From Pavona decussata (taxonomy: Eukaryota), in the NCBI GenBank assembly GCA_977016875.1, contig CDRNST010000047.1, forward strand, positions 1,240,001 to 1,304,000: a DNA stretch of 64,000 nt, given 5' to 3'. The position numbers and the translations under genes are program-made. Positions 1 to 64,000 of the stretch are shown piece after piece. Below the pieces are notes generated by a model, which saw only the letters and a list, made by a program, of their open reading frames with translations, was not told the origin of the DNA and made no database searches. Numbering within the stretch: the first letter of the stretch is position 1; each line of letters begins with the position of its first letter.

Positions 1-103
1 AAGTTTAAACCGCCGTTGTATGGCGTTACATTACCTAAATTACATCATGTTAATCACATTGCATCAAACATGACCTCTTGATTATATACTTTAGGAACGT
101 TAA

Positions 104-459
104 AGAGGCACTGTTACGGAGATTTCCCTGCGTTTTAGTCCAAACTGCTGAAATATTGGTTAAAATATATTTTCTCTAACACCAAATTTCTCTCAGAGCA
201 CTGAGAAGAGAATTTTAAGTAATTTCTCCCGGGAAGAACAAACTGTAATCGATTTTTAGCGATTTCTTCAAAATACAAGGGACGAACTTGAAAAAATTAG
301 CCGATTTTTTCAAGTTGCAATTAAAATATTAAAAACTAGTTTCTGTGCACTAGAGGGGTTATTGTTAATAAAACGGAACCATTATTTTAACGTTTCCAAC
401 GATATAAATATGTGTTTTGGCCATGTGAAGTAACACTACAATTAGGTAACACTGCCCCT
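104..459. mobile_element. Non-autonomous TIR DNA transposon (MITE) with TTAA target duplication, Kolobok-like
   Basis: TTAA(100-103)|AGAGGCACTGTTAC ... GTAACACTGCCCCT|TTAA(460-463): ~14-bp imperfect terminal inverted repeats with RR...YY termini and TTAA on both sides. Confidence 0.7.
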
Positions 460-967
460 TTAAAATGCTATGGAATTTCTTAGATCTATCCATTTTAGCT
501 AAAGAACATTTTCAGAAAGATGTTCAATCTTTAGGGTGATAAAATTTTGTCATCGATTTGATCTGTCTATTCACCAAATCTACCTTAGTTCCTTCATAGT
601 ACGTTTGATACTTTCATTTGATTGATTAATTCAAAACAGCTATTCAAAAACTTTTTCTCTCCGATAGTTTTTTATCTCAGCAATGGCGATCAAGTGAAAA
701 GCTCTTAGATCATTCATTCAATTTGTTTGAGACGTTATTTTTTTACCCTGTTACTTAATACTCAGGTTTTTGGCTCGGTATGTGTCTGAGGTATCTTCTT
801 TTTGTCTTTTGTAAACCTATATTATTAAAAATAAATGAAATCTGTTTTGATCATTTTTGACTGCTTTGTTTGGAAAAATTTGGCATGATCCAGAACTACG
901 ACAGTTAATGCGGATAAAAATCAGAAAAATTCGTCTTTTACAAAAAACAAACTGCAATCATTGCATC

Positions 968-2245
968 TTAAATTGGTTCTGAGACTTTGCAGAGCTCGAA
1001 ACGGTGTTTTAAGTAGTTCATAAGGATCTGCACTTTCGCCATGTTCCCGCCATAACCGAAATGAAGACCATCGTTGCTCTTTAGAAATCTAGTTACCCTG
1101 GAGGTCTCCAGAACAGGAATATCCCTTGTACTGCAGAAGCTCGACATTTCGTGATTAAATTTCTCTACCGGAGAGTAGTTCTTCTTGGTATCAGAGGCAA
1201 CATAGTTATCGACTTGATGGATGTTTGCCCAAATCATTAATGGCCAGCCATTACCACGCATTTCAATCAAATCAAGTAACGGCGTGAGGTATTCCTTGAT
1301 CACTTTGGTGGCGTTTAAGGAAAAGTGAATACCAACTCCAAGAACAACAACCGAGGCCCGCTTTCCTAGGAGGTTTGTCACGGCTTTCACGGCTACAGGT
1401 AGTTGCTGCATATTGTAGGCTTCTACCAAATACGTTTTAAATTGTGTCTTCCCTTCACATACTTGATTGTCAGCACCGAACTCCTCCCAGTCGTGAATAG
1501 TCTTCAGATGACACGAGTGTTTTCCTCTGTCTACAAACTGCATTTCACCACCACACTGCTGTCTTTCCTCCTCGGATAAACTGCTCCTCAACGCACCTGT
1601 CTCGGGATTACCCGTGACCAACAACGCGAACCCTACGAAAAAGTGCCGAACGAACGAATCTCCGACGAAGGCTACTTCCGAGGAGAGTTCGTTTAACAGT
1701 GAGCATGCGTCGTCGTTGTTAAACTTCAGGAACGGGCATTCTTGGCTCGTGGGCTTCCACTCCGCCAGCTCAGCGGCGAAGTATTTGCTGAAATCCTTAC
1801 ATTGTGGACACGTGCAGTCTTCTTGAGAATTCCCGCACATTCCTGTATTCTCATTACAACATGGCGTCTCGCTCTCTTCATCGCAGAGTGATGCTAATTT
1901 GAAACCTGACGAAGGAAGACGATAATCTTGACCACAGCGCTTATCATCTCTATGCAGCTCTCTTGGAAAGCCCAGATTCTCTAGTATGGATTTATCGACT
2001 TCCCGTCTCTCCCGAATCATGTCTTTTGTCAAACCAGCTTTAAATTTCCATTCTCCGTGTGTGTAGCAATCCAGCAGGCGATTGCAGTCCTTCCTATTCC
2101 ACTGACGCCGGTTGAAGACATTGAAGACTCCACCGTGTTCTTGTTTTTCTGTTTTGCTTTTCAATGCAATGTAATTGGCAACGACCATGCAGACAGATAG
2201 GGCAGAGAGAACAAGAAAAACTCGTCTTTTGGTCGGCAGCTTCAT
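968..2245 (-). CDS. Single-coding-exon type II membrane SGNH/PC-esterase-family protein (candidate glycan O-acetyltransferase/esterase, ~425 aa) with a hevein-like Cys-rich module
   Basis: Long ORF. Likely start is M58 of the track ORF (ATG at 2245, 1 nt after a minus-strand tgtttttcag acceptor), followed by KRR and a hydrophobic anchor (VFLVLSALSVCMVVANYIAL). Motifs: C..G.W, WKP..C, VAFVGDSFVR (block I GDS), GVGIH, DGLH (DxxH). Cys module RCG...C....PCC...G.CG....C.C..C.DF. Confidence 0.85.
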   Translation of the reverse strand: MKLPTKRRVFLVLSALSVCMVVANYIALKSKTEKQEHGGVFNVFNRRQWNRKDCNRLLDCYTHGEWKFKAGLTKDMIRERREVDKSILENLGFPRELHRDDKRCGQDYRLPSSGFKLASLCDEESETPCCNENTGMCGNSQEDCTCPQCKDFSKYFAAELAEWKPTSQECPFLKFNNDDACSLLNELSSEVAFVGDSFVRHFFVGFALLVTGNPETGALRSSLSEEERQQCGGEMQFVDRGKHSCHLKTIHDWEEFGADNQVCEGKTQFKTYLVEAYNMQQLPVAVKAVTNLLGKRASVVVLGVGIHFSLNATKVIKEYLTPLLDLIEMRGNGWPLMIWANIHQVDNYVASDTKKNYSPVEKFNHEMSSFCSTRDIPVLETSRVTRFLKSNDGLHFGYGGNMAKVQILMNYLKHRFELCKVSEPI

Positions 2246-2454
2246 TCTGAAAAACAGTGTATACTGTCTTAGCTCGACTGTCATAAACAGCTTGGGCATG
2301 CGTAAATGGGATACCTTAGGCGCAAAATGACACAACACTCCAGTGAAAAATAAAATTGCGGCAATTGTTGGATGTAGCGTGGAGCAGAAACAAAATTGGG
2401 TAACATGTAACATCAAAACGATCAGACAAACTGAAGACGTATGTTTTCGTTTAT

Positions 2455-3020
2455 CAACAGAGTTGATAAATTAAATTGGCCACCCTAAAGGGATTCGAGT
2501 GCTGATGTTTCTCGCGTTAGTCCTTCGACAGAGTGAATCAAGAAATTGTGGGTTTTATGTTTCATATAGTGACCAGTGAAGCTACGCTATTAATTGGTGG
2601 GAGCATAGTAACGTTGAAAACAAAAATAAGTTAGTCGAATGAAAAGCCTTAGCCGTGATTCCGTGGGGACAAAAAGTACCGATTTGAAAGGTAAATTCTT
2701 GTTCTAAAGTTTTGCGAGTTTCCGTGTTACCATGGTGTTGAGAAATGGCACAGACTGCCACGATGTGTTTGTATGAGTGGTTTAGGCAGAATTAAGTGTT
2801 GAGCGACTGGTTTCGATGCATCCTTCTCACTTTCAACGTCCCGAAGATGTACGCGAAATTGGTCGCCCAGTCAGTCTCCTTCCTTTCTCACCAATGTATA
2901 GCTTTTTGCATAAAGTGCATTTTATGCAATAAATAACATTAGCCGAGGTTCATGTAAAACAGTCAGTGATTTTAATAGATAGCTTAGGTCCCAAAATTTG
3001 GCGATGTTGAAAACGTGTTA
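2455..3020 (-). mobile_element. Degenerate Penelope-like retroelement 3' fragment (GIY-YIG endonuclease plus pLTR remnant)
   Basis: The minus strand reads, with stops and frameshifts, SIKITDCFT*TSANVIYCIKCTLCKKLYIGE..GRRLGDQFRVHLRDVE...DASKPVAQH..LP...GNTETRKTLEQEFTFQIGT..PHGI. A mutated CTGNCGA...GAAAC hammerhead-like pLTR motif follows at ~2500-2535. Confidence 0.8.
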
Positions 3021-3999
3021 CGCAAAACCTTTTTTCGTCTGTTTACCCGAGGACTGAAATAAGGGATCAAGGTTTTACTAGTCAAGAGTTAGTTCGATTC
3101 GAATTCGCCGTTTGTTGAGTTCAAAATATTCTAAATTCGCACGATTTTTTAGTTCGATCACCGAACCTTCCATAAGATGACGCTGACATGGGTTTAGGGC
3201 TAAAGGGAAACTTGAACGCAAAACATTCCATTTATTTGTTTTTGTTAACAACATACTTCATTAGAGCTTTTAACGCAGAATCACTTAACACTAAGCAAGA
3301 AGGATAATTTGCTTAAGATAAATTGAAAAGGTAACCAAATTATTCCTTTTTCGACTGGCTCATTTATTTATCAGAAAATACTACATATTGCTAATAAATG
3401 AACCCGCTATAAAAAATGAGCGTTGAGCTTCTAAATCCATTCATAGTTTACAAACTACTTCCCAAAGAAAAACGCGTACGATCGTTACAATCGAAATTAC
3501 AAAATGCTTCATAATGAAAGCTTGTGTATATTTTTTAAGTCGGATAAAAAATGTCACCTCATTCGAAACCAACATCATGTCAACCTTACCTTAAGCGAAA
3601 CTAAGCTTATAATCCCTCAAACGTTTTTCGCCTTTTGGTCTTCAGAGCTACTGCTGTGGAGATCCGTTTCATTCCTTTTTCAGGTAGAAGCGATTGTCTA
3701 ATTGTCAGAACCGAAGTAATGGTAAATACGCACTGTGGAAAAGTTCACACGTGCTCTTCTCGAGCGCTTCAGTTATCATAGCAACCACAATTGTTTCACG
3801 CAGTGACAAAACAGTCCATCTTCGGTTATTTTTCAAATTTTGCCGATTCGGATTCGTCTTTGAGAAAAAAAGGCACTGAATCCACACCACTGAAGAACTC
3901 AATGTTGTGTTGCAACGGAAAATAATAACGCTTTTGAAATAAATGTGATGGTATATTTCAAGCCTGGTGAATGAATAAGAATGATGTATTATTCTAGAG

Positions 4000-4137
4000 A
4001 GTGACACAGGCATACTCGGAAAAAAAATCCGAGTGCTCCTATCAGGACTCGAACCTAAGACCTCCCGATTACTAGTTCGGATACTCTACCACAGAGCTAC
4101 AGGAGACTCGTGGGAGCTAAAGCCATTAAACTAGGTT
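4000..4137 (-). mobile_element. tRNA-derived (Thr-AGT-like) SINE/repeat, copy 1
   Basis: Minus strand 4035-4106 has an A box (TAGCTCTGTGGTAGAG), a loop containing CTAGTAA and a B box (GGTTCGAGTCC). The flanking non-tRNA sequence is shared with copies at 4265 and 34338. Confidence 0.7.
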
Positions 4138-4264
4138 TAATAATAACACTTTTATTTGAAAAAAAAGTCACAGGACATTTATTTCGACCGTGGTATATAT
4201 TGCCCTGGTATATTGCAAAGCTCTATTTTCTTGAAAGGTAGCTTTTTTTGATAGATGTATTTTG

Positions 4265-4389
4265 TCAGTCAGTGACAAAAAAAGACATACTCGGAAAAAG
4301 AAAATCCGAGCTCTCCTATCAGGAGTGGAAGCCATGACGCTCCGATTACTAGTTTGGATGCTCTGGCACTGAGCTACAGGAGACTCGTG
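4265..4389 (-). mobile_element. tRNA-derived SINE/repeat, copy 2 (more diverged)
   Basis: Aligns by eye with 4000-4110 (cagtgaca...catactcggaaa...atccgag..ctcctatcagga...ccgattactagtt.ggat.ctct..cac.gagctacaggagactcgtg). Confidence 0.7.
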
Positions 4390-5972
4390 ATATACAATTC
4401 ACTCCGTTCGACTTTCAAGTCCCTCACCTCTCAAAGTAACGCGTTTTGCTGTTGGACCAATTTTTTGTGATCTTTTGCCATTTAGTTTTTCTGGTGGTTG
4501 AATTAATAACATTCGGCGCGACTGAAATGCCAGGTACAAACTTCACTGGTGATCAGCATCAAATTTTCCCTTGTAATTTAATGGAAAGGTTGAGAGATAT
4601 TAGCATATGATCACCCAACAGGAATTCTCTAGATCATCTTAACAACCTCTCCCTGCTTCTGCTACAAGAAATGTATGAGTACAAGAAAGGAGAATTTGTA
4701 TTTTGATCCTGACCCTTACCGTATTAAAGATATCGCTATCGCCATACCACCTCTCAAATGAAAAAACATCTTTTTCCTCAGGTAAGACTTAAATTTTCCG
4801 GTGGTATAGATTTTCTGTTGCAAGTCAAAATTCAAAATTGAGAAAGCCAAATTATTCTTAATCATAGATTTTATTATTTATTTTTTATACAATGCCTTGT
4901 ACAGTTGTTGTTAACTAGTTGTATTTCATTTGTGTCCCGACATTAGTATGGGACTTTTTCTCCCAAGCCATGCATAGGGTCTGACACTTGAATAAGTTTT
5001 CCTCTTCTTCTTCGTCTGTTATAAATTTCTAAAATTCCTCTCGGTTACTGCAGGTTTTTGCCCGAGTGACTTGAATTTGTTCAAAATGGTTACTGAACAT
5101 TTAGCGTGGCCATGGTTTATTAACACTTAGTGACTCTGACCGACTGTCTACCGTGCAAGCATCATTTTATCTCTCAGTAAGTACGCGCGGTGTGATTGGT
5201 CAATTTTGCGGGCGCTTCGCGCCATAAATCAACAATAACAAACTCGGTCTGTACTGCGAGAACTCAGTTGGTAAGAAGTATATATTTTCTTAAAATCAAA
5301 ATACGGTAACTTTTGTTCCTGCTTTAAATACTACCAGAAAATACATGATTGTTTTTAAGATTGTCAACAGCTTGTTGACATAGTTCGTGACACCAACAGC
5401 TCAGTGCACTTCGGAGACACATTTGTTAACCGAGTTTCTCTACTGAATATTCAACACGGCTACCCTACCTCAATTATTTCGTTAACCCATAAGGCAGTAA
5501 TCATCAGCTTAAGTTGAACTTCAGGTTCAATTAGTTTAAAGGGAAATCCGACTCCTAAAAATTAAAGAAATCATTTCACGTGGAAGAAAATCCGCCGGCT
5601 CGTACAAGAGAATTTATTCTTGAAGAAGGAATTGCACGATCTTTACTTTTATTACTTAAACTCTTATACCAAACGCATCAGATTAATCCTAACAATTACT
5701 AAAACAGCGACAGGAGAAAAACCTGTATGCAATTTGAAAGATATCTATTCACAAATGACGCTCGGCACGACTGACCGGTTGACTTTTAAGTTAAAAAATA
5801 GAGGGCTACTGTCCAGAAACCTAAATCGGCTGATAGTTCCTCGCGGATGAATTTGATGCTATGCAAATTATCATTTTATTATAATTTACTTTATTGTGTT
5901 ATTTTAGTTAAACAAAAATTCGATGGATACATGCTAGCATAAAGCGAAAGAAAAATTCAAAGGGAAGCTGAT

Positions 5973-6123
5973 CTGGACCCAGTTGTTGAAAGAGCGGATA
6001 AATTTATCCAGCGGATAAATCGCTATCCAGCGGATGAAAGGTATTGCTTGGAGTACATTTATCCGCTGGATAACTATTTATCCACTGGATAGAGTTATAC
6101 GCTCTTTGAACAACAAGGGCCAG
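5973..6123. mobile_element. Small palindromic MITE (GGCCCAGTTGTTCAA-type TIR)
   Basis: CTGGACCCAGTTGTTGAAAGAGCG ... CGCTCTTTGAACAACAAGGGCCAG, with internal repeated TTATCCA/CGGATAA units. Confidence 0.7.
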
Positions 6124-6678
6124 ACCGATAGTCCCGAGAGAGAAGTTCAGTGTTTTTTTTTTTTATCACCCGTTACTATTTTTTTTTCTGCCCAAATTCA
6201 TTGAAACTGGTGTTTCGAATTTCCACCTCCTAGTCACTAATTTGATTTTTTAGGCAAAAAAGTGAAATATAGCAGTCGAATAACCACACCAGATATAAAT
6301 ATAATGAAGCAACTTGGTTATTAATCAATTAGAAAATAATTGCGGGGTTTAACTTTCGCGAACGAATTCTACACGTCACTAGGGTGAGCGACCAATTAAA
6401 ACAATCAGATTCGGAGAAAATTTAGTGTTAAGCTGTACCTGTTGATAGTCGACAATCACAAACACAGCTAACTATGTTAAGCCATTATATTTTTGTTCCC
6501 CTGTTGTACATGTCAAAATGGTGGATTTTAAGGTGGCTCACAACAGTACAGCACTTACAATTTGATGGATCATTACAACCACTCTTGGGATGGGATAGGA
6601 TAGGAGTTTCGAAAATTTAAGGTGGCTCTAAATCCCTCCTAAATTTCTTTTCAAACTTTGAAACGTTGTATCTGAACA

Positions 6679-6823
6679 NNNNNNNNNNNNNNNNNNNNNN
6701 NNNNNNNNNNNNNNNNNNNNNNNNNNNNNNNNNNNNNNNNNNNNNNNNNNNNNNNNNNNNNNNNNNNNNNNNNNNNNNNNNNNNNNNNNNNNNNNNNNNN
6801 NNNNNNNNNNNNNNNNNNNNNNN
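6679..6823. other. Assembly gap (145 N) in repeat-like sequence
   Basis: Run of N. The left flank has TTAAGGTGGCTC twice (~6528 and ~6617), resembling a transposon end. Confidence 0.95.
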
Positions 6824-9320
6824 ATCTCGTTTTTGAGTTATAACCACTTAAAGCTAAAATGATGGGTGTTTTTAACAGGTTGCACTATTGCTATGTTAAC
6901 CTTTGATGCCCAAAAACTGACCTTGACTATTTTACCAATGATTATAGGCACATCGTTGATACCTGTATTGTAGTATCAACTGATAAAGAGTGGTAACAAT
7001 GATCAAAGCGATTTTCAATTCGGCTCGCCCACTGTGATTCATCGGACAGTGAAACGTGTGTTAATGGCCCAGCACACTGACGAGATGGACTTCTTAGGGA
7101 CACTCGGCCCGACAGAAATCATTAAAGATTGAATGATTGGATAATGCGATTCCGGAGTTTTGATTGGATTAGCGGACATGATATATCAGCCATAATATAC
7201 CATGCGGTCATAAATCGCCTTGTGGTCTTTCTTGCAAGATGAAATCAGCAAGATTTAAACATATTTCCTAGTTGATTTTAATAAATCAAGTGTTCCACTT
7301 GCTCTTGTTGGATATCAATATATGGCATGATTATCTCGATTCTATGCATTTCGCCAAAATGCATCGGATGGATCTCTATCACCTCCGTATCTGAGTGCTC
7401 GCTCGTGGAATAATTGTTAACTAGGCTACATACAAGATTTCCGGGTCTCCGAAGGAAATCGGCTGAAACACTTTAACCAAATCATAAGAAGAAGAAGATA
7501 AAATATGCAAATGATCAAGGTTTGTTTTATGATCTAGTCACGTATGATACTCGCTTCTTGCGACTTTCTGACCGCCTAATGGACGCGATCAGCAGTCGGC
7601 ATTCGAAGTCACGATGACTAACCCCCATGGTTCACTACATCATAAATGAAACCAATGCAGTTGAAGAGATAAACGATAACATGTTCTATTATACAGCTAT
7701 GAAGAGTCCTGGAAGATCGCGATAGATGACCGTTAAAAAAAATACCGGCATTCGACTTCCTGATTTATTGGTATCGCTGGTGACTGTAAATCAAGTTGAG
7801 TGTTAAAAAGCTGCTCTAAATGCCGCTAAACTACAGAATATATGATCACAATAACCATCTACCAACGAGCTGCCTCTTTTCGCCAGATGGTCTCCTCCAT
7901 CCACTGCCGAGCGAAACAAACCGAAAAAGCATAAACCCCAAACTCACTAAATGCGTTATTCTTCGTTCAGTGTGGTCCATGCCCTTTTAAACTGGCCACC
8001 AAATACTATCGTCTATTATCTGAAAGTTGCTCAGTGAACCTTGGAACCTTTGTGTGCAGCTCGCTTGAATTTTAAAAGAAAAAATTCCAATTCAGCACGT
8101 ACCAAATAAACAACTAAAGAATACGTGGTTGTTCTTATTCATTGTGATGCGTCGGCCCACAAAAAAGCCAATAAAGGAGGTCACATTTACGAACACCTCA
8201 CCCTCTGACGTCAATTGTGTGTCCAATTGAGCCGGTTTCAAAAGATACCGCCATTACAAATTTCATTTCCTGCTAACCTACTTTGAAAGGAAGTGTTTTA
8301 TGTCTTTAGTGTGTACCTTTCATACGGTCTTGTCATCAAGACTATGTAGCAGTTTACACAAGAGGTAAACACGACGGTTCCTATGCTCCGTGACAAATAT
8401 GTCATAGTCAGGTTACCCCATGCGTTGTAACACAGATAGAAATTGAACTTGAAACAGCTAAATTGTAAAACAGACCCGACCCGTTAGAACAGCATTCCAA
8501 CGGGTCATCTTCTTTTGCCATTAATTTGCGGTGGCTGTTAAACTGATGCTGTCCGTAAAGACCGACAACAGTTTTCATTTTGCAAAGAGGTACAACGTTT
8601 GCTGATCAAACGTTTGCTAAATTTGGTGCGCATCATCCAGAATAAAAAAAAATCCAAATACAACAAAACACTTTATTTTATCGTGATATATATATTTTTT
8701 CAGTTTGATCACCATAGCATGTGCCTTCATATCAGAGCTCGATTTTAGGGTCCAGTTAGACCACATTCAGTAGGTCAAGTACAACCCAGTTCTTGCAGTT
8801 CCGCTGACCGACAGTCATAGTCTTAAAAATTTCATATCTTCTTTTCTCTTGATGGGTAATCTCTAGTATATTCCAAAAGCTGCTGAGCTAGATGTATTGA
8901 CTTAAGAGGGCATTTTACTTCAAGACCCTCTTTTATGTTCACAATAAAACCTGCTTATATATTGATCCAGTAGATACCCTGTTACACCTTTGCTCCGACT
9001 CAGACAGAGAAGGAGCTCTTCTGCAAACGGAGGCAACGTTTACACCGGCAGTTTATGTTGAGCAGGAATAGCCAAAGGTAATCTGGGAATTTCTTTCTTT
9101 TGACTAATTTGGGCTCTCTTGGGGTACAAGTCCTCTTAATTAAACATACCAGAGTTAAGTTTTATTCCAAGACGTCCTCAGTCAATGCAAAAAACTGCAC
9201 GAGCGCGGTACTCAATTGGTAATGAATGATCGATCACCTGGAGCAAGTTCTCATGTCAGACAAATGATCAACGTGTTACAGTTTGGAAAGTAACAGCCCC
9301 TTTTCAGTGCTGTCGGATTA

Positions 9321-9725
9321 AGCCGCCTTTCCGGTTAGCTAAAAGGTAGGACACATATCTATCTATGGTGAAATAGAATTGTTTCAAATACACAATCCCC
9401 CCCCCCTCCCCCCAACAATCTTTAAGAATTAAACAGAGCCCAGAGAGGCCTTTCGCTAGACAGTCTCTTTGCAGCCTAATATAATTATCAAAGCCTTTTT
9501 TTGCTGTTTGATGTAGCCGTCTATCCGGCTAGCCAAAAGGTGGGACGCCTTTCTACCTATAGTAAATAGAATTGTGCCAAATATACAATTACCCCCCTCC
9601 CTTCCCCTCCCCCCCCCCCAAAAAAAAAAAAAAAAAAGAAAACTTAAAGAATTGAACAGAGCCCAGGTACGTCTTTGGCTAGACAGTTTCTATGTAGCCT
9701 TATATAATTGTCAAAGCCTTTTTTT
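9321..9725 (+). repeat. Diverged tandem duplication of a ~190-210 bp unit (9321-9502 and 9515-9725), each with a poly-C tract
   Basis: AGCCG.CT.TCCGG.TAGC.AAAAGGT...AAATAGAATTGT...poly-C...AAGAATT.AACAGAGCCCAG...GCTAGACAGT...ATATAATT.TCAAAGCCTTTTTTT occurs twice. Confidence 0.85.
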
Positions 9726-11857
9726 CCATTGACGTTTGTTGTAGTCAGAAAATGACTAATTGTGGACCTGTGTGCTCGTCGCCGAACTTGCTGCATGCTC
9801 GGAATCACGACACCATGGCGAGAGGTCGTCGCCGGTTTTGCCACCTTAAATTGAATGGGATGAAGTAATTAAGGTTCAGGAGCGTCAGACCAAAGACAAA
9901 CAAACACTTTAGTTGAGAACAAATTAGTTAAGCTCTATCAACCAGTTTCAGCGAAGATAGCAGACGATGAATCGTATGGTATGCTATAATTGTATTGCTC
10001 AATAGCAATGCGCGTATCGATGGCAGCAAGTTTTGCGAAAGTGCATTGACCGTGAACTTTGAAGGTGCCTCCCTTCATTGAATTGTGCGTTGGATGCTTG
10101 TTTAATTTACTCAGACTTCACTAATTTAATCAATGTCTCCAAGTCGCAAAGCTAACAGACCCTTTTATCATGTGTCACATTGAAGATCCTTTGTTGTTTT
10201 TCATTCACCTTATTGCTTTCGTAAACCGTGAAGTCTACGCCGCTTTTTATTGCTCTACAAGAGTGCACGGCAGACGTCACTTGTGCACAACAATGCGATG
10301 TTTACTTTGTCCCCAATCCTTTGAAAAGAGGTAATAACTTTTTAATTTCGGATCAATGTCTATTCAGTCATCACTTGTGACAATCCACTATGTTTGTCAA
10401 CGCTTCACAACAAGGACAACCGGCTACGAAACAAAGAAAGTAATAACTGAAGAGCTGACGGAAGCTTTCAGATAATTGAAAAATTCTTCGATCGTGACAT
10501 CCTTGAGGAGCATTTATAACGCCAAACCTTCACTGCTTAACTTGCAGTTTTGCGAACACTCTAGTGAACAAAATTAAATTAGAAATTTCTAGCTCAACTG
10601 AAACAGGCGAGGTTTTTAATAGACTGGCGTGTGCTGCTCGCGTGCAACAATCCACGCTTTGGAAAGCTGTTGATTTTAAAAGCTAAATCCTATAAATATA
10701 TCTTAGTTTATTAAGATATCCATGCACACGTTTTGGAGAAAGCATGCACAAAACAGGCGAGAAACGACACAACAAAAAGGAGCTTCATCTGCCTTTGCAC
10801 GTCTAATAATCCTAAACTAATCGGCAATCACATGGGTATAAAATATATGCTTACCGTACTTAACTCACGCAATGATATTCTGTGAGTATACCTGATACAG
10901 TTTGACGTTTAACTCTGTTACATAAACTGGTGAAGCCATGAAATCTTTCCATTATGTGAAACACTGAACACAGCTTTGAGTGGTGAGTTAAATTTCGAGA
11001 GTAAATAAGATAAAAGTATCTATTAATTTGGTAACTCTACAACAACAACCTTGCTTACTAAGACATAAAGTACAACGGGGTTCGCTTTGATGGGTTTAAA
11101 TTCATGATATTCTACCATTATAATACTGATGCTAGGGATATAGGTTTTGGGTTAGGATGAGGGTTAGGATTAGGTCTAGGGTTAGTATTTGGGTAAGGGT
11201 CAGGTCACTTCCTTGACGAAGAAGAAGAAGAAGAAGAAAACAGCATCCGAAATATAGACCTTTTTTACTTTGTGAAGCGATGTTGGCCAAATTCGTTTAA
11301 AATCAAGTTCATGGAGCCTTTTGGTTAATGACATTCTACGCTTAAAGATAATTCTGTAGACTCGGCGGAAACGCTGTAATTTTCCCTCTTGTTAAGCCCA
11401 CAAAAAGAACTGAAAATTAAATTTTATGTCTTGGCCATGTGTCCTTTTCTGTGGGTTCGAGAGTCGGTCCCACTTGTTTTGTTCCTAGTTTTCATGTCCA
11501 AAGAATCGCTAAAAAAACGCGTATTTTGCTGTTTCTCAACCGAATTGTTTTTGTGTCGTCAAAACTCAGTTGCACCCGAACAACGATCAAAATATATTTT
11601 CTCCTTATTATGCAATGCATAATCAAGTAAACAGGTGAAGGGAATTAGAAATAGTCATTATCTTGGAGATGAGCCTAACAATTATACACCATCAAACTAA
11701 ATGCGTCGCAAAGTACGTTAATTATGGAATGGATTTTCGAGCTTTCGAAGATTTGTTTGCGCGCTTTGATCGTAAGAAGCTAAGGAAAGGCAAGCAGAGA
11801 ATTCTGTTTTTCCATGCGATGTGTGTTTTGGATGAAGAAGTAAATGTCTTTAATTGG

Positions 11858-11951
11858 TCGCAGTTATGCACGCAACTTAAATTGGATTCAAGCCTGAATT
11901 TTTTTTCAGGCTATCTTTTCGCAACTGCTTAAGTTGCGTATATAACTGCGA
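11858..11951. repeat. Hairpin-type repeat/MITE remnant
   Basis: TCGCAGTTATGCACGCAACTTA ... TAAGTTGCGTATATAACTGCGA inverted repeat with an inner AGCCTGAA/TTCAGGCT pair. Confidence 0.6.
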
Positions 11952-14727
11952 TGGTCTCTTTTATCCGCAGTTCAAATACATGTATTTCTTATATTCCACT
12001 TCCAATACGGCTTTGTCTTGTTGCTCTCTCTTGTCATAATATGGGTGTCTGGGGCAACCTATTTCGGGACTAGATGAGCCGTTGGGTCGCAAGTAAAATA
12101 AGTGAGGGAAAAGTAGAAAGCCGAGGTAATTTCCACAGATAATAACAAAACTGCATATATTGCAAATCAGTATTGCAAAATGTTCCGACCGCTGGGCCAG
12201 TGAGCGGGCTGATTCAACAAATAGACTTCAAACACTTTTCTACAATGCTGAATACTTTTTAAACATTTCCCGCTCAAAGTTAGAAAGCCAAACGAAAATT
12301 CATCAAATTGTAGCAATACTCTGCATGTATTTGAAATGTCGTAAATATTCACCAAATCGCGCCGAGCGCAAGTCCGCCCTCTAGTACTCCAGTTTGATTT
12401 ACACCAGAAAGTCTGCACACTTCTACAATGTTGGCATGAATACTTGTTGAAAATTTAATGCGCAAATATAACCCTCGATTCATGCAATTTGGCTCTTAAT
12501 TTTGAGTTTTTTGATGGAATTCTTATAAGCTAACATCCAACTGCAGTCTGTTCAGCAGTACTTTCGTGTGGCGCTGTGTACGGTTCTGTACAAGGTGGTT
12601 CAAAATTTGGGAGCTGCAGATGAAATCCCAAGTATTACCGTTGAAATCAAATTACTGAGAAGTTCTTTCCGGTGATACTTTTTATTTCTCTATATTTTGC
12701 AAAATCCAATGTGGCTATTTTTTTCAGTTTTGAACTTGAAGAGTACTTTCGGAACAAAGACTGATGAAAGTCGGCCAAGACGTGTACCTCATGCATCGGC
12801 TTTGCCGCCGTCTCGGAAGGAAATACGTTTCATTTAAACAGTTACTATTCAGTGTTTGTTGTCACTCTTATCTTGTGGCTTTCAAACTCCAATTAAGGCA
12901 GTTAGTTCCCTGAAGCGACGTTTTAGCTGTGCACACAGTAATACAAGCTTACTATAGGAAGAGAAAAGTCTCTCTTGTACTTTGCAAAGTGTTTCTAGTT
13001 AATTAAAAAATCTTTGTTAGCTTTTCTCGAGATTAATAGCTAATTAGCAAGCCATAGAGCAAGCCGACGAACAACATGGATAGGCCATGAGTATTTGACG
13101 AATATAATTTTCTAGACCGTGAGAAGATTAGAAAGTGTACAGAAATCGCACATAAGGTATTTCGTTAAGCCTTGAACAGTCTCAAAGCTGACTTAACCTA
13201 GAACGAGATACTATTTTGACGCGGTTGACGTAATCGGAAAAATAAAGCAAAAACTGCGTCCTGTAAACATCGCCCGCTCTGTCGGTAGAGGAACTTGCTC
13301 GGCAAATAATGAATATTAACTAGTTTTCGGGCGTAAGAAATCATCTCCATTAAACGACGCTAGCAGTTTTATTTGTGCCAAAACTCCTTTGGCAACATTA
13401 CAGCCAATTTTTGAAACATTTTCGCCATAGCAAGCCTTTGGGAATATTTTTAAACTGTATTTTGCATCAAGTCGCGATTTTATGTTGCTAGTTTTTTCAC
13501 ACATCGAAGCGCCATTGTCAATGTAATAAAATGACAAAAATACACTGAATGAAACAGGTCTGCGGAAGGCGCCAAGACCGAATTTAATAAACTGCTCATT
13601 GTAGACAACACAAAGCTTTCTGTTTACACTACACTGTTTTTTATAACAAATTAATCGATACATGGCCTTTAATAAAGTTTTGACTTCACGAAAATTTTGC
13701 TTTTGTGTGTTAAACAAACATTAAAAATCTAATATAAAATAAGTTGGAAACCAAGCTTCATAGTTACATAGACATGCGGAGAAAAAATTCTTTTATAAAC
13801 GTTTTATCAATGTTATTATCGATTTATTTTCCATCGATACCTAGCCGTTACTGTTGTGTTTGACAACGGCCTAAAGACACTTGAATTTACAATTGCTTGC
13901 AAGACAGAAGTGACAGTAAAAGCTGCTTGGTAGCTCAAAGTCAAACGGTTTGCAAATCAAATCGCGACCAGTCTAATTACAGCTCGATAGATCGCCATGA
14001 AAGAGCATTAGCTCTACAATGAAGTACTTGAATAAAATTTAATCAACAAATTCTTGTCAAGTTGTTTTGCCTGTTCGCGCTAGCACAGTCAGCTTTATTT
14101 TCATATTATTAGGAATACGATACTTTATTAAGTAAGTCACACAGACGTGCTTTCTTGTCCAATCACCGCCTTGTCCAAAACTCGGGGAGTCTTTTCGGGC
14201 AACTGGCGGCTATTCAAAGCCTTAAATGTGCCTTAAATTCGCTGCGCTTCGATCAAGATTCGAGTTTTCGAGGATTCGTGGCCGTTTCTCTTCTTTTCGC
14301 CGAGATGTGAATGAAATTGTCCGCCGGATAATTAGTCAACGGCACCTCACAAAGAGTCGGCGCCTGAGACCGCAATTGACATTTGCGAAGTATTTTTCAA
14401 ACTAAACAATTGAAAGCGTTAAAATGTAATTAATATAGATATGAGTTTATTTATAATAAAGCCGGGCTGTGATTGGCTGACGGCCCTTTGCAGCTTCAGC
14501 GTAGAGTTTGTAAAGAAACTCACTGACGCATGAAGTCTCAGACCCGACTTGGATGCATGCCGGTTGGATCACCGCCAAACCTATAGCGTGCCAGATTGCT
14601 CTGACAATCAAGGACAACCATACTAAAGTCCAGCTCAGCGCCTTAGGTGACTTAAAGCTGCTTCAACTGCCACAAGGAAATTATCGTGTACAGTAAATTT
14701 TACCAGCAAAAAATCAGGCTGACAAAG

Positions 14728-14827
14728 ATGAGTTCGCCAAGGGATTCACCTGAGTTGCCTGCCTACGACATCAACAACAACCAGCCGAGCAAGGAGTTGT
14801 CCGAAAAGTGCACGGACTCCGTCCAAG
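14728..14827 (+). CDS. Pitx: Pitx coding exon 1 (MSSPRDSPELPAYDINNNQPSKELSEKCTDSVQ)
   Basis: ATG in AAGATGA context and a strong donor CAAG|GTAAGG. Phase 1 matches the acceptor at 15131. Confidence 0.75.
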
Positions 14828-15106
14828 GTAAGGTTTTCCTCTCGGGAAAGAAGAAACGAAGATTACTTTCCAGGATTCTAGATAACTAAGTTCTAATTAG
14901 TTCAGGATTTCTCAGGGATTAAGTGTTAATCTTGCCTGAAACAACAATATGTGTTCTTACTTCTCACAATTGAACGTGCGAATGTGCCATACTCCGTGAA
15001 ATGAGCACTGTTGGGGCCGTCCAGGAAGAAGGAGCCGCGCGTTCCTTCGTGCAGACTGTACTTAAGTTGCTCTTACTCCTGTCGGAAGGTACTTATCATT
15101 CGATAA

Positions 15107-15442
<336 letters not shown>

Positions 15443-16744
15443 TAACAACTTCAGCCAGAAATTCGCTGCCACACTGTGTCCCTATCTGCGCGAAGAAATC
15501 GCGTTTTATTGTCGCTAAGCTTACAAGAGACATGCCATGTTTGTTTGCATTAAAACAAGCGCCACTTAAGTCTTGCATTTTGAATACGGAATGAAAAAAG
15601 GCGAGCAGACTGCCTGTACTCGACGCGTAAATTATTTACCACACCACAGAATACCCTGGAACAAATTCAAACTAATGGTACCGCCTAGATTGAACCCTTA
15701 GTAATGGTTTGCGCTCGATTTCTAAGACTCCAAAATGTTCCGATCGCGGGGTGAAAATAGCAAATTAGGATTAGAATCACTTTAAGGACTCGAATATCGT
15801 CAAGATGTTTGCTTTTTTAATGCATTTCTTCAAGCTGTATTTCCGTGCAATTACATTGTTTACCGCAGGATTCGCCAAACCGTTTCAAAAGCACCTGGCA
15901 GTCAACAAACCTGCCCACCCTCGCTTCTTCGCCCATTTAATTTTGAAGAGTGAAGGCTGTAGTAAAAGAAGTTAACATCTCGTGCTTAGATTTCTCGTCT
16001 TTTAAGCCTTTTTTGTCCCGTTAAGTCTTCTGTACCACCTAGATGATAGAACTGGAAGGCTTTCGGTGTTAACACCTTTGCAAATACCTGAATACCAACT
16101 GTACCTGTATTGTTGCGATTAGTAAAGACAGGTGAATTTTAGTCTCGAATCGACATGAAAATCGAGAAAGGATTGAGTTAAATATACGGTTCTTTAGGCG
16201 ACGGCGAGAATACATCGATACAGAAATTTCCTGGAACATCCGGTGGTTTCGAAATTGCAATGGCTGTATACTTTTCTTTGACAACGTCTTCTCTTTGTGA
16301 AAGAAGCCTAATTACAAACTGAAACGTGTGAAAAAAACTTGTTCGGGCTTATTTCACTTTTCACACTTCACTTGGAAGGATAAAAGCATGAGCTTAACTG
16401 GGCTTTCTTACAACGGCAGTTTGTCGACATTTTCGTCTGGTTTCATGATTTTCGTTTAATGTCTAGCACTTATTTGTGTATCAAGTCGCGAGAGCGCCCT
16501 GCCGGTTTTCAGCGCAAAGAGAAGCCCGACTTTTAAGTAGACTATTAAATAAATGTCAAACTTTTGTGTTTGTATCTCATTTTATTAATGTTGAGATTCA
16601 CAAAACACGACTGCAATTTATCATGTCATTATATTAAATTGCGCATCACCTTTCCAGAGCTAATATGCCTGTACATTAATGTACGCGTAAAGAAAAGAAA
16701 CAAACAAATATTCAATAGCGTTGACAAATATATATTCCCTTTAG

Positions 16745-17293
16745 GTGTGGTTCAAAAATCGCCGGGCGAAATGGCGAAAGAAGGAGAAGAACAACCCAAC
16801 CAACATACTTGGACAAGACAAGGGAGGAACAATTATTCCAAGCGTGAATGGATTTTACGAAAGCCCAAGCTCCATTCGCTATGAAAGCTCCGAGACACCG
16901 CCGTCGGTTTATCCCAACTACAGCACAAACTACTGGAGTAAAGGAGCTCCCAGCCTAGGCTACAGCTCACTACAGCAAGGAAGTAACAGTCTTGGGTATA
17001 ACTCGTTCAGCCAAATACCTCCACCGTGCCCTGTGCCACCGCAAATATCAGGAACTCTGAGTCCCTTTTCAACCCCAATCTCGAGCGATAACAGCTCGGT
17101 ATCATACCCGGCCAGTTCTTCCAGCGTTCCGAGTGTTCCTTGCGGTTATCCGCCAACTTATGGCTACCAAGAACAGAGCTCGGTGTATTTAAAAGGTAAA
17201 AGTTCTTCCATGAGTCACCATCCGAACTATTCGCAGCCGAATCCGTACAGCTCATATCCATACGGGATGGCCGAAATCCCAATTAATATTTAG
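16745..17293 (+). CDS. Pitx: Pitx coding exon 3 (helix 3 VWFKNRRAKWRKKE, K50, plus S/P/Y-rich C-terminus)
   Basis: ccctttag|GTG TGG TTC AAA AAT; open to TAG at 17291-17293. Confidence 0.95.
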   Translation: MWFKNRRAKWRKKEKNNPTNILGQDKGGTIIPSVNGFYESPSSIRYESSETPPSVYPNYSTNYWSKGAPSLGYSSLQQGSNSLGYNSFSQIPPPCPVPPQISGTLSPFSTPISSDNSSVSYPASSSSVPSVPCGYPPTYGYQEQSSVYLKGKSSSMSHHPNYSQPNPYSSYPYGMAEIPINI

Positions 17294-20200
17294 AACAGCG
17301 GAGCAAAAAGAGCTGGACAAACAATATCTGAGAATCGAATGAAGTGACTCCTGTGATTGCCCTCAGAAAATGAGTTTTAAAGACAGTTTGTTTTTTAAGG
17401 TGCCTTTCAGGTGAAAGGCAGTTGCTAGAAGCAGAAGTGTTTTTTAAAGTTTGATTTTTAAGGTTGAAAACCGTCGTGACATTAGCATCAAAGTAATTAA
17501 AAAGCTAAAACAATTCTCCTGAAGTTAATAGATTCAATCTAGGCGAAGTTTGGGTGTTTCAGTCAATGCTGAATACAAATTATTTTAAAAGGTTTAAGTT
17601 CAGTAAGATTCAATGTATTTAAAGTAGTTTATGAAAGAATGCCATGGACTCGGTGCTAAACATAGTGAAATTATACAAAAGGTTAAATTTTCCCTGGCGA
17701 AAATGTAATATTGCACGCTATTCTACAAGGTAGACGCTATTTAGTCCCACGCTTCAACGACATTCAAATTTTTCTTTTGTTCCTCGCAGACTTTTGGCGC
17801 ATATTCTCAGAGGAGCGAAGCGACCAAGTTTTCGTATATTTGCTGAGGTTAATTCGCCTAAATCTATCTTCTCATTGAGCTAAGAACGTTTTGATAGCGG
17901 TTATAAGCGTTTCCTAATAATGGTTTTGTCTAGGGCCCGTGTAGTTCTCGCTTACTAATCCACAGTACATTGACTTAGTTATTAAGGTAATATCAAACCA
18001 TTCTTGTGTAAGACGATGAGCTGTTGAAAAGTGCTAACTAAAATGAATAAGTCTTTCCTTTTAATCTTAGCGTGAGATGTCACAACTCGCACGCGTTTAA
18101 CAGTGACACGCCCGCTAGCTATCGTAACAGGCACTTTCAAAAAGCGCGCGTACGGTTTTTGCTAGCTTTCACCCCCAAAATGCTGCTTTGAATTCGTCTT
18201 GCGACGATTTCGAGACCATGGCACCGACAGCATTTTAATGCAATCTCTAGAGGCCTCGTTGTTTTGCCCTGGGAATTTTCAGCTGTATTTAAGTTTGTAC
18301 AGTCAATAAAAGACTAAATGTTGTGCGCAGGTTTTGTGTGTTAATACACTCTTTTCATAGGTTGAGACAAAAGAGTGAGGTCTATTGTGTGAGTCCTTTC
18401 AGCCCTTAAAGAAGCCGCTTCATATAACGCTTTGACTTGGAACGATATCCAATGACTTTTTACGCCTTGCTTTGAAGAAGATAAATTTTAAAAAAACAAG
18501 ATAATTTTTTTTGGCAATTTGCGTGCCTCAACCATTCGAACGTTGAAACGGTTAAATGAAACAGGAAAATGCAAATGATCCGCAAAAACCTATTCAAAAT
18601 AGCTATTTTCAATTCTATTGACTATGAATGTCAAAAAAACTGATAAATATGCGTACTTTGCCGGACGGATGCGGCTAAATAGGGCCATTACATTGATGTA
18701 TCTGATAAAATAAGATAAATACATCAAAGCTGTCCACAAAACGTCGTTTTGCGAATAAATAAATTGCCTACTCTCGGTGGAGGTGGGCTTTGCACGAAAC
18801 CAGCTTTTGACTTTTCAAGAGCGAGACGAAACGTTTGTCATATATCCCGTCACATACAATTAACAAGTAAAGAGGCTGTCTCACTTTTCCTCTTGGCTAA
18901 ACAAGAACAAAACTGTAGACTTGTATAAAAATAGACAGGTTTCGTTCCGAATCCTTTCGAGACCACCTTTGTTTGTTGTACCGCGTAAGTTGGCTTGGTG
19001 GCGGCAAACGTTATCAATGTTTGTCATCTGAAATTTATGGCGCCAATTTCCAGGAAGGAAAACTGCATCGACTTCAAGTTTGTCAGACCTGTGATATAGA
19101 TTTGTTTCAATAGTATCAGATTCTAAAAAGATTCGTTACAGCGACTGCTGATAATTCCCAACTTTGAACAAAAGTCTTATCTATACAGCTCCACTTTTAT
19201 TCCTTTTTGCTTGTAAGGTTTCTTCACCACCGTTTGTCTCCTGTCAAATTTTAATATCTTTGTGCGTGGACGCGATGGTAATGCGTTACTTGCACCACTT
19301 AAAGCAATTGTTTCGTATTTTTTTGCTCAGATTTCCTGTGGTCTCGTTAAAATTTGGGAAGGAGAAAACACAATGGCTTATGATATTACACACATCTGTT
19401 TGGCCATTGAAAGAAACATTTTTATCACACACTCGCAAATCGCTCTTTTTGAGTAACGTGCAAATTGGATTCACCAAAATTAATGTTGAATTTGTCTTCG
19501 ACGCGCAGGGTGTCAAGGAAATAAATGGAATTTTTTCAAACGTTTCAAACTTCGTCTAAACTTTCACATCTTCTAGAAAGAGCATTTTCAGTACAATTTA
19601 GAAATAAAGAATCAAGAAAAAAAATTATATGCACCGAATACAAAAAGCCAACGTAACTTTAGTTAAACAATCACCATTAATTAAAATACATAAAAACACT
19701 TTTTCTTAAAATTTTCTCTTGGTGACCATTTCCTGAATTAACAACCTGTCGAATTTTTGTTTTGACTGTTCTCTATCAGTTCGTTTCGATGGAATTCTAG
19801 TTCGGAAGACGTAAATCGCCCTAGAAATTCGGATTAAATTGCGAAAAAAAAGTGTTTTCTTTGATCAAATGCCACCTTAAAGCTTCAAAACATAGGAAAG
19901 TATAATTCCTTTTTTCTTCGGAGGGACAAAAATAGCATTTAGAGAGCAGAATAAGGCCTGTTAGGATTTTCGGAAAGCCAGCAGCAGCAAGGAAATTCGA
20001 GGTATAAGATTCCATTCCCTAATTTTTTTTTTGTGTTGTTATAGTCAGATAAAAGGAAACCGGGACAGATCAAACGAAATGGTATCTACTTGTCCAAATA
20101 GTCCCTTGAGAAGATACTAAAACGATCTGAGAAAACAGAAAACGGCCTTTTGAGTATTTTGCTAAGATTTTCTTCATTGGGTACCGCTGATTCTTCGCAG

Positions 20201-23200
20201 TAAACTGATAAAGTTTTGTGTTTTTCTTTTGTGTTTTTACACGAAAAGGAAATAGTCCACTGGATAGATGGCATGGTGTTCTTTTGGGCTATATTCCGTT
20301 TTTAGAATTCTGCTGTGAATGGAAATACGATTAACCGAGGATATGTGGAATTGGAATTCAGTTTTTGAAAAGTTATTAGCTTACTCGGAATAGCCGGACA
20401 GAATTTGGAAATAAATATTTTTCCTTTTCTTTTGGAAATAGATTTTTTTGTGTGTATTCTGTTATTTCTCCGTCAATGTTTGGATATGTTTACCTTTCAG
20501 ATTTTCTCACTTAAACTACTTGAGGATTTATTAAACTGTTGTGTCAACTTTCTCACTGAACTCCATTATTAACTAATATTGTCTTAAAGTGTTCCATTGG
20601 GAAATATGAAATACCTTTTGCTCTTAGCTTCATATCACTCATTATACACGACACAGAAAAGTGATAAATTGCTGTTTGCAATGATATGGAAACTTATAAA
20701 AAAATATAATTTATCTGGCATGGTATAAGTGATACTTTTAACTTGAAATAAACAAATAAAATAAAATAAATACAGACCAGACAAATATACGTATTGGACT
20801 GTTTGCTTTGCCAAATTAGCTAACATATACCTGGAAATTTCATTTTATATCATTCTAGGTTTACCACCTGAGAAAATTGTATATTTTTGGAGAAGAAAAA
20901 CAATGGAAGTCTTTATTTTTCATATAAATGCAAATGAAATAACAAATGCTAAAGATGGTGAGAAATGGAGTCCGTAGTGTTATGTTTCATGTTTACTGAA
21001 TACAGAAATAAAGTCATTCATTCACAAATGATATTGTTTAAAAACTAATACGTCTTTTGAACAGCTGATCTTTTTTTCGGGAGTAAAGTTCCAGTAAGAA
21101 TTAAAATAGTCGGCTGAAAATTGCAATTAATTCGGCACAGCTTTATTGAGCGGAAAGTTAATTAACTGGACGCCATCCAAACCTCGAGGTTCATTAACAA
21201 GTTGGCCAAATGAAAACGGCTTTAGACAAGAGGTAAAGGGCATAACGTGAAGGAAAAAGGGCTAAAGATCCAACAACGCTTTTGCTCTTGTCATTGTATC
21301 GGTAGAACGTGTGTGTTATAGAAAGGGTGAAAAAAGAAAATGTGTTTATGAGCTCAAAGAGTTCCGCCTCGGCATTTGTAAGTAATTTTATAATTATAAC
21401 GTAGAATGCAGTTGGCTTGGCATGGCCTTGTGTTTATAAGACAGAGCCTATAACTATATATAAACCATGCGCTTGTAAACAGTCATTCCGTGTATTTCCT
21501 GGAAAAATTCCGGTTTAGGAAGCAGCACTGTTTACACACAAACTGTAGTCTTGGGTAAATTAAATCTATTTTTGAAATTTTGTCTGGGTGTAATCCTCAA
21601 ATGTGACACAATTAAAATGAGAGCTATTCAACATGTGCACCTGGACGAATTTGATTTCTAATACTTCGCTTAATGCATTTAAAATTTCTTTTATTAGTTT
21701 CTGAATTCGGTGCCCTCAGCAATCATATATTTCTCGGCACTGTCTATTTCCTGACACTATCTTTCGGTGGTATTGCCGCCTAGAACTCATATCTCATTTT
21801 TAGCATGTAAATAATTAAATGAAACCTAAGTGACAACTATTTTCCAATTAGCAACGGAAGCGAACATGTTTGATTGGTTTGATAGTTTTTACTAAGCTTT
21901 GTAAAAAAGAAACTAAGCAAACTTTGTCCACATGGGAGAAACGAATTTAGTTTTACCATTAATTTTGGACGGATTTTTATGTTAAAATGTCATGAGACGT
22001 ACAATTAAGGGAAACTGTTGTGAAACGGCGAGAAGGCTCAATTCCAATTTCCACTTTTTTTTTACTCATGTTTACAATCATAGAAAGACGAGGCGAGAAA
22101 CATGAAAATTCCAGACAATGATGACATGGTTTGAATGCTTGCTAACAGTCAAATGACCTGAGAATTTCTGACTTTTTATTTGAAAACACACACAACGATT
22201 AATTGAAAGTTTTGTTCAGAGCCAAACAACCCCCTTAGATTATTAATTTCGACGAATTTTACACGGAATATAAATCAAACTTATGTTTAATATTTTAAAA
22301 TGGTTTTAAAATTTGCCACCTCACATACTTTGCAAACAGAAGACTTTTAGAAATAGGGCTTTGCTTAAAGCCGATTAGTATATGCCCAAGAAAAAATAAT
22401 AGTGATAATAATAATCTCATTGATGTTTGTTACTGATAGGCGATTTTCAACAACTCTTTTTTTGAAATGTGGTTTTGACCGACTATTCCTTGAATAGAGA
22501 AAAAAAGAGCCTCACAGGTGAATTTTTCCCACAGTATTTCGTAATGGGATGTTTTTAATCAATTTTTTTCATTACGTGCAAAATGCAGCGTTTTATTGTC
22601 CTATTTTAACCAAACGCAGGCAATTGTTAGGAAAAAATATTCGGCCCACATACAGATGGCTAGACACAAAAGGGATCCGTCATCCGGCCAGTTAATCAAG
22701 CTTATCGCTTTCATTTATCGCACGAAAGGTCTTGCTATTTTACGCAGAGGTAAATTTCAAAGGTAACGATAAGTAACAAAGAAGCAGTAAAGAAGTGATG
22801 TTTGCAGATGTTTCTAAGCTTAAAAGTTAATCCAGGAAAAACTTGAACCGTGGCAACACATATTTTGTTAATTGAATAAAATACGAAGGAACAGTGCGTT
22901 TCGTGTTAAAATTAGGCTTCGATTTCTTTCAGTCTCCTGTATTCAGTTCACAAAACCACCGTTCTTATCTCGGTGACCTACGGCTGCCGTCCTGTTCGGC
23001 GACTGTTTGGCCAAGCTGCTCTGTTGCTTGAACATTTTACTTTATATTTTAACAATGAATCATGTTGTTCGTGTTTGCTTAGCTTCAAATAAGCTTTCAT
23101 GACACGTCTTAACGACGAACACAAAAAATAAAGTGTTCATAATGGCTTTGTTGCTTGGCAACGTAAAAACATCTCTGGTAAGGTAACAGGTAACAAACAA

Positions 23201-24786
23201 AATAAAAATAAAATAAAATGAAATAAAATAAAAAAATCGTGTTTACCAAAAATTAGCGATCTAAGAGGTTAAATTTTTAAGCGGTGGTTCTGTTTTATTA
23301 ATGAGAACTTGCTCAAATATAATCTTCTATATCACTGGTTCGTGTCACTTGCTGTGAATAGTAGAAGAGGAAATGGTGTATCAAGCACAAACAAGTCTAA
23401 CTGTTGCACCATATTCAAACTGAGGGATTCCGTTTTGGAAGGAAAGTGCTTTCTCTTAGTTGATTTCAGACTTTTCCGTTGTATTCAATTCAGTCTGTAA
23501 TTCTTGGCAATGGCGTCCAGAGTGAAGACATGAAAACCTTGTACCATACATCTCTACAGAGTGACCATATTTACAGCCACCTTACCGAAGAGGGGCTCTT
23601 TCGACTCGGCGTGAAGGTTTCATGGGTCGTCATCAGATATGGACTTAGGAAACTTTTACTTTTTGTCTCCGTGTTCACAGTCTTTAATAAACAGAAAACA
23701 GGAGTGAAAATAACAGTGTATTTATAGTGCTGTAAAATTCTGGTAGGAAATAACGTATTGTGAAAATGAAAGCCGGAAACATGTCATGGTATACCGTAGC
23801 TTCTAGAATTAAACATTTGAATTTATCTCAGCGAAACCTTAAGATTTTGAAATAATAAACGACGAATTATAATATTGCGTTGCCTGTGGATTTACGTGAC
23901 AACTATTGTTGTAATGACATCATAAAGCCGATCAGTATACTTCTCATGTAAAAGCCACCACGGCGAAAATCAGATCTTTTGCATAAATAGTTTGTGTTTT
24001 GATACTTCAAAATTAATCCAGCGTAGATTCTAACGTTTTTTGTCCCTTTTATATGCCACTGATCGAAATTTCAAATCCACGAATTTATATTTTACGGTTC
24101 AATTCTGACACACAGCTAATTTTAAAGTGACCTATTCCGGGTTTTGGCTGTCACGCCAAAAACATTAAAATGGAAGCAATTCACTGAATAATGTTAAAAG
24201 TTTGACATTTTGTAAAAGATTAATGAGGAAACAACTTGTCTAAGTCTCAGGTGTAGGCAGTGTCCCGTACTTGAGTTATTTGCTCAAATATTCCACACGA
24301 ATTTTTAGAGCTCAGTATCGAGACGCCATATTTGTTCCCGTCCGACGGACACAAACATGGCTGTCGGAAATCAAAGAATTCTCTGAAATCCACTTCTGCA
24401 GTAAAGGATATTAGTTTTCTCTCGTAAATTGTTGCATATCCGCATCAACATTTATCCACATGCCCAAAATGTTTAAATCGTTACATATCGCCGAAGAAGT
24501 TTCGTTTTTTTTCTTATCATACAGTTTTGTCACCGAAGTCATCTTCATGTCACGCCGGTATAAAGTCGAAAATTCAGAATGCTCTATTTTCAAAGTGAAG
24601 AACCCTATCTTGCTGAAAGTTGTGAGAAGGGATGTTTTCAGTTCACCTTACGACTGATGAAGGTAAAACTTCAGAAGGCTTCACGGTTGTTGTTTTTAGA
24701 CATGAAACCGGCCGAGAATTACAACACTGGCGAGTAACCAAGAAGGGTTTGTCGTTGTGGTTTCATTTATTTCATGACTATCTGGC

Positions 24787-25078
24787 GGAGGCGCGCTATT
24801 GTAGTGGTTAGCGCGTCGGACTTTCGATCAGACGATCGGTGGTTCGAGGCTAGGTTGGTGTGTTGTTTCCTTTAATTGACAAGAACTTTGCTCCACACTG
24901 TCTCTTTGCACCCAGGTGTGTAAATGGGTACTGGCGGCATGCTGCTGTGGAACCCTGCGGTGGACTAGCATCCTTCCAGTCCAGGGGGAGGTAGCAATAC
25001 TCCTAGTTGCTTCATGCTACCGAAACCGGGTTAGGCTCCGGCCGTGTGGGCCACTCAGGCTCGTAGTGTGACTTCACC
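24787..25078 (+). mobile_element. Near full-length tRNA-headed SINE
   Basis: A-box-like TAGTGGTTAGCGCG, B-box-like GGTTCGAGGC, core CACCCAGGTGTGTAAATGGGTAC and tail TGCTTCATGCTAC.GAAACCGG. Core and tail fragments recur at ~28893 (+) and ~29595 (-). Confidence 0.75.
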
Positions 25079-25489
25079 TGGTGGAGATATAGCAGATAAT
25101 CCGGCGAGCTCCGGATCTGCCCAGAGGATTATGCAGTCCAATGACTGTCAGGTTTGTTCAATGTCTTCATGCCATAACAAGCTCTTTAGTAGTCGTTTTA
25201 CAGCGGTACTCTTGGGCTTAGCCGTATTTTATTTTCATCATTGTAATGAGATCTTTGAAGGTAATGAATTCAAACAAAAACCTTTAAAGTTTTTATGACA
25301 AAGGTGTTCCAAAACTGCTGAGTGATTTCTAGATTGGCTCAAATCCAAACCCATTGGATTAGAGGTGCCGCGCAACCTGCAGAAGGTGCCGCACAACCTG
25401 CTGCTATTCAAACCTTCTTATTTCTGGCCCTCTTCCCCCATGGTTTGGCGGCAACCACACAGACAGATCCCAAAGAATCGCCGTAGAAG

Positions 25490-25880
25490 TTGTCTTCTCC
25501 GAATGGCTTGATCCCCGTTACGTCAGAAGTACCTCAAGGCTCAATAGTCGGGCCGCTACTGTTCCTTGCATATGTAAATGAATCAAATCAATCAAACTCC
25601 GCAATTGTTCTCTACGCTGGTGAGTCCAAAGTATACCGGCCTATAGATCGCTCTGATACAATCAGTCTAATTCAGAGGGATCTCGACTGCGTATATAAAT
25701 GGAGCAAAGACTGGGAAATGGAAGTCAACACAAATGAATGCAAGGTCCTCTAAAAAGGAAGACCTCTCTGACAGTAAACAGATCCTATAGCCTGGACAGG
25801 CCGACGCTTTAAAGTGTCTCTTCCTGACCTAGGAATCACCGTATCCAGTGAACTTTCCTGATTCAGACAGGTTGAACAGA
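25490..25880 (+). mobile_element. CR1/L2-type LINE reverse transcriptase fragment (degenerate)
   Basis: VTSEVPQGSIVGPLLFLAYVN...LYAGESKVY...IQRDLDCVYKWSKDWEMEVNTNECKVL matches the GVPQGS.LGP.LF..Y.ND / YADD / LQ.DLD....W...W.M.FN..KCKV pattern, with the catalytic DD lost. Confidence 0.85.
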
Positions 25881-26741
25881 CAGTCCTGATTATAAGGCGT
25901 TCAACAGTTCAGCTGGTTCAGCTCGACCTAATAATTACGATTTCCTAAAGTAGTCCTCATTGTGTCTCAACATATAAGATTATAACTATTCTGATCGAAG
26001 TTGTGCAATTTATACAAAGATTAGAACCTGCATAGGTAGTTACTGATATCCGTCGTTATAAGACCATGTTTAGATTTAAAATATAATGATAGGTCCGACA
26101 TCTCTCTGCGAAATTCCAACGGAAGGAACTTAGTCTCCATAAGTACTTCGGTATATGACATGCTCAGCCGGATAGTTTAGTATGAACTTTTTTTGCGCTG
26201 ATCATTTTCAAATTAGGGCTCTTAATTTTTTTCTCAATTTCTTCCTCAGTAATTACTTAATTATTACTTGTATTCTTAACCTTATACCCATTTGATATAT
26301 AAATGCATATTGAGGTTCTAATTTTTTTTATCTTGTTGAGGTGGGTATCTCTCGTCACTTTCGTCTCGTCTCTTTTTATTTGTATTTATTTAGTATGTGG
26401 TGAATATTCATTAAACTCATTAATTAAACTGCAGAAGGCGGCCTAGGCAAGTGGCCTGGTCCGGTCTAACTTGTCTTAGAATTTACATGACATAAAGAAA
26501 ACTGGATCGGATGGAAATGGTTTAAAACTAATTAAAAAAGGCCATGTCTTCACTACAATACTGAAACAAACTGTTGGAACTCGACCCAGTTTCCCTTTAT
26601 TTAAAGCGATTAGTTGTTAAGCGATGCCATGGCTACCCATATGGGTAGACAGAAGCAACGTGGATCAACAATCTGGCACAGGGGCCAGATTCATTAAGTT
26701 AAGATGTATCCTAAGTATTGTTTGTTAGCAGTGCGCCTTAA

Positions 26742-27134
26742 GGATGGTACCTACTAATACCGAAGTATTTTTGTGGTGCTTATTACTATGCGGGAAAAAC
26801 AGATCTTAGCAAGGCCTCTTGGAATCCAAAAAAAAAATTAGGGGTAACCACGCATTTTTCAGAGATAATTAAGCAATAATATCTTTAAAAAGCGCCAAAA
26901 TGTGAAGCAATGTATGGGATTTTTCCCCTAAATTGAAGCTTAATTATCTCTGAAAAATGCATGGTTACCCCTAATTTTCTTTTGAGGTACCAAAAGCACT
27001 TGCTAAGTTCTGCTTTCTCCGTATATTTTAAACCGCACAAAATTAACCCTGTATTAGTAGGCAGCACCCATAGGAAACCCGAGTATCTCGAGATGCGCAG
27101 AACGTATGCGCAGCAACAATAGTAGGCACCGTCC
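26742..27134. mobile_element. TTAA-flanked palindromic MITE (Kolobok-like), copy 1
   Basis: TTAA|GGATGGTACCTACTA ... TAGTAGGCACCGTCC|TTAA, with internal inverted arms AAATTAGGGGTAACCACGCATTTTTCAGAGATAATTAAGC / GCTTAATTATCTCTGAAAAATGCATGGTTACCCCTAATTT. Confidence 0.8.
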
Positions 27135-27963
27135 TTAAAGGTAGTAACGATTCGGAAGTTTTCGACCAATAATAACATCAAAACAATAACAACAACGACG
27201 ACAATGATAATGACAACTATAAAGATAATGGCAACTGGTGACGACAATAACAGTGAGGATAGCGATAACGATAAAAATGATAATGACATGATGACAACCA
27301 AGAGTAAATAACTCTTGTAACAACCCAAAAACCAAAGCCGACCGTTCTTACTACCCCTGGGGATCTTTGCTTGCTAGTTAGAGTTGTACCGAGCCGTTGA
27401 CATTTACTAATTTAAATCTCACTTGATTTGCAACAACGTGCCGCCCTCAAACTGTGAAGGGCCCAAAACTTCCACTGTATTCAGTCTCAAAACATTCCCC
27501 TTCCTGCTCATGTAAGTTTGGCACCCAAGTGCGAGCCACCCACCTGCACTTAACTCTGCCCCTAGGCTATGTCAGCATTAGCCAATCCATCATTAAGAAC
27601 ATGCATCGGAATGGAGGATGTCGCCAAAACTTTCCTCCAGAGTCACTCCAGCCTAGGAAAGGAACCAAATTCAACTGAGTTTAAAGTGTCAAAACCCTCC
27701 CCTCCACACCCCCTTGCTTTTGACACAGAACTGTGAGCCTTAACCGGTAGTTAGGCCTTTTCCTGGGCTAGGTGACTGGGAAGTGCTTGACGGAACGCCC
27801 CCTCAAGTTACAACCAGCAGACAGACATGAAGGCAGGGCGCCTGATCGGATCTAGCAGTGACGTTTTTGCAAACTCAGACATATATAGCGTCCGGGTGGC
27901 CAATACTTATTTATGTTAAATAATTCAAGTGTGAGCGCATTACAAAAAAAAAAAAATGCACGC

Positions 27964-28342
27964 TGAAAACCGTTGACGATACTGCTGGAATTAGAAAATA
28001 TCATATGAAACAAACTATTGCTGGAATAAGAAAATAACGTCTGAAACAGTTGAAACTGTTGCTGGAGTTAATAGCTGTACATGTCCTTGTGAAAAAACTG
28101 AACCTATTGCTGGAATAAGAAAATATCGTATAAAACAGTTGAACCTTTCACTGAAATTATAATATATCGTAAAAACCGTTGACGATACTGCTTGAATTAG
28201 AAACTATCATTTGAAACAGTTGAAGTTATTGCTGGAATAAGAAAATATCGTCTGAAACAGTCGCTGGGGTTAATAAATATCCTGTGAAAAAATTGACCCT
28301 ATTGCTGGAATAAGAAAATACCGTGTAAAAAGTTTGAACCCT
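27964..28342 (+). repeat. Minisatellite, ~42-bp unit, about 9 diverged copies
   Basis: Recurring TTGCTGGAATAAGAAAATATCGT.TGAAACAGTTGAA unit. Confidence 0.85.
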
Positions 28343-29168
28343 TATAAGCAAGACACATACAGAACAAAAGGAGGAGAGTCTTAAAGTGAACTCCAAAAAT
28401 CTTACTCAGTTAATAGCTACAATAAGTAGGTAAGTTCACGCTCCGGAATCTCTCAATCGACTTACGGGTGTTTTTGTCCAAACACTACACTAAAATTAAC
28501 GTATACAATTCACTGCCAAAGTTTGTCGCTATATATTTATTATTACTAAGAAGATAACACACAAACGAGTGGGTCTGTCTTTGCATGTGGCCATGGATTG
28601 AGCCAATTGCCAAGGATAATGACCTCTTTAAGATCAGTCTCTTATACGGCGACCACCTTCCTGTAGACGTGACATTGTTGGTGCTCACACACGGGAAATA
28701 AAACTTCAGAAAATAGTAAATATGGGGTGATAGTATCCACGCGAACGATATTTACTTTTTTTTAATAACAAACTGAGAAGGCAAAACCACGTATTATACT
28801 TTCTAAAGCTATTTTCTTATAGCCTGGTCCGGGAGAACGCGCGCAGCTACCAATCTATATATAGGTATAGTAATAATTATATCTTAAGATGATTCATGCT
28901 ACAGAAACCGAGAAGGCTGCAGCCTTGTTAAAGTGGCCTGTAGCTCGAGTATGATTATTCACTGTAAACTCAAAAGATCTACTAATTGTTTTTTCGCCCA
29001 GAACTGATTCGACCGCTATATCCCGCTCTGCATGGTAGTCAATTGTAATATCGGGCAAAAATAACAAATATATTTCAGTTATTCTAGCCTTTGTTGTTCA
29101 TTCTATCAAGCTCGTCACCTCCGCCCTTGGGATCAGTCTGCCGTCAATATTTTGTAGTCAGTTGTACC

Positions 29169-29413
29169 CTGGGCCCGGTTGTTCGAAAGCCGCTTAACGT
29201 TAATCCACGATTAAAAGTTAATCGAGGTTTTCATCTAGCTAGTTAAAGATAATTTTAAAGGCTCATGTTAAGCTAATGGTAAAGGAAAGTCTGAGGCAAA
29301 ACTTAGGGACAAAAATCTTTTGGACGAATCCTTATGGATTAGTAAACAAACTCGAATCAAAGTTCACGTTAACCCAGGATTAGCTTAATCGGGCTTTGAA
29401 CAACTGGCCCCAG
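29169..29413. mobile_element. MITE with GGCCCRGTTGTTC TIRs (related to 5973-6123)
   Basis: CTG|GGCCCGGTTGTTCGAAAGCC ... GGGCTTTGAACAACTGGCCC|CAG. Confidence 0.75.
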
Positions 29414-32400
29414 TAGTTTATCTTTATTATAACGATTTTTGCCCCAACGAAACATGCCATTACGAGGGCCGAAATGGTTCGCAAAACAGTACTGTATTCT
29501 ACTCGCAGAAACAGCCTCAATTTGAAAGGGCTAAAAGGAATCTCGAGGGAACTCTCCCCACTATGCTTTTAGCCGAGCTCTCGATGACGGTTTACCGGTA
29601 CCCATTTATATACCTGAATTAAAGTAGACAGCCATGAGGAAGCTGAAAGAGCTGATCAGATTGCCACAATAAAGTGATAAGGCTGTGCGCATACGTGAGT
29701 TACTGACCATACCACGGAGCTGTGTAGTGTGACCATTGCTTTCAGACGGTTTCAGATTATCATGATCAGATTGCCATCACCCCAAGACCACTGGCATTGA
29801 GAGATCACGTGATATAGTTTTTCTTAAAATGAAAGTTGTGATATTTTCACATTTAAAAATGAGTAGGGGTTATGTTCGAAATATATCAATAGGATTTCCA
29901 CTTCGAAAATTTGCATTTATGTAGAAATATTGCTTGCTTTCTATCAGATCACGTGACCAGATTTTATTTTATTCATTTTAAAAAAAATGCATGAGTAAAA
30001 TCTTTTCAAAATCAAATTTTGCAAACAAACATCAAAGGATTGTTTGAAAAATGAAAAAAACATTTGAGCATAATTGAGCAACCTTGGTAAAATAACATTA
30101 AGTTGGAGTTTTGGCGGGCATGTTGGAGGATGTATATGGAACGGTCGTGCCCTCCAACATGGCGGCTATTCAAAGCCTTACAACTTGAACTGCCATGAAA
30201 TCTCTCCCTTTGACGATTTTGCCTTCAAATTTGGCATCTACAATAATTTTTTAAGTGTTTCCCCTTCTGTTTCTAGTATCATCACTCTTTCAACCAATCA
30301 TTTTGGGGGGGCATCTGGGTCACGCAATTTCTTTAGTGCAAGGGTCCTATTAAACTAAATGGAAGCCATTTGCACATGGCCATACAAATTGTCGCATCCT
30401 CATTCATTATAAATCATCCTCTCTTGCCTACCCATATTGGAGAAACATTGTTCAAGTCGACAAACTTGCAAAAATGAACGAGGCTAATCTGCTAAAGGTT
30501 TTACCATCATGGTTCTTTAACAAATTTGCGTCAGTAAGGCATTATATCGGCAAATGAAACTCAGGCTATTATGCAGACAGATTGACGGGGATGGTTTCTA
30601 AAGAAACTGTGGTGCTACGTCGTGCGTGCGGATTGATAACAAATGTTTGGCAGTGTTAAAAACTGGGTTGATATGGTAAATTTGGCCACCGCAAAGAACT
30701 TTCGTTTCTCTTTACGGTGGCCAATTTACCTTTAGGTGATGAAATCAAACATTCTATTTATGCAAACTTGTTACCAAAATTTTAGCCAAGATCCAAAGGA
30801 TAAAGTTTGACTCCCTGGTGAGGGTAGGGGGTCTCCCATATAAAAATCACGGTCGTGATCATCCAAATTTTTGAAAAACAACGTACATAAATCTCTGAAG
30901 AAATATCATCTCAACGTAAAAGATATTAACATCTCGTTTTGTTGGCATGGCTGAAATTCATTTTTAGCCTTGAGGGAAACCAAATCAGTTGACTGACGAA
31001 TAGTTCCTTTTTATTTTCGGCTCAGCAACCTAAAGTACTGCTTTTACTCGAGTGGTGGTCGTTTCAGACTTTTACACCCCAAGGGTACCAATCCACCAAA
31101 TTTTGCTCCCTGTGAGGTACGACCATCAACGGTCTTCATTTTTTGTACGGAATCCAGTTGACTTCAGTTTGTGGTCAGAGATTTAAGCCATTATCCATTC
31201 AGCAAAATTCGATTCACTGAGGCAACCAATCAGATGCTCCTTTCCATCGTGTACTAGTTCAGAAATATAATTACGTAATAATGTAAAAACAAGTTTTGTG
31301 TTTCGTTATCAACAACTATACCGTTTCCCCCGAAAGTCAAACATTTTGTTTGTGTGAATGAATTTCCAACGCGAAGCCACTGAATCAAATGAAAGCCAAT
31401 GCGTCCACGTTCCTTCCTAGGGCGCTGTTCAATCTTTATTGGGTTGTAAATTTGCACTTGGAAGCCTTAGCAAGAATTAAAAGGTCTGGCGGATTGCCGT
31501 AATTTTATTCGGTGCGGTGCAAATCGTATGTCTGGGATAAGACCAACAGACCGCGGATTAAAAATGAACGTGCACTTGTGCATACAACAAAAATTGCTGG
31601 TGGTTTTGAAAGCTCTTTTAGTTATATAAAATCGCCATCTTGTTTTCAAAGCACCTCAGTGTTTGTTGACTGAGGCTTTCGTTCCCTCCTTGTTTTAAGA
31701 GGTAAGTAAATGCCAAGTTTCAAAGGCTTTCTTGCTCCTTATTAAGGAATTAAATAGCGATGTTTTGTGTCACTAGCATGATTTACAGCCTTATCAACCA
31801 AACATTTACTCACTTTCAAATCGCTGTCGGTAAACACAGACGCATAGCTATATCGCTTTGAAGATCAATTTACCGGGATTCGGCTTGTCAAATGATAACT
31901 CAATAAATTTTGGATTTTCTAATAAAAAGTTTCGCTTTCTAAGATTTTCATACCCTTGTTGATGTAGGGTCTCTATCTGGAGGGAAAAAGACGTCATTAA
32001 ATTAATACAAATGCTCTGTCAGGCGTGACGCAAATTCGTTACTGTTAATTTAAGCGGAACACGTTGAGTTTGACGTCACTGTTTTGAGGCGGTAGATAAA
32101 TTGAAAGCTTTTTCTGTGTCTTAAAAAGTAATGCTTCCGTTAATATCTTTGCATTTTAGTTCTTGCGAACTAGAAATTTATGGAATCCGCCAAACGGTAG
32201 CTCTCTTTCTTAGAAGTTCAAGAGTTAAGTGCATTAAATTTTTAATGCACTTGAAACTTTCATTAAATTTCTTTATTATTGCCCGTTAATCCGTTAAACT
32301 GGAATCATTTCCGGAAGCATTGTGCTCTCCGACAAGTGCTTATCTAATTGAAGCCAATTTTACATTCATCGTGCGCGATATTTAAGTTCAAAGAACTAGA

Positions 32401-34337
32401 CAGTACTGTAAACATGCCTATTTTCTTCCAGGGGGCTAATCTACAGACTAATAACCACGTAATAAACTAAAACGTGTTTAGTTTCACGAAACGGTTTTTG
32501 TTATTGAAAATAAGCGACAGAAAATTAAATTCATGTCTTGCCCTCGTTAGAGCTTGCAGTTGTTCATGTTACCGTCACTAGGACCTTACAAGAGAATAAA
32601 ACTCCTTTAATCCTTATATCTCCGAAGAGTAACAGGAAAAAAATTATAGACTGAATGCCTCGTAAATTCAAAACAAATAAACGAGGTAACGCACTTCTCA
32701 TAGCTATCCACACACTCAAAAGTTCAAGACTGGCCGGCATTAGATGAATCAGGGCTTAATTCTGAGAGTATGTATAAGCAATGGCTCCAAACAAAAATTT
32801 GAAATCATAATTAGCGAAAGTAAAAAATATTTTCAGTTTGACTAGGTCTATTGAAGTTTCACCTTTTTCTCGGCATCTAACATTTTTTTGTTCTTTTGCT
32901 CGTAAGTATCCGTTTATTATCACTAAACCATTCTTCTGTTTCTACAACTGCCATTCATTAAGGCGTGAAAAAACAATCCAGCTTTAATCTCCTTTTGCTT
33001 ATTCGTACGTTAACCTCTAGCTTTGATTAAGCTTTCAGCACAATGCAGCATAAAGCATTCACTTCTTTCTGCTATTTTTGTCGACTTTTGCTCCTGCTTT
33101 TCAGTTAAACAAGACACAACGTAAGCTTTGTCTTTTCCTCCACAATCAACCAAAGAATAAGTAAACTTAACTGAAAAATATATATACAGAGAGATAAGTA
33201 TACGGTGAAAGTTCTCTTCACGATCAAGCTCGGAATTTCATGAGCATTGACTTATACTGACTTGATTATAGTTACAAGAATTCAAATGCGCGTTTGTTCA
33301 CAAGAATATCTTTGATCCTCAGTCACAACCTCCAAACATATTTTGCCTTTCTATCTTCAGTCCATGCAGCAATGATAAAATAGATGTTTAATAAGCGAAA
33401 TAGATATTCTCTGAAAACGAACTTTCACTTAAAACAGTGATAAAACTATGAAAAGAATCCCACAAGGCCAACGAAAAGTTAAATAAACAAATGTCGGTGA
33501 CCTTTCTAGTGTTAAGCCTTTTCTATGCTATCGCGGCAGCGTTGGACTAACCAAGAAAACCACCACAACTTGACGGAGGAAGCGGCCCCACTCACTCTGA
33601 GTTCCCCGCCACCTGCGCGCATTTCCTGATAGGTGAGCGTACGTGTCTCGCTTCCTACTCTTGTTTTCTATTCACTGAAACCCTATAATCCAATCGATGC
33701 TTCTGTATGAAACGAAAGACACACACGAGGTTGTATTCTTTAAACAACAAAAAAGCAATTTATTGCGAAAACAGTTGCATGTGGCGAATCGGACTGTGCC
33801 TTCCGGTATCGCCACAGTTGATAACTGCTTCGCTTTCTTTTGTGACCTATTGATTGCAGAAACTCGTTTAATTCAATTGCACTCCAGTCTTGTACAAAAA
33901 GATTTCACAAGCGTTCCTTTTGTTTAAATGAGACAGTTGAACAAGAACAGAAGAACCAAGCTCGCAGCGACGCCGTATTTACTCGTTTTCTCTTTTTGAC
34001 GGTTTTTTACACCTCTGGTTTTAATCTTGAACCGTCTCCAATCTGATACCTCAGTATCATATACGAAGAAGCTTAAGGCTTCACATTTATGCGCCTTGAC
34101 TCTTTAAATGGGAGTCAATTTACTGCAATATCAGATGCTTTTCTAAGGGGCTGCCACATTTCTTAACTTTCTCCAGTTTTTTTATCCATTTCCTAGAAGT
34201 CTATGTTGTCTACCTTAAACTTCAGTTTCGTGTTGAAAGAAAACTCCATATTGTTAAAATAAGCATGCTATTCAAGATCACTCGAACTTCGGTTTAAAGA
34301 AGCACACGATAGTTGATGTAAATGATAGATACATTTA

Positions 34338-34470
34338 TTCAGTCAGTGACACAGGCATACTCGGAAATGAAAAGAAACTGAGTTCTCCCACTGAAGAGTC
34401 GAACATATGACCTACAAGAGACTCGTGGGAGCTAGACCATTAAACTGGGTTCATGTGACAAACATCCTGC
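34338..34470 (-). mobile_element. tRNA-derived SINE/repeat, copy 3 (internal deletion)
   Basis: Shares CAGTGACACAGGCATACTCGGAAA and GAGACTCGTGGGAGCTA..CCATTAAACT.GGTT with 4000-4137. Confidence 0.7.
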
Positions 34471-37400
34471 AGACTGCTAAGGATTTGAATGTCGATCGAT
34501 GTATTTTTTTCATCTATCATAATTTATATGACTTGATTTGATTCCTATGCTCAACCTTTTTTGATACTGAACTGCGTCGGTTTTTGAACAAATTTATGTT
34601 CAAATCTTGCATAAAAAGGAGGCTTCGCCAAGTCTCATTAACGCAGTTTATTGTAAGGTCGAGTGAAAAAGATACAGCTCGGAAGCACTTGCTGTGGTCA
34701 TTCAGTATTGCATCCTTGCTCAGACGTTTCCACTGTCAAGACTCAGGTTCCAAAACCAGTCCTGAGATCATTTTGTGGCGTTTTACAGGGATTTTTGAGT
34801 AAGTTAATTCAGTTTAATCTGTTCAGAAGCTTTAGCCGAACATTTAAGTTGCAGAAAGTTTTAGGGAACGGAATCTCATTTACCGAATTATCGAGCTGCC
34901 GTTAGCTTACAATGCTAGCTGACCCTTTTTCTTTAACGGCAACGAAAGGAATTAGATTTCCAGTGTCATGACGAAATAATGAGGACAATGAGCTGTCATT
35001 TTGTTAAAAAAACTTGAGATTTTCTCCAGTAACAACTAAATGAGTTCTGAGGTGATTAAGGCCCTCCAAACAGATAACATGTACGTTTATTCTGGCAAAG
35101 CAATTTCGTTTCGTTTCAGCTAAACCAGATTTACGTTTTTAAAATAATTGCGAGCAATGAAAAAATGAGAGTATGAATATCTCACAGTCATATTTTCATC
35201 CGTGTTAGGCAGAAATCAGTAAAAACAAGCAAGGACGGACCCGATGAAATATCAGCCCTGATTATAATTTTAAAGCTTGTATTGGGATGGAAAATTTTAA
35301 GTTTCCACAGGCAAATAAGTAGATCCAGAAAACATTACGTTGGCAAAGTATTTCTTTATGTTTTAGCAGAATATTAAAAGAAGTTTTCAACAGTTACCCT
35401 AGTGAATCTGGCTACAAGTGTCGAGAGGAAAGTTCAAATCTGCACATTTAAATTTTTCGCCGATTTCTGTGCATTCGTGACTCGGTCTCAAAGCATGTAG
35501 CATGTGCTCAACTCGGTTTTGTACTTGCCGACGCCGTGGGCAAATTAACAAAAGCCCGTGAAAACATAATGTTCTGTTCAAAGTTAATTTATTCAGCTAA
35601 ACGAGCAAATAACAGTTTACAATTCATGCAATTTACTTTGTTCAGTTTAAAGCCCAAAACTCTTATTTTCGGCATCATCTTTAAATTTTATGAGTGCTAT
35701 AAACACTTGTATTAAATCAGCACTGCTTAACTCCCTACCAGTTATAACAAAACTGTACATTAAAAAGTGTTATAATGAAATCTTTGTTCGGCAAAATAGG
35801 AATCACTTCCTGCAAAAACGTCACACGATTCGAAAACAACAGACTGCTTTACCGACACGATGCTAAACGCCACGCGTAACTATTCAACTTTCAATGACTG
35901 CGACGTCCTGGGCGGCCATTAACCGTGTGAAGATTATATTAATAAATTCTTTTATTAAACTTCTATTACCTCCTTCTGGTGTAATCTAATAACAATGAAG
36001 CTATTTTAAACGGATTTCCATTGGTTTGTAATCACTTGTTATGAATCGACCACCTTACCACGACAATCGGCTGACGCCCGGTTGCCACAGTTACTAAAAC
36101 GAAGACGCTGATAAAAATCACAAAGACGTACGGCGTTACGAGAAATACGTGATCAGGGTATAATTCGATGTTCTTAATGCCAGGCGGGGGGCAGATAACG
36201 TAACTTCAAGTATTTCCGATTAGTTTGAAAAGACGTTTAAAGTGAGGATTGGTCGAGTCTACAGCTTGCACCATTATAGCAAGACATCGTTGTCTCACAT
36301 TTTACCCCAAGGCGCCTATATTCGTGCGATTTAAAAATTACCTTGCTCTAAGGAGTAGAAAATCTTGTTTGAGCCTCTAACTACTCAAAGACAAGTGGTA
36401 ATTTAACCATAATTAGATTATTTGTTTGCTTCCTAAAAGACCTCCAAATTTTAGCATGACGTCAGGTTAGGTGCGTGACCGGGGTTAATAAGGAAACAAG
36501 CTAATCCTCCGGCGGTTATATGAAAATCTTTTTGCTGACACAATAAAATATGCTAATCAGCTATTTGCTCTTGCAGGATGTGGTTTGATCGATCGGCACA
36601 GAACAGTGAAAGGAATCCATTGTTCAGATAAAACGATTTATGTTTCCGCAGAAGGGAATCATTTTCCTAAAACTCTTAAACAACACTTTTGCGATTACAA
36701 ACGATTAAAACCTGCCGCACAACCATAGCGAGAAACGTTTAAATATCACTTAACGGCTCAAGATAAAAAAGAAAATTCATATGGAATCTTGTTTGAGTTC
36801 GCTGTTTGTCCTTTCTCCCTTCTTTTGACTAAAATCGCGCATCTTGTTGAACTAGGAATTAACATAACTCGTTGCTCCTTCAGGCGTTTAGCCGGCGTTA
36901 AATTAAATCTTCGTGTTGGCATTCAAAGCCACTCCACCTGATCGCATAAATTAAAGTCTCAATAACTCATGCGATTAAGCCACGACGTATTATAGACAGT
37001 GACGGAATTACAGCGTTACTTTCCGCACGTTCTTTTCGGCCGGCGAATTGTAACCACAGAAATCAAAAGAAGAAATGTCAACGACGTTGCCATCTCTCCA
37101 GTCATGCCGCCTTCATCTTGTACGACATTTCCTGACAACACTGTTATTATGTTATCATTAGGCCACTCCCAGTCAGTTATGGTTTAAATTCAGAAGCACT
37201 GGCCCGCGCATTACTCTACCAGTCTATTAACACGCTGAAAACGAGGAGCTAGACAAAGTGACAGTTTCGTACTTTTGACATCTTCGGTTTGGCATTTCAA
37301 GTTGATTATTCAAGGTAATTAAGGTAGCTTTTACAATGTTATATATATTGCCCACTGAACTTATGAACTCAATCGAAGTGTTTGCTTTGTTTAATTTACA

Positions 37401-37970
37401 AGTGCTTCTAAGAATCATTCACTGAGATCATTGGTCTCATAACTTGAGAGGTTCACTTTTCTGACAAACGAGTGTATCGACGAAGAAGGACCGCTCCAGT
37501 TTTAGCGAGCCTCCAAATTTGCTTTCCGCCTCTTATCTGTTATAAACGTGTGATTAGAAGGCCTTCGTATCCGACAGCTTTGAGCACTGTTTCCAAGTAT
37601 TTACCGCGGACATTGCACCTTCTAAGATAATGCTGGGCCTTTATTATCAATGCGCATGGTCATTGGCTTGTATAACAAAGTTCTCAGACCAAAATAAATG
37701 TAATACGTCTCCACCTCACAATTAGGAAGTTGTTTAGCTCATTTCATAAGGTGACAATGAAATTGTCACTCCCACAAAATTTCACCGACATCGCATTGGA
37801 ATAAATGCAATACATTCACGCTAAGAGGATTATTAAACTTCTCAACACATTCACGAATCAACATTCTTTTCAACTAGAATCATCCAGCGTGACTATATCG
37901 CGGTAAAGCGTATATCAGTTTTGCTTCATGCTTTGAACAATTCACTTTCAGAAATCTCTGGAGTTAAGCC

Positions 37971-38085
37971 ATGGATCGCCATCCATTCTCTATTGAAAAC
38001 ATCCTGAAAGACACACGCGGTGCGGGTAGCATCCTGAAAATAGCACCGACTTCCGAGGCACTAGCATTGGCTGAGAGAATGGCAG
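37971..38085 (+). CDS. Dmbx: Dmbx-A exon 1 (MDRHPFSIENILK...TSEALALAERMA; eh1 plus Dmbx motif)
   Basis: GCCATGG start, FSIENIL eh1 motif, donor GCAG|GTAAGA. Not in the ORF track (<60 aa). Confidence 0.85.
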
Positions 38086-41000
38086 GTAAGATTGCATTGC
38101 CTTTCAGTTGTAATGCCACTAACACGGTGAACCTGTATTAAGAAACTTCGAGACTCCTGTTAATTACATTCTCCTTACGACGAAGCAGGGAACCGCCTTT
38201 GTTTTAAGACGTTAACTAGGAATCCGTTTAACTCTCATCACTGTCAACATAATTATACCAAAAAATGTTCCTCTTCAGAAACCGACGATTCTATTGTCTG
38301 ACAACAGTCAATAGGGTCTCTAATCAACAGTACCGAGAATAAAAACTCTTCTTGTATGCCAAGACGTTTGTGAATGTTCAAATAAAGTTTTAGTAATTCG
38401 TTTCCAACTGAAACAAAGCAGCCGGAACTATTCTTCAATTAAAGCAGAATGGAGTTCCACCTTGAAAGAAAAACGACGTAAGGCACTCCATTCCTCAGTT
38501 TAAGGAAAGTAAAATTCGGTTAGTGATTTAATTCAACTGAGGGAGGGTCATTTTCAACGTTTCTTTAAGTCGTTGGCCATGACTGCTGTAAAATCAAAGA
38601 AACAGGCGCGTACCGTGGTCGTAAACTGAGAAATTTGCTGGTTAAAAAATATAGTTATCCGTGGGGAAAAATTTTGCAGCAAAGGAATCCTTTGCATTGT
38701 GCCAAAAATTTGATTTGGATTCCGTGACGAATGAAGTAAAATAGGAAACTTTGTTAGTAAGCTCATAATCCATGTGGTTGTATCAGTAATTCAACCAAAT
38801 CTCTTGCGGCTACGATATGAGTTTACATTGGAGGGTTTCGTAATTACAGCCTCTATAAGATCGATCAAACAGTAAAGTAAAATCTGGTACGCTTTCTTAT
38901 CTGCATCTCAGCATGTCCGTAAACGTTAAATTTAAAATCTAAGCCTTCTACTTTATTGACTAGAAAACAAAAATCGCGTTCGTGATCACGCCTTTTCAAA
39001 TCTAATTTCCGCAATCATTTATACATAAGTCGGTTTAAAACCCCGTGTTCTCCATGGAAAGAATTCCTTTGTTTTGAAACCCACCCGGTGAAGCGGTGCG
39101 GATCCAATGAAGAGAGGAAAGAGAAACAAACTGTGTACCCCTGACAAAGGATACTTCCGTTAGTTCATAAACATTTGAGCGGAAATGCTCATTGTATGAG
39201 CGGTATCCTGAAACAAGACTTAATCTTCTAAGTCTTACCGCACGTAGCCAACCATACGTTGGTGTGAACGACTACTTGGTTAATCGACGTACACGACGCA
39301 ATAAAGTATGTTGTTTCTCCCAATGGTTGCCAGCATTATGTGAGTGAAACGCCTTCCGTTTTATGATGAACCGTAATGAAGTTCCGTAGTCTAACAATTC
39401 TATGGTGTTGCAGTCCCTCATTTGTTCCTGATTAAAAAGACAATAGACCTATAAACTTTCTAATTCTAATTTTGTATCCGACTAATACTTTCTTTTTGAA
39501 ACTTTGAAGTTGCGTAAAGAACGTGAAAGGTCTCCCACGTACTTTAAAAATAATCATAAGATGTTAGTACTTCTCAGTGACACTATCCGTAGTTAATTAC
39601 AGTTGTAGAGTATGCGGCAATGAACGGCTGATTTCGCAACTTAAGGTAATGATTTCTGGGTTTCTTTATTAGACAACAATCAAGCTGAGAAAGTAAAAAA
39701 GGAGGAAGCTTTCATTTCATATCTGAATGCTACTAGCCCGCCAACTGACAGGGCGTCGCCCACAGTGCCAGCAAACGAAGCGAGGCTAAAACCGCAATTT
39801 TCTTTAGCACTAATCCTTCAAAAGTCCTATTAATCACGAACTAGAATTTCTCTTTGTTCTCTGGTTACTATGCCTAATTGAAAATGTCAGTTGTGACAAT
39901 CTCATAAAGTTGCGATTCTCTATGTTTACGTTCGCTAGGTGCTTGGTGAGTCAACACAAGAACAGTTAATCAGATTTATTAGCACCCTCTGTCAGTCTCG
40001 TGGAAGCAATGATTACAATTCTAGGCATTCCCAGGTGCTGAGGTTTACACAGCGCCTAAGCTTTGATGAAATATCTTAAATTAGTTGTGTTCTTTGTGAA
40101 GGAGGTTACTCTCTTTATTTTGATCTCATACATTGTCTGACAGCTTACCAGTGTGTTGGCAAATAGGACAAAGTGCAATTTCTTAATTGCATTGGCGTAT
40201 AGTCTCATCTGGAAGAGAAACACCCTTAACGCTAAGAGGTTATTCTTTGTTAATCAGTATTAACTGGTATGAAAAACTCACATTAAGTGTTTCAATCAAC
40301 GGTTATGGTACAATGAAGGGCGTTAACGTGTAGTTGTCTAGTTTCCCTTCACGTTTTCCTGTGACTTGAATGCAGCAAATTTCCGTTACCATTCTTTCTC
40401 GTTCAGTTTTCAAAAGAAAACTACCTTTGACCTTGAGTCTCTAACCCAAAACTTTGTTGTTGGTTTCATGGGGGTATGGAGAAAAATACCTGACGCTTTT
40501 GCATTAGCTCTTGATTATTATGAATCAGTCACTGATTTTCTAGCGGTGAAGTTTCTTAGAGAACGCCGGAAATTACACCCAAACAGTAACAAAAGGGAAG
40601 GGATGATGAATAATAGCTGTCACATCACAAGCCATCCGACTTCGAACAGAAGACCGAAAGAAAAATTGTATAAACAAGTGAGTAGAATTCATCTCTCTGG
40701 AACAATGCTAAGCATAAAGCTCAGCTTGGCTTAATGAGGTTCAGTTGTACAAAGCAACCAAAAAGTAACACATGCAACGGGTACCGAACTGTTGCGTCAG
40801 TGTATAGTTTTCGTTCTCTAAATCAATATAGAACTGATTTATTGTTCCGTGTGCTCTGTGTGTGAAAAATGTGCTGACATAAATTGCCTTCACAAGTTTT
40901 CGTTTCAAAGACGTGTTATCAAAAATAGCCTACGAGAGTCTCAGAAGTCCATTAGACAGGAGGCGTCTAGTGGGGAATCAGACGTTAGATCTCACCGCGA

Positions 41001-41997
41001 TGGATGGACTACGACGACCTAGCAGCGTGTTTTCGTCCAAGGACAACCAAGAGAGAAATGAAAGACGCAAGAGCAAACAGCATCTAATTTTTCTTTACAA
41101 TACCAATACTTGAACAGCCACACAGGACACGAGAATAATGAGAATTATCAAAGATATAAAGGACAGCGAGGAAAAGCGGCATGTTAATGATGATTTTGAG
41201 TATTATAGCCTTGAGCGAGCACTTGAATGCTTCGCTTGTCACTATACCAGAGCAAACAGGGACGTTGCAAAGCAATACATCTTATTTATTAATTACAAAG
41301 TTTGCAATTGCTCTGTCAAAAGATAGGGACCAGGTACAGCTCGAATACTTGTTAGAGAAATTTGCGACGTGGTCTGTATGTTTGAATAGAGCTGTATGGC
41401 GCTGTCGGAAGTGGTAGTCGTACGTTTAGCCCTTTGTTGTCGTTTCGTGATGCTCAGTGTCACATCAGCTCATTTATCTTCAGTCGCCTTGCTTTGATAT
41501 CTCCATTTCTCAGGCCGTACAAGTGCGTTTTAACCATTTATATAGGGGTCAACCGGGGGTCTTTAAGCGTATTCCCCAGGATGCTCGATGCCAAATTGTC
41601 TCATTCATTTCCACTTTTTTCAGTCGGTAAAAGTAAATTTTAACCACACTCACCTATTGTGAGTTTTCAAGGTAGTTTCCTACGGGTATCATCGACATAT
41701 TAATACAGGGGTCAGTTGGGGGACTTTTACCATATTCCCTGGAGGTATTTTTGATCTATTCCCAGGGTACTTTTTTTCACTATTCTCGCTGTCAATCCAA
41801 TTCCAAGATTATATTTGAGTGAGTTTGGTCAGTCTTTCTTCTGAGCATTCGAGAAAAATTCAATGAACAGACTGGAGACAGTGCCATTGAAGGCTCATGT
41901 CTGATGGTTTTTTTCACTCTCTCTCTCTTGTTTTTAAAATGCAAACATTCCGTGCTCACGTGTCCTCCTGTCTTACGCTGCCATCTTTTATCTGCAG

Positions 41998-42173
41998 ACA
42001 TCATCCTGAAGGTCAGCTGCATGGAGGGAAGGAAGATTCGACGAACAAGAACCACATTCAACCAGTTTCAGTTGGAGACACTTGAGAGAACATTTGCTAG
42101 GACGCATTACCCTGATCTGATGCTACGCGAGCAGCTGGCTGCCTACACCAGTTTGCCTGAATCACGAATCCAG
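41998..42173 (+). CDS. Dmbx: Dmbx-A exon 2 ([59 protein letters not shown])
   Basis: tctgcag| acceptor, CAG|GTCAGT donor; PRD homeodomain with THYPD. Confidence 0.92.
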
Positions 42174-44205
42174 GTCAGTTTGCCATAGAGAAACCGTCCG
42201 CTATAAGCCCCTTAAGCTAAACGTCAGAAAATCTGGGGGAAAAAATTTGGCAGTGAATCACGTCTTTTACCATAAAATATAATACAAACTGGTCGTGAAA
42301 GGTTAATTCTTTCGCAAACAATCTAAGTGAATAATGTGTTGCATTCAGTTTGTTCTACTTGTAAAACGTCTGCTTCCACAACCAATTACCACTGAAAATC
42401 GGGTGCATGTCGTTTTAAGTGGAAAGTCCTGGGCTGCATGAAAAAGTCAAATGCTTAGTATGCGTCCATCTTGTAATTGTTGGAGAGTTCGATGAGGAGC
42501 CTCCCAAGGCCGAGTTCCTCTCTCCACCTCCACCAAGAAAAAAAAAAGAAAAGTGAAAAAAGAAAAGTTCGAAAAGAGTATTATAATGATGGTAATTTGG
42601 AGTTATTAAGAATTTACGCATGTGGAGCTTTTGTAGTGCTATCAGCATTGCTTCACAAAAAAGACCCAACGTAGAAACGTAACTGTAGTTTTGGCTTGTC
42701 GTATATTGTCTAATAAATTATGTCAGAATGGCTTGAGTGTTGCGTCTCATTTCAATCTTTGTCGCGCAGTCATGGATCAACTTAAAATATTTTCAGGTAA
42801 CCACCTTTTTTTTTAAACAGCAATTCAATTATTTCATATAGGACTCCATGAAGGAAAAAGTTTAAATGGTACTAAAGTAATGAAAGTTGATCCATTTTAG
42901 GAAAGATCTCTCAAGGAACAACTTGCAACTGAATTCAGAGAACAGCGATATTCCGTTTGAATAATGTGAATAACGAGAACGTTATTCACATTTCGACAAT
43001 TAAGTGAAGGCTCTTGAATCAAAATTATTTAGGGTACAAATACATTTCGACAATAAATTAAAAATTCTTGTTTTAGTTTAACCATGTTCATAAAAAGCAA
43101 GTATTTGTTAACTGTTTTGACGGGATTTGAGCAAATGCTATTTTTAGGGTCTTTGTGGGAGATACCGGCCAGAGTTCAGGTGTTTTGGTCCAAAAATAGC
43201 TTCATATCGCTTAAGTCGTTTTATTAGCGTCTAAGCGATAACAAAGGGATTTAAAGGATTAACATAATTAAGGAAAATTTACGAACGCACCGAATAATGG
43301 ATATTAGTTTCTTCAACTTGAGGTAAAGAGCAACAGCCTATGAAGAATAAAATCAACATGGTTATCTTAAAAAAGATTACGATCACAATGGCAGTCTATC
43401 AATTGCGTATTGTCTCCCAGGGTAGTATAGAATTGCATTGAGAATGATTAATTTTCAAGTTAAATTAAATATACGAGTTGAAGCTGAAGGAGCGTAGACC
43501 AATTTGAAGGTGTGAACATCCTTAGCAACTCTGTTTACAGTAGCTGTAGCACTGCAAGTGGGCTTAAATGACAAGTTTGTTAATATGTTCAGTCTCCCCA
43601 ATTTTTTTTTCCGTGGGCAACGGAGTACACATTGTCTCTCCCTAAGCTTCTGAGGTGATCAGGCCCAAAAGAATCTGTTTCCAGACCAGATTGCAATGCT
43701 AAAATCCCACCCACAAAAAAACATGTTTAGAAATATCAATTTCTCTCAATGCACAATTGAGGAAATAGTAACTGGACAGGAAATATTGGCTAGTTTAAAA
43801 ATTTTGCCCGCTAAATTTAGACATGATATATACCTCTTTTTAAAAATTTTATATATATCACAGTGCACGTTTGAAAATTATATTGGTTGCGAAATCCTAC
43901 ATAATTAGTAAAGGTTGATTAGTGATATTCATTCGACCAAGCGAGTCACAATAAATCGGTTTAATTCTCCGACGATCTTAAAAATAAAAAGGTCTGGAAT
44001 TTTGGTAATGAGAATATAGGAAATGATCACGACAGAAGCTCAAGACCTGTCATAGACGGAAATGTTGTAATAGGAAGAAAACTCTCCCAACTTCAAAGAA
44101 AGGGATAATTGCTCTCAACCATGGGCGTTTTCAAATGCGTGTAGGTCGCGAAGGTTGAAGCATATTTTATGCTAATTTACTTCCAAAATTGTGCACAATT
44201 TTCAG

Positions 44206-44607
44206 GTTTGGTTCAAGAATCGTCGCGCCAAGTACCGCAAACTGAAAGGATCCCAAGAAACTGAAGGCCGAGAGGCCGAGGAAAGGCACACGGAGACAAA
44301 GAGGACCGAAAGCAATGATGATGAAGCTGATCCAGCAAAAGCAGCAGCGGACGAGGATCCATCCCATCCACCGACAAAAAGACAAAGAACGGAAAGTGAT
44401 TCGGAAGAGCGTATAACAATTCCTGCACCCTTCGCACCACTGAGCTCTGCGTACATTCCGCGGTCATTCCCGTTTGACCCGCGGCTATCTTCAGGTTATG
44501 GTGCCCCATATGTGCCTGACTGGGCGGTGTATTACGACGGTTTAAATTACCGCCCTTGTCCAATGACCATCCAGCAAATGCATTCAAGCATTGGAGTCAT
44601 TCACTGA
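44206..44607 (+). CDS. Dmbx: Dmbx-A exon 3 (VWFKNRRAKYRK, K50, plus acidic and P/Y-rich tail)
   Basis: ttttcag|GTT TGG TTC AAG AAT; open to TGA at 44605-44607. Confidence 0.92.
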   Translation, partial: VWFKNRRAKYRKLKGSQETEGREAEERHTETKRTESNDDEADPAKAAADEDPSHPPTKRQRTESDSEERITIPAPFAPLSSAYIPRSFPFDPRLSSGYGAPYVPDWAVYYDGLNYRPCPMTIQQMHSSIGVIH

Positions 44608-45502
44608 CTTTGAAGGCCTTATCTTACAACATTGTAGATTAAATGCGCATGGTATTATAAATGTCAAATCCAAAGCAAACTAGAGGATACTGTAGAAGTG
44701 CATGCGTGTGTATTAGAATAGACATAGTCCCTCTAATCATCATGGAGCTGCAGATGAGACGAGCAAAAACGGAAAACAGTCCTGTCCTCATACCTCTTCT
44801 TTCCTACAAAATCTTGGGTCGGGTATAGTTCCATCTAGATCATTATTGGTTATTCAAAGTCTTTTCATCACCCTTAAATTAACTCTTTCCCGATTTTTTA
44901 TTACGCAGGATGACAAAACTAAACTTAGCTTCGTACTTGCAAGAGGCAACGCCTTTCTTTAGGCCAACAAAGCAACCTCATTTTCTACTTTTGTAAGATT
45001 CTAAACGTCTTTTCAGACTCAGTTTCGGTCAAAATATACCCATTTTAGCTGAAAGCCATACTTTTTAGCGTATTGTATATGGTGTACAAACCCCTGAGTC
45101 CTCCAAGGAGGTGAGATAGGGGTCCTATCCCCACAGAAACAGGATTAGTTTCTCGCTTGTTGCATGGGTGATTCATAAGAGAGACTACTTGTGCATAGTA
45201 TCAAAAAGGTGACCCGTATGCTAAGTAAATGAGAGTTTTATAGGGTTTAGACTATTAGTTTTCATATTAGAAACAATATATAACAATTCCTCATACTATT
45301 TCCCCATTCAATCTTCAACCGCTAAAAGAAGAAAGTTTCTCATAGAGTCTAGCTGTTTTATGCATTGGGCAGACCTAAGAAAAAGGGCGGCATGCACCAA
45401 GCCCAAACATTTAACCCAAATATGAGCTGTGACTAGAACAAATAACCGAAAGTAGCGCAACCAACTCCTTTCATGTGATACCACGGAATATTAACTACGA
45501 AG

Positions 45503-45915
45503 AATAGACCGTATTCGCTCCATGTGCTAATTACCCATTACAAAACACGTGATAATCTCAGGAGAATCGATCGTTTTTCTTTTTTTTTTTTGCAAGCAGA
45601 GAATGCTTCTTCAGGGTATGTTTGAGACTCAAACATACTCTAAAGAAGAAAGGCCGTGCCCTTCGTATACTTCCCTGATCGTGAAATCAACCTTGCTCCT
45701 TTTAGATTATTTGTTCTGCAATTTTTTAGCTAATTAGATCCTTCACTACAGTATCCGGTACTTTTATTTTGTCCCTGTGGTCCTTGCAAACACAGTTAAT
45801 CACTGTTTTTTACTGAACAGTGTAAATATGACCAATTCCAAAAGAGACTACTCCCTAGAGTACCGTCACATGACTGTCATGGGGCAACAAAGCAACAAAT
45901 TGAATAAGGTCTATT
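45503..45915. mobile_element. MITE with AATAGACC...GGTCTATT termini
   Basis: AATAGACCGTATTC ... GAATAAGGTCTATT inverted termini. Confidence 0.55.
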
Positions 45916-47135
45916 ACATTCTTTAATACATACACTTAAAAACGCATTTGCATGCACGCTCTAGAGAGATACGAAAAAGTAAATTAATTGTAAATACGTT
46001 CAACTCAACCATTATGGCTTTAATTTATAACACTTATGTACAAGTTTAGACTAGTCTTTAAGGAGAAGCTGTCAATAGTTGTATTTCTTATTTATACATG
46101 TTTGTAATATATTAATCTATGCCAGCTTCAGTACCTTTTTCTAAAGTTTATAATATATGTACAATCGATTTTATAAACAACTAAAGAACTCGCTTGAAAG
46201 TTAACGTGATCAGAACTTTTCTTGTTGCAAATTTTTGTACCTTGTCTATTTTCTTCACGCTTCAAAACGTACATGTATAACTTTCAGTTACAGTGACTTT
46301 GAACTGTTCCCAGTATTTTTTCATTATCCCTAAAATAAGAAGATTTTACTGACTGTGATTTTGTTAGAGCTGGAACAGCTGTTATACCCCCTCCAATTCA
46401 GAAGTTAACAACGCCATTGACAGCTTTGTAGTACTCAACTGATCTATAAAACCGTACATATACTATAGGGAAAGCAAGTAGTTTTCAGTTAACAACAACA
46501 ACAACAAATGCTGAGATGATCTAACTCCCTTGGGGGTGTGAGGCCTGTCTCTTTAACCCTTACTCTTCTCAGACTTGCATACCCATTTTCCGACCAAAAC
46601 ATGCTTTGTTAATAACCATGCATTTTTGGTACTGACGCCAGAACGGAAGCCTGCTAGAGCAGACGTCTTTTGCAGCTCTTGTTTCCTGCGCTGACGCAGA
46701 AGAAGGCAATTGTTCCCCAATCGATACCCATTTTCTACTTCAGACCAGAAAAAAGCTCACAAACATACCCATTGGGGGCAATATAGCTTATACTAGTAAT
46801 AGTTATCAAAGATTAAAACGTGCGGTCAACATGACAATTTGTATGTTGAAGAGAGGGGACTTGTGTGGGCGAAATCTTCACGTGAAAATGAGGCCAGCGT
46901 CTTGCATCAAAACGAGGTAAATTTGCGCAACAGAGAAACAAAATGGCCGCCAACCTCGATTTGTCCCGCATGTATTTGCGCAGACAGCCCAACGCAAACA
47001 CAAAATTAGACTTGCGGTCTCCCCGCGATAAGAGATTACACAAGAGGCCATCGAAATACTCCGGTGGCACTGCATACAATCACACAGAACATAAGTAGTA
47101 TTAAAATAACAAAAAGGCTGAAACATAGAGTTACT

Positions 47136-47527
47136 AGGCGAGAGGTAAGATGCAGTAATTAGCTCTTGTGTGTTCCAGAGTAGCTGTAGAGGACAATTCT
47201 GGAAGCATACTTACTTCCGCAGGTTGGGTAGACAAAGCTTTCAGCATTAAAGTTACAGAAACAGATTTAGCCAGGTGCTCTTTCCTTCGTACTCGCAACT
47301 GCTCACGATGCTACTTTCACTGGATTTCAAACACTTTCATTCCACTATTTATTGAAGAGCCCCACAGTGCACGGTTAGTTTCTGCCCCAATTTTCCAAGC
47401 TGATGTCACATCTTTTGAGGTTCTGTTACAAGTTATCCTTGTAGCGCTAGTACTGGCCTCCACGAGGTCTCTTTCCACAGATTGGCTCAGAATGCAGTAT
47501 CTGCTTTGGTAGGTGAGTACTCTCCAT
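47136..47527 (-). mobile_element. RTE-clade LINE 3' fragment (degenerate)
   Basis: The minus strand reads MESTHLPKQILHSEPICGKRPRGGQY*RYKDNL*QNLKRCDISLENW...NRALW.SSI..G...FE...RRK and then PTCGSKYASRIVLYSYSGTH, a decayed C2H2 finger. This is the typical RTE C-terminus. Confidence 0.8.
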
Positions 47528-48313
47528 CCACACAACACGGCTTCACAAGGAGGGTCTCAATACGGGGATACTGAGCTAGCGGCAAGACTTCGTTGCACTT
47601 AAGTGTAGACGTTTGATGTTAAGTATGCTGCGGAGCTTACGTTGGTGAAAATGCCGTCCAGGATCTTAATGTGACGTCTATAGTAAGTTCAGAATTCACA
47701 CCCACATACAGAAGAGATGGAATAAAAATGGTTTTGTGGACTGAGTTATTTTTGTGCTTGGTCTAACATCGTAGCAGTTAAACACTCCTGGTTTCAAGAC
47801 GACCGAAGGCAGCAAACTCGTAAACACTCGTCATTTATTACTTTGTGGGGCTAGAGAAGATTGGATGCGAGAATGCTAGATCTATAAAATGCTGCGTAGA
47901 GCACTTGATTTTGCTCTCAACACTTCTCCTGAATTTGACAACAAAAATCATATCACAGTGCCACGCCCTGAACGGAATCCGCATTGGCTCTCTGGTAAGA
48001 TACACTCTTCAACTTGGTGACGAGACACTTAACGAGAATTTTGGCTAGAATCTTTCGGCCCTCTACAGAGAATAAGGGAATCACAGTATAAGTTGCAATC
48101 TCCCTTTCTTTTATAGATTACAAAATCGTGGCATCTTTAATCATATATTGAAGGCACTAGCCAAGAGACGGGGACGTTCATCAGAAATTTTGAAAGACAC
48201 TCCCAAAGGGTACCAGCATCACCTGTCGTCTTTCGTGTGCATAGCTCGAAAAAGAGGTTGTATGAATGTTTCTGAAGTTGATATTTCTTTTGGCTTCGAT
48301 TCATTACCTTAAA

Positions 48314-48325
48314 ATAATAATAATA

Positions 48326-48366
<41 letters not shown>
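48314..48366. repeat. (AAT)n microsatellite
   Basis: Direct observation. Confidence 0.95.
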
Positions 48367-48706
48367 CTCACTGTGGTTACCATAGGTTCACTGTTCAGTT
48401 TACAACGTCCATTCACTATTCTTCGGACACAGGTAAGATCGTAACAATTAGGATATTGTATTGTCATTGGCATGAAGCAACGAAATTATTTCCCTGGGAA
48501 GGGTGGTTGACATCTATATATCCAGTATCGAGGGGAGAGGGGTTGGGTGGACAATCGTCCGTTCGAGCCAGAAGATTGAACACCCTAAGCGGTACCTGAA
48601 CACCTGAAAAGACACGATGAGCGACCCCGTCACTTTTATCTTGGAGTCCCCTAGGGCAACTTACCCAATTACAAAAAGGCCAAAAGATGACCGCAACGTG
48701 GGAACT

Positions 48707-48955
48707 CTAATTCCGCAAGCGTCTTGCGTGCACTGGTTCTGTCGGCAAGTATTTGGGAATGAAAACAATTTAATCTTGCAAACAGGAGTAAATGCCTTAA
48801 AATAAACTGACTAAATGGCTGCTGATGGATGGTTGTCTGTAACAAGACCGCACAATAAATCGTCCCTTCCTTAAATATGTGCTGCTTCGAAGGATTTGTC
48901 TCTTTTTTTTTAATACCTTAATCCTGTCGTTCTCAAAACTAACTCTTGACAAGTG
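48707..48955 (+). promoter_or_regulatory. Conserved upstream module of Dmbx-B (copy 1 of 3)
   Basis: GAAAACAATTTA(48761)...TGACTAA...GCTGAT...CAATAAATC(48853)...TAATACCTTAATCC(48911-48924)...TTGACAA, in the same order as the copies at 51884 and 59071. Confidence 0.7.
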
Positions 48956-49580
48956 TCCCTAATATCCTTGACGTTTCTGATAACGCCGGGGTCTGAGGTA
49001 ATTTGGAATCTAATGCAACGAAAGATAAACTAGACATATGGACCCTTGGTAGAGTTCATACGCATATAACTCTAGGCATCGTATTTTAAGCTGACTTTAC
49101 AGCTATTATTTAACTCTATGATTAATTTACATTGGTTAGAGGAAATTCCGTTGAGAGCGAGTTAATCATGTGTAATCGATAACGTACTTCATCGAAAAAG
49201 CTATGAAATGTACTTTATCTTAGCCGAATGAAAATATCAGTTAAAGTAAACTGTTTCAATTCTACGTTTATCACAAGTCAAGGTAACTGGATAAACACTA
49301 CCTTGTTTTTATTTTAAAAAGAGCAACCACACACGGTGCCTTCCATGATAAGAGCAGACCGGCCGGCAAAGGCCTTTCTTTATTGGACGGTTTCCGGGTA
49401 CATTTATCACTGTCAGTGCATGCAGCTTAATTACATTCACAGCTGGTCACTCACACCATCACGAAAAGGGCGAGAGCCACCACTGTGGACGAACATTGCA
49501 CATTGACGCAACACGTAAGACTGCTGAACTGATCATTGCAGCTGAGACGCAGTCGGGTTATTTAAAGAGGAGAGGTGTCG

Positions 49581-49710
49581 ATGGAGGCCAACCCGTTTTC
49601 TATTGAAAGCATCCTGAAGAATAGCTCTTCTTCAAATGTCGATGAGGAGAAAGAAAGTACTCCACCATCGAAATCCACTGAGGCGCTGTCACTAGCTGTG
49701 AAACTTGCTG
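49581..49710 (+). CDS. Dmbx: Dmbx-B exon 1 (MEANPFSIESILK...STEALSLAVKLA)
   Basis: eh1 motif FSIESIL, donor GCTG|GTAAGT; homologous to the exons at 37971 and 59870. Not in the ORF track. Confidence 0.85.
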
Positions 49711-51883
49711 GTAAGTTGTAGCTGATCGAGGTACCTCGTTATTTGAGAGGCGTAGTTTAGAAATAAAGTAAAATTTGCGTTTCCACGCTTTCGCTAATAA
49801 AACAATGATTCTTGGAACGAAGTGACATAACGATGAACGAGGGTCACTTTTCCTATCCTTAGACGGCCCGCATCTTAAGGTGGCTTGCAGAGCTTAAGAG
49901 CTTCAATGCACACTACAATTCTCATCAAACATGAACAGAATACGTTCTCTTAGCAGAGTACCACTCGTACTAAGGAACTTTATTAAGTTGCCAAAACGCA
50001 TAATTTCGGGTCAATCATGCCAGTAGTATTTCAGTACAAGCACTAACACGACAACCGCCTACCTGAGTCATTTTAAGAAGAGTAATGTGGAGATCAATTT
50101 AACAAGTACATTGCAAGTTTATTCTATTCTTTCACTGTTTACATCTCGTCGAACCGATCTAGTTAAAATAGCGTAAGTGATAGTAAAGCAGTCAGCCACG
50201 GAGTTAACGTAAACAAGATAACAAGGGGAGAAGAGGTTTTCTTTCCAGTTTGCTATGCTCAAATGTCTCTCGAAATAGCAGGCCCTAGTTTTAAACTTTT
50301 ATTTCGTTATTTACTTTTGACAAGGAAATCAAAATACCCCATTTCAGCACAGGTTTAAACACTTCTACTATCAGAAATTATTGATACAAAGGAAAAAACG
50401 AAGAGAAAAAAATGCTATATTGGGAAAATCTTGTCATTTACGTGACCTTTCACCAATCGTTACTTATCAAATAGCTAAAGGCTTTTCTGCCTGCCAAGCT
50501 GGCGCCAACGAAAGATACAAGATCTTGATAAAAATGTTACCCATACTAGTACTTCCAACAAAAAAGAACTGTTTTTGATAAGTAGCATTGTAAAGAGGAC
50601 AAACAAAAAATGGTCTATCACCTTATACACTGAATTCAACAAAATTGCTAAGAGTGGATTTTAAGTATTAAGATTAATTTACATTGCACTCATTCTTGGT
50701 AATCCACCCGTCAGGTATATTGCACGAAGTGTTGTTTTTATCATCTTTCTTATCAGTGGTTTACTGACCAAAATCCGTCTTTGACAAGTGTGTGACTATT
50801 GTATAAACAAAATTGTTTTTGTTGGGTTGCTTAATGTACCATTTATCCGTCCCTTATTAAAGCATTTTGTTCAAAAGGGTCGAACATCATCGATTTCAGC
50901 AGTATCCCTTGGGCTAAGCTGTCAATTCGGTGTTGACATTAACAGATAAATCACCTTGGTCAGCCTGAAGGGGCACCGAGGCCATACGATGCTGCTGGCC
51001 GCCCAAAATAGGGCCCAAACGTAATACCAAAGGAACAACAGTAACAGTGAAAAAGGCACCAAGAAACTCACCAATTGTGTCAGAGGGGGATCATTGATGA
51101 GCATTTCTCGGTAGACAGTCTGGCAATATGATAATCGTTCCTGTATTCCTAAGCATCAAGTGATAAATCATTAGTAATTAATAAATAACATTGAAAGTGA
51201 TACATATATTACGACTTTGAAATTGCGGATACTTTGGCTCTGAGATGAGGGCCCTGACGAAATGGATTGATAGTGTCTCTCAACCCGAAAACACTGATCA
51301 GAGCTGCTCATGTTCGGAGAAACATGGTCATACCAATCCTAGCTAAATTCACCAGAGAGGAAAATCAAAGTTCTGTTGCAGATCCGTGGCATTAATTGTA
51401 TAAATATGCCTCCATGTAGCGAAGAAAACTGAACAAACCGTTTAATAGTGCTCATATGAGACCTAGCAGGACATTTAATTATGGGTTGTTACGAGTTAGA
51501 AAGGGTCTTATACAGAAAGCTCAAGCCATTGTTGATTAGTGCGATTAGGAGGTAGCCTGGATGTGTTTTTTACTCTATGGCTAGCTGTTCAGTATAAAAT
51601 GTACCTACGTTTACTCTTTCATAAGTATTGTTTATTCGGTATTTTTTTTCTTTGTATCTATCGTAAGGGTGTATCTACTGTAAGCCCTAGTTTTAACAAT
51701 TGAATAAACTATTATCTATTATTATAAAGTAAAATTGGAATAATTTTGACAACAACAAACAAAGAAAATTACTGTTAGGTCACTCATTTTTCATGTTTGC
51801 TTTGTTTTAAGTTGTAAAAGTAAACCCACACATTGTTCTCGATTTATATCATTTTCAGCTACTGCTGCTGTTATGCGATAGCG

Positions 51884-52490
51884 AAATTCCAGGACTGGCT
51901 TCTTTCGATACGTTTTTCAAAATGAAAACAATTTATTCTTGCACGCGCGTGTAAATACCTTGAATTAAAATGACTAACTGTCGGCTGACAGATGAATGGC
52001 TTGCAATAAATCATAATTTCACGGAGGCGCGATGATGGAGGGAATTCCGGGAACTAATGCTTTAATCCTCCGACACTAGAAAAGCTTAGGAGAGATGTTA
52101 AGGCTAAAGCTTGATCCTTGACAAATCTCAGGGAAATGTTATCAAAAAGATTTAAACCCTTGATGGTTCTGATAATGAACTCAAAATATGTAGGAACCTT
52201 ATACACCAGAGCCGTGGATGTTGGCACAAAGGTTAGGTGTCTAACTGCTCGATACGCATTATCACAATCGCTGGCAGGATGGATGCTCGTCTTCCTTAAT
52301 GCATATTTCTAAAACCAAAAATGACAATGGTAAAAAACTCTTCGTGCTTTCCTACTTTGCCTTCCGAGAGGCATACAGTTGAGTGGTTAGGTAAAGGCAT
52401 TACATTAGATCAGGGATTTTGCGGTCGCGATTCTTGAGATTTTATAGAACGACTTTCATTATTTAGGCGGATATTTGTCAATGTCAGCTA
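51884..52490 (+). promoter_or_regulatory. Intronic relic copy of the Dmbx upstream/promoter region (copy 2 of 3)
   Basis: GAAAACAATTTA(51924), CAATAAATCATAA(52004), TAATGCTTTAATCC(52055-52068), TTGACAA, GTTAGGTGTCTAACTGCT(52232) and ATTTGTCAATGTCA(52473) are colinear with 59071-59718. Confidence 0.7.
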
Positions 52491-52688
52491 CGATTTGGCT
52501 TTGATTGGGTTTGCAGCTGCTAAACATGAAACTTGAGAGCTTTCTCGCAAGACTGAGCGGTGGTCTGCCACTCTAATTAGGTTAGTGTCTTGAACCATAA
52601 ACTGGTGGCTTGATACAGTTTAACCTTGACATTCGTACAGGCCGAAACTTTAGACTTTCCCTCCGATCAATCAACCCCCCAAAAGAGT

Positions 52689-52794
52689 TATTTATCTGTT
52701 TAGAGTAATTTTGTCCAAGAAACTACTGCATCAGAGCGAAGCGTTGTCAACTACAAGCGGAACTGAAACGCTTCCACCGTTAAACTAGTAGTAG
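52689..52794 (+). pseudogene. Degenerate (pseudo) Dmbx exon 1
   Basis: Reads LSV*S[+1]ILSKK...TETLP[-]VKLV, compared with FSIESILKK...TEALSLAVKLA. It lies ~765 bp after GAAAACAATTTA, versus 745-820 bp for the live exons. No ATG and no intact donor. Confidence 0.6.
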
Positions 52795-52818
52795 CTCTAA
52801 TGAAACCTATGGTGATTA

Positions 52819-52872
<54 letters not shown>

Positions 52873-52873
<1 letters not shown>

Positions 52874-53874
52874 TTCGTGATGCCGTGAGGCTTCGATATG
52901 ATTGGCCGATACCCGATAATCCGTCAATATGCGTTTGTGGGAGCATGTTTACAGTAGACCACGCGATGATCTGCCAGCGTGGAGGCTTAGTTATTCAGCG
53001 CTACAATGAAATACGCGATCTACAGGCCAAGTTGCTTGACATGGTTTGCTATGATATGCAAGTTGAACCGGCTTTACAACCTATTACAGGCGAAGAGCTT
53101 GCCAGAGGGACTAACCAAGCCCCTGACGCACGCCTTGGCGTCCACTGTAGGGGTTTCTGGGAGAGACAGAGAGCTGCATTTTTCAAAATAAGGGTGTGTC
53201 ATCCCAATGCGGACTCGTATAGAGATCTTAGCCCCAAGCAAATTTACAGGATTCATGAAAATGAAAAGAAGCGAAAATACAACTCTCGCGTCACAGAAAT
53301 AGAGCAAGGCACATTCACCCCACTGCACTGGTGTTTACAACGACGGGAGGGATGGCTGACGAATGCCTGAGATACCACTCAAGATTAGCCGATCTATTAT
53401 CTGCAAAAAAGCAAGAGAGTTACGCCACAACAATTTCATGGGTCAGGGCGAAAGTGCCCTTTGCATTTTTGCGGAACGCGCTCCTATGCCTAAGGCCTAA
53501 GGATCGAGAACCCCGAGAAGGAGGAACTTAGACGTTAAGGACAGGGATCTAGAAATAAAGAAGGGCCAAGCAAGACTTCGCTAGACTGCTATAGATACTT
53601 TATTATGGGTTGATTTATAGAGGCTTCTGAATTTTTCTCATTTTAGTGTATGATTGGTCACATGAATGACTTTTGTTCTTTTTTTAAATTTAATATTATT
53701 GTTTTTTTTAATATTGTGCTTGAAAATAGCTCTGTTGTGCTTCGAGATACTCTTTTTTTAATCACAATTGAATTGTAAATAGTTTTTTTACTAATCTTTT
53801 TTCTACTTTTAACTTGTGGATATCGATTTTCCTTGGAATATTTTAATAAAGTTTTAATATTAAAATAAAAAAAA
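52873..53874 (+). mobile_element. 5'-truncated non-LTR retrotransposon with restriction-like endonuclease (CRE-like), inserted in (ATT)n
   Basis: ORFs 52885-53370 and 53331-53531 (frameshift): CVCG.....DHAMIC zinc knuckle, [41 protein letters not shown]. 3' AATAAA and A-rich tail; (ATT)n on both sides (52819-52871 and 53892-54046). Confidence 0.85.
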
Positions 53875-53989
53875 TGATTATAATTACTATAATTATTATT
53901 ATTATTATTATTATTATCACTCAGGTTTTAATAGAATCAAACTGTATCTAGTAGATTTTATTGTTGTAAATAATAGAGTTATCATTCCA

Positions 53990-54048
<59 letters not shown>

Positions 54049-54518
54049 GACAATGCCCGGCCCAGTTGCTTTAACTGAATGCTAAAATGTACAGTGGTTA
54101 CTGCAATGATGCATGGAGAAACCATAAAAATGACCTTTTCCTTTCAATTATTTTTTCGGAATAGACCAAAAATTAAACGTCAGCTGATTATGTCAACAAA
54201 CGCTGAAAAAATTAAACTAAAAGTTCCCGAATGGGTGATTATTAACGAGGTTCCAAGATGAACAAAATTATTATAGTTACACGTCGCTTTAGTAAAAGGC
54301 TCTTTTTATAACGGTCTCATCCCCTTAACTTTCCCATTTTACACCAAGGAATTATTGCTTCCACTATTGGTACGATGTTATTTGAGATGAATATGAACGA
54401 AAAAAGTATCGTAAAAGAAAATAGAATTTTTCCGACAGGGAGATTGAGAAAGCATTCGCTCCATCAAAAGACATACATAAGTTACGCAGAAGTTTATCAA
54501 ACTTTGATTCTCTTTTAG

Positions 54519-54697
54519 ATGTTATCCTGGAAGCTCGACAAGAGAAAAATCGCCGTCCCCCAAGGCGCACGCGCACAGCCTTCACGCACCAACAACTGGG
54601 AATACTGGAAAAATCCTTCAGCAAAACGCATTACCCGGATGTAGAGCTTAGAGAGCAGCTTGCTGCAAAGACCAACCTACAAGAAGGCAGAATTCAG
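54519..54697 (+). CDS. Dmbx: Dmbx-B exon 2 ([60 protein letters not shown])
   Basis: tcttttag| acceptor, CAG|GTAAAG donor; Dmbx DxILEAR motif and homeodomain. Confidence 0.92.
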
Positions 54698-54906
54698 GTA
54701 AAGAGAACATCCTAGTGCACACTTGTACCTACACTCACCCGGTTACGTTTATTATAAGAACAACTTCTGTATACGTTCACGTCTCGGCCCCTGAACAGTC
54801 CATAACGAACCATTGTATCTGTGAAGGACCTTCCACAATGATAAATGAAAAAACACCATTTTCTTTTTTGTCATAGTTATAACAGTTTTTACTTTGTTGG
54901 TTTTAG

Positions 54907-55245
54907 GTTTGGTTTAAAAACAGACGTGCAAAATATCGTAAGGAGGCAAAACGATATTTCTCCCCAGAGAGTTATGAAAGTGAAGATGAAGACATTTCTG
55001 TCGCCTGTCACATGACACAGACCCAAGAGCCCTCATCCTATTTTCAGTGTAATACAGCAATGCCGTACTGCTGCAACTATATTGATCCTATGGATTCAGC
55101 AAGACATATTGGATTTCCCTCAGACATATACACACAGTTTTCTGCATATGCACCATTGGCACATGCCAATGGGTATCGCACATTCTCATATGCTAATAAT
55201 CGGATTATGGATCATGCGCATTTGGGGAATATATGGGGCCGGTAA
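54907..55245 (+). CDS. Dmbx: Dmbx-B exon 3 (VWFKNRRAKYRKE... to GR*)
   Basis: ttttag|GTT TGG TTT AAA AAC, in frame with track ORF 55012-55245. Confidence 0.9.
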   Translation, partial: VWFKNRRAKYRKEAKRYFSPESYESEDEDISVACHMTQTQEPSSYFQCNTAMPYCCNYIDPMDSARHIGFPSDIYTQFSAYAPLAHANGYRTFSYANNRIMDHAHLGNIWGR

Positions 55246-56379
55246 TACGGAGGGAAAGAACACTCATTAAAGTGGCTCTCCATTTTGCAGCGCGAACGAT
55301 GTGTGTTTTCGAAACAGTGGCGGATTGAAGCTCCCGAAATCGTAAGGGCCTCCGCCAGACTTCCCAGGATATCAGTACCTACTATGTGAGATTTTCTTAG
55401 GGCTCCTTAATTCACCCTTGCTTCCAATGCTTATGATATGAGACAATCGTCGGACATTATGGAACGAACCCCTAAACGGTACCAGCTAGCGTCGCAGAAC
55501 ACCCTCGCACAATGAACGAGACATTAATCTGTTAAATAACTTTCAAGAAAAAGCGAGACAAGGGAATTCGTTGAAGGGAAGGCGTGCCGGATGTTATAAA
55601 TATATATATATTTCGATACAGTACAAGTTTCCCAACGTATCGTTTCGGAACGAGTTATGCAACCTAAGAAATTGGTCCTGCGAAGGAGGTATCGGCTGCT
55701 TTACATAGCTTTTATCTCGAGATGAATTTAGGGCATTTTTCTGCATAACTTTAAACGTTTTATCTGTTTAGAAGGTCTTACTGGCCACTGGATTTGCTAT
55801 GGTAAAAACTAAAAGGCCGCCTTAACAAAATGCAGCGGCCGCTGGAAGAATCGACACGACGGACCATTACACGTAAATTGCTAATAAAGTCTGTTATTGA
55901 ATTCATACTACTACTGAAGGCTCTCACATCTTTGACTCGTTCTGCCGAGTAAAAGATGGGACTCGTTTTGACTCGTGTTATGTTGTGCTCTATAGCCGTT
56001 TAAATTTGTAAACCAGTGGTAGACATCTTAATATCGGAGAAATAAATTTTAAGAAAAGTACAAACAGGAGATAGGGCTTGACTTATATTCACTGTGTTAG
56101 CATTCTCAGTTCTTTCCGGGACATTCACCAATGTCGAGTAGAATGATACTGATTGTCTTTTCACCCGGAAATTGCATATAACTTTTTCATACATGAGAAC
56201 TGCTAAAATAAAGCCCTGCACTTGAAAAGAGCAAATACAAACAGCAAATCGCTCCCACAGTGATTGTAATCCATTCTCTGTTAGTAGCATTCTGAAGAAG
56301 AAGTCTTTCCCACTTAACGAGGACACTGGAGAATCGTAAATCTCCCATTCCAACTCCCACACTTTGTCAGTTGCCTTCT

Positions 56380-56493
56380 TAGCCTACGTGTAGCCGTACC
56401 TACCCCACCCCCATGGAAAAACAGGAGGAGGGAACGGAAGGGTTCAGTGCTCACGCTTTTCCTCGGAGGATGGGTACAGCTACACGTAGGCTA
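56380..56493. mobile_element. Small TA-flanked MITE
   Basis: TAGCCTACGTGTAGCCGTACC ... GGTACAGCTACACGTAGGCTA terminal inverted repeats. Confidence 0.75.
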
Positions 56494-59070
56494 ACTTGTA
56501 CCTTTACCTTCTTAGACTCCCTTTTTACCATTCTTTTATAATTGAATCTCACTGAACAACCTTTCCGGTTAATACCATGAATCACTATAATTCATAGTCT
56601 CATTTGTTAAGTGTCTCATAAAGAACTTCTCTTGTAAGCAACTGCCTTTCCTATTCCTGAGAGTGGTCTTTCACTGACGAATTAGTGATTCACTTGAAAT
56701 TTGCATAAACGATAGAATATTACACTCCTGCTGGCATGTTACCTCCTAAAAACCATTGGAAGACATAGTTCGCCCAAAGCCTAAACCATCTTGATCAAGG
56801 CAATCTTCAAACAGAGAAACACAATACCTGAAAATTATACCATTTGCATTTTGACTGAGATTTAACACATATTTGGAAGATCGACTTTGGGATTTACACA
56901 AAGGATACACTGTAAAGAGTGTAGTGTCCTGGGAACTGTCAATGCCCAAGGCAGACAGATCAGTAGAAGGCGTTTTCTTGATCAGCAGCTACAGCCCTAG
57001 CCGCCGGGCACAAGCTACCAACAAAATCACGAGTTACCAATAAGAGACCCAAGATGGTTCTTTGCTGAGAATGGTGTCAGCCACTGTTAGGGGAACGTTT
57101 ACTTAATACAAGCAACAGAACAAGAAAGGCGAAAAGGAGTGAAGAGGTTTATTTGGATAACATTGAGTAGTCAGTGCGGATAAAAAAACACTATCGAGCG
57201 AGTTAGACCAAACTAGTAGCTCAATTGGCTAATTGGATTAAATAAAAGGATCTTGTGCCTTGTATTACACTCCACGCTACTGTGGTCTAATCAGATTACT
57301 TATCACCTAAATTCTTTCCTGTTTTAAATTCACGGCGCGGGCACCGGAAACCGATAAAGAACCCAAGTTCTACCAAACCGGGCAGCTTCATCATAGCCTT
57401 TTTTGGTGAATTATTAGAGCACGCTCAAGTTCAAAAACCAACATTTCCATTTCCAACAAGCTCAAAATTAAACACTTCCAAATTCCAGTTCTATCTGGAT
57501 TATTGTCAAGCACTTCATCATGAACCTCTTGCTCAGGAGATTGTGCAAGCACTCCCCATGTTATTCACATTAAAAAAACAAAAAAACAAAACACTTTACT
57601 TTACTTTAGCACAGAGAATCAGATTGCTTCCAGTAGGTGAGAGATATTCAGTTTCATTTTTAACAGTTTTGTAGTTCAGGTATTTCTTGCTGAGAATTAA
57701 TTAATGGAAGGAGAACGTCATCTTCTTGTCACATGTAGACCTTGTCGCCAAATACTGCATGGTACGTGACGTTGCTTTTGTATCTAGAATAAAGTATATA
57801 CTATGTGTAGACATATTTTTATAACGAACAATTATAGTGTTACCAGGTTGTTTTGGAACAGAGCCCTGTGTCTAATTGGGATGTGATAAGTTTGTCAAGG
57901 ATAAAGGAGAAAGTTTTAGGGAGAAAAGATATCTACAGAAAAAATTGTAAGGATTAGGGATAATTAACTTAATTTTAGGGTAACTCTAACCCTAATCTTA
58001 AGGATAGCAGACTTTCAATTTTAGGAGTTAGGAGTAACTATGCTAAAAATTACCCCCTTGGACACACTAATTTATGTCAGGCAGCACCTTCTGGAACTTC
58101 ACCCTTCAATAAATGGCTCTGTATATATATGTCTCAAAACAGTCCTGGTTTCTAGTTTTAAACGCCGAAGTGTCATCTATGACCTATGGTTCCCTTGCTA
58201 TTTATACTTTCACTGTGTGTGTGATTTAACCCATTCACAAATTGCAGTCTGCAAAGATGTGATGTGTGAAATCCTGAATGGGTAAAACTTCCTGCAATAG
58301 GGGTAAATGGACATGTAATATGCGGAACGTCAGTTAATTAATCATTCACAATGAATGAATTGAAAATTGATACACAAAATCAAACTGTTTTTACAGATCT
58401 TGTGATTAACTCAGTGTATTCACATACATGACTTTTAGTTAAAATACGTATGATATAGTAATATGATCAAGCACTATCATTCCAAACATTGGAAGGAAAA
58501 TATTTTTAGACTGGACGGCCCAAATGGGTCACCCGAAAGCAGTTCTCAGTTGTGATCAAGGCTTCTTCCTACTTGTATGTTCCGTATGTAGTGAAAATCT
58601 GGTTTTCCCCAAAGGCTTTGTGTCTTGAACAAATTGCAATCTATTTTCTCCCATTCCAGGTTTGAAAGATTTATTAGACAACTCGTTAAAATGTGATCGG
58701 AAAGCAACGACAACCGAGTCATAACATGAACTAGTGACCGTACCACGCAAAAGCACTGTTTAAGTCATTCACTTCTTTTTAAGTATTCTAACTATGTTGT
58801 AAGAAAATAAGATTCGAGGGAAACCGTCAATAAATATTATTGTAATATAACCTTAACATAGGCAATACCGACGTGCCCATTGTTACAAGGGCAATTAAAA
58901 GACGTATTTCGTTCATAGGTGGTTACAGCGAAGATCAAATGAACACTGTTTGTAATCTGTTACTTGGAGCTTATAACGGATGAACCGGTCAGTGTAAAAT
59001 TGTAACTGAAACCCTGGATTATTTCTTCATTTATCAACTGATGCGCGATAAACATCGGCGAGTAATGAAG

Positions 59071-59330
59071 AAAATTCCAAGACTATCTCACACTCGCCGC
59101 CTCTGTCGGTACGCATTTGAAAACGAAAACAATTTACTCCTGTAAACAGGAGGGAAAAAACTGACTAAAATTGACTAAATAGCTGCTGATAGATAGCGGG
59201 TGGGAGACACCTAGACCAATAAATCATAACTTCACAGGGTATCGCAAATGGGGATTTTCTTGAATTAATACCTTAATCCCGTGTCACGAAAAAAAGTTAA
59301 CAGCCTTCACATTTGCCTCTCTTGACAAAC
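59071..59330 (+). promoter_or_regulatory. Conserved upstream module of Dmbx-C (copy 3 of 3)
   Basis: GAAAACAATTTA(59125), TGACTAAAT.GCTGCTGAT, CAATAAATCATAA(59217), TAATACCTTAATCC(59266-59279), CTTGACAA. Confidence 0.7.
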
Positions 59331-59869
59331 ACCAGCTGATCTTTTATGTTTTAATTGAAACCTCGGCTCTTGCGATATCGAAGTTGAAACATCTTGTGCA
59401 CAACGTAACTTTACCACGAGATAAGTCCTCCTCGACGTATTGTAAACGTTAAGGTGTCTAATTGCTAATTTGGTTAATAGCATTAGCACATCACTCTTAA
59501 AATAAGTATAGGTGAAAGAACTCGGAAACGATTTGATTCATTGCAGTTTCTGGAGAATATACCCAGAGGAGGAGTCACCATGATTCCAATTCTTTAGGGC
59601 ACAAGCGGTGACTGATTGCATGGTTTAAAAGCACAGAGCGTCAGATGTTGGCATCTCAGTGTGACAGGGTCTTGGGGCATTTATCAATGTCACGTCTGCA
59701 GCTTAATTGCATTTACAGGACAGCTTGAAAGAAAACACGGTTATATTTGAAAACCGCACATGTAGTCGTCTCATATTTAGACACCGCAGTCGTGCAAAAA
59801 TGCCCAACTGATGATTGAAAGAAGTAAATTTCATTAAAAGGGCTCAGCAGTTATAGAAGGACGCCATTG

Positions 59870-60002
59870 ATGGATACGAATCCATTTTCAATTGAAAGCA
59901 TTCTGAAAAAGAATACTCCTTCGCCCTCGCTCGAAGACAACACAGAGGAAACGCAACCATCGACATCAACTGAAGCACTGAGTCTGGCGGTGAAACTAGC
60001 TG
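59870..60002 (+). CDS. Dmbx: Dmbx-C exon 1 (MDTNPFSIESILKK...STEALSLAVKLA)
   Basis: eh1 plus Dmbx motif; donor GCTG|GTAAGT, phase 1. Confidence 0.88.
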
Positions 60003-61471
60003 GTAAGTCTGTCAGTTATGTTAAACAAGGAATATCTCCAATAAACCACTCAGATTAAGTGTGTAACAGTGCAATAGTTTCTTGGCAGTGTGAAATGACC
60101 ACGTCTTAAACCATTTCAAAGTGTTTAAACATGTTTAATAGAAAAAGGCACTGCTGTTCAGAGAAAATCTAACATCACAATCTAACGAATAAGCTACAAC
60201 TTAGCATCTCTGCTGGGGAAGCAGCATGGCTTTGTCAAAGATCGATAATCTAAGTCTAAACAGATTTTGTTTTTCTATAACAAAGTACTTTATTTCAATT
60301 CGAGTGTCTAAATTGTTTTAAAATCAGTGGAACAGTTTCCCCGATGAACTTTCGATAGTTCTGGGCCCTAGAAAGATAACTGAGAGATTTAATTATTTAA
60401 TTTGTTCGTAATCTTTGTCAAAACCATTTTAACCGTAACTTAGATCCTCCACTGATTTGGGATGGACTGAATAACTACAATGAAGCTCACGGTTTTCGCG
60501 TTAATCCTGTTATCTTCCTGTCCCTTGGGGAAAAAGAAACGGACATTGCAAATTATTATAAACTTCCAACGAGCTAAAATATGAAGTTGCGATGTCAATT
60601 GCAAAAGACAGATGTGGTATAACTCTTAGGCTCACTTTGTAATTGTAAGTAAAGACGTTTATATGGACTACACCTGGAGATGTTATAAACTGCATGAATG
60701 CAATGGCTATGACTGCATTTTAAAAAGGTATCTGTAGTTGATTATTGTTTGGATTAAAAACGATGAAACCTTATCGATCAATTCAACCAAGTGGTACTTC
60801 TTGATTAAATGCGGAGAGTTTATGTAAACAAGTTAACAAGGAGAGGATGGGTTAATGTACAATTCAGAAGATAAACTATCTAAAACAGTTTAGTACATTA
60901 TATGTCTCTTTCTGTTGGAGCCTCTCAAACTTAAAAACAGCAAATCCTAAATAAACTGAGGATAGGGGTTTTCTAAGGAATGTCTTTAGAGATTGTAGCT
61001 CGAATGTCTATCATCTGGTGTATGGATACAACCCCAAGGGAAATTCCATTCTAAGTACTCTAGGCTGTATAGTATTGAAGGCATTAAAAAACGTAGCCTG
61101 AACGCCATGCACTTGGTAAAAAGTGACTAAAAAGATAGTAGTAAGCAGACGTTGGCTCCTTTTTAATTTAACGCATAACACATGCCGCACGCTTATGTTT
61201 ATCTGGCAGCTTATCAGAATTAGATACATTTCCCTGAACAATCTGGCGCCAGCAAAGTCTGGAAAATGATGATAAAGAAGGAAACGATTTCAAGAGCTTT
61301 AACTTATCTCTACTGCCAGTCCCTCTAAGTAACTCCAGAGGGCAAACGTTCACAGTTTTCCAACTCACGTTCTCAACTCAACGTGGTAATCAGGCACCAT
61401 AATAAGGACCCCTTACCAACTTCTGTAAACTTAGAAGGCAGCAAAAGTAATTAAATTTATGTGGGCATAAA

Positions 61472-61861
61472 GGACGGTACGTGCCTCCTAATAGAAAGGT
61501 ATTTTTTTCACAGTTTATGACTATGCGGAAAAAGCAGGTCTTAGGAAGGGATATTGAAACCCAAAATAAAATTTGGGGTAACCACGCATTTTTTAAGAGA
61601 TACTAAAGCAACACTAATTCTGAAAAGCCATAAAATTCCAAATAATGTATGGATTTTTTTCCAAATCGAGACTCAATTATCTCTGACAAATGCGTGATTG
61701 CCCCTAATTTTCAATAACCTTTGCTAAGATCTTCTTTTCCCGCACAGTTATAAACCGCGCAAAATTCCTTTGAGTTGTTAGGCACCGTCAGTGAGAAATT
61801 CTCGCCGAGCCAATCCAAGATGCGCTGAACGTATGCGCAGCAGTAAAAGGGACATCAGTCC
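61472..61861. mobile_element. Kolobok-like MITE, diverged copy 2 of 26742-27134
   Basis: Shares GGACGGT..., GGGGTAACCACGCATTTTT, AATGTATGG, AATTATCTCTGA.AAATGC.TG, AGATGCGC.GAACGTATGCGCAGCA. Confidence 0.75.
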
Positions 61862-63179
61862 TTGAATCTCTAAAGACTAGTGTAATTCATTGACTGAGAA
61901 GGTACAGGAAAGTTCCAACAGCGTTTAGTTTAAAATCATTGAACTTTAAACTTTCAAACACAAAAGCTATTGTGGTCTCTGTGCGTTAAACGGTTACAGT
62001 ACAGGAAACTGGGATTATATCAACGGCTGTTAATATTTATTCAAGCTTACTCTTTTAAATCTAGTTTCAAACTTTAGGTAATCCTCCTGGTAATGTTCAG
62101 ATACAGACGTTTAAGGGACAATTATTCACGATGCAAACCTATCATCGACAGCGACGAAAATCAAAGATAAAGTCAGTTCCCCGTCATAAGGACTCTCGAG
62201 GTGTTTTAGAAAATCAATAAAAATATTACCTTGACGAACTAAAGCGACTGAATCACGAAACAAATTTTTATTTCAAAATGAGAGCGAGAGGTTGTAACAT
62301 CCTCAGATAATTGCTCAGTACTGCTCTCTCGACTATTAACTAGGTTGATTAGTGAAATTACTCTACAAGAATTACATTATGTCAAGAACAGTCACTGTGG
62401 AAGACATTGTTCAATCCAGTAAAACAGGTGGAGGCCGCCGCCTTTTCTGTGCGCCCTGCTTTTGAGGATTCGCCGCAGGCGAGGTTATTTTGTACGTACA
62501 AGGGAAGCTCTTGGGACTGAACAAGACCGTACAAATAGTTTGATGTATTCGTGGCGATGATATCGAATGAATATTGTTGGAGACCAATTTTGATCTTGGT
62601 GCTGTTTCGTGGAATCTGCATCAGCTGATAAAACTGCATTTTTTTATATCCAAGTTTCCTAAGCATGTCACGCAAAAGCCACGCCTTTCTTTGAAGAACA
62701 CTTCAGAAAGACTAAAACTAGTACTGTGTTCACACTTGCACCAAATAGTTTACTCTGGTTTTGCTATAATTTGTGTTCATACTGAGGAGTCCTGGACGCT
62801 AAAACAGGTTCGCAACGAGGTTCTTTGACTATGATCGTGTGCTCTAGTGTAAACCATATGAGATCGGTTGAGTGTGGACTTTGATGCATGCAACCAGTCG
62901 GTGAAATGATCAATGGTGCGTCGAGGAAAGAATGAGTCAACTTTTTATGCTTTCAAGGGTGCCCTTCCTTTCTATCAATAATGGTAATGATAATAACAAT
63001 AATAGTAATGATACTCATGATGATGATGATAACACTAATAATGACAATGATAGTCTCTCAACAACTGGGCAGCAAAGATATTTCCTTGACTTAAATACAG
63101 CTTAAATTAGTTGCACTGGTTCTAAATGATTAGATGGCTACAACAACAAAATCAACAACAACAGTTAAACTACTACTAC

Positions 63180-63385
63180 TTTATATAAGTGTCACTGTTT
63201 TTAACTCTACAGTACCAATTTGGGCCGATACTGTAATTGATTAAAGGAAACACTACAAGCTCAAAGCAATTCTGTAAAAATCCCAACTGACAGGAGGGCT
63301 CACCAGATGACTATTTACATTTAGCATAGCGGAGGATTTGAACAAGGGACTACCTCGCGGTCTTGAACCCGAGAACTGCAAATCT
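63180..63385 (-). mobile_element. Degenerate SINE fragment
   Basis: AATCCCAACTG.CAGGAGG...CCAG.TG.CTATTTACA...GAGGATTTGAAC..GGGACTACC...CTTGAACCCG, which is B-box-like on the minus strand. Confidence 0.5.
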
Positions 63386-63710
63386 ACTACTGCAAATCTG
63401 TATAACACCTATATATGTTTCGGATTAACTTGTGATGGAAGTGAGGTATACGAAAGTAATTTATATGATTTGATTTGATTAACTTGTGCAGTCATTATGG
63501 CATTAACTCAATAAAGGAAATTATATGTCCTTTTTTTCCATGTCATGAAACGAGAAACCATGTTCAATTTTTTTCCAGAGAAAACCATACAAGGTTCTGA
63601 TTTCAATATAAAGATTGAAAAACTGCGCAGCGTAGTTAATTAATGAGAATTTAAAGATTATAAAATCGACGCTGTTAATTTAACGAACTTTTCTTACGGT
63701 ACAGTTTCGT

Positions 63711-63744
63711 ACCCTGAAGAAGGCAGCATTGCCGAAACGTCGGT
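63711..63744 (+). ncRNA. Minimal type-I hammerhead-ribozyme-like motif (Penelope type)
   Basis: ACC-CUGAAGA-A-GGCA(GCAU)UGCC-GAAAC-GUC-GGU: intact core, 4-bp stem II, 3-bp stem I. Confidence 0.5.
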
Positions 63745-63843
63745 TTTGATTGCGTCGAGTTTTAATTAGCGATTGTTGTTTTATCCTCTTGTGATTAGCT
63801 AAACCTTTAAGGCACCTTTACTAATACATACCTACATTTTCAG

Positions 63844-64000
63844 ATGTTATCCTGGAAGCTCGGCAAGAGAAAAATCGCCGTCCCCCAAGGCGCACGCGCA
63901 CAGCCTTCACGCACCAACAGCTAGGAATACTGGAAAAATCCTTCAGCAAAACGCATTACCCGGATGTGGAGCTTAGAGAGCAGATTGCTGCAAAGACCAA
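63844..64000 (+). CDS. Dmbx: Dmbx-C exon 2 (homeodomain), truncated by the window end
   Basis: cattttcag|AT GTT ATC CTG GAA GCT; encodes [52 protein letters not shown]. Confidence 0.92.

What the first reader, a model, noticed from the sequence alone, without database searches (positions are those of the whole stretch)
51884..52794. Fossil fourth Dmbx 5' unit (promoter plus dead exon 1) hidden in intron 1 of Dmbx-B; Dmbx-B may be chimeric
Seen: a colinear copy of the Dmbx upstream blocks at 51924, 52004, 52063, 52232 and 52473. At the expected distance follows a decayed exon: tta tct gtt TAG agt a att ttg tcc aag aaa ... act gaa acg ctt cca cc gtt aaa cta g (FSIESILKK...TEAL..AVKL-like), with a stop, frameshifts, no ATG and no donor. 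Several blocks match Dmbx-C better than Dmbx-B, e.g. GTTAGGTGTCTAACTGCT vs C GTTAAGGTGTCTAATTGCT, and CAATAAATCATAA shared with C. The array therefore has four exon-1 units but three homeobox exons. Inference: exons 2-3 at 54519 may originally have belonged to the fossil unit and been captured by the 49581 exon 1. The fossil's motif blocks look better preserved than its coding exon, which would fit retention as an intronic enhancer.
Basis: partly seen in the sequence, partly recalled or inferred. Interest (0 to 1): 0.75.

Follow-up and report, generated by a model that had tools for sequence, protein, structure and literature searches.

The report
Duplicated promoter module inside Dmbx intron
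Inside the first intron of a coral Dmbx homeobox gene lies a second, unused "front end" of the gene; its regulatory half sits at the same spot in six other coral loci and is as conserved as coding exons, so it is probably a working intronic enhancer, while its first exon is all but erased.

Summary
The colinear blocks are real, at the stated coordinates, far above chance, and not a dispersed repeat: the block-1 signature occurs exactly three times in the 602 Mb genome (units B, F, C). The unit reaches further 5' than reported, with a C-type upstream element at 51122-51219.

The "dead exon" is only marginal (p about 0.007 against C after correcting for choice of coordinates). A profile search does not detect it, and it evolves neutrally.

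Transcript contigs from two studies join 49710 to 54519 (GT..AG) and skip the unit.

Six B loci from other coral assemblies or metagenomes have the same layout: unit, exon 1, intron element, upstream element, F blocks, exon 2. F forms one orthologous clade.

Against a congener, F's blocks 1-4 plus the upstream element diverge 2.8%, against 7.7% for neutral flanks (p 3e-5) and 2.3% for exons. The regulatory half is therefore a conserved intronic module, not a fossil.

Whether Dmbx-B is chimeric cannot be decided, because the B/F/C branching order is unresolved.

It is dead here and in the congener but intact in two other genera. A fourth gene lies beyond the window.

The scan had not noted this on other DNA.

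The parts
51122..51219 (+). upC(F): copy of the TAATTAATCAT-rich upstream element that also lies about 790 bp upstream of C's block 1. Not found upstream of unit B.
   Evidence: Profile from C orthologues hits here (E 0.003) and at the matching place in L008 (E 3e-7). 5-sequence profile E 2.5e-11. No hit upstream of B. 98.0% identical to the congener against about 92% for neutral sequence.
51888..51995 (+). F block 1 (GAAAACAATTTA ... TGACTAA ... GCTGA core)
   Evidence: Profile E 1e-26.
52004..52016 (+). F block 2 (CAATAAATCATAA, identical in C)
52055..52070 (+). F block 3, containing TTAATCC (K50-homeodomain-type site)
52113..52132 (+). F block 3b (GATCCTTGACAAATCTCAGG), 20/20 identical in the L008 orthologue
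52231..52251 (+). F block 4 (GGTGTCTAA core). Present in 5 of the 7 F units (no exact core found in L019 or L021) and in every C unit. Absent from B units.
   Evidence: (96% to L008).
52465..52525 (+). Degenerate core-promoter blocks 5-6. The TTTATCA motif is mutated to TTTGTCA and TAATT to TGATT.
   Evidence: In B the matching blocks end 12 bp before the first transcribed base seen (49458). Divergence from the congener is 4.9%, not distinguishable from neutral.
52686..52797 (+). Putative vestige of first exon 1b. Support is marginal.
   Evidence: 8.0% divergence from the congener, equal to neutral. Not alignable to the L008 counterpart.
52815..54047 (+). Lineage-specific insertion of a high-copy retroelement fragment, bounded by (ATT)n runs (52815-52871 and 53989-54047), with an ORF at 52885-53370.
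   Evidence: At least 1349 candidate copies at 84-93% identity. Absent from the congener L014 (1228-base gap). No Pfam family.
49581..49710 (+). Dmbx-B exon 1 (live distal first exon), donor GT at 49711
   Evidence: Transcript contigs X1 and X2. Profile E 6e-39.
50170..50268 (+). intCNE: conserved intron-1 element (GTAAACAAG.TAACAAGG core). Follows exon 1 of B and of C in several species. No copy follows F.
   Evidence: 98% identical to the congener.
54519..54697 (+). Dmbx-B exon 2 (homeodomain N-terminal part)
   Evidence: Joint 49709/10 to 54518/19, GT..AG. Pfam Homeodomain E 3e-14.
54907..55245 (+). Dmbx-B exon 3 (WFKNRRAKYRK ... stop)
56262..56385 (+). G: second orphan first-exon relic. 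It has an in-frame TAA and no ATG or donor. It is orthologous to an intact first exon in L017 and L018.
   Evidence: z about 5; E 4e-8.

Best explanation
The stretch is the proximal 5' unit of Dmbx-B. It is an old duplicate of the promoter-plus-first-exon cassette shared by the B/C-type Dmbx genes, and it lies in intron 1 about 0.8 kb (without the later retroelement) upstream of exon 2.

Its anatomy runs from 51122 to about 52800: a C-type upstream element (upC), blocks 1-4, a degenerate core promoter (blocks 5-6), and at most a vestige of a first exon.

Shown:
- It is unique in the genome apart from its two live paralogues.
- The gene's transcripts start at the distal unit and splice 49710 to 54519 over it.
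- The same unit sits at the same place in six B loci from other corals and forms one orthologous clade.
- Its distal half (upC plus blocks 1-4) evolves as slowly as coding exons, while the core-promoter remnant and exon vestige evolve neutrally.

Inferred: the promoter and exon functions died before the sampled corals diverged. The distal half was kept by selection as an intronic cis-regulatory module. It is most likely an enhancer (a 'shadow' of B's own upstream module, with the same motif blocks including a TAATCC K50-homeodomain site) acting on Dmbx-B and perhaps its neighbours.
For: Paralogy and significance.

Uniqueness.

Splicing over the unit. Contigs of runs X1 and X2, from two studies, join 49709 to 54518 with GT..AG ends and continue into exon 3, and neither run has a contig on 51884-52800. 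P0038, a 215-aa product on a 1010-nt JGI contig (shorter than the about 3-kb intron, so spliced) of the L008-type coral, joins exon 1 directly to exon 2.

Positional conservation: L008, L014, L017, L018, L019, L021. All have intCNE, upC, F block 1, then exon 2.

Orthology: F clade support 86/92, with root-to-tip lengths 0.16-0.34 against 0.31-0.32 for B and 0.22-0.30 for C.

Constraint against the congener: blocks 1-4 plus upC 13/466 = 2.8%, against 7.7% neutral (p 2.8e-5) and 2.3% for exons. The exon vestige is 8.0% (p 0.86) and blocks 5-6 are 4.9% (not significant).

L008's F block 1 is 82-88% identical to B and C block 1 across species.

No structured-RNA signal: no Rfam match near any gathering score, and fold z +0.75.
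Against: There are no chromatin, reporter or TSS data, so enhancer activity is inferred from conservation alone.

Block 5 of F is still a perfect consensus in the congener L014 and near-perfect in L019. Residual promoter activity in some species or life stages is therefore not excluded.

In the window's genus the F module sits on a long stem (0.19). The window's block 1 has 15-21 lineage-unique changes against 2-4 in L008, which hints at partial relaxation. C's block 1 in this genome is similarly accelerated.

Metatranscriptome contigs (X7, X8) cover 51789-52112. The origin of that signal is unclear.

The other coral loci are unnamed assemblies. How many independent lineages they represent is judged only from sequence divergence.
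Confidence: 0.7

Rival explanations
1. Two neighbouring genes were fused by a deletion running from intron 1 of the upstream gene to the flank of the downstream one. Exons 2-3 at 54519 originally belonged to the F unit and were captured by the 49581 exon 1, and the redundant F exon and promoter then decayed. This concerns origin and is compatible with F now being an enhancer.
For: F shares the upC element and block 4 with C, and B has neither. F is therefore not simply a copy of B's own unit.

B's exon 1 is followed by its own intCNE, as in a complete gene, while F has none and lies only about 0.4-0.8 kb from exon 2.

There is a precedent in the same array. In L017 the intact G first exon has no homeobox exons of its own between it and the next gene's unit (C), and in L018 none before the locus ends just past it.
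Against: The tree cannot place F with C or with B (support 42/3; AU p 0.39-0.46).

All seven B loci already have the nested layout. No sampled coral keeps two separate genes or a live F exon.

The model needs a second event to remove F's intron with its intCNE.

The exon vestige, on which 'a former gene' rests, is only marginally detectable.
Confidence: 0.3
2. Two-tier ancestor with complementary loss. The common ancestor of B and C already had two alternative promoter-plus-first-exon units: a distal one, and a proximal one carrying upC and block 4. The whole gene duplicated in tandem. B kept the distal first exon and lost the proximal one (F). C kept the proximal one and, in the window's genus, lost the distal one (G), which is still intact in other genera.
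For: The same nested layout appears twice in the array.
- B unit, exon 1, intCNE, upC, F unit, exon 2.
- G unit, exon 1, (intCNE in L019 at 7551-7599, E 3e-6), upC, C unit, exon 1, intCNE, exon 2.

G's exon is intact with ATG, eh1 motif and GT donor in L017 and L018, and dead in the window and L014.

upC and block 4 mark both proximal units and neither distal unit, which costs one change instead of two on this model.
Against: G is the most divergent unit. Its exon scores equally against B-type and C-type profiles, and its module only slightly favours B (24/22 bits against 21/13). B's exon 1 is closer to C's than to G's.

No transcript or protein shows G joined to C's exon 2. The exhaustive search found none.

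No species has a live F exon.
Confidence: 0.35
3. F is still a working alternative promoter of Dmbx-B. It would be used at stages or in tissues not sampled, producing a transcript with a non-coding first exon.
For: Block 5 (TATA-like ATTTATCAATGTCA) is perfect in L014 and has 1-2 mismatches in the window, L018 and L019. Metatranscriptome contigs lie on 51789-52112.
Against: No contig of X1 or X2 lies on 51884-52800, and there is no joint from this region into exon 2.

Block 5 is lost in L008 and L017.

The region where a transcription start and first exon would lie evolves neutrally (6.9-8.0%).

There is no GT donor at the aligned exon end, and exon 2 has no in-frame ATG, by direct reading. 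The X7/X8 contigs lie upstream of any expected start.
Confidence: 0.12
4. Chance resemblance, or a dispersed repeat or transposon fragment.
For: A true high-copy retroelement fragment abuts the unit at 52815-54047.
Against: E 2e-14 and z 17.6 against shuffles. The signature occurs exactly three times in 602 Mb, with none in the reversed-pattern control. There are orthologous copies in six other coral loci.
Confidence: 0.01

Closest known systems
Promoter-to-enhancer repurposing (Carelli et al. 2018, Nat Commun, PMC6172195)
   Same: An element of promoter ancestry has lost its promoter and first-exon role, yet is retained under constraint as a non-promoter regulatory element.
   Different: Here the ex-promoter is a duplicated copy nested in the intron of a tandem homeobox gene in corals. 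The evidence is sequence conservation only, with no epigenomic data.
Shadow enhancers (redundant second copies of a regulatory module within one locus; my own knowledge, Hong, Hendrix and Levine 2008)
   Same: F repeats the motif blocks of B's own upstream module (blocks 1, 2, 3, 3b) a few kb away within the same gene.
   Different: Classical shadow enhancers share binding-site content but usually not alignable sequence. F is an alignable paralogue with a clear duplication origin, and overlapping activity has not been tested.
Partitioning of alternative promoters and first exons between duplicated genes (for example teleost mitfa/mitfb; my own knowledge, Altschmied et al. 2002)
   Same: B keeps the distal first exon and has lost the proximal one. 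In this genus C keeps the proximal one and has lost the distal one (G).
   Different: The duplicates are tandem, not from whole-genome duplication. It has not been shown that the ancestor used both first exons, and the tree does not resolve the required grouping.
Variable-first-exon loci (UGT1A, clustered protocadherins; my own knowledge)
   Same: There are several promoter-plus-first-exon cassettes in series upstream of shared downstream exons. Each first exon ends with a donor in the same phase.
   Different: There are only two cassettes per gene, and one of them is dead.
Hybrid genes from deletions between tandem paralogues (for example haemoglobin Lepore; my own knowledge)
   Different: Lepore-type fusions arise by homologous unequal crossing-over within aligned exons or introns and leave one promoter. 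Here two complete 5' cassettes remain in series, and fusion is not demonstrated.
Linked, independently duplicated Dmbx genes in cnidarians (six DMBX homeodomains in Nematostella, PMC1779571; tightly linked duplicated Dmbx1 in Acropora millepora, cited in PMC6214176)
   Same: A tandem Dmbx array in an anthozoan.
   Different: In the Dmbx passages I read, those papers report gene counts and linkage. I saw no mention of nested or orphan 5' units or conserved intronic modules there.

Membership tests
Conserved non-coding regulatory element (enhancer-type) | Evolves more slowly than neighbouring neutral sequence | tested here: met
   Blocks 1-4 plus upC diverge 2.8% against 7.7% neutral, p 2.8e-5, with exons at 2.3%. 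Root-to-tip lengths are no longer than those of the live modules.
Conserved non-coding regulatory element (enhancer-type) | Same position relative to the gene in other species | tested here: met
   It lies between intCNE and exon 2 of the B gene in L008, L014, L017, L018, L019 and L021.
Conserved non-coding regulatory element (enhancer-type) | Open chromatin or enhancer activity in vivo | not testable with these tools
   No ATAC, ChIP or reporter data are available.
Alternative promoter with first exon | Transcripts that start there and splice to exon 2 | tested here: not met
   No contig or joint from 51884-52800 in X1 or X2. The only joint into 54519 comes from 49710. Only a few runs, held as contigs, were examined.
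Alternative promoter with first exon | Intact start codon, open frame and GT donor | tested here: not met
   By direct reading of 52686-52797. A profile HMM finds no exon. The same holds in the six other loci.
Gene-fragment pseudogene (orphan dead exon) | Significant similarity to the parent exon | tested here: inconclusive
   p about 0.007 against C and 0.16 against B after correction. Undetected by profile. Not alignable to its L008 counterpart.
Gene-fragment pseudogene (orphan dead exon) | Neutral evolution | tested here: met
   8.0% divergence against 7.7% neutral, p 0.86. This holds for the exon vestige only, not for the module.
Dispersed repeat / transposable element | Many copies at unrelated places in the genome | tested here: not met
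   Only F itself and B are found. The pattern occurs 3 times in 602 Mb. By contrast, the neighbouring 52872-53988 has at least 1349 candidate copies.
Dmbx family (paired-like homeobox) | Homeodomain with lysine at position 50 | tested here: met
   Pfam Homeodomain E 3e-14 on exon 2. WFKNRR at the start of exon 3 read directly.
Dmbx family (paired-like homeobox) | Groups with bilaterian Dmbx in a homeodomain phylogeny | not tested
   Indirect only. NCBI names the full-length relatives P0039 (Desmophyllum pertusum) and P0041 (Montipora foliosa) as diencephalon/mesencephalon homeobox proteins.
Structured non-coding RNA gene hosted in the intron | Match to a known family, or excess folding stability | tested here: not met
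   Best Rfam hits are 19 and 17 bits against gathering scores of 37 and 95. Fold z-score +0.75.

The most novel reading that the evidence does not exclude
The B/C-type coral Dmbx genes descend from a gene with two alternative promoter-plus-first-exon cassettes. After tandem duplication the copies lost complementary cassettes: B lost the proximal one (F), and C lost the distal one (G) in some genera only. Each dead cassette's distal module was retained as an enhancer. This would be a lineage-by-lineage, still ongoing case of subfunctionalisation by promoter partitioning, readable directly in the DNA of living corals.
Probability: 0.35. Interest if true: 0.6.

Novelty: new member of a known kind. 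Interest (0 to 1): 0.45.

Why it matters
This gives a concrete, testable intronic regulatory element for a developmental homeobox gene in reef-building corals, where very few enhancers are known. Its ancestry is unusually clear: it is a duplicated promoter whose exon died while its regulatory blocks stayed under exon-level constraint across several coral lineages.

The array also carries a partner relic (G) that is dead in one genus and alive in others. Together they offer a natural series for studying how tandem duplicates divide promoters, first exons and enhancers between them. The elements defined here (upC, blocks 1-4, intCNE) are short enough for reporter assays.

Tried and rejected
1. 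Detecting the dead exon by tblastn, stringent local alignment, semi-global alignment with free end gaps (uninformative) and a profile HMM. All were negative. Only a global alignment at the expected place gives a marginal signal.
2. Aligning the window's exon vestige with L008's. No similarity (z -0.2). An eh1-like PFTIEIIF stretch in L008 is not significant (E 0.31).
3. Intron-to-intron comparison of B, C and A inside the window. Only one shared element was found, the intCNE.
4. The Stylophora pistillata hit P0003 (C-type exon 3). Its contig is not retrievable.
5. Resolving the B/F/C/G branching order with a 250-bp tree and AU tests. Unresolved. Profile scoring of G against B, F and C types is not decisive.
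6. An exhaustive protein search with the live G first exon, to see what it is joined to. Only three short exon-1 ORFs were found and no full-length protein.
7. The structured-RNA reading of the conserved module. Rejected.
8. The dispersed-repeat reading. Rejected.
9. Pfam on the retroelement ORF and on exon 3. No family.

Exons were searched one at a time by reference, and the joined-model step was left out. The N run at 6679-6823 was left untouched.

Full report
**Setting.** The window is G000:C47:1240001-1304000 of a 602 Mb stony-coral assembly. It holds three intact paired-like K50 homeobox genes with a 3-exon plan.
- A: 37971 / 42000 / 44206.
- B: 49581-49710 / 54519-54697 / 54907-55245.
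- C: 59870-60003 / 63844- / 64790-, which runs off the window.
- A fourth gene (D) lies about 25 kb beyond C.

Pfam finds a homeodomain in exon 2. NCBI names full-length relatives in Desmophyllum pertusum and Montipora foliosa 'diencephalon/mesencephalon homeobox'. Linked duplicated Dmbx genes are already known in anthozoans (PMC1779571, PMC6214176).

- Block 1 aligns to B at 76% over 101 bp (E 2e-14) and to C at 67% over 185 bp (E 3e-7).
- Whole-unit scores exceed dinucleotide shuffles by z 17.6 (F-C) and 5.8 (F-B).
- Spacing from block 1 is almost the same in F (+80, +138, +312, +549) and C (+92, +148, +328, +554). This colinearity holds although the spacers themselves cannot be aligned.
- The refuting case of a dispersed repeat fails. 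The 917-bp stretch hits only itself and B genome-wide. A pattern of the positions invariant in B, F and C occurs exactly three times in 602 Mb, with none for the reversed control.
- By contrast, the adjacent 52872-53988 is a retroelement fragment with at least 1349 candidate copies.

**The dead exon is weak.**
- tblastn and stringent local alignment do not find it.
- After allowing the best of all 112-bp windows within the expected 256 bp, 2 of 300 control regions do as well against C (p about 0.007), and 16% do as well against B.
- A profile HMM from five live exon-1 sequences finds A (E 1e-9), D (0.009) and a new relic at 56262 (4e-8). It finds nothing at F, even when only 587 bp are searched.

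So a first-exon vestige is plausible from position but not demonstrated.

**Transcripts.** Contigs from runs X1 and X2 (same organism label, two studies) join 49709/10 to 54518/19 with GT..AG ends. They continue into exon 3, and the 5' UTR reaches at least 49458. The unit is intronic and skipped. No X1 or X2 contig lies on 51884-52800. These are assembled contigs, so rare isoforms cannot be excluded.

**Other corals.** The block-1 pattern pulled three coral-metagenome contigs. A word search with C's exon-1 ORF found 32 exon-1 ORFs, several on megabase contigs, from which I fetched five more loci.

I annotated them with profiles built here for exon 1, block 1, the upstream element upC and the intron element intCNE. 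All six B loci (L008, L014, L017, L018, L019, L021) show the same order: B unit and exon 1 (cut off the 5' end of L019), intCNE, upC, F block 1 (with block 4 in four of the six loci), exon 2, exon 3. None has a detectable exon at F. P0038, a 215-aa product on a 1010-nt JGI contig (shorter than the about 3-kb intron, so spliced) of the L008-type coral, joins exon 1 straight to exon 2. The unit and its disuse therefore predate the divergence of all sampled corals. The retroelement at 52815-54047 is absent from the congener L014, so it is a recent insertion.

**Constraint.** A 250-bp tree of 20 modules gives clades B (100/99), C (100/98), F (86/92) and G (100/99). F's root-to-tip lengths (0.16-0.34) are no longer than B's (about 0.31) or C's (0.22-0.30). 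L008's F block 1 is 82-88% identical to B and C block 1 of other species.

Divergence from the congener L014:

| Region | Divergence | Against neutral |
|---|---|---|
| Introns and flanks (neutral pool) | 338/4398 = 7.7% | reference |
| B exons 1-3 | 2.3% | p 3.3e-8 |
| F blocks 1-4 plus upC | 13/466 = 2.8% | p 2.8e-5 |
| F blocks 5-6 | 4.9% | not significant |
| F exon vestige | 8.0% | p 0.86 |

The distal half is thus under purifying selection at exon level, while the promoter-proximal half is neutral. In the window's lineage, block 1 has more unique changes than in L008 (15-21 against 2-4). C's block 1 in this genome is similarly accelerated. No RNA family or excess folding explains the conservation.

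**What it most likely is.** It is an ex-promoter cassette whose distal module is kept as an intronic cis-regulatory element of Dmbx-B, most simply an enhancer that shadows B's own upstream module. The paralogy, the skipping, the positional conservation and the constraint are shown. The enhancer activity is inferred.

**Origin.** F is C-like in two characters that B lacks: the upC element and block 4. It fits equally an insertion of a C-type cassette into B's intron, or an older two-tier gene.

The third option gains weight from the second relic, G (56262-56385). G is dead in the window and in L014. In L017 and L018 it is intact, with an ATG, an eh1 motif and a GT donor. In L017 it is followed not by homeobox exons of its own but by C's upC/block 1/block 4 unit. 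L019 keeps an intCNE copy in that interval. The nested layout therefore occurs twice, with opposite cassettes dead in this genus.

However, the B/F/C order is unresolved (AU p 0.39-0.46). G is equally close to B and C. No protein or transcript shows what G splices to. I therefore leave 'B is chimeric' as undecided.

**Verdict.**
- The 'retained as intronic enhancer' inference is strongly reinforced.
- The chimeric-gene inference is unresolved.
- The kind of thing (duplicated promoter repurposed as an enhancer, orphan first exons in a tandem array) is known. This instance, and its conservation across corals, is new.

Noticed in passing
window 56262-56385; L017:16470-16604; L018:19196-19330; L014:15741-15862: A second orphan first exon ('G') lies 1 kb after Dmbx-B's stop codon. 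In the window and its congener it is dead (in-frame TAA, no ATG, no donor). In two other coral genera it is intact, with its own block 1 and block 5. In L017 it is followed directly by C's upstream unit, with no homeobox exons of its own.
   Followed up: partly
beyond the window: about 89.9-92.3 kb in window-relative coordinates (L005/L007, G000:C47:1329900-1332300): A fourth intact Dmbx-like gene (D) on the same strand, with a short intron 1 (about 1.2 kb). None of the B/F/C upstream blocks are present.
   Followed up: partly
window 50170-50268 and 60787-60883: A conserved intron-1 element with a forkhead-like GTAAACAAG.TAACAAGG core. It is shared by B and C and by their orthologues in five other loci, and is 98% identical to the congener.
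   Followed up: partly
window 58241-58397 and 51122-51219: A homeodomain-site-rich upstream element (TAATTAATCAT ... TAATTAATAAAT). It is present upstream of the C and F units in all species examined and not upstream of B.
   Followed up: partly
window 51689-52112 (runs X7, X8): Two coral metatranscriptome runs from one study have contigs, about 94-97% identical to the window, on F's distal module. Both show a back-joint from 52112 through 'TAA' to 51689. The same runs keep intron 2 of B and lack B exon 1. This could be DNA carry-over from a relative, enhancer RNA or a rearrangement.
   Followed up: no
window 55169 (Dmbx-B exon 3): Transcript contigs of X1 and X2 carry a 15-nt in-frame insertion relative to the assembly. 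This is probably an allelic or strain difference.
   Followed up: no
window 52815-54047: A retroelement fragment with a 161-aa ORF and no Pfam family, bounded by (ATT)n runs. There are at least 1349 candidate copies in the genome, it is transcribed in X1 and X2, and it is absent from the congener. Similar (ATT)n/(AAT)n runs lie at 48310-48367 and 62977-63052.
   Followed up: partly
window about 16745-16789: Another homeobox third-helix coding piece (WFKNRRAKWRKKEK) lies upstream of the Dmbx array, so a further homeobox gene sits in the same window.
   Followed up: no
window 48815-48832 and orthologues: The 3' end of block 1 reads TGATGGATGG in B, a Pbx-Hox-type bipartite site by my recollection. 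It reads TGATAGAT in C and in L008's F copy, and TGACAGATGA in the window's F. The site differs between paralogous modules.
   Followed up: no

Follow-up and report, generated by a model that had tools for sequence, protein, structure and literature searches.

Two neighbouring homeobox genes of the coral Pavona decussata, here called B and C, are almost identical in one exon and deeply diverged on both sides of it, and the question raised by this locus is how a single exon came to be so alike. The window is a stretch of 64,000 nucleotides (contig CDRNST010000047.1, positions 1,240,001 to 1,304,000 of the forward strand; GenBank assembly GCA_977016875.1). The two genes lie in the same orientation, 9.3 kb apart, on a 2.28-Mb contig, and they are ancient tandem paralogues in a large cluster of Dmbx-like paired-class homeobox genes with a Lys at homeodomain position 50 (K50).

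The exons of genes A, B and C lie on the forward strand. Exon 1 of gene B (49581..49710) starts with ATG, specifies an eh1-like motif (NPFSIESIL) and ends in a phase-1 donor (G|gtaagt). Exon 2 (54519..54697; 179 nt), which is the homogenised tract, encodes 13 residues ahead of the homeodomain and homeodomain residues 1-46. It is followed by an intron of 209 nt (54698..54906), which does not align with the 767-nt second intron of gene C, and by exon 3 (54907..55245), which specifies helix 3 (VWFKNRRAKYRK, with K50), a divergent C-terminus and the stop codon. In gene C, exon 1 (59870..60002) shares 70.5% nucleotide identity with exon 1 of gene B. Exon 2 occupies 63844..64000 in the window and continues to 64022; the last 22 nt (L009:1-22) were completed from the genome sequence outside the window, where exon 3 is also located (L009:790-1134). 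The splice sites of exon 2 of gene C are cag|AT (acceptor) and CAG|gtgagt (donor). In an Rfam scan with a cut-off of E 0.1, nothing in positions 63300-64000 matched a hammerhead. The first-pass annotation had drawn attention to a near-identical stretch at 54519-54675 that is real, but the intron after it is in phase 0, so that the exon ends at 54697.

Gene A, an older paralogue used as outgroup, lies upstream on the same strand (37971..44607; exons 37971-38085, 41998-42173 and 44206-44607), and its exon 2 shares 57% nucleotide identity with those of B and C. Among eight Dmbx-like copies of exon 2 on the contig and one other PRD-class exon, all pairs except B-C are 52-74% identical.

Exon 2 of gene B matches the Pfam Homeodomain profile (PF00046; E 3e-14), and the best relatives of solved structure are Alx4, aristaless, DUX4, Pax6, paired and OTX2; a protein atlas family search returned generic homeodomain clusters only. 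The homeodomain is interrupted by an intron between residues 46 and 47, and VWFKNRRAK opens the third exon in all three genes (A, B and C), placing a Lys at position 50. An eh1-like motif near the N-terminus is a usual feature of Gsc and Hesx as well. The name Dmbx is a putative one, given by similarity alone. Indirect support for a putative orthology with bilaterian Dmbx, as opposed to Otx, Gsc or Pitx, comes from two sides: at NCBI, the orthologues of gene A in Montipora and Acropora are automatically named diencephalon/mesencephalon homeobox protein 1-B(-like), and six Nematostella homeodomains were placed in DMBX (Ryan et al. 2006, PMC1779571). Tandem Dmbx duplications in corals are on record for Acropora millepora (Hislop et al. 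2005, as cited in PMC6214176).

The contrast between exon 2 and the remainder of the two genes is sharp. As had been counted on first inspection, 54519-54675 and 63844-64000 differ at 5 of 157 nt, four of the differences being synonymous and one a Leu/Ile replacement (offsets 20, 77, 80, 125 and 141: A/G, A/G, G/A, A/G and C/A, respectively), and completion of the exon adds none (5 of 179 nt). The NG86 estimate of dS between B and C is 0.10 for exon 2, 1.06 for exon 1 and 1.02 for exon 3. Where both genes specify the same degenerate amino acid, the codons differ in 4 of 58 cases in exon 2, compared with 14 of 28 in exon 1 and 19 of 50 in exon 3 (4/58 versus 33/78 for exons 1 and 3 together: Fisher p = 2e-6). 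The earlier count for the two conserved blocks of exon 1, in which 12 of the 22 codons differ synonymously, including TCA versus AGT, was likewise reproduced. With blastn, exon 2 aligns at 96.8% identity over 187 nt and exons 1 and 3 at 71% each, while the adjacent introns yield no match, in agreement with the first-pass annotation, which had found the intron before exon 2 unalignable; at the protein level, exon 3 is 48% identical. The AG acceptor and the GT donor both fall inside the identical run around exon 2, which stops at -3 on one side and +3 on the other. The homogenised tract thus spans at the widest 54517-54699 (183 nt) and at the minimum exon positions 6-171. We also considered, and rejected, conversion of the homeobox segment in exon 3: the first 39 nt of that exon (helix 3) carry four synonymous differences between B and C, equal to the count between species, and the 35 of 39 nt held in common are no excess of similarity.

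Arrays of A, B and C in other corals were found through matches to ORF fragments (L012, L014/L018, L022 and L030/L031, the last containing A and B only), every search being run with single exons. With the present genome as sp1, the synteny A-B-C is conserved in sp2, sp3 and sp5, and A-B in sp6. In sp6, the nearest outgroup, a LINE element is located after gene B. The types of exon 1 and exon 3 that distinguish B from C are each common to the syntenic genes of three to four other corals.

The trees inferred from the individual exons are incongruent segment by segment: exon 2 groups by species, and exons 1 and 3 group by paralogue. This is the pattern expected of gene conversion, as the first-pass annotation had predicted it for exons 2 and 1. 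For exon 2, the copies of B and C from the present genome form a clade with a support of 99/99 to 100/98, and AU tests reject monophyly of B (p = 2e-5 and 1.6e-5) and of C (p = 4.6e-5). For exon 3, every bootstrap tree (100%) has a branch with B on one side and C on the other, and a clade of B and C of sp1 is rejected (AU, p = 1.7e-6; 4e-75 with sp6 added). Quartet sites that group by species or by paralogue number 15:0, 9:0 and 18:0 in exon 2, as against 7:20, 6:36 and 6:21 in exon 3, and 0:13 and 4:10 in exon 1. The grouping of exons 1 and 3 by paralogue implies that the duplication which gave rise to B and C is older than these species. In exon 2, B and C differ at 5 nt, as compared to 17-36 nt between either and any orthologue; at sites that are paralogue-specific in sp2 and sp5, the present genome has a mix of B-type and C-type states.

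A weaker version of the same pattern is extant in another lineage. Between sp2 and sp5, exon 2 has 11 paralogue-specific sites, all of them near its ends, in positions 6-45 or 165-171; the stretch 46-164 has none. B-C differences in these species are fewer in the centre (7/119) than at the ends (14/58; p = 9e-4). Both species carry an older, shorter tract at roughly exon positions 46-164. In a third coral lineage, no conversion tract was seen.

Very probably, then, the identity of exon 2 is the product of recurrent interlocus gene conversion limited by homology. As to mechanism and date, we infer that the first homeobox exon of one gene would have been copied onto the other by interlocus (non-allelic) conversion in this lineage, while exons 1 and 3 of both genes, together with their introns and promoters, would have retained their old divergence. 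As the tract stops no more than 3 nt beyond either splice site, the heteroduplex would have been confined to the conserved homeobox, presumably because the flanking introns have no homology left. The last homogenisation may date from around the time when this lineage parted from the nearest sampled relative, from which the present genome has diverged by roughly 9% at neutral sites. The process recurs, with an older exon-centre tract in one other coral lineage and none in a third. Several features sit less easily with this. Both ends of the tract match the exon borders more closely than would be expected of a random conversion tract; the mixed B-type and C-type states at paralogue-specific sites single out neither gene as the donor; and the identity of the exons before conversion may have been only about 80-88%, which is low for efficient conversion, the perfect runs in exon 2 pairs that are unconverted or older measuring 17-41 nt. 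GC-biased conversion was rejected: the expected rise in GC3 is absent, the converted exon (0.49-0.53) falling inside the range of the other copies (0.37-0.53).

The exon-exact limits, with both tract ends at most 3 nt from splice sites, are what could be expected if the template had been RNA or cDNA, that is, if a spliced transcript of one paralogue had served in the repair of the other. Such a template would, however, have offered the start of exon 3, which is homologous and adjacent in the cDNA, and that segment shows no excess similarity. The older tract in sp2 and sp5 ends within the exon, like ordinary DNA conversion tracts, and the unalignable introns already account for the limits of the younger one, so that we regard RNA templating as improbable.

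An assembly or polishing artefact, in which reads from one copy overwrote the exon of the other, or in which the whole locus was mis-assembled, is a little less probable again. Short reads wholly within a conserved exon can cross-map, but cross-mapping requires high identity beforehand, and polishing could not have reduced some 20-40 differences to five. The two copies retain their five differences within unique, unalignable introns on the 2.28-Mb contig, and an analogous, weaker pattern occurs in two independent assemblies (sp2 and sp5). Moreover, an independent contig of a near relative (L013), from a different sequencing run, has a matching exon sequence, 4-5 nt off B and C. This contig joins a B-type upstream intron, the exon and a C-type downstream intron, which implies that in this relative, too, the exon is common to B and C; the contig is either an assembler chimera or a real fusion of B and C. 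A search for gene C of the near relative with exon 3 of C gave three distant matches only.

Purifying selection at the nucleotide level (for splicing enhancers, RNA structure or an antisense function) could keep exon 2 alike with no conversion at all, and the coincidence of the tract with the exon is indeed as expected of a constraint on the mature RNA. The first-pass annotation had named low exon 2 dS between orthologues of distant species as the observation that would speak for such constraint. We found the opposite: orthologous exon 2 pairs from other corals show 17-41 differences in 177 nt and a dS of 0.76-1.7, and 31-47% of their codons for the same amino acid differ, and therefore the synonymous sites are free to change. 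In sp3, exon 2 of B and C differ from each other at 38 nt (dS 1.69). Nucleotide constraint is absent in the orthologues, the synonymous sites are homogenised between B and C of the present genome, and an origin of the identity in constraint alone is highly improbable. Just as hard to credit is a recent duplication of B and C in the present lineage, with the homeobox exon kept and exons 1 and 3 and the introns diverging fast thereafter: the tandem, same-strand layout and the coral Dmbx tandem duplications reported in PMC6214176 (citing Hislop et al. 2005) would suit it, but the B and C types of exons 1 and 3 shared with syntenic genes of other corals, the exon 3 tree with its AU test, and the dS values of exons 1 and 3, which are close to 1 and, as a neutral measure, are not explained by fast protein evolution, all speak against it.

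The proposal that conversion would keep the DNA-binding specificity of B and C the same is partly off the mark: the recognition helix with K50 is encoded by exon 3, which is not converted, and that helix stays identical by ordinary purifying selection. The repeated homogenisation of exon 2 alone might be more than a neutral by-product and be favoured, or its outcome retained, if B and C act as cooperative paired-class dimers with contact surfaces (N-terminal arm and helices 1-2) that exon 2 encodes. We consider this unlikely. Replacements common to B and C in this lineage only are an Asn and a Pro before the homeodomain and an Ala in helix 2; were the dimer interpretation true, conversion would co-transmit such lineage-specific replacements to both partners.

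Conversion between homeobox genes is a known mechanism; what is new here is the gene family, and a literature search found no link of Dmbx with gene conversion in cnidarians. The homeoboxes of Dlxa and Dlxb in Capitella teleta, like B and C closely linked duplicates, show a pattern interpreted as mosaic gene conversion (McDougall et al. 2011, PMC3199776); related species that carry these duplicates lack it. The Capitella genes are inverted, tail-to-tail, and their tract takes in some intron, whereas B and C are direct repeats 9.3 kb apart and their tract stops at both splice sites; in the coral, unlike in Capitella, conversion is backed by orthologous arrays of several species and by topology tests. 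In mammals, TPRX1 and TPRX2 (ETCHbox, PRD class) have been converted repeatedly (Lewin, Royall & Holland 2021, PMC8208926). Like B and C, they are tandem PRD-class paralogues homogenised repeatedly across lineages, chiefly in the homeobox region, but they arose from CRX, are confined to mammals, and are young and evolve fast, while B and C are old genes that were already separate when several coral lineages split, and part of a cnidarian expansion of Dmbx-like genes. For hexapod engrailed/invected, concerted evolution with conversion confined to conserved coding parts is reported (cited in PMC3199776); these homeobox paralogues belong to a different class (ANTP/NKL). For Dmbx itself, the family and its tandem layout in Nematostella (PMC1779571) and Acropora (PMC6214176) correspond to the array described here. 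In the Acropora work, the likeness of linked copies is reported to have been taken as evidence of independent duplication, an appearance that conversion can mimic.

As the mechanism is well known, the result adds detail to the established picture and overturns nothing. B and C offer a clean, well-bounded natural case of mosaic concerted evolution, and the locus is useful for studying the reach of conversion between sequences that share only about 180 nt of homology. Trees built from the homeodomain only, as are usual for classing cnidarian homeobox genes, would wrongly make B and C look like the product of a recent duplication within one species, and counts of "independent duplications" in the Dmbx, Nk2 and Msx clusters of corals and anemones may be inflated in the same way.

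The window, drawn from a 602-Mb assembly, contains a Pitx-like gene and three three-exon genes, A, B and C, every one of them on the + strand. They were mapped by a six-frame motif scan and tblastn, with single exons, not joined protein models, as queries. The gene that precedes the Dmbx-like array, with homeobox exons 15161-15310 and 16745-17290, has a K50 homeobox, and we take it to be Pitx-like from the signature of that family; after ten residues not shown here, its homeodomain reads ...RNRYPDM...VWFKNRRAKWRK. A run of 145 N occurs at 6679-6823. Gene A has its exons at 37971-38085, 41998-42173 and 44206-44607, gene B at 49581-49710, 54519-54697 and 54907-55245, and gene C at 59870-60002 and 63844-64022, with its third exon past the window (positions 790-1134 of L009, the DNA that follows directly). 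All three open with an eh1-like motif, NPFSIE[SN]IL, and share a layout in which a phase-1 intron precedes an exon for homeodomain residues 1-46, followed by a phase-0 intron at the paired-class position 46/47 and a final exon that opens with VWFKNRRAKYRK (K50).

Pfam detects the homeodomain, and the nearest solved structures are paired-class (Alx4, aristaless, DUX4, Pax6, OTX2). Gene A orthologues in Montipora foliosa and Acropora cervicornis carry the NCBI name “diencephalon/mesencephalon homeobox protein 1-B(-like)”; Porites lutea and Oculina patagonica gave further matches, and exon 3 of gene C has a match in Stylophora pistillata. For A, B and C, Dmbx is a similarity-based label. Genes B and C have intact splice sites and a dN/dS of ~0.2-0.3 in exons 1 and 3, which suggests that both are functional.

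The near-identical stretches of B and C reported in the first-pass annotation indeed differ at 5 of 157 nt, and the full 179-nt exon 2 holds no additional differences (four of the five are synonymous, one is Leu/Ile). The identity extends over both splice dinucleotides (AG and GT) and breaks at −3 and +3. In a BLASTN comparison of the two regions, exon 2 aligned at 96.8% identity, exons 1 and 3 at 71% and a short promoter-proximal block at 78%, while no alignment was found in the introns flanking exon 2. The per-exon dS (Nei-Gojobori) is 0.10 in exon 2, against 1.06 in exon 1 and 1.02 in exon 3. Amongst codons for the same amino acid, 4 of 58 differ in exon 2 versus 33 of 78 in exons 1 and 3 together (p = 2e-6). 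The homeodomain part of exon 3 specifies identical protein in B and C, yet its 39 nt contain four synonymous differences, as many as are seen between species, and so no excess B/C similarity was detected there. Genome-wide, the exon 2 sequence of B and C was found at just these two loci.

Relatives in other assemblies were identified by word matches to the 59 residues of exon 2, as ORF fragments into which gene callers had merged the exon and its intron flanks. Orthologous arrays were found in four other corals: sp2 (A, B and C; L012), sp3 (B and C; L014/L018), sp5 (B and C; L022) and sp6 (A and B; L030/L031). Contigs L015/16 and L017 and the Tara metagenome scaffolds L019-21 are partial or carry C only. 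Exon 1 comes in two types (ME-A... versus MD/N-T...), and in each species exons 1 and 3 are unambiguously of either the B or the C type. Exon-wise trees, proposed in the first-pass annotation, gave the grouping by species that it had predicted for exon 2 in the genome under study (sp1), with a B+C clade supported at 99/99 (100/98 with sp6 included); AU tests rejected monophyly of B (p = 2e-5 and 1.6e-5) and of C (p = 4.6e-5). Exon 3 sets B and C apart, each on its own side of a branch, in 100% of bootstrap replicates, and an sp1 B+C clade is rejected (AU, p = 1.7e-6; 4e-75 with sp6). Quartet counts, which need no model, give sites grouping by species to sites grouping by paralogue as 15:0, 9:0 and 18:0 in exon 2 (sp1 with sp2, sp3 and sp5, respectively), 7:20, 6:36 and 6:21 in exon 3, and 0:13 and 4:10 in exon 1 (with sp2 and sp3). 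By trees, AU tests and quartets, the B/C duplication is therefore older than the divergence of the sampled corals, and exon 2 alone has a recent common ancestor within the sp1 lineage. Exon 2 is a discrete homogenised segment with a history unlike that of its flanks.

A near relative is represented by two contigs. L029 aligns with the intron and exon 3 of gene A at 91.0% over 2.2 kb, so the neutral divergence from sp1 is about 9%. L013 (Logan SRR28602244; 1634 nt) runs from a B-type intron 1 (90% identity with B's upstream intron) through exon 2 into a C-type intron 2 (~90% identity with C's downstream intron, indels aside). It is either an assembler chimera over a shared exon or a genuine B/C fusion allele from unequal crossing-over; both readings imply that B and C of the near relative share exon 2 too. 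Some 1.2 kb of B intron 1 (52819-54044) is missing from L013 between flanks aligning at 84-90%, through either an insertion in sp1 or a deletion in the near relative; its edges look like a low-complexity repeat that recurs at 62977-63052. In C intron 2, ~30 nt past exon 2 (L009:30-130), there is a palindromic MITE-like element, which L013 has in the matching place (1253-1324).

Exon 2 carries two to three private changes each in B, C and L013, about the expectation from 4-5% neutral divergence per branch on ~42 synonymous sites; on these very few sites, the last homogenisation would date from roughly the time of the split from the near relative. Between B and C of sp2 and of sp5, exon 2 shows differences at 7-8 of 119 central positions versus 14 of 58 exon-end positions (p = 9e-4), and all 11 sites that consistently split B from C in both species are at the exon ends. 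This clustering indicates an older conversion tract, internal to exon 2, in their common ancestor. There was no sign of conversion in exon 2 of sp3. Conversion is thus recurrent but sporadic, with variable tracts.

The event was most probably ordinary interlocus conversion at the DNA level between direct repeats 9.3 kb apart, the exon-exact tract ends being attributable to introns without homology. An RNA template would also yield exon-exact ends, but this is unlikely because the start of exon 3, adjoining exon 2 in cDNA, is not homogenised and the sp2/sp5 tract stops inside the exon. Under DNA-level conversion, strand invasion would be possible in the homeobox alone, since perfect runs in unconverted or older B-C pairs measure only 17-41 nt and the introns lack homology; a homogenised homeobox would then be a better substrate for later events. 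The converted exon has no GC3 excess.

An assembly or polishing artefact is likewise unlikely: the two copies keep five differences and are embedded in unique introns on a 2.28-Mb contig, 20-40 differences are beyond what polishing could erase, and an independent contig of the near relative has this exon, 4-5 nt from each copy. Nucleotide-level constraint on exon 2 is excluded. The low dS between orthologues that it predicts was looked for and is absent: orthologous copies are 17-41 nt apart over 177 nt (dS 0.76-1.7), and the B and C copies of sp3 are 38 nt apart (dS 1.69). A recent B/C duplication is excluded by exons 1 and 3 and by synteny.

The homeobox cluster goes on along the same strand at contig positions 1331227-1408438, 27-104 kb past the window end (L023-L028), with five further Dmbx-like exon 2 copies (1331227, 1343918, 1350614, 1358786 and 1380088) and another PRD-class homeobox exon (1408280). 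Counting Pitx, A, B and C, there are at least 10 K50/PRD homeobox genes in ~170 kb. Amongst these six additional exons and the exon 2 copies of A, B and C, every pair other than B-C shows 52-74% nucleotide identity, and no extra copy has been homogenised with another. Between B and C, a degenerate exon-1-like ORF (56262-56306, + strand; ..NPFSVSSILKKK.. then a stop) is probably the dead first exon of a paralogue that was lost or rearranged. Segments upstream of B (48738-48830) and in B intron 1 (51898-52068) resemble 59099-59279, upstream of C exon 1 (78% and 67%, respectively). C intron 1 carries a short interspersed repeat (63608-63745) with dozens of genomic copies, frequently arranged as inverted halves next to one another; no Rfam family matched 63300-64000 at E up to 0.1. 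Gene B of sp6 is followed by a LINE-type retrotransposon ORF (endonuclease and reverse transcriptase, PHD hits; L031:18896-20138), showing rapid turnover of the array's intergenic spacers.

The reading in the first-pass annotation, that conversion keeps DNA-binding specificity alike, may hold only in part: the recognition helix, which includes K50, is encoded by exon 3 and is kept identical in B and C through selection alone. Replacements common to B and C of sp1 are an Asn and a Pro just before the homeodomain and an Ala in helix 2; the corresponding residues in other corals are Thr or Ala, Thr/Ile/Ala, and Glu, respectively. Judged from these residues, conversion demonstrably put lineage-specific replacements into both genes.

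Anthozoan Dmbx expansions are known (PMC1779571), as is the tandem arrangement, in the part of PMC6214176 that cites Hislop et al. 2005. In the literature searched, cnidarian Dmbx is nowhere tied to gene conversion. Conversion restricted to the homeobox has been documented for Capitella Dlxa/b (a 150-bp tract in the 5′ homeobox; PMC3199776) and TPRX1/TPRX2 (PMC8208926), and for engrailed/invected as cited in PMC3199776. The phenomenon is, hence, already known, and the Dmbx-like B and C genes add a further, well-supported case, in which trees built from the homeodomain only can misread conversion as recent duplication.
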